Shown one piece after another: positions 1 to 64,000 of a stretch of 64,000 nt of DNA. This stretch comes from Thraustochytrium aureum. Lineage: Eukaryota. The DNA is taken from the NCBI GenBank assembly GCA_012862495.1, contig BLSG01000391.1, forward strand, positions 355,760-419,759, written 5' to 3'. The position numbers and the translations under genes were made by a program. The notes under the pieces are model-generated. The model did no database searches. It had not been told where the DNA came from and worked only from the letters and a program-made list of their open reading frames with translations. Each line of letters opens with the position of its first letter. Positions within the stretch are counted from its first letter, which is position 1.

Positions 1-11607: not shown

Positions 11608-12543
11608 ATGGCGGAGGAGATTGCCGAGAATGGATGCGGGGCCGAAGCGGACGTGGCGGAGGCCGGCGAGGCGCAGCCGGATGTCAAACGGCAGCGGGTG
11701 GACGGCCTGGGCCCGCTCCAACTGCTAGCTGTCGGGTTTTGCGGCGTGGACGAGTCCGTCGACCCTGCAAGGCTGGTCGAGATCTCCAAGCGGGCGCCGT
11801 GGGCGGAGTGGGGCGTTTTGTTCCGCCCTGGCAAGGACAGCACGCCGAGGTTCCCCGGGGCTGAATGGGTGGACAAGTTGTCGGCGGCTGTGAAGGAGGC
11901 TCGCGCAGCCGGCCACACGGTCCGCCTTGCGGCGCACCTCTGCAGCTCGCGGTGCGACGCGGTCCTCAACGGGGACGCCTCCTTCGTGGCCAAGCTAGTC
12001 GAGTTGGGGTTCAACCGCGCCCAGGTGAACGCCACTGCTGCAAACGGTGTGGACACTTCCAGGCTTGCCGAGCAGGTCGGCTCGACGACCGCCAGCATCA
12101 AGAGCGTCCAAGACATCGAGTGGATCTTGCAGCGCAATAGCGAGACGCTTCCAGTGTTTGGACCCATACTTGAAGACAAAGAGCTCGGCAACATTTGCGT
12201 CCTCTTCGACGACTCTGTCGGCACCGGGGTCGAGGTCAAGACGTTCACCAGCCCGAGCGCCTTGGAGGGCGTGCCGTGCGGTTACGCGGGGGGGATCGGG
12301 CCCAAAAACATCCGAAAGATACTCGAAACAATGCGTGCGAGCGTTGGGGCAGACTTTGCAACAGGCAAGTACCGCGCCCCGTGGATTGATATGGAGTCGA
12401 GTCTGCGTGCGCAGGTGGACGGCGAGGACATCTTTGACCCTGCGCTCGTTGAGCAGTGCATAGTTTGTGTCGAACAAGCGCGCGCGGATGGCCTCGTCAG
12501 CTTTGCTCCCGCGGACGCCTCAAACCCCAGCAGCGAGCAATAG
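11608..12543 (+). CDS. Phosphoribosylanthranilate-isomerase-like (TrpF-like) TIM-barrel protein, function uncertain
   Basis: Motifs GFCGVDE, EWGVLF…PRFP, AAHLC, RAQVN, VLFDDSVGTG, GYAGGIGPKN, WIDMESSLR; intronless. Confidence 0.75.
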   Translation: MAEEIAENGCGAEADVAEAGEAQPDVKRQRVDGLGPLQLLAVGFCGVDESVDPARLVEISKRAPWAEWGVLFRPGKDSTPRFPGAEWVDKLSAAVKEARAAGHTVRLAAHLCSSRCDAVLNGDASFVAKLVELGFNRAQVNATAANGVDTSRLAEQVGSTTASIKSVQDIEWILQRNSETLPVFGPILEDKELGNICVLFDDSVGTGVEVKTFTSPSALEGVPCGYAGGIGPKNIRKILETMRASVGADFATGKYRAPWIDMESSLRAQVDGEDIFDPALVEQCIVCVEQARADGLVSFAPADASNPSSEQ

Positions 12544-13614
12544 TCAGATCTGGCCAGACCGTTTTCGGACGGCCCGCCCGCGCAGCCGGCCTGTCCCCCG
12601 CGCCCACCAGCGGCTGCAGCGCCTCGGTTTCACAACGGCGAGGCCTCGTTAGTCTAGCGCGTGCGAGTAGATTTCCCAACCCAGCCCAATTCTGCTGCAT
12701 TCTGGATTAGTTCTGTTGACCGGATGTTGGTGCTTGTCATCAACCATATTTTCGTCCGCCGCTGCTGCTGAAGACGAGGGCCTCAGTGGCGCATTTGCTG
12801 CTAGCTGTCGCTACCGTTCTGGCCCTANNNNNNNNNNNNNNNNNNNNNNNNNNNNNNNNNNNNNNNNNNNNNNNNNNNNNNNNNNNNNNNNNNNNNNNNN
12901 NNNNNNNNNNNNNNNNNNNNNNNNNNNNNNNNNNNNNNNNNNNNNNNNNNNNNNNNNNNNNNNNNNNNNNNNNNNNNNNNNNNNNNNNNNNNNNNNNNNN
13001 NNNNNNNNNNNNNNNNNNNNNNNNNNNNNNNNNNNNNNNNNNNNNNNNNNNNNNNNNNNNNNNNNNNNNNNNNNNNNNNNNNNNNNNNNNNNNNNNNNNN
13101 NNNNNNNNNNNNNNNNNNNNNNNNNNNNNNNNNNNNNNNNNNNNNNNNNNNNNNNNNNNNNNNNNNNNNNNNNNNNNNNNNNNNNNNNNNNNNNNNNNNN
13201 NNNNNNNNNNNNNNNNNNNNNNNNNNNNNNNNNNNNNNNNNNNNNNNNNNNNNNNNNNNNNNNNNNNNNNNNNNNNNNNNNNNNNNNNNNNNNNNNNNNN
13301 NNNNNNNNNNNNNNNNNNNNNNNNNNNNNNNNNNNNNNNNNNNNNNNNNNNNNNNNNNNNNNNNNNNNNNNNNNNNNNNNNNNNNNNNNNNNNNNNNNNN
13401 NNNNNNNNNNNNNNNNNNNNNNNNNNNNNNNNNNNNNNNNNNNNNNNNNNNNNNNNNNNNNNNNNNNNNNNNNNNNNNNNNNNNNNNNNNNNNNNNNNNN
13501 NNNNNNNNNNNNNNNNNNNNNNNNNNNNNNNNNNNNNNNNNNNNNNNNNNNNNNNNNNNNNNNNNNNNNNNNNNNNNNNNNNNNNNNNNNNNNNNNNNNN
13601 NNNNNNNNNNNNNN

Positions 13615-15537
13615 CTAGAGCTACTGTCGTCCTCGCTGTCTTCCAACGCGGACCCAACCTCGACTTCCGCGTTGCCGCAGTCCTTGCCAACCGCGTCAAC
13701 AGAATCGCGCGAGTGCTCAAGGCCATCGTCGACTTGAGCACGGGCGGCACTGCTGGGTGTCCCTGTCGGCGAGAGATCGGGCCCTTTCTCTAGAAGGGCC
13801 CTTGCGTTCTTGTCGGAACGCGCAAGGAGTGAGCTCGCTGGGCCAGTGATGCAGAACAGCCGAGCCACGAACCACTCAGCGGAACGCTGCCAGCAAGTGA
13901 GCGGCAGCACGCCTTGATCGCAAAGAACCTTCTCGACGCCACGAAGTGCAGGGCTCTTGTGCTCGCACGGGAAGAAGAGCACCATAGTTGCGGGGTTTAC
14001 GCTCTCCGGGATCGACTTGTTCTCCATGCAGATGGTGTGCAGGAAACTGTCCTCGTGGCCGGTTCCCATCGCCATGAAACGAGCAACGTTTGTGGCCTTG
14101 TCGCCAGACTTGGCCTGGTAATCTCGAAACGCGTACGTGTGTTGCACCTTTGTAGAGCTTCCCACGGACACTGTGGTCCTGGCCGCAAAGACCTCTCGGC
14201 CAAGCTGCTTGTCGTCGGCAACGACGAAATCCTCTTGGCAGCGAACATTGACAGCACGAGCTCGTGCAACCGCGTCGGCGACCGAGTCCACATTTGGGCC
14301 TGGAGGCTTCCCTGCCCTGCGCTCTGCCTTGACAACCTTTGCGAGTAACTCACTGACCGGAATGAACGGGTTGGACGAGTTCCGAACAATCGTCAGATAG
14401 CCAGCTGAGCGCTCTGATAGGCTTTCCCAGAACGAGTCCTCGCTGTACCCGTTGTGCGCAGTGCAGAGGTTGCCGTTGAGGGTGCCGTCAGCATCGTCGA
14501 CATTGTCGACAGTCTGAAGAAGCTCTTCCGCCGCTTTTGCCTGCGTGTACCCAAGGCGCTCCTGATGGCGGACGGCATACATGATTTGCAGAAGCGAGTC
14601 TGCCAAGACGTCGCTCTTGATGCCATCCTTGCCTGCCTTGCATTGGCTTTGCCGACGTTTTCGAGCCTCGACGGACCGCGACCCGACGAGTTCGTCGTGC
14701 ACTACGACGTTGCGAGAATGCGAGGCCGTCAGACGCCGCGTCTCCGCAAACAAGACGCTCTCAAAAGCGTGGATCTTGGCGAGCGTGTCCTCGTCCTGCC
14801 CGAAATTGGTCCCAGGAGCGGTCATCTTGGCAGGCTCAATTGCGCTCGTGTGCTGGACCATAGAGTTGTAAAAGCTGACCGAGGAAGGGTCGGCACCGGT
14901 CCCGACGCGTCCGTATATCGCCTCAAGGTTCATCTTCGCATCCACGTCGTAGGTCTGATGGTGAAGGAACTTGCCGACAAAGGCCATCATGTTGCTGAAG
15001 GTTGCGGAGGGTGTGTTTGTCGAATCCGTCGCGAGGCGCTCGTTGGTGCACGCGACCAAAGCGTCAAGCACCCGCCTCGCCAAAACCATGAACACGTGGT
15101 GCTCTTCCACGTCGTCGAGGTTGTGAACGCTTGGGTAAACTTGCTTGATCCTCCCAACGACGCTAGTAACAATGTCCTTGCACTGCTGCTTGAGCCGCGG
15201 AACGAATACTGCGGCTCTGGCGTCCTCAGCAAACTCTAGCGTGTATTCGTCAGGTTCAGGGCATCTCTCCCATAGCAGCGACGCGGCGTGTTGGCCTCCT
15301 TCGTGGGAGGTCAAGTTGTTCGACGACGAACTTGCGCTTGTCCCAGACATCTCGCCAACGAAGCGCGCGATCACAGCTGCCGATTTCAAGGACGCGGCAA
15401 GCCCCTCGGAACACGGGCCCCACGCCGCTGCCAGCCACCGTGGGCAGGAGCTCGCTGCCAGCCACCGCAGCAGAAGGGCTCGCTCGGTGTCTGCCTTGTG
15501 ACAAAAATTCAAAGTAAAGTAGGCCTGCTCGACTTTT
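13615..15537 (-). mobile_element. piggyBac-like DDD transposase ORF, probably inactive, with downstream YqaJ/lambda-exonuclease-like motif; both ends in gaps
   Basis: VVHDELVG…KAGKDGIKSDVLAD…YAVR and CTAHNGYSEDSFWESLSERSAGYLTIVRN match the piggyBac blocks IDE…KPxKxGIK…LxD and DNxYxS…L…GTxRxN; QRSAEWFVARLFCITG at about 13840-13890. Confidence 0.6.
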
Positions 15538-16265
15538 NNNNNNNNNNNNNNNNNNNNNNNNNNNNNNNNNNNNNNNNNNNNNNNNNNNNNNNNNNNNNNN
15601 NNNNNNNNNNNNNNNNNNNNNNNNNNNNNNNNNNNNNNNNNNNNNNNNNNNNNNNNNNNNNNNNNNNNNNNNNNNNNNNNNNNNNNNNNNNNNNNNNNNN
15701 NNNNNNNNNNNNNNNNNNNNNNNNNNNNNNNNNNNNNNNNNNNNNNNNNNNNNNNNNNNNNNNNNNNNNNNNNNNNNNNNNNNNNNNNNNNNNNNNNNNN
15801 NNNNNNNNNNNNNNNNNNNNNNNNNNNNNNNNNNNNNNNNNNNNNNNNNNNNNNNNNNNNNNNNNNNNNNNNNNNNNNNNNNNNNNNNNNAAGAGAAATG
15901 AAAGCACGCATTCATTCGCGCAAATTCCCCCTGTCAGTAGGCATTATTCCGACTCAACAAATCGCCCAGTCTCATACCCCGTTTCGCAGGTGGATACCGG
16001 TACGGTGTTTTTAAAACAAATTCTCCCCTGGAACTCATCGAGTGGTGTTTCTCCGCTTTTCCCGAGCACATCAACACTGTATGATCGTCTCCATCGTATT
16101 CGCAAGGTTGGCGTGGGGGAAACGATTGTGCGCGCCGGGCATGCTGTGGCGCGTATGTACACTTGAGCGCTCCAGCGTCGATTTGGTTGAAATCGTGTTT
16201 GATGATGATGATTGAACAAACGACAAGTGCTCGAGGCAGTCGCGCAAGGCGCAGATGCTCGAGGG

Positions 16266-17837
16266 ATGAGCAGGCGACAGGACGAGCAGAACAGCGACGA
16301 GGAGGTCGACGACGATGATGGATCGGATGATGACGATGGCGACGAGGACTGGGACAACCCGGGCTGGCGACGCCAAGTCAAGGAACGGCTTCGAAAGGCC
16401 GAACTGGCCGACGCGCAGCTGCGTGCGCTGGATGCTCTAGCTAAGGATGAGGCGGCCAAACGACGGGATGCCGAGAAGAAGGCGAGGGCGCTGGAGGACA
16501 AGCTCCTCGATGTCGCCGAGTTGAAGGAAGCCATGGCGGTGCTGAGGTCCAAGACGAGCACGGCGGAGAAGGAGCGGGACGGCGCGAAAGAAAAGGTGGC
16601 CGAGCTCTTGCGAGCACGGGCCAACCTGGAGACCGACCTGCGCCATGTAGCGACAGAGCGCGACGGCCTCGACCGCAAAGTCAAGTCGCTTGCGAAAGAG
16701 CTAGAGTGGGAGCGGATGTTTCGTCAGGGGCAGGAAAAGGTCAAGGACAAGCTCACAAGACGCGTGGCGCAGCTCGAGCAAGAGCTCGACCAGCAAAAGC
16801 AGTACACGGGCGTCGCGCAAACGCAGTTCCAGGACGAAGCAAAAGAGGTCGAACGCGAGCGCGCGCAGCGGCTTATCGACGTGCACAAGATCAAACTTGC
16901 CCAGAATGAGCGCGACGACTGGCTCAGAGTGGCCCAAGAGCAAACCGCCATTGCTGACGAGGCCCGCCGAAACGAGGCGCACATGAAAAGCTTGCTAGAG
17001 CCGTACCGCGCCTCGATCAAGCACAGCGAGCGCATGGCTCAAGAAGACGCAGTCACGATTGCAGAGCTCTCCCAGGAGATCGAGAACCTTCGCCTGGAGC
17101 GCGCCAAGATCCGCCAAGCATCGGAGGACTTCGAGCTTGAGGCAAGGGTACTGCGCAAACGAGTTGCACGGTACGCGACGCAAGTGAGCGCCATGCAAGC
17201 TGAGGCGTTCCGCCTGCTGAAGACGCACCCCGAGACGGTTGCGTACTTGACCTCCGAGGAGTGGGGCCCACTAGTTGCCCAGGTTCAGGCGCGAGGCACA
17301 GTGCTGCAGAGGCGATCAGTTTTCTCCAGCGCCCCTCCCACCTCGTCAACCGCCCATCACGCTGCTGGCCCCAACGCACAAGCGGAGGAGAAAGTCTGCC
17401 CCGAAGGGCGAGGCTTGGACACTCCGCTCCGCCCACGAAGCGGCCTCGAAGCCCCCCATGAACACAGCTATGCAGACGAGCCAGCGTATAAATTTGCTCT
17501 CTTTTTGGAAGAGTGCGCGGGCCAGGCCGACGACGCTTTTGAAGGGCTTGGGCAACTCCACCTTCCACGGAAACGAGACGTCCTCCGGCGACGAGGCCCC
17601 GGCTCGCCGAAATCTGCTGCGGCTTTGGATCACAGGCTCGAGCCGCTGTCGCCAACGGGGCGGCGCAGTCCTGTCGCGGGCGCCAGGGGCAAGGGAGCTG
17701 TTTCGCCAGGCGGGTCGCTCTATCTCGGGCGAGGCCTTGGGCTTCGCAAACTGCAGGCTTCCCCTGAGCAACAGGCTCGCGCGCAAGCCCCTGGCGAAGC
17801 CCACGAGGCCAGCTCCAAGGAGGCGCTCTCGCCATGA
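16266..17837 (+). CDS. Coiled-coil protein with acidic N-terminus and low-complexity C-terminus
   Basis: About 520-aa open frame, heptad-rich E/K/R/L; first ATG at 16266. Confidence 0.75.
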   Translation: MSRRQDEQNSDEEVDDDDGSDDDDGDEDWDNPGWRRQVKERLRKAELADAQLRALDALAKDEAAKRRDAEKKARALEDKLLDVAELKEAMAVLRSKTSTAEKERDGAKEKVAELLRARANLETDLRHVATERDGLDRKVKSLAKELEWERMFRQGQEKVKDKLTRRVAQLEQELDQQKQYTGVAQTQFQDEAKEVERERAQRLIDVHKIKLAQNERDDWLRVAQEQTAIADEARRNEAHMKSLLEPYRASIKHSERMAQEDAVTIAELSQEIENLRLERAKIRQASEDFELEARVLRKRVARYATQVSAMQAEAFRLLKTHPETVAYLTSEEWGPLVAQVQARGTVLQRRSVFSSAPPTSSTAHHAAGPNAQAEEKVCPEGRGLDTPLRPRSGLEAPHEHSYADEPAYKFALFLEECAGQADDAFEGLGQLHLPRKRDVLRRRGPGSPKSAAALDHRLEPLSPTGRRSPVAGARGKGAVSPGGSLYLGRGLGLRKLQASPEQQARAQAPGEAHEASSKEALSP

Positions 17838-17914
17838 AGACAAACACAGCTCTCGTTTTCTGTTTTTTTCTTCTTTCGGTGAGCAAGCCAGCGCCGCCGT
17901 GCCTTCTTGAACTC

Positions 17915-19630
17915 TCACTGACGGCCATCACCAAGAGCGCGGATCCTGGCGACCAGATCTGCGCGGCGGCCGCTCGTCTTCGCCCCGCGCGATTTGAGCC
18001 ACTTTTTAAGATCTGGGACGCGCATCTTGTCGACATCCTCGATCACCGCAAAGCCCTTGGCGGAACTGCCGCTGCCTTTAGAGCTCGCCGAGGGACGTGT
18101 GCTCTCGGAGAGCGGCTCTTCGGGGACCAGACTCGAGCGCGAACCATGTTCGGACGGGGCTGAGTATGGCGCCACGGTTCGGCCAGGCCTCGCCTGCTTC
18201 TTCAAAGTGGCGGTCCCGTCGCTCGGAGCAGTGTGCCGCGGCCGCTTTGGCGTCGGCGAGCGCAGCTCTTTGCTTACGGTCACGCACTGAGGCAGCCGCG
18301 ACCCAGGCTCCTCGACAATCTGCAGCCGCCTGACTATCCGGCCAAAGTCCTCGAGGTGGCGAGACGCGACCGCAACAAACTTTTGCCGAGACACCGCCCC
18401 TCGTGGCAAGCTCTTGCGGACGCTGGCCGCCCGCAACTCACACACCTGGCGAGCGCTCTGCAGAAAAGGCTCGGCGGCCGCAGTTTGCCCAGTCTCACAA
18501 GCCGCAAATTCGAGCGCTGCGACTTGAAACGGCGCGTCGAGCGCCACGAGCGAAACGGCAGCCTTGAAGGCCTGCAGTGCCGCATTTGCTAGGTGCTCGT
18601 GCTCAGGGTGCGCGCGAGGCACGTCGCTGAATCGGGAGCAGACGAGGCAGCGGGGAACGCGGTACGAGTCCAGCAGGCAGTTTTCGTCCACGACGTTGAC
18701 CCACGCCGCGAGGGACTCTGGACGGACCCCGAACCGCGCGCCGAACAAGACCGTGGCTTCGCGCTCGCTACGTGGCTGCAGAATGTCCAGGAAGGGTTCA
18801 AACCTGAACCGACTTCGAAGCACCTCGTCTGTCTTTGTGCGCCGGTACACTTGCTCGGGGCTGAGCCACGCACTTATGCTCACCGTCTGGGAGCTCGGCA
18901 AGAGCGTCAGCCCACCTCGCCCGCGCGGCGCACGAGGGTCAACCGTGCGGATCCAGTGCGCGCGAGCATCGTGAACCGTCAAGGACACAAAAGCTGCGCA
19001 TTGATCAGCGGAACCATGAGCGGCAAAGTGGAGTTCGCAGCTCGGGAGAGCCCGAGACCGCTTTGCTGGAGTGTGGGCGATGTCTTCGCCCGTGTGAAAG
19101 AAGCGCTGCGGCCGCGTCAGGTCGAGCCGCGTCCATCCGTGCGACGCCAGCTTGCGCACAAACAGCGTTTGCAAGTGCTCGACGCGCATGGCCGTGCGTT
19201 CGTCCGCGCTGATCTCCAGGTGATCGGCCGACTTGGCCTGGAGTCCTGCGCCAGCAAGAACTGCCCAGACTGCGTCTCGGTCGCCAGGCCCGCCGGCGGG
19301 CTCCGCCGCTCGCGAGCCAGGCGCCGTATCGCCAAAGCATACCGCCATTGGCGACTCTCGCGGCAGCCGCGCGGCCACCAACCCGGCGTCAACCATCAAG
19401 TTGAGCACGAGTTCCACAGCGAGCGGCACGTCAGGCGTCACCAGCGCCTCTTCGGGCCACTCAACCACGCGCTCAAACCGGCCAAGCAACCCAGCCGCCA
19501 CAGGCGCATCGCGCAGCACCGTGGCGCTGTGCGTCCCTGCGCCTCTGCCGCCGATCGCCGCCTCGCTCGTGGCCGCGCGGGAGCGGGATGCGTCAGCCAT
19601 GCCGCAGAACCCGGCCCGATCCGAAGCCAT
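17915..19630 (-). CDS. DUF4708/C18orf63-like domain protein with C-terminal SAP domain (start uncertain)
   Basis: SAP motif DKMRVPDLKKWLKSRGAKTSGRRADLVARIR is clear. Upstream blocks LFVRKLASHGW, LTLLPSSQTVSI, FGARFGVRP and YRVPRCLV resemble DUF4708 (weaker call). Confidence 0.65.
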   Translation of the reverse strand: MASDRAGFCGMADASRSRAATSEAAIGGRGAGTHSATVLRDAPVAAGLLGRFERVVEWPEEALVTPDVPLAVELVLNLMVDAGLVAARLPRESPMAVCFGDTAPGSRAAEPAGGPGDRDAVWAVLAGAGLQAKSADHLEISADERTAMRVEHLQTLFVRKLASHGWTRLDLTRPQRFFHTGEDIAHTPAKRSRALPSCELHFAAHGSADQCAAFVSLTVHDARAHWIRTVDPRAPRGRGGLTLLPSSQTVSISAWLSPEQVYRRTKTDEVLRSRFRFEPFLDILQPRSEREATVLFGARFGVRPESLAAWVNVVDENCLLDSYRVPRCLVCSRFSDVPRAHPEHEHLANAALQAFKAAVSLVALDAPFQVAALEFAACETGQTAAAEPFLQSARQVCELRAASVRKSLPRGAVSRQKFVAVASRHLEDFGRIVRRLQIVEEPGSRLPQCVTVSKELRSPTPKRPRHTAPSDGTATLKKQARPGRTVAPYSAPSEHGSRSSLVPEEPLSESTRPSASSKGSGSSAKGFAVIEDVDKMRVPDLKKWLKSRGAKTSGRRADLVARIRALGDGRQ

Positions 19631-20443
19631 CCAACTACCTCCTCTGCCGGTTTCGCTCAGCGCCGCACGCGCAAGGCCAGAGCGCGCCGCAGCCAGCTGC
19701 GCAGCAAACGCTTGCGTTGGCAGCAACCAAGCAACCCCGCCACGCAGGCAGGCAGCCGGTGGCCTGGATGAATCGGCGCCTGCTGCTCCCGTTGGTCATC
19801 CATCACTGAGAACGAGATTGGGCTGGAGTACTTTGTCGATTGATTCATTTGGAACGCGTTTTGTTCCTTCGTCTATTGAGTATCGTAATTCAATCAATAC
19901 ATCATAACCTGTTGTGTGCTATTGTCTTGGAATTCAAGATATAATGTCTCGAGTGGCCTCTGTCCGCACCAAAGGCGTGCGCGCGTTCTCTTGAAAAGAT
20001 TGATCGGACGAATGGGCGGACGGACGGATTGACGCGTGTGCCTCGAGTGCCCTTCCCGGTGCGGGCGAGCCTCACGGCGCCGCGGGCCGGTGACCAGCAG
20101 AGCGCCAAGCGTCGCGGGCGCCTGCTGGCTGGTTTGCTGGCTGGTTTGCTGGCTCGCTGGCTGGTTGACACAGCCCGCGGTCTGGGCTTTTGGCGGTTGG
20201 CCTGTCACACTACTTCCCCAGGTCCGTTCCAGTCGTCGATTGCCGCCTCGACGCCTCCAGCGACGGGGCGGTTTGGCCCGGCTGGCGCCCGGCTGGTAGC
20301 CTGGTGGAGTCCTCACGTCTGGGGAGCGGCTAGTGCCTGCTTGAACTTTGGGCAAGGTCTGCGCTCCGACCGCCGGGCCTCGCCAGTGCTGAGGCGTCGA
20401 CGCCAAGCTGTTCGGTGAGCGCTCGCGAGACACACAGTCGAGA

Positions 20444-22009
20444 ATGTACGCAGCAACAAGAGGCGCCGTGTGGGCTGCAAGGCGCCCGCACAGCTGCGGG
20501 CGCGCTGGATGGCGACGGAGATTTGCAGCGACGTCTACGACAATCCCTCGCGACCCCGGCCACTCCTCACTCGTCTTGGAGCAAGAGGCGGGCGAAGCAG
20601 GGTCTTTGAGCGGTCCTTTGAGGCTTGCACCGGCGGGCGCGGGGCCTCTAGTCCAGCTCGGCAAGCCGGACCTTGAAACCCCGCCGCTCGAGCGGGCGCG
20701 CGGGTACCTCCTCGGCGCGGTCGAGCACCTGTTGCCAAAGCACTACGCAACATCGGTTGGGGGAAACTACATAGACTATGTCCGCTGGACAATGGCAGCC
20801 AGCGTCGTCGGCACTGTCTCAGGAGTGCTTTCGATGCAAAGCCTGCTGTACGCAGTCGGACTCGGCAGTGGCGCCATCCCGACCGCGGCAGCGCTGAACT
20901 GGGTGCTCAAAGACGGCCTTGGGCAGCTTGGCGGCGTCCTCTTTGCATCTGCGATCAACCAGCGATTCGATGCGGAGCCGCGCCGCTGGCGATTCAAGTC
21001 GGCAGCGGTCCTCGACGCCTCGATCCTCCTCGAGGTGTTGACGCCGTGGTTCCCACAGCACTTTTTACTCATCGCCTCGGTAGCAAACATTGGGAAAAAC
21101 GTGGGCTGGCTCTCGGCGAGCGCCACTCGGGCGGGCATCCATCGGTCGTTCATGCGGGTCGAAAACCTCGCCGATATCACCGGAAAGGCTGGGTCGCAGT
21201 CAATTGCAGCTTCCGTGATCGGCACTGGTCTTGGCATCGGAATCTCCTCTGCAATCGGCCAGAGTACCACGGTAATCTTCGGCGCGACCGCGGCTCTCTC
21301 GGCAGTGCACTTGTTCTGCACGTATAGAGCGCTGCAGACGGTGACCATCCGGACGTTTAACCTTCAGCGCTTTTGGGTTGCCTTGCGGCCTGCCCTCGAC
21401 TACGAGATTGGCCCGGACCGTCGGGGCTTGGCGCGGGCGCTAATCGTGCCGGAGCGCGTTCTTGACCCGGACGCGGTCTCTGCGGGCGAGCAATTTCTCC
21501 ATTTTGGCAACCTTTCGTCGCGCCGTGTTGGCCACTCTGTCCTGGCGCAGGACCCGTCTGCCCCCGCCATATTTTCCTCGACAGCAGCGACAGTCGGTCT
21601 CAAGATTGGGGCTCCGGCCTCTGTTGTGTTTGGCGCAGGGACGCCGTCCACGCTCTCCGAGGCCCTCTCTGCGATGGAGCGATACGGCGACAAGCACCTC
21701 GTTTCGGTCGCGCCGGGGGTCGTCCATCTCTTGTTCCTGGAGGAGGCCACGCCGCGCGAGACCTTGCGCGGCCTCCTTCATGCGGTGTTGACGCACCAGG
21801 TCCTGGCGGCCGGCGGGGCCACGCGGGACGCGCCGCAGCTTGCTCGCTCCTTCTTTACCGACGCGGACTTTGAGGCGCTTCTCGACCGATTCGCTCACGT
21901 CGGCTGGGATGCGGACTCTGTCTTCATCGAGCCCTTCCGCAGCAGGATCCGTCTCGCGCAGCTTCCGCCCCAATCGCCAGCGCCCGCGAGAGACGCAGCG
22001 ACAACATGA
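20444..22009 (+). CDS. RUS1 / root-UVB-sensitive (DUF647) family membrane protein, probable N-terminal transit peptide
   Basis: LPKHYATSVGGNYIDYVRW, LSMQSLLYAVGLG, AAALNWVLKDGLGQLGGVLFA, FDAEPRRWR, ENLADITGKAGSQ, TFNLQR. Confidence 0.92.
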   Translation: MYAATRGAVWAARRPHSCGRAGWRRRFAATSTTIPRDPGHSSLVLEQEAGEAGSLSGPLRLAPAGAGPLVQLGKPDLETPPLERARGYLLGAVEHLLPKHYATSVGGNYIDYVRWTMAASVVGTVSGVLSMQSLLYAVGLGSGAIPTAAALNWVLKDGLGQLGGVLFASAINQRFDAEPRRWRFKSAAVLDASILLEVLTPWFPQHFLLIASVANIGKNVGWLSASATRAGIHRSFMRVENLADITGKAGSQSIAASVIGTGLGIGISSAIGQSTTVIFGATAALSAVHLFCTYRALQTVTIRTFNLQRFWVALRPALDYEIGPDRRGLARALIVPERVLDPDAVSAGEQFLHFGNLSSRRVGHSVLAQDPSAPAIFSSTAATVGLKIGAPASVVFGAGTPSTLSEALSAMERYGDKHLVSVAPGVVHLLFLEEATPRETLRGLLHAVLTHQVLAAGGATRDAPQLARSFFTDADFEALLDRFAHVGWDADSVFIEPFRSRIRLAQLPPQSPAPARDAATT

Positions 22010-22073
22010 TCCCGACAAGCATGACGCGACGTGGAAGCACGTTTCGGTACTCGCTCGCACTCTCATCTCCTGC

Positions 22074-22108
22074 AACAGCAGCAGCACAGCAGCAGCAGCA
22101 GCAGCAGC
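22074..22108. repeat. (CAG)n microsatellite
   Basis: aacagcagcagcacagcagcagcagcagcagcagc. Confidence 0.85.
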
Positions 22109-22750
22109 CACTCTCAACGCCATTGGCCAGGGGACATCCCCAGGCAGCGGGCCACCGACTCTACCGGCCTCAGGCTCCCGCCAGCGCCGGCGGAATTGAC
22201 ATTGATGAAAGTACTTANNNNNNNNNNNNNNNNNNNNNNNNNNNNNNNNNNNNNNNNNNNNNNNNNNNNNNNNNNNNNNNNNNNNNNNNNNNNNNNNNNN
22301 NNNNNNNNNNNNNNNNNNNNNNNNNNNNNNNNNNNNNNNNNNNNNNNNNNNNNNNNNNNNNNNNNNNNNNNNNNNNNNNNNNNNNNNNNNNNNNNNNNNN
22401 NNNNNNNNNNNNNNNNNNNNNNNNNNNNNNNNNNNNNNNNNNNNNNNNNNNNNNNNNNNNNNNNNNNNNNNNNNNNNNNNNNNNNNNNNNNNNNNNNNNN
22501 NNNNNNNNNNNNNNNNNNNNNNNNNNNNNNNNNNNNNNNNNNNNNNNNNNNNNNNNNNNNNNNNNNNNNNNNNNNNNNNNNNNNNNNNNNNNNNNNNNNN
22601 NNNNNNNNNNNNNNNNNNNNNNNNNNNNNNNNNNNGCAGGCGCTGCGGACAGACCGACCGCCGGCCTGGCCACGCGAGTACTGCCCCCCCCCCCACCCTC
22701 GGCTCCCGCATTCTCCCCCGCTGGAGCGGCGCGCGGCGCGGTGGGCGCAG

Positions 22751-24115
22751 ATGGAGCCGGATAATACGGACGCGCCGAGCGGCGAAGAGATGCAGCATAG
22801 CCAAACGGGGAGCGACCAAGAGCTGGCCGAACACGAGCCCGTGTCCCTGATGAAGAGGCGCAGGGGCGTGCTTGAGCAGCCCTTGTCCGAGTCCGAGGCC
22901 GTCGTGACCTGCTACCGCGGGGGGCACAGGTTTAAGGTGAGCTCCTTCTCGCTGCACCTTCGGGCCTCGACGAACGCGAACTGCTCGAGGAGCGCGCCGT
23001 TCAGCGTGGGCGGGTTCAACTTTGAGCTGCTGCTGTTCCCCAAGAGCGAAATACGCAGCGACTACTTGAGCCTCTACGTGCGCTTCATCGGCCCGCAGGC
23101 GCAGTGCCAGGCCAGCTGGTCGCTCCGGTGCGTCAACCAGCTCAACCCTGCGCACACGCTCGAAAAGGGCTGGGACAAAGGCGACATGAGAAACGAGTTT
23201 TCCAAGGGCCGCCACTGGGGCTGGAGCAAATTCGTCAAAAGGGCCAAGCTGATGGACGAGCGGCGGGGCTTTATACAGAACGACACGATCTTCTTCGAGG
23301 CAAGTCTCGTCGTGCTGGGCAACATAGAATTGCTCAGCGCGGATGGCGCGCCCGCACCGGCCAACACGCTCGGGCGCGACCTGTCCGCCTTGCTGGAATC
23401 GGGCGATCTCCACGATGTTGAATTTGTTCTGGACGGTGGCCGGACGGTCCTCAAGGCGCACAGCCAAATTCTCGTGGCCCGCTCGCCGGTGATGGCGCGA
23501 ATGCTGTGCGGCGGCTTCCGGGAGACTGTCATCCCGCCAGCACCCGAGGAGCCTGCGCCCGTCCCGGACGAGGAGGGCCTGGAGGTTCCCGCGCCAAGCG
23601 GGGGTGGGGGCGCGAGCGACACGCCGTCGTCTTCGCTACAGGAGCAGGCTTCGACAAGCGATCCGCTGTCGCAGGGAGCGCCGCTTTGCACTAGCGACGC
23701 ATGCGCGCCAAGCGTTGCGCCAGGAGCGGTAGGGTCTCGGGTGGGCTCAGCGCCAGCATCGCCAAGCCCCGCCCGCGTGACCAGTGTAACAGTGACGGAC
23801 ATCAGCGGGACTGTGTTTCGCGAGCTGTTGCACTTTCTGTACAGCGGGGAGCTCAATTCAAATCTGACCGACCCAGTCCAAAGCACCCCGCCGCGTGCCT
23901 TCTCGCAAAAGGTTTGCCTCAAGCGGCGCATCACACAGCTGGATGAGTGCGAAAATGGCGAGGATGGCAGGAGTCGGGGCGCTTTCGGCAGTGCGGACAG
24001 CGTCCCAAGCACTGGACGGGCGCAAAAGCTGCTGCGCACTGCCGAGGGGGCTCTCCCAAGCACTAGCTCGCAGACGTGGGGCGAGCAGGTGCCGAGCTCC
24101 CCAACACCCTCGGGC
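22751..24115 (+). CDS. MATH-BTB (SPOP/BPM-like) Cullin-3 adaptor; 3' end lost in gap
   Basis: MATH: RSAPFSVGGFNFELLLFP…YLSLYV…WGWSKFVKRAKL…GFIQND. BTB: HDVEFV…KAHSQILVARSPVMARML…VTDISGTVFRELLHFLYSG. Confidence 0.9.
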
Positions 24116-24959
24116 NNNNNNNNNNNNNNNNNNNNNNNNNNNNNNNNNNNNNNNNNNNNNNNNNNNNNNNNNNNNNNNNNNNNNNNNNNNNNNNNNNNNN
24201 NNNNNNNNNNNNNNNNNNNNNNNNNNNNNNNNNNNNNNNNNNNNNNNNNNNNNNNNNNNNNNNNNNNNNNNNNNNNNNNNNNNNNNNNNNNNNNNNNNNN
24301 NNNNNNNNNNNNNNNNNNNNNNNNNNNNNNNNNNNNNNNNNNNNNNNNNNNNNNNNNNNNNNNNNNNNNNNNNNNNNNNNNNNNNNNNNNNNNNNNNNNN
24401 NNNNNNNNNNNNNNNNNNNNNNNNNNNNNNNNNNNNNNNNNNNNNNNNNNNNNNNNNNNNNNNNNNNNNNNNNNNNNNNNNNNNNNNNNNNNNNNNNNNN
24501 NNNNNNNNNNNNNNNNNNNNNNNNNNNNNNNNNNNNNNNNNNNNNNNNNNNNNNNNNNNNNNNNNNNNNNNNNNNNNNNNNNNNNNNNNNNNNNNNNNNN
24601 NNNNNNNNNNNNNNNNNNNNNNNNNNNNNNNNNNNNNNNNNNNNNNNNNNNNNNNNNNNNNNNNNNNNNNNNNNNNNNNNNNNNNNNNNNNNNNNNNNNN
24701 NNNNNNNNNNNNNNNNNNNNNNNNNNNNNNNNNNNNNNNNNNNNNNNNNNNNNNNNNNNNNNNNNNNNNNNNNNNNNNNNNNNNNNNNNNNNNNNNNNNN
24801 NNNNNNNNNNNNNNNNNNNNNNNNNNNNNNNNNNNNNNNNNNNNNNNNNNNNNNNNNNNNNNNNNNNNNNNNNNNNNNNNNNNNNNNNNNNNNNNAGCGT
24901 TTTTACCGTTAACGACCCCCATGCGCGCGAGGCATTGCGCACGAAGGCGTCGTTCGTTG

Positions 24960-25325
24960 CCAGGCGGCGCGGCCGTGCGGCATCGCACGCAGAGTCGACT
25001 TCGTTAGTTGCCAAGGCGTCGCAGCCGTGAGCCATCTTGCGCAAAGTCGGCGTCGCAGCCGGGCGGCATCGCACGCAGAGCCGACTTCGTTGGTGCATCT
25101 TGCGCAAAGTCGGCGCTGGCTTGCTCGGCGGGCGTAGCGGGAAGGCATCGCGCAAAGTCGTCGTCGTCGTCGTCGTCGTCGTCGTCTATTGGCTCAGCGT
25201 CGCGGCGAGGCATCGTGCACGACCTCGTCGTCGTAGAGGCGAGGCATCGATTGCACGACCTTGTCGTCGTAGAGGCGAGGCATTGATTGCACAAAGTCGA
25301 GGTCGCAGTGGCGAGGCGTTGTGGC
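24960..25325. repeat. Degenerate minisatellite cluster with (GTC)n
   Basis: gcatcgcacgcagag.cgacttcgtt x2; catcttgcgcaaagtcggcg x2; about 36-bp gaggca..gattgcacgacct.gtcgtcgtagaggc x2-3; (gtc)n at about 25157-25186. Confidence 0.75.
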
Positions 25326-25406
25326 ATTTCATCGTCGCCGCTGCCGCCGCCGCCGTCGTCGTTGGTTGGCTTCCGCGCAGTCTGTTACGGTTCGGGAGGG
25401 TGGGCG

Positions 25407-27124
25407 ATGTCGAGCACGCTGAATGCGCTCAAAGCGAAGAGCAGCGCCAAGCTGCTGGAGGAGAAGAGGGCGATCGACAGGAAGCGCGAGCTCGTGGCAC
25501 TCACGCTGCACTTTTTGGTCGACCAGGGGTTTGTCGCCGCCGCGGAATCGCTGCAGCAAGAAGCAGGTGAGTCAATGGAAACGCGCAGGCGCCGCGCGGT
25601 TCAGGCCTCGCAAGCTGACGAGGCGGCCGCGGTGAGAGCGCAGGCGTGTCTTTAAGCAAGTTTGAGGTCGCAGACAACGTCGACCTTCAAGTAAGTTGGT
25701 TGATCCATTTGGCGGGGTCTGCTCTAGCGCTGTGCGGTATGCTGACGGCGCTGTGGCGCAGCTGGTATTCCAGCACTTCCTCGAGTACTATGAGATGCGG
25801 TTCGGCCGCGCCCCAAAGGTCCTGCGCAAGCTGACTGTCGAGGAGGCCGCCGCGAAGAAGGTGGCACTGCGCAACGGCGGCCTCCCCCAGCGCTTCGGCA
25901 CCAACAGATGGAGCCAAGGGCGCGCCGGTCGGCTCGGGTGGGCCGTTAAGGCGGCCAGCTCACCCGCGGACAGACCGGCGCGAGGAACTGCAAGAGAGGC
26001 GCACCGATCGGGGCAGGGCAGCAGAGGAGGACGAAGGGGCAGAGAAGGACACTTGCGCGGCGATTAGCGTGAGCGGACGGGCCGTGCGGAACCAGGCCGA
26101 AGAAGATGAAGAGGAGGAAAGCGGGCCAGAGCAGCGGCTCTTAAAACCTCTTTCGTTGTTTCTGGACGGCTCATCGAGCGAAACGCGCGAGCTGGCCCTT
26201 TTAATTTCCCGAGACATCTTCACGGAGAACCCAAACGTGCGCTGGGAAGACGTGGTCGGCTTGGACGACGCAAAGAGGCTGCTCAAAGAAGCCGTGGTCA
26301 TGCCCATAAAGTACCCGGACCTGTTTCACGGCGGGCTCATCGCCCCCTGGAAGGGCGTCCTGTTGTACGGGCCGCCAGGGACTGGCAAGACTATGCTCGC
26401 CAAGGCGGTCGCGACCGAGTGCCGCACGACCTTCTTCAACATCTCGGCCTCCTCGATTGTGAGCAGGTATCGCGGCGACTCGGAGAAGCTGGTGCGCATC
26501 TTGTTTGAGCTGGCCCGGTATCACGCGCCGTCGACGATCTTTTTGGACGAGATTGACTCAATCATGGGCCAGCGAGGCGGTGGCGGGAACGAGCACGAGG
26601 CGAGCCGAAGGATGAAGACCGAGTTGCTCATCCAGATGGACGGTCTTGCGCGCAGCAGCGACGCGAGCGGCGTTTTCATCCTGGCTGCCAGCAACCTTCC
26701 TTGGGAGCTTGATGGCGCTCTGCTCCGCCGCTTGGAGAAGCGCGTGCTCGTGCAGCTGCCCGGAGAGGCGGGCCGCCGCGCGGTCTTCGAGAAGAACCTC
26801 CCGCCGCACGACCCCCGTACCAGCGGCATCGACTACGGGGCGCTGGCGGCCTCCACGGAGGGGTATTCGTGTGCAGACGTGGCCCTTGTCTGCAAGGAAG
26901 CTGCCATGTACCCGATGCGTCGTCTCATGGCGGATCTAGAGGCCTTTGAGGCGGCTCGCGGAGGTCCGCGGCAAGGCAGGCCGGTGCAAGCGCCGGCGGA
27001 GATGGCTCTTGGGCCGGTGACGAACGGGGACGCCGTGCAGGCGCTCGCCAATACGCGCCCAGCCAACCTCCTGCAGTCGATGGAGGCGTTCCGGAGCTGG
27101 CAGGCCGAGTTTGGCTCAACCTAA
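25407..27124 (+). CDS. KATNAL2: Katanin p60 ATPase subunit A-like 2 (LisH + AAA); exons 25407-25566, 25644-25690, 25762-27124 with a frameshift in the C5 run at 25884-25888
   Basis: Lis[17 protein letters not shown]…[17 protein letters not shown]…[66 protein letters not shown] introns 25567-25643 and 25691-25761. Confidence 0.9.
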
Positions 27125-28429
27125 GTCAAATAGATCGAGTTCTCCGCAGGTGTAGACTGATTGATTGAGCACGCTTGCGCCGGCACTTGCCTGCACGTGC
27201 AGCGTCGAACACTTTATGAGCCGTTTCTCCTTGGTTTCGGGCCCCGCGCCGTCCGCGATGGCTGCTCTCGCATCACAGATAGCATCCTTCTTCAAGTTGG
27301 TCGCATGCAAGCCGGTAACCACGAGGCCATCCGCGTCCGGTGCCGCGGCTTGCACGGATCGAGTCGGTCCGTCGCTTGCTGGGCGATTTGCTTGGCCCAA
27401 CTCGACCAACCACGAGCCTCGATTCGTTGTCTTTCACCAATCAAGGAAACGGACGGACGCCAGCACGAGCGGTGTCGTGCGCCACCCACCGCTGCTCGCT
27501 GCGCTGATGTTTTCGCCTGGCCCACGAGCTTGCCCGCGCGCACCACTACCAAGGAAGATACTACGTCAAACAGAAAGCGTCTTGCTTTTCCAAAAGCGAG
27601 CGAGCGGTCTGTCNNNNNNNNNNNNNNNNNNNNNNNNNNNNNNNNNNNNNNNNNNNNNNNNNNNNNNNNNNNNNNNNNNNNNNNNNNNNNNNNNNNNNNN
27701 NNNNNNNNNNNNNNNNNNNNNNNNNNNNNNNNNNNNNNNNNNNNNNNNNNNNNNNNNNNNNNNNNNNNNNNNNNNNNNNNNNNNNNNNNNNNNNNNNNNN
27801 NNNNNNNNNNNNNNNTGCTTGCTGCTGCCTGCCTGTCTGCGCGGCCAGGATTCTTTTCTTGGCTGCGAGCAAGAAGAGCACCGCGAGCAGCGAGAGCGAG
27901 CCCCAGCAAAAAACAAGCAGCATCAACGATCGACCGATCGATTGTCAGTCATCCCCGTCATCGTCGTCACACGGCGCGACTGGTTGGCGTCCCACCGTCG
28001 GCTAAAACAGCGATACCTCCGTCGCTCATTGACGAAGGACGATTCTACGAGGAACGAAAGATACTTGTCCGCGTCGAGCGGTCCTCGAAGTATCCTCTCG
28101 GCGACGCGATGAGAGGGGCACGGACGGCACTGTGCAGTGCAGAGAGAAAAGCGAGCGGCGCCCTCACAAGGCCGCGACGCCTCACAGCTTGGGCCCCTCC
28201 CAACGGCCGCTCTCCCCTCACAGCGAAACGTCCCTCAAATTCCGAAAGCGAGCTCGTTTCCTGTTTCTTGCTTCCAGACTCTTTCCCTCAAGGATACGAC
28301 CTGAGAGACAAGTTCCCTGCGTCCCACGATCCAAGCACGGAACAACTTGAGGCAGCAGCATTCAGCTTCACAACTTGAAGCCCAAATCCGCGATGCACAA
28401 AACCCTCGCCCTCCTCCACACACTCGCCC

Positions 28430-28810
28430 TCCCTGCTCCAGTCCCAGCCACCCAGACACCTCCACACTATCAACACCATCCCCTCCCTGCCACAATCGCC
28501 ACTTCCCCTCTGCCCCTCCCTGCTACAATCGCCGCTTTCTATCTGCCCCTCCCTGCTTCCTGGCCCTCGCGTCCCAGAGGGCGCGTCCCTCCGCGCTCTC
28601 AAGAGTCTCCGAATTGGGCTTCCCTCTCTCAGTGGCTTCTGGGGCCATGAGTGTGTGTCCCAAATTTACCTCAAGAGTCTCCGAGTTTCGCTTCCTCCTC
28701 TCAGTGGCTTTTGGGGCCATGAGGGGGCGCGGGCAGGGAGGGGCAGCGATTGGGCGTGACAGGCAGGAAGGTGGGATGGGATGGGATGGCAGGGGCAGGG
28801 CAGCAGACCC
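28430..28810. repeat. C-rich short repeats, a duplicated block at 72-bp spacing and a G-rich tract upstream of the cyclin
   Basis: cccctccctgc.acaatcgcc repeats; tcaagagtctccga…ctctcagtggctt.tggggccatgag twice; gggatgggatgggatgg. Confidence 0.7.
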
Positions 28811-28973
28811 CGAACGCGTTGGACGCGCAGCACGCACGAGGCAGGCGCTGCTGCAGAGAGTAGCCGTCGAGGCGCCCCGCGGTACCGAAGCGTAAGTTGC
28901 GTCTCGCGCTCCCCACCGGCTCGCTCGCTCGTTCAATCGCTTGCTGGCTCGGTCGACACGAGCGAGGATCGCC

Positions 28974-29031
28974 GGATGATGGACGGATGGATGGATGGAT
29001 TGATGGATGGATGGGCGGATGGACGGATGGG
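28974..29031. repeat. (GGAT)n-like microsatellite
   Basis: ggatgatggacggatggatggatggattgatggatggatgggcggatgg. Confidence 0.8.
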
Positions 29032-29348
29032 CTGTTGAGCGCCCTGTGTATCTATCTCTCTTGCTATCTATGTGCCTATCTGTCGATGGATGTGTGGCTC
29101 GCGTGCGTTGCTGGGGCCGGGCGTGGCTGACGGCATGGACGGACGGACGCCGTCGCGACGATGATGATGCGGACAGACAGGACCTGGCAACTTGCTTGCC
29201 TTGCCGCAAAGCACCACGTGGCGCTGTGGTGCGGGATGAAAGGTGGCGCGACCCGCTGAGTCTGGCTTGCTTGTCGAAACGGTGTCGAGCTGGGCGGGGC
29301 CAGCAAGGGTCGAGTCGCGCGGTTGGCCGAAAGGCGAGCGAACGAGGA

Positions 29349-30383
29349 ATGCAGGATGATCGGATGGGCGCGGGCGGGGCGGAAGCGCCAAAGAGCGGCC
29401 TTGGGGTTGCGCAAGGCGCCGGCCTGCAGGTTGACGTCAGCGACGAGGTGACCGAGCAGTTTGGGCTGTGGGCGGAGAGCCGAGCGGACGGGTTTGCGGA
29501 CCAAGCGAGCTTTGATGAGCGCTCGGTGCAGGGCCGCGCACCGCAGTGCGAGGTGCGCGGGAGGCTGTTGGACATGCTGGACAAGGAGCGTAGGTACGGG
29601 AAATTGGAGGACTACATCGCCAAGGTGCAGCGGCACGGGATGCGCCCCGTTTGGCGCTCGCGCCTGTTCGAGTGGCTCTTCGAGTTTGTGGACGAGTTTG
29701 ACCTGGGCGTGGCAACCGTGGCCACCGCGATCAACTTTGTCGACCGGTACCTGAGCCAGGTGAGCACCAAGAAGAGCATCATGCAGCTGCTGGCCCTGAC
29801 CGCGATCCTCGTCGCAAGCAAGCTCCACGAGCCCCGGCCGCTTGGCATGGCCGAGCTCCGGTCCCTCGCAGACGGCGTGTACCTCGAGTCGGACATCAGG
29901 CTCATGGAGCTCGAGCTCCTCCGGGTCCTCGACTGGAAGGTCGCCCCCATAACGCCCTACTGCTTCCTGCGGTACCTCATCGCCTATTTTGACGACGTGG
30001 ACGCCAAGACCCGGGAGCGCCTGCTCGCCTTCGCCGAAACCTTTCTCGAGATCGTGCTCTGCGAGTACCCCTTTGTCCACTTCTCGCCGTCCGAGTGCGC
30101 GACCGCGAGCCTGCTCTGCGCCTTGGACAGCTGCAAGCTGGCTCTCGACGGCCCGGCCTCGTCGATCTGCCGCGCCGGGCTCCTTGACGGCTCCCGCGTG
30201 GCAGATTGCAAAGCTCTGCTGCTTTGCTATGCTCGAGACGTCTTCCCAGAGCTCTTCCGGTCAGAAGATGTGGTGTCTCCTGACTGCGTTGCAGACACCT
30301 GCCTCTTTGAGGACGACTCCGCCTCGCCGCGCGGCGCCAAGGGTCCTTTGGATGGACCGTTTTCTAGCGCGTGGGCCGAGTGA
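29349..30383 (+). CDS. Cyclin (D-like cyclin box)
   Basis: WRSRLFEWLFEF…AINFVDRYLS…QLLALTAILVASKLHE…IRLMELELLRVLDWKVAPITPYCFL; cyclin C-terminal fold FSPSECATASLL. Confidence 0.92.
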   Translation: MQDDRMGAGGAEAPKSGLGVAQGAGLQVDVSDEVTEQFGLWAESRADGFADQASFDERSVQGRAPQCEVRGRLLDMLDKERRYGKLEDYIAKVQRHGMRPVWRSRLFEWLFEFVDEFDLGVATVATAINFVDRYLSQVSTKKSIMQLLALTAILVASKLHEPRPLGMAELRSLADGVYLESDIRLMELELLRVLDWKVAPITPYCFLRYLIAYFDDVDAKTRERLLAFAETFLEIVLCEYPFVHFSPSECATASLLCALDSCKLALDGPASSICRAGLLDGSRVADCKALLLCYARDVFPELFRSEDVVSPDCVADTCLFEDDSASPRGAKGPLDGPFSSAWAE

Positions 30384-30666
30384 GGACAGACCGACTGCGC
30401 GACGCTCGTCGCTGGGTGAACAACGGTCGAAACATGAATGAGCGCGGGCTTGGCGCCCGACTCGCCACAGTTTTCCTTTCCTCTTTCGCTTCTCGAGAAC
30501 AGCTAAACGTCTCTTCGCTTTTTACATCCGCCCTTCCCTTCCTATCATCGACTCGGGCGGAGACGCCGCCCGCTGGGGCATGGGCCCTCGCACATCCATG
30601 CTTGCCAGCGGCTGGGCAGAGGCCCTCGGCGCCGCCGCACACGTGGCAAACGAATCTCCCTTGCGC

Positions 30667-32511
30667 TCACTTGGCATCCCGCAGCGCCACCACGTACTGG
30701 CCCAAGTCATGGTCAAAGGCGCACGCGGACCCCTCGATCAGCGATAGCTCGCCAAACTCGGCAGCGCTCATCTTGTGCCACTCTCGAGAAGCGCTGATAT
30801 AGAACACGCTCCCGCAAAGCGTCGTCGCGCTCGCCGCTGACGTCGGTCCAAGCGCTCCGCTCGTTTCTGCTTGCTCGTCGTCGCTGCATCCGCCCTCTGC
30901 AGCGACGACGCCGCCACCGGTCTCCGCGGCGGCCCGGGCTAGCGCGGCAGCAACGGGCGAGTCGCCCAACGCGTCGAGGAACAAGCTTTCAAGCCGGTCA
31001 CCGGACGCGGTGTTTCGTTCCAGAGAGTCCAAAAACAGCTCGAGCTGGGCGACGCGGTCTCCGCTCAAGCGCGGGACAACATCCGCAGCGTTCGCGACGA
31101 TGCGCACAAATGCGCTGTTCTCCTCGGCAAAGGCCTCGCTGAAGGCAGGAACCGCGCCGAACGCGACAGTCTCGCAACGCGCGCCAGCGCCGCAGCCCGG
31201 AGCCAGCCAGTCGGCGTCACCAGCTGGCCCTGCGCGGTCCAATATCTCGTCACCGTTGTCGTCTGGGCTAGCCGCGTCGCCGCGCTCAGGGCCACTGGCG
31301 GGCCGCGCGAGGCAGCGGACAAGCGCCGCGAGCGCGATTGCAACCGCTCCGGCAAACCCATGCCCAACGAACACGAGGCGGAAGCCCTGCATGGAGTCCA
31401 TGGCCCTTGCTAGCGGGCCGCGCAACTCCGCGGGTTCCGCCCGCTGGCCCTGCTCTTCTGGGTCGACTCCGAAAACAGCGAGCTCGAAGAGTTTGTATGC
31501 CCGCGCAAGAACGGGTCCCAGGACGGCCGGGGTCTCACTATCTGCGTCGAGCGGAATGAGCTCCACCCTCCCGCTCACCAACCCCGTCGCGAGCGCAACG
31601 AGGTCGCGAACCCGACCCCCCGAGTTGTCGACACAGACAACGACCGAGCGTGTCAAGTAGTCGGACATGATGCGAAGATCGCTGGACTCGAATAGCAAGG
31701 CAGACGCGCTCGCAGGGCCGTTCGCGAGGCAGTTGCAGAGCTGGAGGGCCTCGCACCGGGCAGTCTCGTCCACTGCAACGCGAAACATTTCTGTTTGCGG
31801 CGATGCCCTCGGCCCCCCGCGCCCATGAACCAGTTGGAGGATCAGGAGAAGGTCGACCACGACAATTCTCCCACCCTCCTGCTCGGGCGGACCGAACTTG
31901 CCCAGCTCACCGCGGAAGAGGTCGATGCAACTTGTGACGAGATCCTGGTCCAGCCACTTGGGCCGCTCTTTCTGCAAAAGGTGCAGCGCGGTCAGGCTGA
32001 ACAGGTTGTGCTCGTTCGCTGTCCGAGACGCGTCGTCAGGGTCCTCCTCGGCCTCCACCTTGCTCTGCACGACGAGGTTGCCGAAGAACGCGCCGACTGT
32101 GAGCACCAGCGCGATGGCGCCGATGACGCGAATGTCGTCAAACGGCAGCGCCCTCGTCCACGTCATCCACTGGAGGCCCCAGGGCATCTCGCCCTCCTCT
32201 GGACCAAATCTTCGCGCAATGCGCTTCACTCCGCCAAAGGCAGCCTCCATGGCCGACCAGGTCACGTCCGATTCAAGCGCCCTGCGATCAAGCGCCGCGC
32301 GAGCAGCTTGGGCGGCCTTTTCCGCTTCTGCGACCCTGTCCTCGTTGGACAACCCTTGCACTTGGGCCACATTCCCCAGCGCGCCGACCAGGAGCAGGCC
32401 GGCTACTGCCCAGCCGCCAAGCCGTCCAGCGCCTGCACGATTGCCCCAGCAGCGCGACAACGGCGGCGTGGCCTGCGACTTCCGCGTCGGTCCCGGCCAA
32501 ATGTCGCACAT
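30667..32511 (-). CDS. Class-3 lipase-fold membrane protein (DAG-lipase-like), nucleophile Ser absent
   Basis: Signal/TM segments; VFVGHGFAGAVA (canonical GHSLGG), TVAFGAVP, IVANAADVVPRL, DHDLGQY. Confidence 0.75.
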   Translation of the reverse strand: MCDIWPGPTRKSQATPPLSRCWGNRAGAGRLGGWAVAGLLLVGALGNVAQVQGLSNEDRVAEAEKAAQAARAALDRRALESDVTWSAMEAAFGGVKRIARRFGPEEGEMPWGLQWMTWTRALPFDDIRVIGAIALVLTVGAFFGNLVVQSKVEAEEDPDDASRTANEHNLFSLTALHLLQKERPKWLDQDLVTSCIDLFRGELGKFGPPEQEGGRIVVVDLLLILQLVHGRGGPRASPQTEMFRVAVDETARCEALQLCNCLANGPASASALLFESSDLRIMSDYLTRSVVVCVDNSGGRVRDLVALATGLVSGRVELIPLDADSETPAVLGPVLARAYKLFELAVFGVDPEEQGQRAEPAELRGPLARAMDSMQGFRLVFVGHGFAGAVAIALAALVRCLARPASGPERGDAASPDDNGDEILDRAGPAGDADWLAPGCGAGARCETVAFGAVPAFSEAFAEENSAFVRIVANAADVVPRLSGDRVAQLELFLDSLERNTASGDRLESLFLDALGDSPVAAALARAAAETGGGVVAAEGGCSDDEQAETSGALGPTSAASATTLCGSVFYISASREWHKMSAAEFGELSLIEGSACAFDHDLGQYVVALRDAK

Positions 32512-32743
32512 TTCGTGCCAGAATCCTGCCCGACGGCCCCGATCCGCGCACGACGCCGGAGCCCCCGGGCGCACGCAGCGCGCCAGTCCCTCAACGATTG
32601 CCTCGGGCTTACGGCTCACAGGCCGGCTGCGCGCTCGGCAGGATGGATCGCGCGCGTCAGGATGGATCGAGTGATCGATCGATGGATGGGAGACTGCATG
32701 CCAGAGCAGGGCATTCTGGTGGCCAGAGCGCCGTCGACCGAAG

Positions 32744-32944
32744 ATGGACGGCGTGGCCGGCAGCGGTGAAGGCGGCGGGGCGGTGAAGAAGGAGAAGGCT
32801 GCAGGGATGGCGGGGCCTGAGGTNNNNNNNNNNNNNNNNNNNNNNNNNNNNNNNNNNNNNNNNNNNNNNNNNNNNNNNNNNNNNNNNNNNNNNNNNNNNN
32901 NNNNNNNNNNNNNAGGTGGCGCGACGCAAACGGAGCGTGTCGGA

Positions 32945-32976
<32 letters not shown>

Positions 32977-35203
32977 AGAGCAGCAGCAGCTCCGTCTTCC
33001 AGCAGCAGCTCGTCCTCCAGCAGCAGCTCGTCCTCCAGCAGCACTCGTCGTCCGTAGCAGCTCGTCGTCCAGTAGCAGCTCGTCGTCAAGTAGCAGCTCG
33101 TCGTCAAGTAGCAGCAGCAGCAGCAGCTCGTCCAGCAAGAGCAGCAGCAGCAGCTCATCCAGCAGCTCTGAGTCGAGCAAGTCGGAGACGAAGAAGACCA
33201 AAAAGGTGCTCAAAGCTGCGAAGAAGCAGGCCAAGAAGCAGAAGCTGGCCAAGAAGCAGAAGCTGGCCAAGGAGCAGAAGCTGGCCAAGAAGCAAAAGAA
33301 AAATCCCTCGAATGACCAAGCCACCGGCCCGAGCGTGGCTGTTGGAGGTGAGCACAATGGGCCCGCCAAGACGAAGACGAAAACCAGCACCTCGAATGGG
33401 CACGACCACAGTGCAAACAACAAAGTGGCCGCCTTGAAGGCGTCCAAAGCGGACGCAGCGGGCAGCGAGGACGACGATTCAAATTGCACGAGCAGCGCCT
33501 CGGACAAGGCCCGAAGCCGCGCAATCAAACGGCGCCTTGCCTCGCGCGCAAGCGAGAGCAGTAGTAGCCACAGCAGTGACAGTGGCGAAATCGCCGAGGT
33601 GGACATTGAAGCCATAAAGCGCAAGTACGGGATGCATTCCCTCATTGAGCCGGTCCCATTCGACGAGTCGTTGGACAACGTGGGAGCGGCTCCACAAGAG
33701 GCCACTGGCAACGTGCTCCGGGCTCTGCGCTGCGCTGAGTGCCGCGAAACCCTGTTCAAGCCCGTGTCGCTCTCGTGCGGGCACTCGGTGTGCAGGCTGT
33801 GCCTCATCCAGAACATCGTCCTCTCGGAGCGCGAGTACAGTAACGCTTCACTTGTCCATTGCCCAATCTGTGGCCATGCCGCCTGCAACAACTGCAGCCG
33901 CCAGTTTCAGGTGAACAAATCCTTGTGGGCTGCAATTCAGTGTGTTGAGTCTTCGGAAAAGCTCCGCACACGGGACTCTGGTGAGAGGGTCGCCTTCCGC
34001 GCCGCGTTTGCGCACCTGACGAAGAGGGAGGGCGACGAGTTCCAAGGCGAGCGCGACGAGTTCCAAGGCGGGCGCGACGAGGCGTCCATCTTTCCGCGAG
34101 GAAAAATGTTGCGATGGACTGCCCAGGACCCGCACGACCCGCTCAGGGTCCTTGCCCTGTGCGTTGTGATCGAGCCGAATCCCGTGCCGCTTTGGCTCCG
34201 CCAAGGCCGCCGTCCGGAGCCTGGTACATTTGCCAAGTGGGCTTTGCAAGTCGCGGTGTACGATCTGGAAGAGGACGAGTATGAGGACTCTGGCTTTCCG
34301 CTCCTCGTGCTACCCAACAAGGTGGAAGCAGCAATTTTGAGGGCGACGCGAATGACTTGCAGAGTCGTCGTCTCCGCCGGGCCCCGCGACAAAGATCTCA
34401 AAGTCGTCCAGAAAGCAACGGCGCAAACCTCGAGCGGCTTGGCGCAGGTCCCGCTCGACCCCCGCGCGCTCCCTTCTCGGTTTGACCTCGTCGTTTTTGA
34501 CGTCACCTGTGACCAGTACGAGGGCCTTCGGTGCCAAATCCGCGTAGAGTGCGACGCTGAGGCGGTTTCCGACGCGTTCGATGTGCGAGCGTCTAGGGGC
34601 CAGAGGCCACGCGACGATGGTTCAGACGGCAACGAGGACGCGGGCGCGATTGACTTGGAAGCAGAGAGCGATGACGAGGATGAGGAAGAGGACGAGGACG
34701 AAGAAGCCTCGGATGACAGCTTTGTCGTGAAGGACGACCACAGCGACGGCGACGACGACGATGACGGCGACGGGGACCACGAGTCTAGTGACGAAAACGA
34801 CTCGCACAGCGAAGCGAGCTACGTGGAAGACGAGGACGCGGCTAGCGAGTCGGTTGAATCCTCTAGCGAGGAGAACGGGGACGACGAGGACGATGAGAAG
34901 AAGGAAATGGAAGAGCCCGCGGCACAGTCTGTGAACTCGGCTGGCAGCAGGACGGCTCCACCCCCAGCTCGAGCCGCGCCGGGTCAGCGTGCGAAAGGTG
35001 GCGCGGAGGACAGGCGCGGTGCGGTCCAAGTTGGAGGCGCTTCAGTTGGCGGAGAAGATGCTGATTTTGCTCCGGCTGTCAAGCGCACGACAGCTCCAAC
35101 ACCGAAGAAGCGGCCGCCCCCAACCCCCGCTTCGCAATCTAGCACGAGGAAGCGGCCGCGCAAGCGGGTCGTGGTTGAGACGTCTGATGACGAAGCGAGC
35201 TAG
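32744..35203 (+). CDS. RING-finger protein with poly-Q/S tracts, KKQKLA repeats and acidic tail; short gap 32824-32913
   Basis: C3HC4: CAEC…PVSLSCGHSVCRLC…CPICG followed by VNKSLWAAI; C-terminal basic NLS-like RKRPRKR. Confidence 0.85.
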
Positions 35204-35379
35204 TCTTGGCTTGAAGAAAGCACAACGTAGACGGCCCGACGCGATTCGTTCTTTTTCTTGTTCAATGAAAAGCTGGACTACGAGCACGACGCGAGACCCC
35301 GCGCGTCAAACTCGACCGTGTTGGAAACTTGCGACTCTCCCGCAGGAGGCCGCGCGCGCGATTTTGACGCTCGCTGGCT

Positions 35380-37051
35380 TTACACTGACTGGTGCGGAGT
35401 GTCCAGGTGCTCAGCAGCCCCACCGTCCGTTTCGAGATCAGTTGCGTCGACATCGTCCTCAGGGCCGTCCAGGCCATCGGTGCTGTCTTCGTCAAAGTCC
35501 CCCTCGACATTGCCACGGGCTGCCAGCTTCTCTTCGCGTCTCAAGCGCTCGTCTTCGTCAAACAGAGCGTTGATCCGCATTGCAATATTGTCGCTCCTAG
35601 ACCCAAGAACCGCTGCGAGGCCAGCCATGCCCGCCTCCTTGCTTGGCCCAACCGCGCCCGGAGCAGCGGTTTTCGCGGCCCTTCGTGCAGGCAGGCGGGT
35701 CGACGTTCGCCTTGCCATCCGCCTCGCGGACGCCGAGATGCCCCCGAGCACGCTCCCGATCGCGGTGCTTGCGCCAGAGGTAGAGCTGGCGCCGCTGCTC
35801 CCGCCTCCGGGACGATTCGCCTTCCCGTACAGCCGCGCGTTGAGAAAAGGGAGTGATGCCGACAAGGTCCGCGGTCGCGCCTTTCGCAAAGCCACGAACA
35901 CGACTGCCCCGAAGAGCATGGCTACGCCAAGCGCGGCACCAACTCCAGCGCCGATTGCGGCTGCTGAAAGCGGCTCCGAGCCCGCTGCGTCCGCTGAAGT
36001 CGATGACTTTGGGGTCTCGCTTGAACCGGCGTTCCCGTTCCCGTCATTGCTGCCACCGGCGTCGAGCCTCCACCACCGTTGTTCTCGCCGTCGCTGTCAG
36101 AGTCCGCGGATGGCGCCGGCGTCGTTGGACTCGCGACCGGGGCTTGGATTGGCTGAGCATTTGGGACTACCGGGGCTTTCGATGGCGTTGCAGAGGGTGC
36201 ACTTGTTGGGTTGGCGGACGGGGAGAGTGTGGGCGCCTTTGACGGAGCCGTCGTCGGCTGCATCGTTGGCCCTGCCGTTGGGGGGCTTGAATCCTGGGCA
36301 CCAAAGTGGACAGCCATAGCTGCGAGAGCGAGACGCGTGTGAACTCCGCGTCGAACGAAGTGTATGCGCAGCCCTCGCGAAGCTCGAGCAAGCCGAGCAG
36401 CACGTCCCCGGACGCCGTCCGTTTGTACAGTGACGATCCGGGGCGATCGCCGCGGCAGGTATATTTGCCGTTCTCAAGGTTTGAAGTGTTCATCCTTGCG
36501 CAGAGCGCTTTTGGAGAAGACCCCGCCCTGCATGCGGCGACGACCAGGTTGGCTGTGCGCATGCGTCCGACGCTGGTGAATGTTTTTGCGCCCGAACCAT
36601 CCCAGCCCCAGCCAGAGACGTCCACTGCAGAGTCTACTGCCTCGGCTGCGTGACCTTGACCTGGGAATTCAACGGGGGAAACATCATCGAATTCGTCGTC
36701 CTCGTCGAGCTCGAGTAGCGCGAGCGAGCCGCTTGGCTCCTGATGTGCGGCCTTCACAGGAGCCGCCTTCGATTTCTTGTTGAGGTTGAATTGTTCGCAG
36801 ACAACTTTCGGCAGCGACGACGACTTGCTGAGACAGGACGCGGTCGTGAGGACCCAGCGCTTGTCCAATAGTGCCCCGGCGCATTCGTGCTTGTCGTCAA
36901 ACACGATAGAACATATCCAAAGGGCATCAACGCGGTCATTCGGAGCTCCGCTCAGCAAGCTGCGGCGTGCGGCAGTTGACAGGACAGCCGCGACTGCCCA
37001 CGCCAGCAGCGCGATCGAAGCTGCCAGCCGCCTCGAGCTGCCGTGCCCCAT
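35380..37051 (-). CDS. Type I membrane trypsin-fold (S1) pseudo-protease with P/T/S stalk, TM helix and cytoplasmic tail; ORFs 36167..37051, 35922..36317 and 35380..35919 joined across frameshifts
   Basis: Signal peptide; HECAGALLDKRWVLTTASC, SLALLEL, VSGWG, TCRGDRPGSSL, FTRVS; PTxAPS repeats; TM AIGAGVGAALGVAMLFGAVVFVAL-RK. Confidence 0.75.
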
Positions 37052-38489
37052 GTCGGACGAGCCTCGTTTGCACTTTTTGTGCCGTGCCGCGGCGAAGCCA
37101 GCCTGCTCGCTGGCGCCGGCAGCGCGGTCTCCCAGCCGACCAGCCCTCGTGCGGTTCGCTAGCTAGCTAGCGCCTCCCCCGTGAGTTGCTTGGGCGCTGT
37201 CCCGCCGCGTCGCCAAGCCACGATTGAAGCGACCTGCTCCGGACGCGAATTGCATTCGAATTTCGCGGCACGACGCGCCGTGCGCTGGCACACCAATCGC
37301 GGTGAGGGTCTGTCTGTTGTTGAGTTTACAAGCAGCTGCAAGTGCAGAGTACCAGTTGTAGTTGAGCCTCTGCGCTCGCATCCCTCGCACGCGCCCGTCC
37401 GGCCTGCTCTTGATTGATCTTGATCAAACAAAAGTTGTGTTCTGCGTGGGCAGTGAGGACTCTACGTGCACTTTATTTTCACGCGCCCGACGCTTGCGCG
37501 CTCGTCAGCGCGCGAGCGAGACCGACCTTCTGCAACTCCTTCAAGTTGAAGCTCGCAGGTAGGTTGTAAACGTAGAGTGGAGTAGGTTGGTGTCCACGCC
37601 ACTTGGCAACTTGACAAGAAAGGAGTCAGTTCTTGTCTCGAGCGCGCGCAAAACAACGCAAACCTCGTTGAATTCCTTCGGCAATCTTCCCTCCACAATG
37701 CCGCGCATCGCTCGCGACCGGCCGAATCCGCCTGCCTGTGGACCTCGTGAGGACTCGCCCTGCCAGTGCGTTGGCCTGGTTTTTGGTGGTTTTTTTTTGT
37801 GTGCTCGAGTTGGCCAACACAAGCCAGCTCCGCGCCAGACTCTGTAGAACAAGACCAAGCCCATATTGTTGTATCTTTACGTGGTTTGAGCCTGGGTCTT
37901 GTACAAGATTGGCGCCATTCGAGTCTTGACAGGAGCGTCACGCCCTGGACATTACAATACTAAAATTCAGTAGTTTAATAGGTACAATACGGCGTATTTG
38001 GACTGGAAATTCAGGATTCAATCATACGGTTTTGCATTTAAAAACTGAACGTCAAGAGTTGTCAAGAGTGATCCGGTAAGGTGTGGAAGCGTGTGTGTAT
38101 CAATGGCGATGGTTGCTGGCTGGCTGGACTGACGCAGACCCGCTTTTGAGCGACCGCGCGGGCACGCAGCGCAGGTTCAGGCCGCGCTTGGATTGTGCAG
38201 CCTGCGCCCGTTTTGGTGCCGATCAAAGGCTTGCTCGTTGCGAGTCGAGGTCGCTGGTTTTCGCGCTCCTGCAAGGTGCTTGGTTTTCGTTCAAGGCAAC
38301 CCGCCGTCCGTCGCACGAACGCGGCCGCAAGCGCTGCGCTCGCAGGCGACGCGGTCGACTCGCTCGGCTCGCAGCTGGGCGCGGTCGCAATTGGCGCTTT
38401 GATTTATTTCTGACCGCACGTCGCCCGGCGGTTTGGCTTGGATTGGTTGCTTGCCTCTTCGGTTGCTCGCGCGACGCGGCGAGTGCAAG

Positions 38490-40559
38490 ATGCGCAACAA
38501 GCCGAGCACAAACGAGTTCTATCGGTCGGTGCTCGACAACGCGCTGCGGGAGCAATGGGTGATCCAGAAGCCGGATGCGCACAGGGCCAAGCAAGAGCGT
38601 ACCAAGCGGCTCAGCTCCCTGTACGGGTACAACATGTCAAGCTCGGTCATTCGGCAGCGCATGGGCAAAACCGGCGATATCGCCAAAGCCAAGCCCAAGG
38701 GTCGGGCCGGCCAAAGCCCGGGCTCAAAGGCGCGGTCGATGGGTCCATACTCGGGCGAGGCCGAGAGGCTGAACACGTCCCAGAGCGACGGCGCGCTTCT
38801 CGCGTCGTATCAGCCGAGCCTTGGCCTGCTCGACGGACGCGACGAGCTTGACGCTTTGCTTGATGCAAGTACCACCGCGGGTCTGGGCGGTCGCGAGAGC
38901 CTCGCGGGCGTCCCGCGCGAGAAGAGCGCTGTCGCGGGAACGGGCGATTCCGGACCCGCAAAACCGCACGATATGGCTGCTAGGCAGCACCGCGGCAAGC
39001 CGCTCAACCGCGTGCCAGAATCGCAGGGCCAGGCCGCCAGCACGACGCGGGGCTCATGCAAACCGGCGGGCTCAAGGCCTGACGCCGACGACCAGGCGCC
39101 GCCGTGGTATGCTGGATACCAAAACTCAGCTACAGTCCCAACTAGCTCTGCAATGGCGCAACGATACGGGTTCTCTGGCTCCGTGAAAATCGCTCGTTGC
39201 GAGAAGGGCCTCGATTCGCGGAGTGTAGACTACGGTATAACATCCCTGACGCTCCGCCACTCGCTGCCGCGCTTCCGCGGGGATGCCATGATTGTGGACG
39301 AGTACACGCCGGCCGTGGGCGGGCCCCCACGTAACTGGTCTCCAAAGACCGACTACGTGACAGGGAGCAACCTCAAGCCGGCCGAGCCAGACCCCGAGGT
39401 CCCAGATTGCATGCGCCACTACCTCCGGCGCATCGAGGACGAGATCCGACTGCTAAACAGAAACGTGATCAGCGAGCGCAGAAGCGCGGCTGCGGCTGCG
39501 GCTGCGTCTCGCCTCTCGGCGACCTCCGAGCGGGTCGACATTGACGCCTCCACGGGCCGGCCCCGAAATGAGCACAACAAGTTGATCAAGGAGGGCAAGA
39601 GAATGCGGTATTGGGGAGGGTCCACCGCGGTATGCGCGACTGACGACGACACACAGGCGCTCGACGAGGCCCTCGCAAGAGAGCGGGAGAATGCGCAGCG
39701 CATGCACGAGCTCAAATGGTCCGAGTCGTACTACTTGTACAAGCTCTTACGAAGCATGTCGATGCAGCTCAAGCCCGGGCTCGAGGAGTTTCGCGCCCTG
39801 TACAACGAACTCAAGGGCTCAACGGGGCCCGTCTCGACGCTGGCGCCGCGGCACTTGCCAGACTCTGACAGCCCGAGAGGCGAAGACGGCGCTAGCCCGC
39901 GAGACGGAGAGGATTCTAGCCAGTCTTCAAAGGGCACGTCTGTTTCGAGCTCCGAAGACGGAGACAGGAGCGGGATTTCCGCGGACTCGAGCACGATGTC
40001 GCGGGAGGTCTTTGTCAACGTAATGTGCGGCCATTTCGAGCATGCGGACCGCCGCCGTATGAACAAGCTTTATTCGGGCTTCGACCCGTTCCGTGTTGAC
40101 CAGGTAGACTATCGGTTGGTCATGGTCGCCCAAAGATGCTTTTGGCGCTCGAACGAGAGCGCGATTCAAAAGCTGCTGGCGGCTGTGCGAGTTATGGACA
40201 TGCACCGCGGCACCGGCGTGCTCGGCGCTCGCGAGGTTGAAGAGATGCTCACTGTTTGCTGCGTCTTTGACGAGGAGCGCGACAGGATGCAAGCGCTATT
40301 CAAAGAAGCGGCGCCGTTTTTTTCCTCGCACACGGTGCTCAGCGAGCCGGGGTTCATACATATCGAAGAGTTTGAGCGCATGCTGGCCATGTTTGGCAGC
40401 GCGGCAGACCATCCTATTGTGGACGAGTTTGGCAGGCAGCTGCAACAGCGCCTTCAGCTATTTCTGATTGCCGGGTCTGACGGCCCTGGGTCGCCGGCAC
40501 TGGGGAGCGCGCCAACCAAGGAGCCTGGCTCGCCCAGTTCGCCGAGCGGGTTTCTCTGA
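38490..40559 (+). CDS. Protein with disordered N-terminus and C-terminal degenerate EF-hand-like domain
   Basis: About 690-aa open frame; KLYSGFDPFRVDQVDYRLV, VMDMHRGTGVLGAREVEEML, GFIHIEEFERML. Confidence 0.65.
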   Translation: MRNKPSTNEFYRSVLDNALREQWVIQKPDAHRAKQERTKRLSSLYGYNMSSSVIRQRMGKTGDIAKAKPKGRAGQSPGSKARSMGPYSGEAERLNTSQSDGALLASYQPSLGLLDGRDELDALLDASTTAGLGGRESLAGVPREKSAVAGTGDSGPAKPHDMAARQHRGKPLNRVPESQGQAASTTRGSCKPAGSRPDADDQAPPWYAGYQNSATVPTSSAMAQRYGFSGSVKIARCEKGLDSRSVDYGITSLTLRHSLPRFRGDAMIVDEYTPAVGGPPRNWSPKTDYVTGSNLKPAEPDPEVPDCMRHYLRRIEDEIRLLNRNVISERRSAAAAAAASRLSATSERVDIDASTGRPRNEHNKLIKEGKRMRYWGGSTAVCATDDDTQALDEALARERENAQRMHELKWSESYYLYKLLRSMSMQLKPGLEEFRALYNELKGSTGPVSTLAPRHLPDSDSPRGEDGASPRDGEDSSQSSKGTSVSSSEDGDRSGISADSSTMSREVFVNVMCGHFEHADRRRMNKLYSGFDPFRVDQVDYRLVMVAQRCFWRSNESAIQKLLAAVRVMDMHRGTGVLGAREVEEMLTVCCVFDEERDRMQALFKEAAPFFSSHTVLSEPGFIHIEEFERMLAMFGSAADHPIVDEFGRQLQQRLQLFLIAGSDGPGSPALGSAPTKEPGSPSSPSGFL

Positions 40560-40780
40560 CAGCAGTTTTTGTTCTCCGTCTGGCGGACTCCTTGCCAAGT
40601 CGATGTTTTTTTGGTTAGAATTGGCACGAAGCAGTGGGTCCTCTTCTTTGATTAATCAAAATGTGTTTCCAGCCAGCCCATGCCGTTCGCGGTCCGCGAA
40701 GGAGAGCAACGCTCCACCGCCCTTGTCCATCGGGTGCAGACCGGGGCGTGGGCCGTCAGGGCAAGTACATCGTTTGCTTA

Positions 40781-42195
40781 CTAATTCACGACCAGAGAAA
40801 GGCGCCTTTGCGAAGAGAGGTTGATCCCCGCGCTCATGGTCACTGCCGAGGGCGGGCCCGGGGTACCAGAGTCTTTCGTGGCATGCCCCTGAAGCGACGA
40901 GAGGGAAGACCTCAGCTCTTCAACAGACAGCCGTTCGGCGCTTCCGCGAGAAGCAGCAGGCGTGGCTACCGGTGCCTGAGAAGGTGGAGTGGGGCCGTCG
41001 GCCTTGCTGAGCCGACGAGAAGAGCGGCGAGATTGACCGAAACGCATCGACCCGCCGCCCATTCGGCGAACGAGATGCTCAAACTCTTCGGCGGTCGCGT
41101 TGCGCAAGAGGACGAGGGCGTTGTTGGCGACCAAAAGATCCGCGGCGAAAAAGATGGTTGATGCGACAATGACGAGCGCCTGAACTAGCCGTAGAACGCC
41201 TGCGTCAGCCTGGTTCGTGTCGCCCCGGTCCACAATGACAAACACCCACCGCCGGCCAGGGAGGTGGGTGACTCGAACCTCACCCAACACAATACCGTAA
41301 GCCCCGGTGGTGGCTTTGGAGTAGGTCGCAGACTCGAATGGAACGAGTCGAGAGTCCTCGCCAGGCGCGTCTACAGCGCTTGCTATGCCGGCCAAAAAGA
41401 CCGGTTCCTCGTCAGGCTCGTCGCCGTCGAAAACGTCAGGACCGTCGAAAAGGAGCATGGCTAGGCCCGTCATTGCGTTAATGGGGTCCACGTCCATATT
41501 CTCCGTCGCGTTTGCTACGGTTCGCAGTCCGTTCATTGCGCTGTCGGCGAGCGACGAGGTCCGAAACATTACCGCAACGAGATCGCCGGGGTTCGCCGGA
41601 ACAGGGACGAGGCAAATGACCCCGGGCGTCTCGACTCCGGTCTGCGGCAAGATTAGTAGACCTGTGCAGGCGGCCTTGCCTTCTAGCGCGACGCGGCGCA
41701 CTGTCGCGTTCACCTCGGGCAGCGAAGCCAAGTTGAACATGATTAGCTGGGCATTCTCGCGAGCTGGCTCCACGTGCTTGACGACGTAGTACTCGCGGCG
41801 CTGGATCGCTTCCCAAAAGAGCCCCGCGACGTCGAGTTCCCGGATCACATACGACGTTCCGGGCGTCCCAAGCTCGCCGCGAAAATACTCTGTCGCGTTG
41901 GCCTCGGCTGCCGCCCGATCGGCTGCTTGCACGTGTGAGACCCACGCGAATCCGAGCACGTCGGGCCTGCCACGGCTGCCACCGCTGCTGCCGCTAAGCC
42001 ACGGCCTGACCATACCTGACCATGCCTGCCGTGCGCCTGGCCACGGTGTGCTCACTGCTGCAAGCGCTTCAGCGAAGCCGAGGTGTGGCAGAGCCAGCTG
42101 CTGCGTGGAAGCCACAGTTGACAGGGCGAACTCTTGCAAGACCGTCCGCCGCCACGCGGTGGTGACGGCTTGAAACGCTTGGATGAACAAGAGCG
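40781..42195 (-). CDS. CHASE-domain membrane protein; 5' part in gap
   Basis: GFAWVSHV…RAAAEA…YVIREL…RREYYVVKHVEP…ENAQLIMFNLAS…GLLILPQ…GVICLVPV; GRRWVFVI followed by a TM helix. Confidence 0.75.
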
Positions 42196-43194
42196 NNNNN
42201 NNNNNNNNNNNNNNNNNNNNNNNNNNNNNNNNNNNNNNNNNNNNNNNNNNNNNNNNNNNNNNNNNNNNNNNNNNNNNNNNNNNNNNNNNNNNNNNNNNNN
42301 NNNNNNNNNNNNNNNNNNNNNNNNNNNNNNNNNNNNNNNNNNNNNNNNNNNNNNNNNNNNNNNNNNNNNNNNNNNNNNNNNNNNNNNNNNNNNNNNNNNN
42401 NNNNNNNNNNNNNNNNNNNNNNNNNNNNNNNNNNNNNNNNNNNNNNNNNNNNNNNNNNNNNNNNNNNNNNNNNNNNNNNNNNNNNNNNNNNNNNNNNNNN
42501 NNNNNNNNNNNNNNNNNNNNNNNNNNNNNNNNNNNNNNNNNNNNNNNNNNNNNNNNNNNNNNNNNNNNNNNCGTCCGCGTCAAACTGGCTGCCACAGCCG
42601 GCCCGCTCGGCTCGCGCGCTAGAGGATTGGTGCCTGCAATTCTACATGCTGCTATTGCCTGCTGCCGCTCGACTCACTCAATAGATTGAACTATCGGTTG
42701 GCCGCCCTCGCGCTCTCGGTGCGTTGGAATGTCAACCGCTCTACAGAATGCTTTTTTTTTCCGGGTGCCGAAGCATCGCCAGAGGGCAGCTGGAGCCCGT
42801 CAGCCGTCTCGGGGCGTTTGCACAGTGTCGCCCCCTACTGTGGCTGCTGTGCATCGATGTTGCGCTGCGTTTTGCACTGGACTTTCTCACTGTCGCAACG
42901 GCTCTGTTGAACAGACTCGCGCGCGGCTACCGCTCAGGAGACGAAGCGCTTTCAACACGCCGGAGGGTTGATGGACGTGGATTGAAAGCGCGCCGGCGCG
43001 AGGCGTTCGTCCCCGTTGATGGTTTCCGAGCGGTCTGCGGTCCGTGCGCAGCTTGAGTTCAACTTGTTCCTGGCGAGAATTGCACCAAAATTTGAAGCCT
43101 GAAGTGGTTGGCGTCTGGGCGTGAATTCTGCAAAAGCAGCGAACACAGCGATCAACGCCATTGCGCACGGCAAGCCAATCCGCACCAACCACGA

Positions 43195-43830
43195 GCACGG
43201 TCATCTCCCGCGAGCCCCAACGCCGATCATCCAGCGGCAACGAGCAAAACAAACCAACGCAAAACCACGCGAACACCAGGATCAACGACAAAACAAAACG
43301 CGCAAGAGCCCAATCGAACGCCACGACCAACGCCAAGCCACCCACCGAGGCGCCACAGCCCGGCGCGCCCGGAGACACGACCACCACTTGGCCCACGACC
43401 ATCACTTGCGAGTAGGCAGCCCCATCCATCGAAAGCGAACACCAGGATCAACGACAAAACAAAGCACGCAAGAGCCCAATCAAACGCCACGACCAACGCG
43501 CCAAGCGACCCACCCAGACGCGCCAACCCGGCGCGCCACGCCCACGACCATCACTTGGCCCACAACCACCACTTGCGAGTAGGCAGCCCCATCCATCGAA
43601 AGCGAACACCAGGATCAACGACAAAACAAAGCACGCAAGAGCCCAATCGAACGCCACAACCAACGCCAAGCGACCCACCCAGACGCGCCAACCCGGCGCG
43701 CCACGCCCACGACCACCACTTGGCCCACGACCACCACTTGGCCCACGACCACCACCTGCAAGTACTTCGCCCTATCCACAGCAAGCGAACAGCAGGATCA
43801 ACGGCCAAAACCCAGCAGCGCGTCCAGGAC
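43195..43830. repeat. Tandem minisatellite of about 167 bp (about 3.5 copies) with nested 18-bp cccacgaccaccacttgg subrepeats
   Basis: gaacaccaggatcaacgacaaaacaaa at about 43271, 43437 and 43604, with a diverged copy at about 43787. Confidence 0.9.
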
Positions 43831-44212
43831 ATCACCGTCGCGCCAAACACTCGACAGAGTTCTCTCGAGAGCACCACTGGCGGCGCCGTCGCAGGCGCTC
43901 GAGCACAGACGCGCAGGCGTCGGGGGCGGCCAGCCGGGCAGCCAGGCAGCCAGGCAGGCTACTCGCACGCGGGTGCTGCGCAAGTGGATCTGGTCAGGAA
44001 AGCCCACGGAAGATGGCGCCTGGGTCGGCGCGGCGCGAGCTTGCTGCGGGCGGCTCAGGCCGGCGCGGAGCGTGCCTCGGCGTAGGCCTGGCGCGGATGC
44101 CGATGTTGGTGCCGATGTCGATGAGGATGCGCGCGACGATGATGCCTGGGCGAAGGAGCTCGTGGAGGCTGCTGAGGACGACGAGGCCGAAGTGCTGCTC
44201 GAAGGGCCTCCG

Positions 44213-45646
44213 ATGTCGGAGGCTGGGGATGTGGCGAGGCAGGGGAAGAAGAGGCTGCCGCTGGTGATGGTGCTCGTGCTTGCCGTGGTGCTCGTGCTTG
44301 GTGGCAAGCTGATGGTCGGCAGCGGCGAGAGTGCGAAGGGGACCGCGAAGGCTTCTGAAGCGGAGGTCGACCGCGGCCAACTGAAACCCGTCGAGGCCGG
44401 CGACGCCATCGATACGCAACCGACGCTCGAGGAGGAGGACGAACCCGCCTTTTCCGGGCGGCGAGACGGGGCACAGTGGGCCCTTGAGCCAGGGAAGGGC
44501 GTCGACGTGGGAATGCTCAACCAGTGCCTCGAAAAGTCAGTTCGTGCGTTTGGATACAACGAGACTGGCCTGAGCAAGGCCTTTCCAGGGGTACCGCTCT
44601 GGTCCAGTTCTTGGGACAACCAGGGCGCCCTGTGGCGAGCTGGAAGGATGCAGACGTCTGGGACCTGGGCGATCTCCAAGAGCAAAAGCCTGGCATACCT
44701 GTGGATGCTGAAAGCCGGATCCATGTCATTCCGCGAGGTCCTGGCCGCGTGTGACCAAGCAAACGGAGTGCCCTGTGATATTCTGAATCGAAAGGATCGA
44801 CCGTGGACCCCAGTGGACGCGGGCCCAAAGTTTGCGCCGGGGTCCGGGTTTTACAACAACGCCTGGATCCCAAACAGGACCACTGCTCAGGTGGAAGCGG
44901 GCGAGTTTGTTGACTTGAAGTTTGATTTCGCGGAGGCCTACACGGCGTCGCTTCCGTTTACGTTTGTAACAGACCCGATCGGCAAGTTTATTGGGGCCTT
45001 CATGCAGGTCCATCCGTACCGATGGGACCGCTCTCCTGAAGTCGACCGCAAGTACCGTCGCACTTTCATATCGACCGCCCAACGCCTTACAGCTATGTCG
45101 CGCGAGCGCCACCCAGAGAACCTCCACTTTGCTCCGCAGATGTACACGCTGATCCGCTCAGCCTTTGAGGCGAGCCAGATCCAGGGCCAGACGAAGCGCC
45201 GGGGGTTTGCTGCCCCGCTCGAGTTTGTGGGTCGCCTCGACCGCGTCAACGCGCAGGCGGACTGGAACTCGATCCTCGACATGTTGACGAAGCGCTCGCC
45301 AAAGGCAGCGAAGCAAGTGAGCCGCGCTCTCCCGCACGAGAATTCGCAGGGCAAGGTGATGACGGAGGCGGAGCTGGCAGAGCTGCGCAAGCACGGCTTG
45401 GCGGAGGGTAAGGCCACGCTCGCACGCGAAGCTAGGTGGGCCAGCTATCACGCCAAAGGCCGCGCTGCCCTCGAAAGGTTTGGCCGCAGCGAGTCTATGC
45501 CCTTGTCAATGGCGCGGCGGTTCTGCGCGTTTTTCTTTGTAGAGTACACTTGCTTGGGCCATGCCTTTCCCGCGCAGTGCACGGACAAGGACGGCGGTTT
45601 CAATGTGGACGAGTTCCCTCTGCATGTCACGAGCTCGTTTGAGTGA
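44213..45646 (+). CDS. Type II membrane sulfotransferase (Sulfotransfer_2-like); start may lie further upstream
   Basis: TM KKRLPLVMVLVLAVVLVLGG; 5'-PSB YLWMLKAGSMSFR; 3'-PB-like FTFVTDPIGKFIGAF; HFAPQ; EFVGRLD. Confidence 0.75.
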   Translation: MSEAGDVARQGKKRLPLVMVLVLAVVLVLGGKLMVGSGESAKGTAKASEAEVDRGQLKPVEAGDAIDTQPTLEEEDEPAFSGRRDGAQWALEPGKGVDVGMLNQCLEKSVRAFGYNETGLSKAFPGVPLWSSSWDNQGALWRAGRMQTSGTWAISKSKSLAYLWMLKAGSMSFREVLAACDQANGVPCDILNRKDRPWTPVDAGPKFAPGSGFYNNAWIPNRTTAQVEAGEFVDLKFDFAEAYTASLPFTFVTDPIGKFIGAFMQVHPYRWDRSPEVDRKYRRTFISTAQRLTAMSRERHPENLHFAPQMYTLIRSAFEASQIQGQTKRRGFAAPLEFVGRLDRVNAQADWNSILDMLTKRSPKAAKQVSRALPHENSQGKVMTEAELAELRKHGLAEGKATLAREARWASYHAKGRAALERFGRSESMPLSMARRFCAFFFVEYTCLGHAFPAQCTDKDGGFNVDEFPLHVTSSFE

Positions 45647-45936
45647 CCGCGCGCGCCCTCGCGGGTCCTGGTTTATTGGCCCGGTAGCCGTTTCGCGACC
45701 GCAGGAGCACTGCGAGCGTGGCAACTTGAAGGGAAGCGTTTTGAGGTTGGGATGACGAACGAATTGAATGTTGGGTCTATGTGATCATGGTTGTAATTGT
45801 TGTGCGGCCTTGGCCGGCAGGCAATGCATCCAATAGAGCAAGAGTGCAGGGCCAGCCAGCACGGCGCAAGCCCGTCTAGCAAACAAGCGCGGGGCGCGGC
45901 GCGGCCCGCAAGTCTCGAACGGGGCCGGCGTTTCAG

Positions 45937-47088
45937 CTACAGCGCCGCAGCGAGAAAGCCAGCCGCAGCAGCGGCCACGAGGGGAGCAAGCACTGCGCCG
46001 CCAGCGGCGGCCGACGTGGGCTCGCCCGGTGCTTTCGGGTCGATCGAGAGCTCGAGCGTGGTGTCCGGGCTCGCAAGGCCGCACACTGCGCGGCCGATGA
46101 TCGGGGAGGTCTTGTCCTCGGTGGCGTGCACAACCATGGTCCTCCCAACGATGGGGGCGAGGCTCGCCGAAGCAGCAATGGTGGCCACCTCGCGCCACTC
46201 GGCCATGCCTTCGCCGTTGGCCTTGACGGCGCCCATGGCAGCGCCAATGGCGCTCGAGCTGTCAAACTCTGGGCCGAGCGCGTCGGTGCCCACGATGTCC
46301 CCGAAGGTGCTAAAGTGCACGGCGTGCTCGCCGTTCGCCGTGAGGCCCTTGATTTGGAGCTTGCTCGTCGTCGCTTTGCCGTCACCGCCAAACCCGGTCG
46401 TGAAGAGCGCGCGCCCGCTGACAGTAAAGTCGCCCTCCTTGATGAAGCTGCAGTGCACGCGCGTCGGCGGCGACATGGCGGCCGCCTTCGACTCTTGAGC
46501 GCCGCTAGCAGCGCCGATCATGCCAAAGGCGTACACGCCGCCAGCGTCTCCGAACGGGGGCAGGCCGTTGTCGACGCGCTCGTGGATCAGGACGGACCTG
46601 CCAATGATCGACTTGGTGTTGTGCGAGAGCGACATTTTGCCCTGGCCATACACGAACGTCTGGCTCACCGTGCAGTCAGGCTGCGCGGTAATGTTTCCCA
46701 TGTCGCCGCTCTGCCGCCGCTGGCTCGGGGGGAACCCGTGCACAGTGTCGTCGTCGCATGACTGGTTGGCTTCGTCGTCGGGCACGCAGTGAGCGACAAA
46801 GTGGAGGCCTATCCGTGCAAGGGTGTCGCTCTCCGAGTCGTCGCCGAACTGGTGCACGTGAAACCCGTGCTCCCCTGGTGTGATCCCGGTCAGCTCAAGC
46901 TGCACGGTGACATCACCTTCCGGCTCAGCTTGGGTCCAGGTCACCGTGCCGCCGATGGGGTCCGCGCACGACTTCTTGTCCGCGCTGCTTGACGGCCTGA
47001 TCAGCGACGTCGCCACAAACTGCGCATCAGCGCTTCCCGCGGCTGCCGCGAGCCACGCGGCGGCGAGCACCACCGACGGGGCCTTCAT
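45937..47088 (-). CDS. Secreted, probably GPI-anchored tandem Cu/Zn-SOD-fold protein
   Basis: Signal MKAPSVVLAAAWLAAAAGSADA; domain 1 GEHGFHVHQFGD, GLHF, HGFP, GDMGNI, IIGRSVLIHERVD; domain 2 GEHAVHFSTFGD…IVGRTMVVHATED; hydrophobic C-terminus. Confidence 0.85.
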   Translation of the reverse strand: MKAPSVVLAAAWLAAAAGSADAQFVATSLIRPSSSADKKSCADPIGGTVTWTQAEPEGDVTVQLELTGITPGEHGFHVHQFGDDSESDTLARIGLHFVAHCVPDDEANQSCDDDTVHGFPPSQRRQSGDMGNITAQPDCTVSQTFVYGQGKMSLSHNTKSIIGRSVLIHERVDNGLPPFGDAGGVYAFGMIGAASGAQESKAAAMSPPTRVHCSFIKEGDFTVSGRALFTTGFGGDGKATTSKLQIKGLTANGEHAVHFSTFGDIVGTDALGPEFDSSSAIGAAMGAVKANGEGMAEWREVATIAASASLAPIVGRTMVVHATEDKTSPIIGRAVCGLASPDTTLELSIDPKAPGEPTSAAAGGAVLAPLVAAAAAGFLAAAL

Positions 47089-48075
47089 CTCTTCAGCTCG
47101 AGGACTCGGCGCCAAGCTCCCGCGCGGGAGTGCTCGCTCTTGCAGTTCGGCCGACCAATCGATCGAACGATCGGTCGAACGAACGATCGACAAATAGACA
47201 GAACAAACTCCAGACAGCCGGTGCCGCCTGGCCAGCCACGAGCTCTTGCGTGCCTCCGCGCCACTTGCGTCTCCGCTGTGCGTCTCCGCTGTGCGTCTCG
47301 AGTGCGTCTCNNNNNNNNNNNNNNNNNNNNNNNNNNNNNNNNNNNNNNNNNNNNNNNNNNNNNNNNNNNNNNNNNNNNNNNNNNNNNNNNNNNNNNNNNN
47401 NNNNNNNNNNNNNNNNNNNNNNNNNNNNNNNNNNNNNNNNNNNNNNNNNNNNNNNNNNNNNNNNNNNNNNNNNNNNNNNNNNNNNNNNNNNNNNNNNNNN
47501 NNNNNNNNNNNNNNNNNNNNNNNNNNNNNNNNNNNNNNNNNNNNNNNNNNNNNNNNNNNNNNNNNNNNNNNNNNNNNNNNNNNNNNNNNNNNNNNNNNNN
47601 NNNNNNNNNNNNNNNNNNNNNNNNNNNNNNNNNNNNNNNNNNNNNNNNNNNNNNNNNNNNNNNNNNNNNNNNNNNNNNNNNNNNNNNNNNNNNNNNNNNN
47701 NNNNNNNNNNNNNNNNNNNNNNNNNNNNNNNNNNNNNNNNNNNNNNNNNNNNNNNNNNNNNNNNNNNNNNNNNNNNNNNNNNNNNNNNNNNNNNNNNNNN
47801 NNNNNNNNNNNNNNNNNNNNNNNNNNNNNNNNNNNNNNNNNNNNNNNNNNNNNNNNNNNNNNNNNNNNNNNNNNNNNNNNCGCTCGATCTATTCGGTGAC
47901 GGTGGTGGCAACCAACTTGAAGATGGCATGGCATCCACGCGCCCGACCCGACACATGAGCAGTTGGAACTGGTCGCCTGCTTGCGCGAGCGCAGGTGCAG
48001 GCGCACAGGCCGTCCGATAGCGGTTCGCAGTTCATAGTTCTAAAGTTATCTGTCTACCTGTAGAGAGAGGAATGG

Positions 48076-51000
48076 TCAGACTGCCGCTGCGACGGCCGTG
48101 GCCGTCTTGCCCGTGCTCGATGTAGCAGCAGAGTAGGCCGGGCGGCCACAAAAGAGGCGGCCAAAGTGGTAGCCGAGGTCGCCAAAGTAGGGGTTGTCCG
48201 GGAGCAGCACGAGGCAGAGCGGCATGAAGAAGAAGAGGCTGTAAACGAACGAGCCCACAATCGTCAGCACGATGAGGGTCGCCATTTTGGAGAAGAACGC
48301 GAGCTGCGTGAAAAACATGACCGCGCTGCTGAGCGCGGTGGTCGCCGACGCCGCGAGCACGGTCGGGCCCATGACCGTGGCCGTGTACACGAAACGCTCG
48401 ACCTTGGTGTGCTGCCCCTCGCTGATAGCATGGCTGAACACTTGTCCGAGGTGCAGCACATAATCTACTGACAAGCCCACAACCATGAGCGCAGCGATTG
48501 CCTCGCCGATTCCGAGGCTCCAGCCCATGAGCTGCGCGCTCGCCAAAACAAAGACGACGATGCTGACGATCCCGATGACTGCAAACAGGCTGAGCACAAA
48601 GTTGAAAGTCGACGCTAGCATGACGAGGAAGGCACACGGGAGACTGATGCTCAGGCCCTGAAACATGCCGGTCACGATGCCGCGCTCCGTGTTGATCCAG
48701 ACCATGTCGATGTTGATCTGGTAGAACGACTCGAGCTGCTTGGGCGCGCCAGCGAGCTGGGTCCGGTACCAGTCGTCAAGCAGGTCGAGCACAGGGCCCT
48801 TGACTTGCTCCGGCTGGAAGGTCTTGAGCGAGCTGCGGTACTGCATGCGAAAATAGAGCAGCTTCAACCCGCCAGACGCAGTGGTGACCAAGCCAACGTC
48901 GCTCGTCCGCGACGTGGTAGTGGCAAATTCACCCAGGCGCTCGAGAAAGAGCGCCGGGTTCGACTCGCCGAGAAGGCGCGGCTCGACCTCGCCGGGAAAG
49001 GCTGACGCATACCAGAGGTAAAAGTCGGTAATCGTGCAGCGCACGTCCGTAACGAGGAGGCCAGCCGGGTCCACGCAGGCCTCGAGCTTGGCGTTGGCGC
49101 CGCCCGGGATGCAGCTGAGTCCTTGCAGCGAGTTGCAGATGCCGACCAGGTAGTCTTGCACCGCCGTCGGGGTGATGTCAAAGTCGGGGTCGTAGATGGC
49201 TGTGCCGCGGTTCTCGTTCGGCTTGAAGCGCTCGAATTCCGACCTGTCCACGCCAGCGATGCCAAACACGAGGTAGGGCTCCGCAAAGTCGGCGTCGCCA
49301 CCAGCAAAAGTCTTGTAGTCGGCGTCGAAACCCGTGAACATGTGGCTCTCGCCGAACGGCTCGTCGTCTTCGGCTGGCGTGGTAAGCTTGAGCGCAAAGT
49401 TGGTCATCACGCCTGCAAACGCAACCAGGCCGAGCACGCAGAAAAGAGCCACCAGCCTGAGCCTCGAGCGGCCGAGCGGGACGCTGGCCAGCATGGCGGG
49501 CACGTAGACGTCGGCGAACGCGCGGTCTTCGAGGGACTTGTGGTGGGCGAGCTCGTGCAAGCCGCGGCCCTCGGCCTTGTGAGCCGCCGCCGCCTCGGCG
49601 TTTGTGGCGGTGGGCGCGCGCACGCAGGCGCAGCAAAACGGACGGCGGTCGAAGTAGCGCACCTTGATAATGAGAAAGCCCGGAAACATGAAGAGCGTCC
49701 NNNNNNNNNNNNNNNNNNNNNNNNNNNNNNNNNNNNNNNNNNNNNNNNNNNNNNNNNNNNNNNNNNNNNNNNNNNNNNNNNNNNNNNNNNNNNNNNNNNN
49801 NNNNNNNNNNNNNNNNNNNNNNNNNNNNNNNNNNNNNNNNTGAGAAAGCCCGGAAACATGAAGAGCGTCCACGCGTAGTTGACCATGACGGCAATCGCCG
49901 CGAAAAACCCAAAGCCCGCCACAGGCGTGACCGGGCTCACCCCGCTCGACATAAACGCAATAAAGGTGGTCACGCTCGTATTGAAGACTGCGGTCGCCGC
50001 GCGCGTCCACGCGTACGCGAGGCGCGCCACGAGGATCTCGGTGTCGCCGTCACCAGTGCCGTACACGTTGGCGGCCTCGGCCGCTTGACGGTTTGGCAGA
50101 CCGCGCATGTGCACCCAGGTAGCGCCGCTCATTTTGAAGGCGTCCACGAAGACGAAGAGGTCGTCGGCGCCGATTCCCAGCACGAGGAAGAGGGCGACAA
50201 TGTGAATCGAGTTAAAGTAGAGGATGCGAAGCACGCCGCTGTAAATGAAAAGCGCCACGGGGATGCTAAACACAATGGCGAGTATTGCGTTCACCGTGAG
50301 CCAGAGGCTGCGCACGTGCGCGTATACCAAGAATCCAACAAGGACGGCGGCCGCGCTGGCCAAGAGCTGGTCCGAGCTAACCAGCGACTCGAACTGGTTG
50401 CTTCGCCAGTAAAAGTTGTGAAACCGGAGCTGCATCCCGTCGCCAAGGTCAAGCGCCTTGATGTTGTACGGTGAGCTGAAGAAGCTGCCCTCCATCCCGT
50501 TCGCCTCCAAGACGGCTTTCTCCACGTCGTCAAGGAACGGCTTGTACAGCTCGCCCTGAGCGCCCGAGTCGCTGACAGCCACGTCCTGGAACGCTTGGCC
50601 GTCTGGCGTGGAATCGGCGCCAAGCGGCCCGCCCAAGGCGATCACGCTCCGCGTCGTCGACAGCACCCCGGTGTCGAGGAATGCGCTGTTGATAAAGAAT
50701 GCCGACTCGGCTAGCGCGGTGCTCAGGAGTGCGTCGCGCGCGGCACCAAAAGCAGCTCGGGGATCAGTTCGCACGCGTCCCGCGCCGCCTCGTCCACGTA
50801 GAAACGTGTCACCAGGTCACTGCCGACCTGTGGGACGCAGGCCGACTCGGCCCCCTTGGCCTCATTGGTGACGCAGAATTTCGGGTAGGAAGGGTGACTG
50901 ACGATGGCGCGCTCGAATTGGCACAAACGCTGCACCATTTTGGCTGTCAGGATGCTTTCGGAGCGGGTCGGGTCGGACCACTCGACGATCACCTGTGTCG

Positions 51001-51313
51001 AAGAAGCAGGAAACGAGGCCGTCCGAGCGAGCACGGTGACGTTGCTGGAGGCCGCCGACTCTGTCGATTCGACTGCGTCTCGCATGCTATCGAATCGCTC
51101 TGACTCGATGCTGGACGTCACGATCCAGTCGCCTCCAGAAATGTCCTCCACTTTGAACCAGCCCGCACGAAAGGATACCAGGGTCATCATGATGGCCAGC
51201 ACCCACCAGAACACGTAGCACTTGATCGGGTGCTTGACAAACACGATGGCGGCCCTCTCGCTCAGCATTAGCCGGTCGCTCCTTGCAATCACGTGCTCGA
51301 TCTCGTCCCCCAT
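48076..51313 (-). CDS. Dispatched/Patched-family RND (sterol-sensing-domain) transporter; frameshift at about 50759-50762 and an artefactual gap at 49701-49840
   Basis: TM4 LGIGADDLFVFVDAF; TSVTTFIAF; FGFFAAIAV; TM10 VGLSVDYVLH; MGPTVLAASATTA; FFMPLCLV. Confidence 0.88.
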
Positions 51314-51680
51314 TTTGGCTTGATCGCCTGTCGCCGTTCAGGCCCACGACGAGCTCGGGCCTCGGCGCAGGATTCTTTCTCGTGGCGCGCGGAGTTGCTG
51401 GAGTTCGATGCGATTGGGTTTTGTCGTTCAACGCGCAACAGGTCCACGCCGCTTGTGGTGGTATCTGCTGCTCGCGAGCAGTTGTACTGAGGGAGACGCG
51501 CCCAAGTACGTGCTCACAAGGTGGAGCACGTTTAGCCGCAGTTCTTGACCGTCGCTGTCGAGGGCTTCCATTCCAGTCCATTCCAGTAGAGGGTACTTGC
51601 ACCAACTTGAACGTCGTCGCTCACTGGTACTCCTTGAGCCCTTCGCCTCGCCGGCTGCAGCGGCTTGCATAGCAGGATAC

Positions 51681-51806
51681 GCCTTGCGCCTTTGGCGATT
51701 CCTTTCCCTGGGGATCTATCAAGCCATTTTCGTTTCACCAAGGGCCTTGCGCCTTCGGCGATTCCTCTCCAGATCTATCAAGCCACTTCTCGTTTCACCA
51801 AAGGCC
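51681..51806. repeat. Direct repeat of about 63 bp x2
   Basis: gccttgcgcctt.ggcgattcct…gatctatcaagcca…cgtttcaccaa at 51681 and 51744. Confidence 0.85.
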
Positions 51807-52539
51807 GCATAAAGGCCGAGAAGGAGTGCAAGCCTGCAACAGCGCTTGCGATTGGTTTCGCGCGTGGCCGCCAACCTCGGGTTGGATCGATATGCACACA
51901 TGCAGACCAAGCCAACCACTGGCAGGGCTCACGTTTCAACAGCGTAATGCTCAAGTAGGAAACACCAGTGTCATGACACCAGGCACACCTCGGTGGGCAG
52001 AGTAGAGTGAGCGCCACTCCACACGCGATGTCGGCCACCCCTTGGACCACCCGTAGGTCGGAATGTTTAGGCAGTTCCAAAACGGCGCCGCGCCCTTGTT
52101 CTGGCCGCGCTCTGCCGCTCCATGAGCGTTGGGATGGAGGCTTACGTTGAGATGGAGGTTGGCTCGAACTGGGCCCAGAGCCCATAAAAAGCCGTCAGGC
52201 CTGATGGCGCGTGGGAGCCAGCTTTACGACGGCAACGATCGTCACCTTTGATTGATTCCAAGCGCAGTTGCGACCATGTTGGCTTCCACCGCCGACGGCC
52301 CGAGTCTTCATTAACTACAGCGTCGAGGGCATGGCGCGCGTGGCCCTGCCGGACGAACGCGTGACACCACGATCGCTCAGCCGCTTCGTGCCGAGCCGTC
52401 GTGCGAGCTGAAGAATGGCTCGTAGGCTGGGGAAAGGACAGAGGGCGCCCTGCCAAGGATCTCTGTTCGAGCGAGTGGAAGACTCTAGCTAGCTCTAGAG
52501 ACGAGTACTGCCACAACGCCGAGCTGCGCCGCGCCAAGC

Positions 52540-53239
52540 ATGGCGGATGACTGCGCCTCCGTCTCTGCAGGTGCTTTGGAAGAGCAGCGGGTGAAGCAGC
52601 GGGCAACAGCGATTGAGATCGTGAGCACGGCCCTGGCGCAAGTCGAAAAATGCATCGCGGCCTCCAAAGACCCGGTGACCACGGTCTCCTCCACTGACGC
52701 GCTGGAGAGCCTCTTGGCCGTCGAGCGTAGGGCTCGAAACTACGTGGCAAGACCTCCCTCAAAGGACGCGCGCGGCATATGGCGACATCGACAAGTACAG
52801 CGCCAGGTTCACAGAACGAATTGCTGATCTGCGCGGTGAAGCAGCCGAACCGGGGCTAGCCACAGTCAGGGACCTTTTGGCCAAATTCAAAGACGAGTTG
52901 AAGACCCGGCCAAGCCTCGAGGATGTCGATTGGTCGCCCCTCTTCGTAACGCGGGCGGAATACTTTGGCCTTGACGAAGTGTGGTGCACGCGGCTGCTGA
53001 TGGAGCTTTGGGCCCGTGGAATCGCTACTGGCGGGTCGCCGAGCCCGTTTGCCTTTAATTTAAGAGAAAATGTTCGGGCGAGGACTGCCAGCGAGAAGCC
53101 GGCGCCCGCGCGGCACGACGCCGTGGCGGTGATCGGACCCGCTGAGGCCGATCGACTCCTTGAAGGGGTCGACGCTGTGCTGCGCGACCATCGCGCGCGG
53201 CAGGTATGCGGCATCAGCCCGAATTCTGTATTTAATTAA
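52540..53239 (+). CDS. Hypothetical protein of about 230 aa, probably ORFs 52540..52827 and 52877..53239 joined by a frameshift near 52750-52780
   Basis: ATG in strong context; the second frame is open from about 52765 (AAYGDIDKYSARFTERIADLRGE…) and protein-like. Confidence 0.5.
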
Positions 53240-53298
53240 AAAAAGAAGAAGGTGACTCGACTAGTGGCCATTCTGCTCGACCAGCCGCATGCCGAGGT

Positions 53299-54782
53299 CT
53301 AGCTTTCAGGCGCGCCCGCAGGGCGGCGGGAACGCGGCGCGAGCTCAAGCTCGTCTGACAGCCCAAACTCTGAGCGGTGCTCGTCTTCGTAAAACACGTC
53401 CTGATCGAACGGATCGTCATCGTCACCGACAAGGCCAACTGACTCGGCCGCCGAGAGCTGCACGTAGACGGAGCGCGCGGACGGGCGGAAGAGAACGCCG
53501 ATTATCAGGTAGAACGCGACCGAGGCAAGCTCGCGCACCACGCCTCCCAGGTAGCGGCGACGAAAGTTGACGTTGCTGCTGATGACGAAGGGGATGACGC
53601 GCGTAAAATAGACGTACGAGAGCACGAGCACATAAAACCGTTGAAACTGCTTGAGCCGCGCAAGCTCCGCGTCGCGCTTGGCGCCCTCGCCCGGCTTGCC
53701 CGCAAAGCTCGAGTTGCGCTCCAGCCGCTGAATGTGCGCAAAGAGCGGGAGGCCAACCAGAAAGCAGCAGGCCAGGTCGACAATCTGGAACACGACACGC
53801 CACTGCAGAAACGCCTCGCTGCCCCGCGGCATCTCGTCCGCCACGGTGAGCGCAATGTTAGCGACAAGCTGCAGTGGCAAGACGAGAATGAGAATCCGCT
53901 TTTCCTTGTCGTCGAGCGCAGGGCGCAGCACGGACCACCCCGTTCCAAGGAGGATGACGACCACGAAAAACATGAGCCCTCTCAAGGCCTTGAGTGTGTG
54001 GGACAGGATGTCCCACATCAGGCTCCGCCCGTAGACGGAGACAAGGTGCTGGTCCACTGTCCAGGCAAACACGGCAAGCACCTTGAGCGTCAGAAAGGCG
54101 GTCAGAAGGTGGTGCACCTTGTGCACCTGCCCCTCGGCCGTCGCCCCACGCAACAGCCGAACCCACGCAGCGAGCAAGCCGGCGTAGACTAGGCAAAACA
54201 AAAGCAACACGGTTGGGGCATCGCCCCCGCGCTCAGAAACCCGTTCTCGTTCTTCATCTCGCACGTAAACTTGAACGACACGCCCGAGTCTGACCCGCAG
54301 TGAACGTACGAGACCTCGTAGATGCCCTCTTTGTCAGCCGAGATGGTCTCTTCGCGGACCTGGCTGTCCCCGCCGGGGGCTTTGACCTGCTGCGGTGTAA
54401 ACTCGAGCGTGAACAGCGCGCCAAGGGAGCTGTCGGACAGCGGACATGTCCTGTTCGTGGCCGACGTCTCGTCGCTTTGCGCGTCCCGGAACGCGCCGAG
54501 GACGCCCTCCTCGTTGTCCGCCCGAATCACCAAAAAGCCGGCCCGCGTGTCCATCGCGGCCTCCGGCGCGAACGCAAACCCGCTGACTTCGATGCGCATC
54601 TTGCCGCCTTGCACAAACCCAAACTCCTCGATCGGGTAAATCCTGCGCGTGTCCTCCTGGACGCCAAACTGGACCACCACGGCATCGGCGCCAGCGGCGA
54701 CCGCAGCGAGCGCGGCCGCGGCCCGGCACCAGGGCCTCCTCCTGCCCGCCTTGCAGCCCGCGCCGCCGGCCCCCAAAGCCAT
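53299..54782 (-). CDS. GPR107/GPR108-like (Lung seven-TM, GOST family) protein; frameshift in the homopolymer at 54224-54228
   Basis: Luminal IEEFGFVQGG…GIYEVSYVHC…NENGFLSAG; 7TM VHKVHHLL, ILLGTGWSVLRPALDDKEKRILILVLPLQLVANIA, VDLACCFLV, KQFQRFYVLVLSYVYFTR, FRP. Confidence 0.92.
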
Positions 54783-54824
54783 CGAGAGCGCGCTCGACTG
54801 ATGTCCGCGGCCTCCTCGCGCGCC

Positions 54825-54960
54825 GCAAAAGCCGCGTCCTCAACGCGTTCGATGGTGCTCTGCTCGGGTACAGTGTACTCCGGCGCCAGCAATGGTAGGA
54901 TCAACTGTGGATCTTCGATGTTGATTGCCCGAGTCATGTTGACGATGGTGGAGGGAGCTC
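54825..54960 (-). pseudogene. Possible hAT transposase relic fragment
   Basis: IVNMTRAINIEDPQLILPLLAPEYTVPEQSTIER resembles the hAT block RPxxIVED…L.P.YxxPxRxTI. Confidence 0.3.
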
Positions 54961-56175
54961 CCCGTTGCGCGCGTGCGTGCGTGCAAGCGCGCGTGCAAGA
55001 GCGCGGCGGGCGTGGCGGCAGGCGGGTTGGTGTACTGCGCGCGCCTCGTGGTCATTGTTCTTATTTCTGGCGTGCTAATGATGGTGGCATTTGAAGTTGT
55101 GGGGCTGGTGCGAGCTCATGGCTCTGTGCGCGCGCCTGCGGCCGTACGTGCGTGCGTGCGTGCGTGCATATGTGTGCGTGCGGTATACATACGTTGGGCG
55201 AAGTATGGGCGGCGCAATTGATGATGTGACGCCCGTGGTGCAGCATATGGTGAAATGGGCATGTGCCAGAACCCGGGCTCCACGCGAAGCACTGCGATCT
55301 TGTGCGGTCCTGAACCGGGAGCAAGCCGATGGCGGCCAGCGAGCGAGGGATGCAGGCGATCGATCTGTTTGTCTTCCTCGCGCAACCTGGCTGACCAGGC
55401 ACCGCTCAATCAAGACAGGCATCGAGCACCAAGGCCACGAGAATGCAAGCGATCGATCCGCCGCGCAGCTCGGCTCGCCCGAACCTCGTTGTCAGCACTC
55501 TAGCTAGTACCTGTGCGCAACCCGGGCCTGGGAGGCAGTGTCCAGATTCAACCTTGCTGCTGCGCAAGAAAATCAAGCCACAAGTAAGCCAAGGCCAACA
55601 GCCACAAAACATCCCGAAAAGGAGCATCGTTGCGCTCACCTGTTGCCAGCGCTGACCGGCTTGCGCGCAGCCCGTGCTCGGTAAGTAGGTAANNNNNNNN
55701 NNNNNNNNNNNNNNNNNNNNNNNNNNNNNNNNNNNNNNNNNNNNNNNNNNNNNNNNNNNNNNNNNNNNNNNNNNNNNNNNNNNNNNNNNNNNNNNNNNNN
55801 NNNNNNNNNNNNNNNNNNNNNNNNNNNNNNNNNNNNNNNNNNNNNNNNNNNNNNNNNNNNNNNNNNNNNNNNNNNNNNNNNNNNNNNNNNNNNNNNNNNN
55901 NNNNNNNNNNNNNNNNNNNTCGAGGCGAACTACAGAGGATGTACTCGAGTACACTCGGAGGACGTACTCGCTCCACTACACGAACGACTCAATCAACGGA
56001 GCACGCTGCAGACCCCGAACGGACGAACGCGCGTGGACAGGGCGAGCGAGGACAGCGCGCAGGCTGGCTTGCTGACTTGCTCACGGCGCGGCTTCGAGCT
56101 CGCGGGGGCAGTGCTGGCTGGCGAGGAGCGCAGGGATTTTGGTTGCGATTCTGGCTCTCCACGCAGGTCGGCGGA

Positions 56176-59100
56176 ATGGAGGTCGAAGACGAGCTCACGG
56201 TGGACTCGCGGGAAGACGCGTTGGCCGCGCTGGCGCAGGGCGAGAGTCGGTGAGTTGGCGGCGGCTGCTCGGGCGCGGTGATGGCAGGGATGTGCTGTCG
56301 GGCGCGGGCCTCGCGGCTTTGGGGAGGTCGCTGACTGCGGAGCAGGCTGGTGGTGAGGTCGCTGAACAATGAGGCGCTTATCGAGCTGTTCAAGGCGCTC
56401 GAGAGAAACTCGGGGCTGTGCTCGCTCGAGTAAGTCTTGCAGGCCTCGTGGTGCGGTGCAAGTGCGTCTTGAAGAGCCTCGTTCGGTCACTAACAGGGGC
56501 GAACCGCAGGCTCGAAAGTCCCAGGTTTCAAGACGCTGGGGCTGGCGCGCTGGCAAAGGCGCTCGCGAAGAACACGGCGCTGACGCGGCTGCAGTAAGTG
56601 CTTTGGTTCTGCCCACGCGCGCTGCCTGCTGGCGCCCGGCCAACGTGGGCTTGCGATCGGCGGATTTCTGACGTGCGAGATCGCACCAACGCAAAGCATC
56701 GAGCAAGCCAAGATCAGCGAGGCAGGCGCTGCAGCGCTGGCCAAGGGTCTCGCGAAGAACTCGACGCTGAGTACGCTCAAGTAAGTTGCCATGGTGTTGA
56801 ACAGTCCACTCTAGTAGGTTTTCGCGTTGGCAAAGCGCGGGTGAGTGTCTCTGACAGGTGTGGCAACAGCCTTTGGGGGGGCACGATCGGTGACGCAGGC
56901 GGTGTCGCGCTGGCCGAGTCGCTCAAGAGCAACTCGACGCTAATTGCGCTCATGTAAGTTGTTATTGGGGTCGATCGCGCAATCGCGTCGCGCGGTTCCT
57001 CACGTAGAGAGCTAGCTGGTTAACGAGCTGCAAGCGACAACGAAATCAGGTATGGCGGGAGCAAAAAGATCAGCAGCGAGGGAGCCAGGGCACTGGCTAA
57101 GATGCTCGAGACCAACTCGACCCTCGCTTCGGTAAAGTAAGTCGTCGCGGGCTCCAGTGATGCGGCGCCTTGTGAGTTGGCGCCGACAAAACCCCATGCA
57201 GGCGGCTGATAAGATTGCACAATGATCAAGCTTCGAGAACGCCAGTATCGGCAACGATGGGGCCATCGCTTTGGCCAGTGCGCTAAAGTCAAACTCGACG
57301 TTGACATTTCTGAGGTACGTCGCTCAAACCGTTGGAGCAGCACCTGGTGCTGTCGGGCATTTTGGCCGTGCCCGTAGCCACCGTCTAGCTGGCCTGCACA
57401 CTGACGCGGACCTGGCGTGAACAGTCTTGAGCACAACGGAATCGGTGATTCTGGCGCTGGCGCGCTGGCCAATGCTCTTGAGGTGAACTCGGCTCTGGTC
57501 TCGCTAAAGTAAGTCGTTGCAGACNNNNNNNNNNNNNNNNNNNNNNNNNNNNNNNNNNNNNNNNNNNNNNNNNNNNNNNNNNNNNNNNNNNNNNNNNNNN
57601 NNNNNNNNNNNNNNNGCTTGCGATCCGCTCTCTCCAAGCGCTCTACTCTAGCTTGAGCGATCCAGAGAGCTTGAGCGATCCAGAGAGCTTGAGCGATCCA
57701 GAGAGCTTGAGCTCGAGTTGGGCTTGATTCTGAGCGAGGTAGCTGCCAGCCAAGCTCTCCTCACCTCGAATGCTGCTAACAAATGAAACAATCAACCATG
57801 AAACAGCCTGGATAGCAACCGAATCAGCGGAGAGGCCGCCGGTGCACTGGCAAAGGCACTCAGAGCAAACTCGACGCTGACCGCGCTCGAGTAAGTCGTC
57901 CCAGAGCGCCGCATGCGCTGTGGTCTGCGCAGCGCGAGCAAGGCAATCGCATTCGGCAAAAGCAAATGTTCGCTAACCATCAAACGGCGACAGGCTTGGA
58001 TACAACAGCATCAGCGACCTAGGTGCTGTCGAGCTGGCAGCCGCCCTCGAGTCAAACTCGACGCTGACCAGTCTTGGGTACGTCAGCCTTCGCAGCGGGT
58101 CGCTCCAGCCTCTTGCGCTCTTGCTAACAATTCAGCGCGACACAGTCTTAGCAAGAACGGTATCGGCGGTCCTGGTGGAGTCGCGCTGGCAGAGGCTCTC
58201 AAAGCCAACTCGACGCTGACCAATCTGGAGTAAGTCGGCCGATGCGTGGGTCTGGCTGCGGCGGCCAAGTGGTGCGCGCTCGCTGACAGCGCGTTGTACG
58301 TCGTCAACAGTCTTGCGAAGAACACTATCGGAGAGACTGAAGCTAGAGCGCTGGCCAGAGCGCTCGCGGCCAACCCGAGACCGGCTCCGGTCAAGTAAGT
58401 CGTTGCAGCGCTGCATGGGTCGCCCGCGCGTCGCTAACAAGCTCCAGCAACGACAGGGATGCGCCGGAGGTGAGCCGTGGCGCCTCTCCTTCGCCCGAGC
58501 ACGAGCCAATGTCGCCGCCGAGTTCGACGCTCAGTTCGATGTCTTGGGCGCAAGCCCGCCGTGCGACGGACGAAAAGGCAGAGCTGGAGCGGCACTTTCG
58601 CGAGGCGATTCAGGATGGCGACGTGCAAGAGTGGGGCCGCGCCAAGCTGATGGTGGTGGGACAAGGCGCAGCTGGCAAGACGCAGACGGTGCGGTCGCTG
58701 CTGGGGCTGCCGTTCCAGGAGGAGCACAACTCGACCGAGGTGGCGGAGGTGACACAGGCGCAGGCGCGGAACTGGAAGCCGCAAGATGCAGGCACGAGCA
58801 ATTTCGACTTGCTGGCGCAGCGCGCGGCGGCAACTCGCGCGGCCAACAAGGGCAAACCAGCCGAAATTAAGCGGCAGAGCCTTTTTCACTTTTTAAGGCG
58901 CCCCTGGACGTCCGCCAAGGGCGGTCGGAAGAAGAACAAGGGCCAAGAGCAACCGCGGCGCGAGCTGCTCGAGGAGAAGGAGATCTTGCGCCGCTTCGAC
59001 TTTGAAGAGGTCAAACGCTTGGCGACCAAGGCGGGGCAGGGCACAGACGTGAGCTTTACTATTTGGGACTTTGCCGGGCAGGAGGTCTTCTACGCGCTAC

Positions 59101-60950
59101 ATCACATTTTCCTGAGCGAGAACGGGCTCTACATCGTCGTATTTAGCATGTCGGACTTGCTTCACCCTCGAAAGGAAGCGGAGGCCCTGCGGTTCCTGCT
59201 GTTTTGGCTCAACTCCATCGAGCTGCACGCCCCGTCGGCGCCAATCATCCTAGTCGGCACGAGGGCCGACGAAGTGAGGACGCGGGCTCAGCGCGAGCAG
59301 GTAAACGCGTGCCTGCGGGACAATCTGGGGGTCGAAGGTCGGTCCGTGATTCGCAACACCGAAAGCAAATTGTACTTCTTCCCGGTCGACAACACCTCAG
59401 CGTCCGAGGACCGCGCCTCGTCGCTACGCAAGGTCGTGCAAGAGACGGCCGCTGCGCAAGACTACATCCGGCGCGAGGTGCCGCTGGCGTGGCTCAAGGT
59501 GCTCGACGACATGCTGTTGTCCGAGCAGCCCCACTTTGCTTTTGATGCTGTCGCCGAGTTGAGTGCAGAGTACGGCATGTCTCTCGTTGACACTGGAAAG
59601 ATGCTTTGCGACCTGGACGAGCTCGGCGTCGTGGTGTACCAGCGCGCGACGGCCGCGTTGCAAGACATGGTGATTGTCAAGCCGCAGTGGCTGCTCGACA
59701 AGCTCTCCGCGGTGATCGCGGACGAGCTGCACGTCAAAGACTTGTTTTTCGACAACAAATATGCAAGAGTGGACAAGCAGCTGGCCGAGCTGCGGCGCAG
59801 CGGCGTCGCGACGCACGCGCTGCTCGAGTTCCTTTGGGGCAGCGAACAGGTCGACTACCTGATCGACTTTATGAAGGGCGCGTGGCTGCTGAGCACGCTC
59901 GAGCCCGGCAGGTACATGGTAACGAGTGTCGTGACGCAGGGGGGTCGGGACGCGCTCGTAGACATTGCGCACCTCCAAGGCGGCCTGCAGTGCGAGGTAG
60001 AGTTTTCATGGCTTCCGAACGGCGTTTTCCAGCGGCTGGTCGCGCAGTGCACGACACCTGCTCTGAGTGCAAGTGAGGCTGGCAACACGATTTGCAAAGT
60101 TGGCAAGACCAAGGCTATCCTCGCGTTCAGGGACACGACCTTCTCGGTGCAGGAGCGCGGCAACTCGCTTGTCATAAATGTCGACCCAAAGGCGGCTGAC
60201 GGGGCCTTGGTGGTGAAAATGCTGGTCTCGATGATCCGCGAGCAGAATTCCGTGCTTTTCCACAGGTTGGACTTTAAGCTCCTGGCCGTCAACAGAGACG
60301 GGGATGCGGTGGAGTACAGCGAGCTCAAGGCCGCCCATGGGCAACGCATGCCGTATATACTGAACCACCGGAGAGACAGACGCGTCCGTGTCAACACATT
60401 CGCCAAGTTTTTCGACGAGCAGTATGGCAGGATCGACAGCGACGCGGAGGGCGCAGCAGCCAAGATTCAGACCCAGCTGGCGCCGCTCGCGCGTGGCCTC
60501 AAGTACCACGTCTTTCTGAGCCACATCCAGAGCACCGGCGGGGACATCGCCGGGCTCCTCCAGCGCGACCTGACGAATCGCGGACTCAGGGTCTGGTTCG
60601 ACAAGGCTTACGAGGGCGAATTGAACGAGGCTGCCATGCTGGAGGGCGTGCGAAGCAGCAAATGCTTCCTGCTGGTTCTCTCCAAGGGCGTGTTCAGCAG
60701 CACGTTTGTGCTGGCCGAGCTCAACCAGGCTATATCGGCGGGCAAGCGCGTGATCATGGTGCACGAGCCCGAGCAGCACCGCGAGAGCTTCGCCCCGTTC
60801 TCCGACTACATCAACGCGGCCCCGCCGGAGCTCGAGTTGTTCAAGAGGGTTCAGTCGCTGGAGTTTGAGCGGTACGCCTACAAACTCAAGGCGTTCCTCG
60901 AGGTGCTCGTCACGCGCATCAACGCGGAGTGGCCTCCGCGTCCAAGCTAG
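56176..60950 (+). CDS. LRR-ROC-COR-TIR (ROCO family) protein; exons 56176-56249, 56346-56429, 56510-56593, 56697-56780, 56870-56953, 57050-57136, 57231-57314, 57425-57508, [gap], 57807-57890, 57994-58077, 58146-58229, 58311-58394, 58457-60950
   Basis: RI-like LRRs (…GAxALAxALxxNSTLTxL); ROC G1 GQGAAGKT, G3 IWDFAGQ, G4 VGTRAD; COR VPLAWL…LGVVVY…VKPQWL, LPNGVFQRL; TIR KYHVFLSH…VWFD…RSSKCFLLVLSKG…VLAEL; all introns GT-AG and phase 2. Confidence 0.92.
57651..57712. repeat. 18-bp tandem repeat (about 3.4 copies) inside a ROCO LRR intron
   Basis: gcttgagcgatccagaga x3 plus gcttgagc. Confidence 0.9.
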
Positions 60951-61332
60951 CTAGCTAGCAAACCAACACAAACCCAATCCACCGAGCCAGCACATCGCCT
61001 CGCGCGGCGCTCGCGCCGGCGCCGGGCTCCAGCCCGAGGCGAGCAGGGCTCCAAGCGCCAAGACTCCAACTCGGCCGCGAAGCAACCAGAGTCGAAACGC
61101 AGAGTGTCGGGGCCTGCCGCGACGAAACCTACGCACGCACGCGCTCCCCTCGTGCGAGCGCGCTCGCTGGCGTCCCTGGCGGACACGTCCTCGGGCAGAG
61201 CACTTGCGCCTCTGCGAGTCGAGAGCACGAGTTGGCCGGCTGGCGCGTCGAGGAGGCGCGGCATTGTGGCGGCGTGACGTGGCGCTCGGCTGGACGCCAG
61301 AGCAGCAAGCGAGGGGCGCCGCGGGCGGCAGC

Positions 61333-63343
61333 ATGGCGGCCAGGGTGCGCAAAGGCGAGCGGCAGGGGGTGACGGCCGGCCAGCTCCTGGTGTTCATCAT
61401 CGGGTGGGTTGGGCTGATCTTTGCGGTGAACGCGTACCGGCGGGCCGCGGGACTGATTCCTCACAGCGAGGAGCCGACGCTGGCGCCGAGCGCGGGGGCT
61501 GACGCGGCAAGGCAAGCTGCGATCGCTGGCGCGCCCGGCAGCGGGGGGCTTGGCGGGCAGGGCGCTGCCGAGTCGCCGTTGGAAAACTGGAACAAGCTGT
61601 CCTTGACCGAACTGCAGACAAGGATGCAGTACTGGCACGGCGAGGCGCTCTCCAACACCGGGCTCAGCCGCCTGCCGAGCCTCGCTGGGGACCGGTATGT
61701 GATCTTCGAAACAGACTGCGGCGGCTGGAACAACATCCGGATGACGTTTGAGATCGTCGTCATCTACGCTTGGCTCACGCGGCGCGTCCTCGTGCTGCCC
61801 CCGCCCGGAGGCATGTACCTTTTGGACTTTGGGCCCATCGTGCGTGGGAAGAGCAGCGACCGCGGCGCAACGCGCTACAGCGATTTTTTTGACATCGAAG
61901 ACCTCCGCGCCTCCATGCCGGTGATTTCAACCACCGAGTTCGTGCGCCGCGAAGCTGAGCGCCTCAACCTCCCGGAGGGTTTGCGTACAGCCAAGCTCGA
62001 GTCGGACACGGGCCGCAGGGAGTGGAAGAAGTGGATCAACTCTGATCCTGGGCAGAATGATCCCCGTGTAAACCTGCCCTGGTCACCGCTCAGCAAGGTT
62101 CTCTTCTTCCCCAGCATTGCAGCTGTGGAGGCGGCGTTCCCCGAGGGCGTCCCGCGCGACTTTGTGCACCACCGCGAGCGCGTCGAGCTGACGCCGCAAG
62201 TTGTGTCAGCCCCAGTGCTCAGCTTTCCAAGCTGCAAGGACAATGAAAACTACCGGGTAAGTTCTTTCGCCGGTGATGGCAGTGCAGGGTGCCCGCTCGT
62301 GAGGGGCGGACGCGCGATGTGGCGGGCTGCGCTCGGCTGAGCGGGGACCGCCCCTGGCCGTCTGCTGCCCACCATTTCTCGCAGACCCTTTTCGACAGCA
62401 GGCTGACACAAAGGTATTCNNNNNNNNNNNNNNNNNNNNNNNNNNNNNNNNNNNNNNNNNNNNNNNNNNNNNNNNNNNNNNNNNNNNNNNNNNNNNNNNN
62501 NNNNNNNNNNNNNNNNNNNNNNNNNNNNNNNNNNNNNNNNNNNNNNNNNNNNNNNNNNNNNNNNNNNNNNNNNNNNNNNNNNNNNNNNNNNNNNNNNNNN
62601 NNNNNNNNNNNNNNNNNNNNNNNNNNNNNNNNNNNNNNNNNNNNNNNNNNNNNNNNNNNNNNNNNNNNNNNNNNNNNNNCGCGCCGCCTGACGCGACTTT
62701 TGCGTCCGCCGCGCAGCTCGGGCCGTTCAAGTATGTCTCGCTTCACGTGCGGCGCAACGACCTGCAGTACAAGGAGGTTTTCATTCCCGCCGAAAAGTCC
62801 CTCGAAAATGTCAGGGCGCTGCTGCGGCCGGGCGAGACGATCTACATTGCCACAGACGAATCCGATCCGCACACGTTCTTCCGCGCGTTCAAGGACGCCG
62901 GTTATCGTGTAGTGTTTTGGCAGGACATCCTTGACGCGGGCGTCTTTGACGGCGTTACGTTGAACAAGAAGCACGAGGGCGTCATCGAGCAGGTAAGTGA
63001 GCGAGCGGAGGACCGAGCGCGCCACAGCATGCGGCTTGCTGACTAGCCAGCGAGCGGCGCGCAGATCGTCTGCGCCTTCGGCCGCTTCTTCGCCGGCACC
63101 GTCGAGTCGACCTTTTCTTCCTACATCTTCCGGTTGCGTGGCTACTACGGCACGCAGGAGGGGGACCGCCGCACCCCAGAGGACTTTGACACGATGGTGC
63201 GGTTTCACAACGTCCTTTACAAGGGCAAGCGGCGCTCGGACCTGGCTGCCACGCTGCGCCTCAAGCCAAACAAAGGCACGATCTACAAGTCGGAAAACCC
63301 CGCCATCTGGACTGACGCGGTCGCCCCGCACACCACGTGGTGA
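61333..63343 (+). CDS. GDP-fucose protein O-fucosyltransferase-like (POFUT2/O-FucT) type II membrane protein; exons 61333-62256, [gap], 62717-62992, 63065-63343
   Basis: TM; YVIFETDCGGWNNIRM…RRVLVLPP; SLHVRRNDLQY; IYIATDE; IEQ|IVCAFGRFFAGTVESTFSSYIFRLRGY. Confidence 0.9.
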
Positions 63344-63816
63344 ATGCCAGCGCGACCTCGCACCTATGGGCACCGAGCACCTACATACTTACCCAACAGG
63401 CAAGCGCACAATTTTCTTCCCACAAGAGCAAAGCACGCCGCGGGTGGCCGCGGTTCGACGCGCGCCAGATCGTGGCCGCCGTGCTGCCGCAACACGAGCC
63501 CCTCTTGGATCAGCACGAGCGCCTCCGGCACACGCGCTGTCGACCGCGCTCTGGCAGTGGCGACCAGCCAGCAGCGCGGCGATCTTGCTTTTGAGGCCGT
63601 GAAACCCGACCGACTTGTCCATGGAGTTGTGGATCACCTCCAGGTCTTTGTTGCTGTGGCGCTCGGCCTTGCGCAAGTCCACGTCCACGAGGCTTTGCAC
63701 GATCGATCCTTCACTTGAACGAACGCGAGACGGTGCCGGGAGTTCAGCTTGGCCGCGCCGTAGATCTGCCGCTCATCTGATGATGAAGATGATCGATCGG
63801 GTCACGACTCGCGGAT

Positions 63817-63847
63817 CGAAGTACTTGTACTCGAGTACAGTACTTCG
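63817..63847. other. Near-perfect 31-bp palindrome centred on TGTACTCGAGTACA
   Basis: cgaagtact-tgtactc|gagtaca-gtacttcg. Confidence 0.8.
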
Positions 63848-64000
63848 TTGGCTTCAAGTTCGTCGCCTTCATGCTCGTTGTCCTTTCCACCAAGGGGGAT
63901 TCTCCTTGTTTCCAGCTTGCGTCAGTTCGCACAACTACCACTCGTCATGCTGCTACTACTCTCAGGCTACCTACCGCCCGGCACGGGTTTTGGAGAGCCC

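Follow-up and report, generated by a model that had tools for sequence, protein, structure and literature searches.

The single-repeat exons described here belong to an expressed and spliced gene of the thraustochytrid Thraustochytrium aureum, which encodes an LRR-ROC-COR-TIR protein and which, as judged from its relatives in protein databases, is a member of an expanded labyrinthulomycete ROC-COR-TIR family. The encoded protein is likely a cytosolic, NLR-like sensor, and its repeat array is likely the result of an old serial duplication of one exon; in the data seen, the array is read in a fixed order. The explanation we prefer, and to which we give a little better than an even chance, is that of a cytosolic sensor-switch-effector, in which the LRR would sense, ROC-COR would switch and the TIR domain would cleave NAD+, with diversity arising as slow change at the level of the family. 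The data can be explained without a repertoire generated in each cell by splicing or rearrangement.

Within the 64-kb window, the whole stretch of DNA that was analysed, the gene occupies positions 56176-60950 on the + strand and consists of 13 exons (Table 1), whose spliced frame of 1164 aa contains no internal stops. The first-pass annotation had described 11 LRR exons (ten of 84 nt, one of 87 nt) between phase-2 GT-AG introns, and these are indeed the internal exons of the gene model, with GT-AG borders and phase 2 at 12/12 introns and with RNA in agreement at ten of the 12. Repeat analysis assigns the LRRs to one family of 11 copies, so that the count of eleven stands, although two of them, on exons 2 and 12, form degenerate caps and the canonical repeats therefore number about nine. 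Introns 1-12 measure 96, 80, 103, 89, 96, 94, 110, 298 (gap-bearing), 103, 68, 81 and 62 nt; thus 11 of the 12 fall between 62 and 110 nt, and intron 8 spans an assembly gap. The codon split at every intron is that of the fifth position of LxxLxL, an exposed residue, as had been proposed. Concave and convex residues were assigned by the standard RI-type LRR consensus, structural modelling having covered the exon-13 part. The start codon could instead be an in-frame upstream ATG at 55939.

Table 1. Features of the LRR-ROC-COR-TIR gene, in positions of the window.
Feature	Position	Strand	Basis or remark
Exon 1, N-terminal cap	56176..56249	+	ATG 56176; RNA contigs over 56040-56210, unspliced
Exon 2, 84 nt, degenerate capping LRR	56346..56429	+	gene model; no RNA bridging of flanking introns
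Exon 3, 84-nt RI-type LRR	56510..56593	+	gene model; RNA joint 56593>56697
Exon 4, 84-nt LRR	56697..56780	+	gene model and RNA contigs
Exon 5, 84-nt LRR	56870..56953	+	gene model and RNA contigs
Exon 6, 87-nt LRR, one codon more	57050..57136	+	acceptor 57050 confirmed in X1 and X3
Exon 7, 84-nt LRR	57231..57314	+	gene model and RNA contigs
Exon 8, 84-nt LRR	57425..57508	+	gene model, RNA contigs; LRR_6 match weak
Intron 8, assembly gap 57525-57615 and 18-nt tandem repeat 57650-57712	57509..57806	+	about 172 nt in run X2
Exon 9, 84-nt LRR	57807..57890	+	gene model and RNA contigs
Exon 10, 84-nt LRR	57994..58077	+	gene model and RNA contigs
Exon 11, 84-nt LRR	58146..58229	+	gene model and RNA contigs
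Exon 12, 84 nt, last repeat, continues into linker	58311..58394	+	gene model and RNA contigs
Exon 13, 2494 nt: linker, ROC GTPase, COR, TIR, stop	58457..60950	+	gene model, domains, fold
ROC GTPase, bounds approximate	58638..59396	+	Pfam Roc 74 bits, cut-off 27; P-loop 58659-58682
COR, bounds approximate: COR-A and predicted C-terminal half	59481..60416	+	COR-A 32.5 bits, cut-off 35.3
TIR, SARM1-like	60504..60926	+	TIR_2 40.7 bits, cut-off 28; SARM1 alignment, fold

The surroundings of the gene are intron-poor, though not intronless, as most other genes in the window had appeared to the first-pass annotation: outside the array, an intron census returned nine candidates in 57 kb, compared with a chance expectation of 6.5 +/- 2.2, and, having found only nine of the 12 array introns, it undercounts. 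The gene sits alone amid housekeeping genes, with no Roco neighbour in the 64-kb window. For a neighbouring gene of the RUS1 family, the best named match is from Hondaea fermentalgiana.

Switch and effector are both encoded by exon 13. The P-loop, G3 and G4 motifs of ROC are all present, and ROC-COR is predicted to bind GTP and to run a nucleotide-dependent dimer cycle, of the kind reviewed for the Roco classes (PMC6337361, available portion). The COR-A score falls slightly below the Pfam cut-off; ROC is directly followed by COR according to Pfam and fold matches together, and this succession defines a ROCO protein. A model of the exon-13 protein (pLDDT 79) finds its best fold matches in the Roco protein of C. 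tepidum (6hlu, E 9e-21; 3dpu, TM 0.71 by target) and in LRRK1/2, with which the gene product shares the LRR-ROC-COR core; whereas LRRK1/2 have a kinase, here there is none, and a TIR domain follows COR. No Pfam match to a STAND ATPase (NACHT or NB-ARC) was obtained in exon 13. For the TIR domain, the best match in both sequence and fold is to TIRs of the SARM1/TIR-1 type (SARM1, TM about 0.8 by target), and in the alignment the catalytic position of SARM1 is occupied by a Glu of helix alphaC, E1088 of the full protein, whose codon is 60717-60719. This Glu is kept in 17 of 18 aligned family proteins, and NADase activity is predicted on this basis. The oligomerising module of SARM1 is SAM, a part that here would fall to ROC-COR. 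Active eukaryotic TIR architectures include Roc, COR and LRR, and some eukaryotic TIRs make cADPR, according to the available part of a recent preprint (bioRxiv 10.64898/2026.04.20.719644).

A protein search with the ROC-COR-TIR part revealed the extent of the family. Hondaea proteins, several of them partial, account for 33 of the 73 matches; 27 of these 33 carry TIR_2, seven carry WD40 and 11 show LRR similarity. Further matches occur in Mucochytrium and Aplanochytrium, the best identity being 44%, and a representative search yielded 293 clusters at E<=1e-30. In a quick tree of 52 rows (P0001-P0052), with SH-aLRT as the only support measure, the query groups with P0005 of Mucochytrium and with LRR-bearing Hondaea members (SH-aLRT 97), and all seven WD40 members form one Hondaea-only clade (SH-aLRT 100), which fits at least one replacement of the sensor (LRR/WD40). 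Across the family the N-termini are LRR, WD40 or other, and the number of LRRs varies among relatives; P0026 has an additional N-terminal TIR region, and P0209 carries two ROC-COR-TIR units in tandem. The affiliation with Hondaea and Mucochytrium agrees with the protist origin suggested from the bare sequence.

Outside these organisms the yield was small. When metagenomes were scanned with the family alignment, 111 pattern matches led to two loci, both lacking sequence upstream of ROC, and the corresponding viral scan gave 0/42. The DNA patterns of the exon ends were not found in viral or prokaryote contigs, and scans of metagenome, viral and prokaryote collections returned no locus with the LRR exon array. 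Among longer proteins, searched from 2093 to 5000 aa only, there were just distant animal and amoebozoan Rocos. In the main texts of the open-access literature we found no report of a ROC-COR-TIR or Roco-TIR expansion in labyrinthulomycetes or unicellular stramenopiles.

Paralogues are also present in the sequence runs that were examined, four of the six listed, namely X1, X3 and X4 from one study and X2, a DNA run, from a second; the former three were taken as RNA because their contigs contain GT-AG joints. Each of the three RNA runs contains transcripts of ROC paralogues, with a likeness of about 87-90%, so the gene is not single-copy. At two places (loose ends 56939 and 57453), LRR exons of paralogues are bordered in DNA by a phase-2 intron at the site used here, and in RNA this intron is spliced out. 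In database proteins, LRRs that start abruptly are immediately preceded by Arg or Ser in 6/7 cases, compared with 4/49 normal LRRs, and two of these six are ordinary N-caps; Arg or Ser at this place is expected from read-through of a phase-2 acceptor, which indirectly indicates that the Hondaea genes share the intron site.

The same RNA runs establish how the array is read. At 96% likeness, introns 3-12 (10/12) are joined at the predicted coordinates in RNA-type contigs, with the 87-nt exon included, and all ten exon joints are between neighbouring exons, with 0/10 skips. At the RNA depth of 2.5-4.5, and with contigs dropping rare forms, this proves the full-length order, next to which minor skips may still exist. 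For introns 1 and 2 there is no joining RNA contig, the missing cover over exons 1-2 being evidence neither way. Short introns (62-110 nt) whose donors and branch points fit the consensus, such as those found here, are typical of constitutive intron definition. At 85% likeness, non-adjacent joints do appear; they were rejected as exon skips and, among the joints listed, are best read as paralogues, because they land in mid-exon, have sides of 20-36 nt and are absent at 96%. The order of the exons is collinear in X2 DNA and in RNA, despite scattered SNPs relative to the window. The assembly gap has also been closed: record 9 of X2 crosses 57525-57615 with no letters between, and with the 18-mer repeat 35 bases shorter, from which the length of intron 8 in this run follows (Table 1). 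The RNA joint 57508>57807 runs directly across intron 8 and, together with the X2 contig, rules out a hidden exon in the gap.

The first-pass annotation had also argued from the exon ends. Its list of 3' dinucleotides for exons 1-12 (CG, GA, CA, AA, AT, AA, AG, AA, GA, GG, GA, AA) is reproduced exactly, and its statement that any skip or shuffle stays in frame and free of stops holds as well, with 0/144 stops among the donor-acceptor combinations. As an argument, the absence of stops carries little weight. Only TA (Tyr) matters here, because no exon starts with A, and the probability of finding none in 12 by chance is P=0.40. Tyr occurs at the junction position in 3/41 homologous repeats, and also in a paralogous transcript of X1 and X4 (hand-read, the same intron site being assumed). 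We accordingly rejected the idea that the junctions were designed to be free of stops.

The most serious rival to family-level change is the process proposed for Ectocarpus, active recombination of exons. In this reading, the genome would hold a pool of interchangeable 84-nt exons, crossing-over or conversion between paralogues would reshuffle the sensor, and the gene studied here would be a quiet member. We regard this as rather unlikely. The intron site common to the paralogues, and indirectly to the Hondaea models, would suit such a pool, as would the variable LRR counts of the relatives. Codons for the same residue are identical in 392/653 exon-pair comparisons (60%), compared with 36-39% under three nulls (p ~0.0005), and this silent-site excess at scaffold codons is compatible with shared ancestry, with splicing signals or with homogenisation; it may reflect ongoing homogenisation rather than age alone. 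An X1 contig of 251 nt matches 57840-58019 (exon 9, intron 9 and exon 10) at 97%, with six differences in 180 nt; its donor reads GC instead of GT, and its 5' end is foreign. As a single contig at depth 2.5, it may represent a decayed copy or a chimera produced during assembly. Its foreign end has an 11-nt match to sequence in the upstream gap. Short LRR words are far deeper than the gene (842 vs 4.5 in X1, 61 vs 4.7 in X2), but summed word depths were rejected as copy numbers.

Within the array itself, traces of recent exchange are missing. The LRR exons are 45-70% alike, with no near-identical pair, and the intron flanks show no clear homology (26-27% alike, vs 25% when shuffled; 3/66 intron pairs at p<=0.01). 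No gene-conversion tract was found among the exons (p=0.47). The hallmarks of the Ectocarpus system, that is, spare or inverted exons and near-identical recent copies, are absent from the 64-kb window: a protein HMM and nhmmer found only the 11 LRR exons on either strand, without a spare, orphan or inverted one, and 11 of the 12 introns are too short to contain one. The solitary position of the gene among housekeeping genes, and the collinear exon order in X2 DNA and X1 RNA, likewise speak against recombination. Between X1 and the window, at least 2/807 nt differ in the LRR exons and at least 10/2224 in exon 13 (hand-read, among the differences listed), so that raised allelic variation in the LRR exons relative to exon 13 was not found (p=0.74). 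The coding SNPs in exons 1-12 are residue-changing in 3/3 cases (Q21L, G65V, K154E) and none lies on the concave strand, a count (n=3) below testable size.

Change is more apparent at individual positions. In a codon model of exons 3-11 (nine exons, star tree, small sample), omega is 0.13-0.14 for the canonical scaffold, 0.28-0.30 for the rest of the repeat and 0.86-0.99 for the six concave positions (95% range ~0.5-1.8; concave vs rest, 2dlnL 17-19). The concave positions thus evolve about neutrally rather than under purifying selection; with omega no higher than 1, diversifying selection and a loosening of constraint account for them equally well. The repeats thus have latitude to change on their binding side, and the family is large; shuffling or skipping is, for this gene, a hypothesis. 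The earlier proposal of a diversifiable recognition surface can therefore be retained in part: paralogues with the same intron site, near-neutral concave sites and the 97% partial copy agree with it, whereas the exclusively neighbouring joints, the collinear order, the old exons and the lack of conversion tracts do not favour its variation by splicing or exon recombination.

How the preferred sensor-switch-effector might act can be outlined from its domains. The concave LRR face would bind either a ligand or a host protein that has been disturbed, and binding would shift the nucleotide and dimer cycle of ROC-COR. The TIR domains would then cluster and cleave NAD+, leading to NAD+ depletion or to a cADPR-type signal, either of which could trigger a defence or cell-death response. 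Diversity would build up in the course of evolution and between paralogues, by duplication of genes and by the gain or loss of repeat exons, by fast point change of the concave face, the intron-split codon included, and by replacement of the LRR by WD40 or other sensors.

For the gene as such we infer an immune role, and the competing view, in our estimation improbable, is that of a non-immune Roco acting in the cytoskeleton, trafficking or stress signalling, with the TIR domain as a scaffold and the repeated intron as a neutral relic of exon duplication. LRRK2 offers a parallel for such functions, and the characterised Dictyostelium Rocos serve chemotaxis and the cytoskeleton (PMC11378527, available part). 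A concave omega that does not exceed 1 would also be in keeping with it. Moreover, a conserved Glu predicts TIR NADase activity poorly, as most of the Glu-bearing protist TIRs assayed were inactive: in the accessible text of the preprint, only 4/29 Glu-bearing TIRs of unicellular eukaryotes were active in E. coli (bioRxiv 10.64898/2026.04.20.719644). Lineage-specific expansion with swapping of sensors, retention of the Glu in nearly all aligned members, and a concave face that changes three times faster than the remaining repeat are, in contrast, the usual marks of conflict receptors. A splicing repertoire, in which skipped LRR exons would give many in-frame receptors (up to 2048 subsets), is very improbable, for although every skip would be in frame and none would make a stop, and although NLRP3 delta-exon-5 in humans (PMC6642158) and splice variants in Ectocarpus (PMC11378527) provide precedents in the available texts, not one of the ten joints in three RNA runs of one study is a skip, the looser non-adjacent joints are best attributed to paralogues, and the short introns are of the constitutive type noted above.

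The comparison with Ectocarpus and with vertebrate NOD/NLRC genes, drawn by the first-pass annotation, is appropriate as far as the available parts of the sources go (PMC3341825; PMC11378527; PMC6642158). Brown-algal LRR-ROCO genes have 72-nt phase-2 LRR exons, spare inverted exons in their introns and splice variants, and no TIR is described in the available text (Zambounis et al., 2012, PMC3341825; PMC11378527). The gene described here resembles them as a stramenopile Roco of an expanded family, with one LRR per phase-2 exon, fast-changing concave sites and a proposed immune role. It differs in its 28-aa RI-type repeats on exons of 84/87 nt, as opposed to type I exons of 72 nt (24 aa), in its C-terminal TIR, reported there for no Ectocarpus LRR protein, in its short introns, with no spare exon in 64 kb, and in its unicellular host. 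Each LRR exon of human NOD/NLRC genes encodes a single 28-aa repeat, and in NLRP3 one exon is subject to skipping (Hoss et al., 2019, PMC6642158, in part). The one 28-aa RI-type LRR per frame-preserving exon is common to both, as is a fixed place of the exon border, in the beta-strand in NOD/NLRC, though this does not imply the same residue. The architecture is otherwise different, with a NACHT/STAND ATPase switch and a C-terminal LRR in NOD/NLRC, but a ROC-COR switch, an N-terminal LRR and a TIR effector here.

Among unicellular eukaryotes, the LRR genes of Tetrahymena are comparable in their arrays of equal exons (90 bp, phase 2), their phase-2 introns and their common junction codon (Xiong et al., 2019, PMC6564038, available part). 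They differ in the unit of 90 nt (30 aa), as opposed to 84-nt exons, and in features not shown here, namely gene numbers in the thousands, a clonal expansion of recent date and linkage to a retrotransposon. With regard to domain combinations, the red alga Chondrus has a TPR-ROCO-TIR protein (PMC11378527), and prokaryotic conflict systems with Roc-COR exist (PMC7159879), both according to the portions available.

The design of one LRR per exon is therefore of a known kind, and what is new is the combination of 84-nt RI-type exons with a Roco and a TIR domain in a new lineage. More surprising than the exon design is the expansion of a Roco-TIR family in a unicellular stramenopile: one such species has at least 33 ROC-COR proteins in the database (some partial), most of them with a Glu-bearing TIR. 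LRR and WD40 sensors have been swapped across this family of the thraustochytrid lineage, whereas surveyed unicellular SAR species have four or fewer ROCOs, and ROCO expansion has been linked to multicellularity, in the available text of Teng et al. (2024, PMC11378527).

The shuffling of brown-algal ROCO genes has been an unverified immune hypothesis since 2012, partly because these proteins have no obvious effector. A TIR domain would provide a direct read-out, in the form of NAD+ loss, cADPR or death. Thraustochytrids are culturable and in part transformable, and with such a read-out in these organisms the immune role of Rocos and the use of one-repeat exons become directly testable. The broadest reading, which we consider rather unlikely, would be an NLR-like innate immune repertoire of thraustochytrids, in which dozens of receptors combine a Roco GTPase switch with a TIR NADase and draw their 84-nt LRR exons from a common pool by recombination between genes. 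If true, immune receptors with shuffled exons would have arisen independently in a unicellular lineage, converging on the exon unit of human NOD genes.

The ATG at 56176 is the putative start of the Roco-TIR gene, and the open frame continues 5' of it as far as an ATG at 55939 (55939-56175). Further upstream, a donor-like GTAAGT at 55682 adjoins an assembly gap (55693-55919), and both the first exon and the transcript start of the gene are provisional.

Within intron 8, an 18-nt tandem repeat (57650-57712) is shorter by about two units in X2, a DNA run from a second study, which may reflect either polymorphism in repeat length or an artefact of assembly adjacent to the gap in this intron. A 251-nt contig (depth 2.5) from X1, one of the runs treated as RNA, matches 57840-58019 at 97%; the match is unspliced and runs from half of exon 9 through intron 9 into the beginning of exon 10. 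In this contig, the donor GT of intron 9 is changed to GC, and 70 foreign bases precede the matching stretch. The contig may come from a partial copy of recent origin or from a decayed paralogue, or it may be a chimera of the assembly.

Most other genes of the window had seemed intronless in the first-pass annotation. The O-fucosyltransferase-like gene downstream of the Roco-TIR gene carries GTAAGT-type introns near 62257 and 62993, and the window is therefore not wholly intronless. Among the remaining features (see table), the CHASE domain is a type of sensor domain whose best-known examples are in plants, bacteria and Dictyostelium.

Further features of the window
Feature	Position	Strand	Remarks
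Kinesin motor protein	1409-3808	-	MIP-T3 CH-like domain at C-terminus
CHASE-domain membrane protein	40781-42673	-	
167-nt tandem repeat	43269-43740		2.8 copies, 91% matches; intergenic, strong strand skew
Protein with two Cu/Zn superoxide dismutase-like stretches	45937-47088	-	hydrophobic C-terminus
O-fucosyltransferase-like gene	61333-63344	+	

In Hondaea fermentalgiana, at least 33 ROC-COR proteins, the majority with a TIR domain, are found among the database proteins matching the ROC-COR-TIR part of the gene (P0008-P0050, P0209), including a young WD40-ROC-COR-TIR clade. This family is masked by database names such as Rab, F-box/WD and LRRK. In two pairs, P0010/P0025 and P0034/P0209, both members come from contigs of equal length, which suggests tandem clusters.

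Follow-up and report, generated by a model that had tools for sequence, protein, structure and literature searches.

Prokaryotic LRR-AP-GTPase(Roc)-COR-effector proteins, including those with a TIR effector, have been predicted to act as counter-invader systems (Kaur et al., 2021; PMC8195603). The LRR-Roc-COR-TIR layout is also known in animals, namely, in actiniarian NG1 (PMC5094078) and in the Aplysia ROCO "TLRs" (PMC9334734), which are listed there as immune candidates with unknown function. A ROCO protein with TIR in place of the kinase has been reported from Chondrus (PMC11378527), and the same source, through which Zambounis (2012) is taken here, describes brown-algal LRR-ROCO proteins as proposed immune receptors. 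No whole-protein test of the LRR-ROC-COR-TIR layout was found in our literature searches.

For the individual modules, the model bacterial Roco of C. tepidum is described as a dimer with GDP or no nucleotide and as a monomer on GTP (PMC5714945). SARM1 TIR activity requires multimers and the BB-loop residues D594 and G601, and both Y568 and W638 matter for it (PMC8266388). When Glu-bearing TIRs were expressed alone in E. coli, 4 of 29 from unicellular eukaryotes and 12 of 61 from animals were active, mostly making cADPR without NAD+ depletion (bioRxiv 10.64898/2026.04.20.719644). The active TIRs include a Roc/COR-containing architecture (legend of Fig. 3 there), whereas TLR2, IL-1R9, and IL-1R10 retain the Glu yet are inactive. 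Thraustochytrid members also occur in a Chlamydomonas TIR clade that produces 3'cADPR (same source).

Here, we describe an LRR-ROC-COR-TIR gene found in a 64-kb window (the whole stretch of DNA analysed). Like the prokaryotic systems, it has N-terminal LRRs and a Roc-COR core, and we also count as shared the variable C-terminal effector, including TIR, and the many paralogues per genome. Unlike those systems, it is eukaryotic and intron-rich, with a ROC insertion of ~90 aa and RI-type repeats. With the animal proteins it shares the domain order and the TIR_2 class.

Gene structure and transcripts

The preliminary description had placed the protein at 58636-60950. The ROC, COR, and TIR domains do lie there, but this interval is only part of the last exon, and the whole gene is larger, with the LRRs encoded by separate upstream exons (Table 1).

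Table 1. Features of the LRR-ROC-COR-TIR gene, with positions in the window.
Feature	Position	Strand	Basis or remark
Whole gene, LRR-ROC-COR-TIR	56176..60950	+	13 exons, 3495-nt CDS, 1164 aa; exon model stop-free
Exon 1, 24-aa N-terminal cap	56176..56249	+	Sequence and exon model; start codon provisional
Eleven LRR exons (exons 2-12), one 28-aa RI/NLRC3-type repeat per exon	56346..58394	+	Exon model
LRR exon 2	56346-56429	+	84 bp
LRR exon 3	56510-56593	+	84 bp
LRR exon 4	56697-56780	+	84 bp
LRR exon 5	56870-56953	+	84 bp
LRR exon 6	57050-57136	+	87 bp, the sole 87-bp one
LRR exon 7	57231-57314	+	84 bp
LRR exon 8	57425-57508	+	84 bp
LRR exon 9	57807-57890	+	84 bp
LRR exon 10	57994-58077	+	84 bp
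LRR exon 11	58146-58229	+	84 bp
LRR exon 12	58311-58394	+	84 bp
Ser/Pro-rich linker, start of exon 13	58457..58600	+	Translation; X1 contig joins exons 11-12 to 58457
ROC GTPase domain	58636..59460	+	Pfam Roc E=1.6e-20; best PDB sequence matches LRRK2 ROC, E=4e-13
G1 GQGAAGKT	58659	+	Translation
G2 Thr	58734	+	Translation
Basic ~90-aa insertion, switch I to G3, part disordered	58760..59040	+	G1-G3 spacer; pLDDT under 50 at model residues 85-115
G3 DFAG	59067	+	Translation
G4 TRAD	59259	+	LRRK2 counterpart THLD (alignment)
G5-like VDN	59385	+	Translation
COR domain (COR-A + COR-B)	59481..60422	+	Pfam COR-A E=9e-8, COR-B E=0.17
TIR domain (TIR_2 class, SARM1-like)	60504..60929	+	Pfam TIR_2 E=4e-10; top PDB sequence matches TIR-1/SARM1
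Glu1088, codon GAG	60717..60719	+	In frame; aligned with E of SARM1 WVHKE

Contigs from the sequencing runs X1, X3, and X4, all from one study with library type unrecorded, were taken as RNA because they skip GT..AG introns. In these contigs, nine of the 12 introns are listed as GT..AG joints and a tenth is implied by one bridging contig; introns 1 and 2 have no joined contig, where missing cover proves nothing. The chain of splice joints runs from exon 3 to exon 12, and one X1 contig runs from exon 11 across an 84-base gap, the size of exon 12, into the ROC exon, of which it covers 247 bases. Because this contig bridges exons 11-13, the LRRs and ROC-COR belong to the same polypeptide. The LRRs and ROC-COR-TIR are thus in one transcript, as the sensor-switch-effector layout proposed earlier had it. 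The open frame that carries ROC, COR, and TIR runs from 58347 to 60950 and closes seven codons past the TIR. The region of exon 1 (56040-56210) is covered unspliced by RNA contigs, and a second in-frame ATG lies upstream at 55939.

All introns of the exon model are phase 2. All joints at exon boundaries link adjacent exons, and no exon skipping was seen in the RNA contigs, which have a low depth (2.6-4.5) and omit rare forms. Joints away from the boundaries (80-90% likeness) were rejected as alternative splicing and are read as paralogues. A hidden exon in the N gap at 57526-57615 was rejected for the observed transcript, in which RNA joins 57508 to 57807 (sides of 26 and 19 letters); the gap is also crossed by a DNA contig.

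The LRR exons share 45-70% DNA identity pairwise. There is no sign of recent LRR-exon shuffling in this gene, since the exons are only this alike and exon skipping was unseen in these shallow contigs. Pfam LRR_6 matched four single exons weakly (E 0.004-0.2, all below the cut-off) and left 7 of 11 unmatched. Variability is only modestly higher at concave-face positions (2.5 bits) than at those on the exposed helix (1.9 bits), as could be the case in any LRR. The pattern of one LRR per phase-2 exon was found again in the relative L002, and it is shared with the brown-algal LRR-ROCO proteins, which likewise represent a stramenopile ROCO expansion (PMC11378527). However, the brown-algal LRR exons are 72 bp (24-aa period) rather than 84 bp (28 aa, RI type), the main brown-algal groups as described there lack a C-terminal effector where a TIR follows COR here, and exon shuffling or alternative splicing of the brown-algal type was not seen in our shallow contigs.

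Among the listed differences in exon 13, 10 of 14 are silent compared with 23.5% expected (p=2e-4). No second ROC or LRR copy was found elsewhere in the window by tblastn. Paralogous ROC and LRR transcripts are present in the same RNA runs.

ROC-COR core and TIR domain

Pfam searches and the predicted fold support all three domains that the preliminary description had recognized, namely, ROC, COR, and a C-terminal TIR in the place of a kinase. The G1, G3, and G4 motifs that it had called intact were found in frame, and the ROC domain has the G1-G5 motifs of a ROCO protein. Motifs G1-G4 are conserved among close relatives, and the motifs align with those of LRRK2. A COR domain follows ROC directly. 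Its COR-A score (32.5 bits) is slightly below the cut-off of 35.3, and model residues 294-607 match the COR of C. tepidum (3dpt_B; Z 17.7, rmsd 3.2, 278 aligned). The top Foldseek matches of the model are all Roco/LRRK, and the predicted ROC-COR fold resembles those of LRRK2 (Z 24.3, rmsd 4.2, 476 aligned) and C. tepidum Roco (Z 22.9, rmsd 3.6, 433 aligned). By analogy with known families, the protein may be expected to bind and hydrolyze GTP. Compared with LRRK2 and C. tepidum Roco, the protein has no kinase or WD40 tail, has TIR as its output, and carries a large insertion in the switch region. The G1-G3 spacer is 127 aa here and 121-164 aa in 15 close relatives having both motifs, vs. 37-42 aa in MFHAS1-like and internalin-named ROCs, and the ~90-aa insertion is a hallmark of this ROCO family.

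No kinase domain was found in exon 13 by Pfam, so the protein is not of the LRRK type. Similarly, no NB-ARC or NACHT ATPase was matched by Pfam at E up to 1, and the fold is that of a Ras-like GTPase. The protein is not an NLR. The analogy with NLRs drawn earlier stands for the layout but not for the switch, and the family swaps its terminal modules in a manner comparable to NLR repertoires. Plant TIR-NLRs (TNL) and other STAND receptors share the logic of sensor repeat, nucleotide switch, and TIR enzyme. Here, however, a Ras-like GTPase takes the place of the STAND ATPase as the switch, and the domains come in the opposite order, with TIR at the C-terminus.

The TIR_2 score is 40.7 bits against a cut-off of 28. 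The evidence on the TIR comes from a 782-aa model and sequence alignments; a single-sequence TIR model (pLDDT 49.9) was set aside. Foldseek matched the predicted model to the SARM1 TIR (E=2e-5, TM 0.73-0.78 on target), and SARM1 and C. elegans TIR-1 are the closest solved TIRs by sequence, although even they are only weakly similar (E about 1e-4 to 1e-6). The protein carries neither ARM nor SAM domains. The domain had been called bacterial-like. Bacterial TIRs do score almost equally among solved structures, but among Atlas clusters with recorded taxa the nearest ones are eukaryotic. The TIR matches from PADLOC and NCBIfam were no more than weak and lay far below cut-off. A TIR-only search with one sequence gave 2 matches among 311 candidates, and no Chlamydomonas TIR was among the TIR-search relatives.

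Glu1088 aligns with SARM1 E642, counted from D563 in the alignment, and would occupy the catalytic position. Its placement at the WxxxE-equivalent position is thus upheld in alignment, but the residue four before it is Phe, not Trp. This column is Glu in 39 of the 40 relatives covering it, whose TIR identity is 30-59%, and in all 43 stretches that reach it in a broader set with partial overlap. Among the TIR positions scored, this Glu and the Ser of VFLS are the most invariant across many divergent sequences. The BB-loop Asp and Gly of SARM1 have counterparts in FD..G, and the protein lacks the loop specific to SARM1 ahead of helix C, where the alignment has an 8-residue gap. The pocket aromatics of SARM1 differ: Y568 corresponds to His (36/42 relatives also have His) and W638 to Phe (Ala in 28/42 relatives). 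Judged from the alignment, these changes are conservative here and activity is possible.

A labyrinthulomycete-centred ROCO family

Sequence comparisons place the gene in a large ROCO family centred on labyrinthulomycetes (Hondaea, Mucochytrium, and Aplanochytrium), with swapped ends and the ~90-aa ROC insertion as family features. There are 25 Hondaea-named proteins with ROC-COR or this TIR, and 15 of these have both. The N-termini include LRR, WD40, a second TIR, kinase, or Ras, and the C-termini include TIR, SAM, GST, or a short tail. TIRs of the same clade are also fused to SAM and to EF-hands, and others occur without ROC. About 100 of the best 150 representatives have no TIR, so the ROC-COR chassis works without it. 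In a FastTree phylogeny of 139 ROC-COR cores, with six distant rows, with no bacterial or animal TIR-bearing ROCO knowingly included, a TIR-less sister clade is much larger and ends in an amphipathic L-D-x-F-L-x-x-L helix.

The named animal matches are MFHAS1-like (E 1e-7 to 1e-9), with no animal TIR-bearing ROCO named among the matches looked up. Searches with two short patterns confirmed 0/30 matches in prokaryote genomes and 0/20 in viral contigs, both of which are weak negatives for close relatives there.

Possible functions and significance

We infer an immune role for this gene. The protein likely serves a labyrinthulomycete-like protist as an immune receptor in the cytosol, a reading to which we assign a probability of roughly 0.55. 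In this reading, an invader or a damage signal would be the putative ligand of the LRR solenoid. Cycling of ROC-COR between nucleotide states, one of them presumably "on", would release the protein and let it reassemble, and cleavage of NAD+ through Glu1088 is predicted once the TIR domains cluster. If the TIR is active, a cADPR/ADPR-type signal or moderate NAD+ turnover would be somewhat favored over wholesale NAD+ depletion. Dimerization had been implied as the trigger, but C. tepidum Roco monomerizes on GTP, so activation of the TIR by dimerization should not be assumed by default. COR dimers of plain two-fold symmetry are probably insufficient and higher-order assembly is more likely needed, an expectation based on the head-to-tail assemblies of TIRs.

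Several points argue for the immune-receptor reading, including the fusion at transcript level, the conservation of G1-G4 and the Glu, the BB-loop counterparts, the silent excess in exon 13, module swapping in the family, the paralogous transcripts, the parallel with the phase-2 one-LRR exons of brown-algal candidate receptors (PMC11378527), and the counter-invader role predicted for the bacterial proteins (PMC8195603). Counted against it are the 4/29 base rate for Glu-bearing TIRs, the changes at Y568 and W638, the TIR-less relatives, the GTP-bound monomer of C. tepidum Roco, the housekeeping-like neighbors, the lack of signs of recent LRR shuffling, and the modest variability of the concave face.

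The changed pocket residues at the positions of Y568 (His) and W638 (Ala or Phe) and the same-clade TIRs without ROC would also fit an immune or stress receptor in which the TIR is a scaffold that recruits other TIR proteins (TIR-only, EF-hand-TIR, and SAM-TIR) and the Glu is structural or vestigial. Most Glu-bearing protist TIRs assayed gave no product, and the inactive TLR2, IL-1R9, and IL-1R10 point in the same direction; yet the near-invariance of the Glu together with the VFLS Ser, and the Roc/COR-containing architecture among the active TIRs of that screen (bioRxiv 10.64898/2026.04.20.719644), make such a scaffold unlikely. A non-immune signaling GTPase comparable to LRRK or Dictyostelium Roco, which would turn a trafficking, developmental, or metabolic cue into TIR-made cADPR, e.g., for calcium signaling in the ectoplasmic net, appears similarly doubtful. 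The gene is transcribed in three runs with challenge conditions unrecorded, its neighbors in the window look like housekeeping genes rather than an immune cluster, and an EF-hand-TIR relative exists. RI-type LRRs are known also from RanGAP-like and cytoskeletal proteins, and the relative P0024 carries the source name RanGAP-like. However, conflict genes, and not single-copy signaling hubs, typically show lineage-specific expansion (here 20 Hondaea TIRs on short branches), exchange modules, and acquire or lose their output. Also, the listed differences in exons 1-12 are all protein-changing (4/4, vs. 4/14 in exon 13; p=0.02), with small numbers and some rows that are perhaps paralogues.

Decay of the gene as one paralogue in a birth-and-death family is very improbable. 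A stop at 58716 occurs in one contig of the DNA run X2, and the contig depth of the present copy is below that of some paralogues, a measure that cannot rank genes. That contig is short and was obtained at 90% stringency, and it may represent another allele or a paralogue, whereas the gene has an intact frame over 1164 codons, correct splicing, and silent differences in excess.

Having TIR instead of a kinase, which the preliminary description had singled out, is true of this gene but not unusual, as bacteria (PMC8195603), anemones (PMC5094078), Aplysia (PMC9334734), and Chondrus (PMC11378527) show. The LRR-ROC-COR-TIR layout is already catalogued in bacteria and invertebrates, and this single gene is an ordinary example of it. 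What makes it interesting is its family, a large labyrinthulomycete ROCO repertoire that swaps modules; no description of this expansion was found in our literature searches.

Thraustochytrids are used in industry to produce lipids and are infected by large DNA viruses, and the immunity of heterotrophic marine protists is almost uncharted. As a tentative suggestion, labyrinthulomycetes may have an innate immune repertoire of NLR scale with a ROCO GTPase, rather than a STAND ATPase, as its chassis. Exon-modular 84-bp LRR or WD40 sensors would be swapped onto the insertion-bearing ROC-COR, the TIR members, this one included, would be executors making an NAD-derived signal, and the TIR-less clade with the L-D-x-F-L-x-x-L tail would be paired sensors or membrane-acting executors. 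For LRRK2, there is still debate on how ROC-COR cycling acts on the output domain, and a natural ROC-COR-TIR fusion offers an easily assayed output (NAD+ loss and cADPR). If the suggestion of such a repertoire is true, the protein would be a GTP-gated TIR enzyme, the first of its kind, and would give a direct read-out of the control that ROC-COR cycling exerts over an output domain.

Structure, expression, and domains of the gene

The gene under study spans 13 exons (see table), which together encode 1164 aa without a stop. The preliminary description had recognized its domains correctly but not its extent, as eleven LRR exons lie upstream of the stretch described. Each of these encodes one 28-residue RI-type LRR (84 bp, except for a single exon of 87 bp) and is bounded by GT..AG introns, all in phase 2; exon 1 has 74 bp and the last exon 2494 bp.

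Coordinates of the LRR-ROC-COR-TIR (Roco) gene and associated features in the window
Feature	Position	Strand
Gene, 13 exons	56176-60950	+
Exon 13, start	58457	+
Stretch in the preliminary description	58636-60950	
Open frame with ROC, COR, and TIR	58347-60950	+
Upstream in-frame ATG	55939	
Beginnings of RNA contigs	56040-56053	
LRR exons matched by other transcripts	56500-58230	
Tandem repeat in intron 8	57651-57715	
Exon 13 part in the X1 contig	58457-58703	
Stop codon in one X2 contig	58716	
Basic ROC insertion	58760-59040	
GAG codon of Glu1088	60717-60719	
Neighboring genes	1412-54333; 60955-63344	

Nine of the 12 introns are seen as joints in contigs of sequencing runs X1 (all nine), X4 (four), and X3 (two), which come from one study and are presumed to be RNA. 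This evidence was pieced together from several contigs, none spanning the whole gene. In a 526-base X1 contig, exon 11 occupies bases 111-195 and the initial part of exon 13 bases 280-526; because exactly 84 bases are left for exon 12, the LRR and ROC regions belong to one transcript. Introns 1 and 2 and the start codon are predicted from sequence alone. The upstream ATG could add 79 residues, and the assigned start codon is provisional, the RNA contigs beginning at 56040-56053. The repeat in intron 8 (~3.5 copies of 18 bases) adjoins an N gap, and a contig of the DNA run X2 omits 35 bases of it.

Among contigs, the 14 listed differences in exon 13, some of which may derive from paralogues, comprise ten silent, three missense, and one stop (silent share vs. 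23.5% expected, p=2e-4). All four listed differences in exons 1-12 are missense (p=0.02 vs. exon 13; p=0.04 once three doubtful rows were removed), with just one on the LRR concave face. The stop possibly marks a null allele or a paralogue. The gene is real, expressed, and intact.

All motifs reported previously are present in the open frame, with the GAG codon in frame. The HMM searches recovered Pfam Roc (E=1.6e-20) and TIR_2 (E=4e-10) as proposed, together with COR-A slightly below its cut-off (E=9e-8); no Pfam kinase domain matched in this frame. An AlphaFold2 model of the 782 C-terminal residues, built with 24 sequences (pLDDT 81.7, pTM 0.81), first matched C. tepidum Roco and LRRK1/2 (Z up to 24.3), and its best TIR match was the SARM1 TIR. 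The ROC insertion (~90 aa) is common to the whole family and has conserved helices on either side of a disordered central part; it could serve as an arm for membrane binding or regulation. The G1-G3 spacer is 121-164 aa in all close relatives having both motifs, whereas MFHAS1-like and internalin-named ROCs have 37-42 aa.

The TIR domain and the proposed mechanism

The solved TIR structures closest by sequence are those of C. elegans TIR-1 and SARM1, followed at a short distance by bacterial TIRs. Among Atlas clusters for which taxa are recorded, the closest come from eukaryotes, chiefly haptophytes. Glu1088 aligns with SARM1 E642, so the catalytic position suggested earlier holds. Across 42 TIR stretches of relatives, this column contains 39 Glu and one Gln (two without coverage); in a wider, partly overlapping set, Glu occupies 43 of 52, the remaining nine not covering the column. 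SARM1 Y568 is replaced by His in the gene and in 36/42 relatives, and W638 by Phe (Ala in 28/42). Each of E642A, Y568A, W638A, D594A, and G601P reduced SARM1 activity, for which multimers were required (PMC8266388). According to a 2026 preprint (10.64898/2026.04.20.719644), four of 29 unicellular-eukaryote TIRs chosen for this Glu were active, mostly producing cADPR and not depleting NAD+. Roc and COR are included among active architectures in the legend to its Fig. 3, with species unnamed in the text, and the preprint's data set may already cover a member of this clade. NADase activity of the gene product is thus a plausible prediction.

The gene's domain order, its motifs, and their conservation are directly observed, and its layout is best read as sensor (LRR), switch (ROC-COR), and enzyme (TIR). 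We infer that the LRR would bind a ligand, ROC-COR would cycle GTP, and the TIR would cleave NAD+. The dimerization step proposed in the preliminary description needs care, since C. tepidum Roco is reported as a dimer with GDP or without nucleotide and a monomer with GTP (PMC5714945). The GDP dimer may be a closed state from which GTP releases protomers that then build a higher assembly; alternatively, TIR multimers may be seeded by the dimer itself. It is rather unlikely that the TIR acts as a scaffold, and a non-immune signaling role is about equally unlikely. A decaying paralogue is very improbable.

Relatives, precedents, and family diversity

A sequence search returned 32 proteins. The 23 best matches, at 32-51% identity and E below 1e-101, include 13 named Hondaea fermentalgiana and one Mucochytrium quahogii. 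A TIR profile search added 12 Hondaea proteins; ROC and TIR co-occur in 15/25 Hondaea proteins, although some loci may be counted twice through partial records. These names point to a labyrinthulomycete as the likely source of the gene. Among 1.84 billion representatives, a profile search detected 1468 matches at E up to 1e-30. Among the best 150 analyzed, TIR was found in 48 by our own HMM and two more by Pfam and was absent from 100, and an amphipathic L-D-x-F-L-x-x-L-like C-terminal tail occurs in 59/100 TIR-less vs. 2/48 TIR-bearing proteins. Four of six TIR-less proteins looked up fall in Aplanochytrium-named clusters; the 14 TIR-bearing ones looked up include two named Hondaea and one green alga, Cymbomonas.

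In a midpoint-rooted FastTree phylogeny of 139 ROC-COR cores, the gene's protein falls in a well-supported clade of 20 rows, 18 of which have a TIR. Most proteins with the tail belong to a distinct 76-row group embedded among TIR-bearing lineages (support 94). In a large sister clade of LRR-ROC-COR proteins lacking TIR (P0067, P0068, P0080, P0109, P0127, and others), whose named members are from Aplanochytrium, the conserved tail stands at the effector position. N-termini among relatives include RI-type LRR, WD40, TIR, kinase, and Ras, and C-termini other than TIR include SAM and GST. Fusions of this TIR clade or ROC-COR core to EF-hands, SAM, kinase, or GST also occur (among P0040, P0048, P0049, P0087, P0133, and P0021); Alg14 and exchanger fusions there are perhaps gene-model fusions.

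In the metagenomic relative L002 (54% identity), an 84-bp LRR exon precedes the ROC, and its flanking introns start with the same ~45 bases (L002:1-290), which suggests recent exon-plus-intron duplication in that lineage. L002 and another relative locus, L003, have introns within ROC-COR, whereas here ROC-COR-TIR lies in one exon. In the RNA runs, many other LRR transcripts match the helix-coding half of the LRR exons and differ in the strand-coding half, and several paralogous ROC contigs are present; it is likely that the source organism's LRR/ROCO repertoire is sizeable. The neighbors are ordinary eukaryotic genes (Pfam matches in 13/44 frames), with kinesin, SAP, RUS1-like, MATH-BTB, AAA ATPase, cyclin, RING, trypsin, CHASE, Cu/Zn SOD, Patched, GOST 7TM, and O-fucosyltransferase domains.

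The LRR-ROC-COR-TIR architecture is already known, and the gene adds a member of predicted function. In bacteria it has been described and predicted to be a counter-invader system (PMC8195603). It is also described in sea anemone as NG1, with bacteria, oyster, and Trichoplax mentioned as well (PMC5094078), and in Aplysia (PMC9334734). Chondrus has TPR-ROCO-TIR, and brown-algal ROCOs share the design of one LRR per phase-2 exon, theirs of 72 bp (PMC11378527) and the gene's mostly of 84 bp. In one haptophyte, the expression of TIR genes, with no mention of Roc, has been associated with virus resistance (PMC12489294). Searches pairing Roco with names of labyrinthulomycetes, or with NADase, turned up no relevant paper in the literature within reach, which has few subscription journals. 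Worth following are the expansion of this family in labyrinthulomycetes, with its swapped modules, the insertion within ROC, and the sister clade that bears the tail but no TIR.
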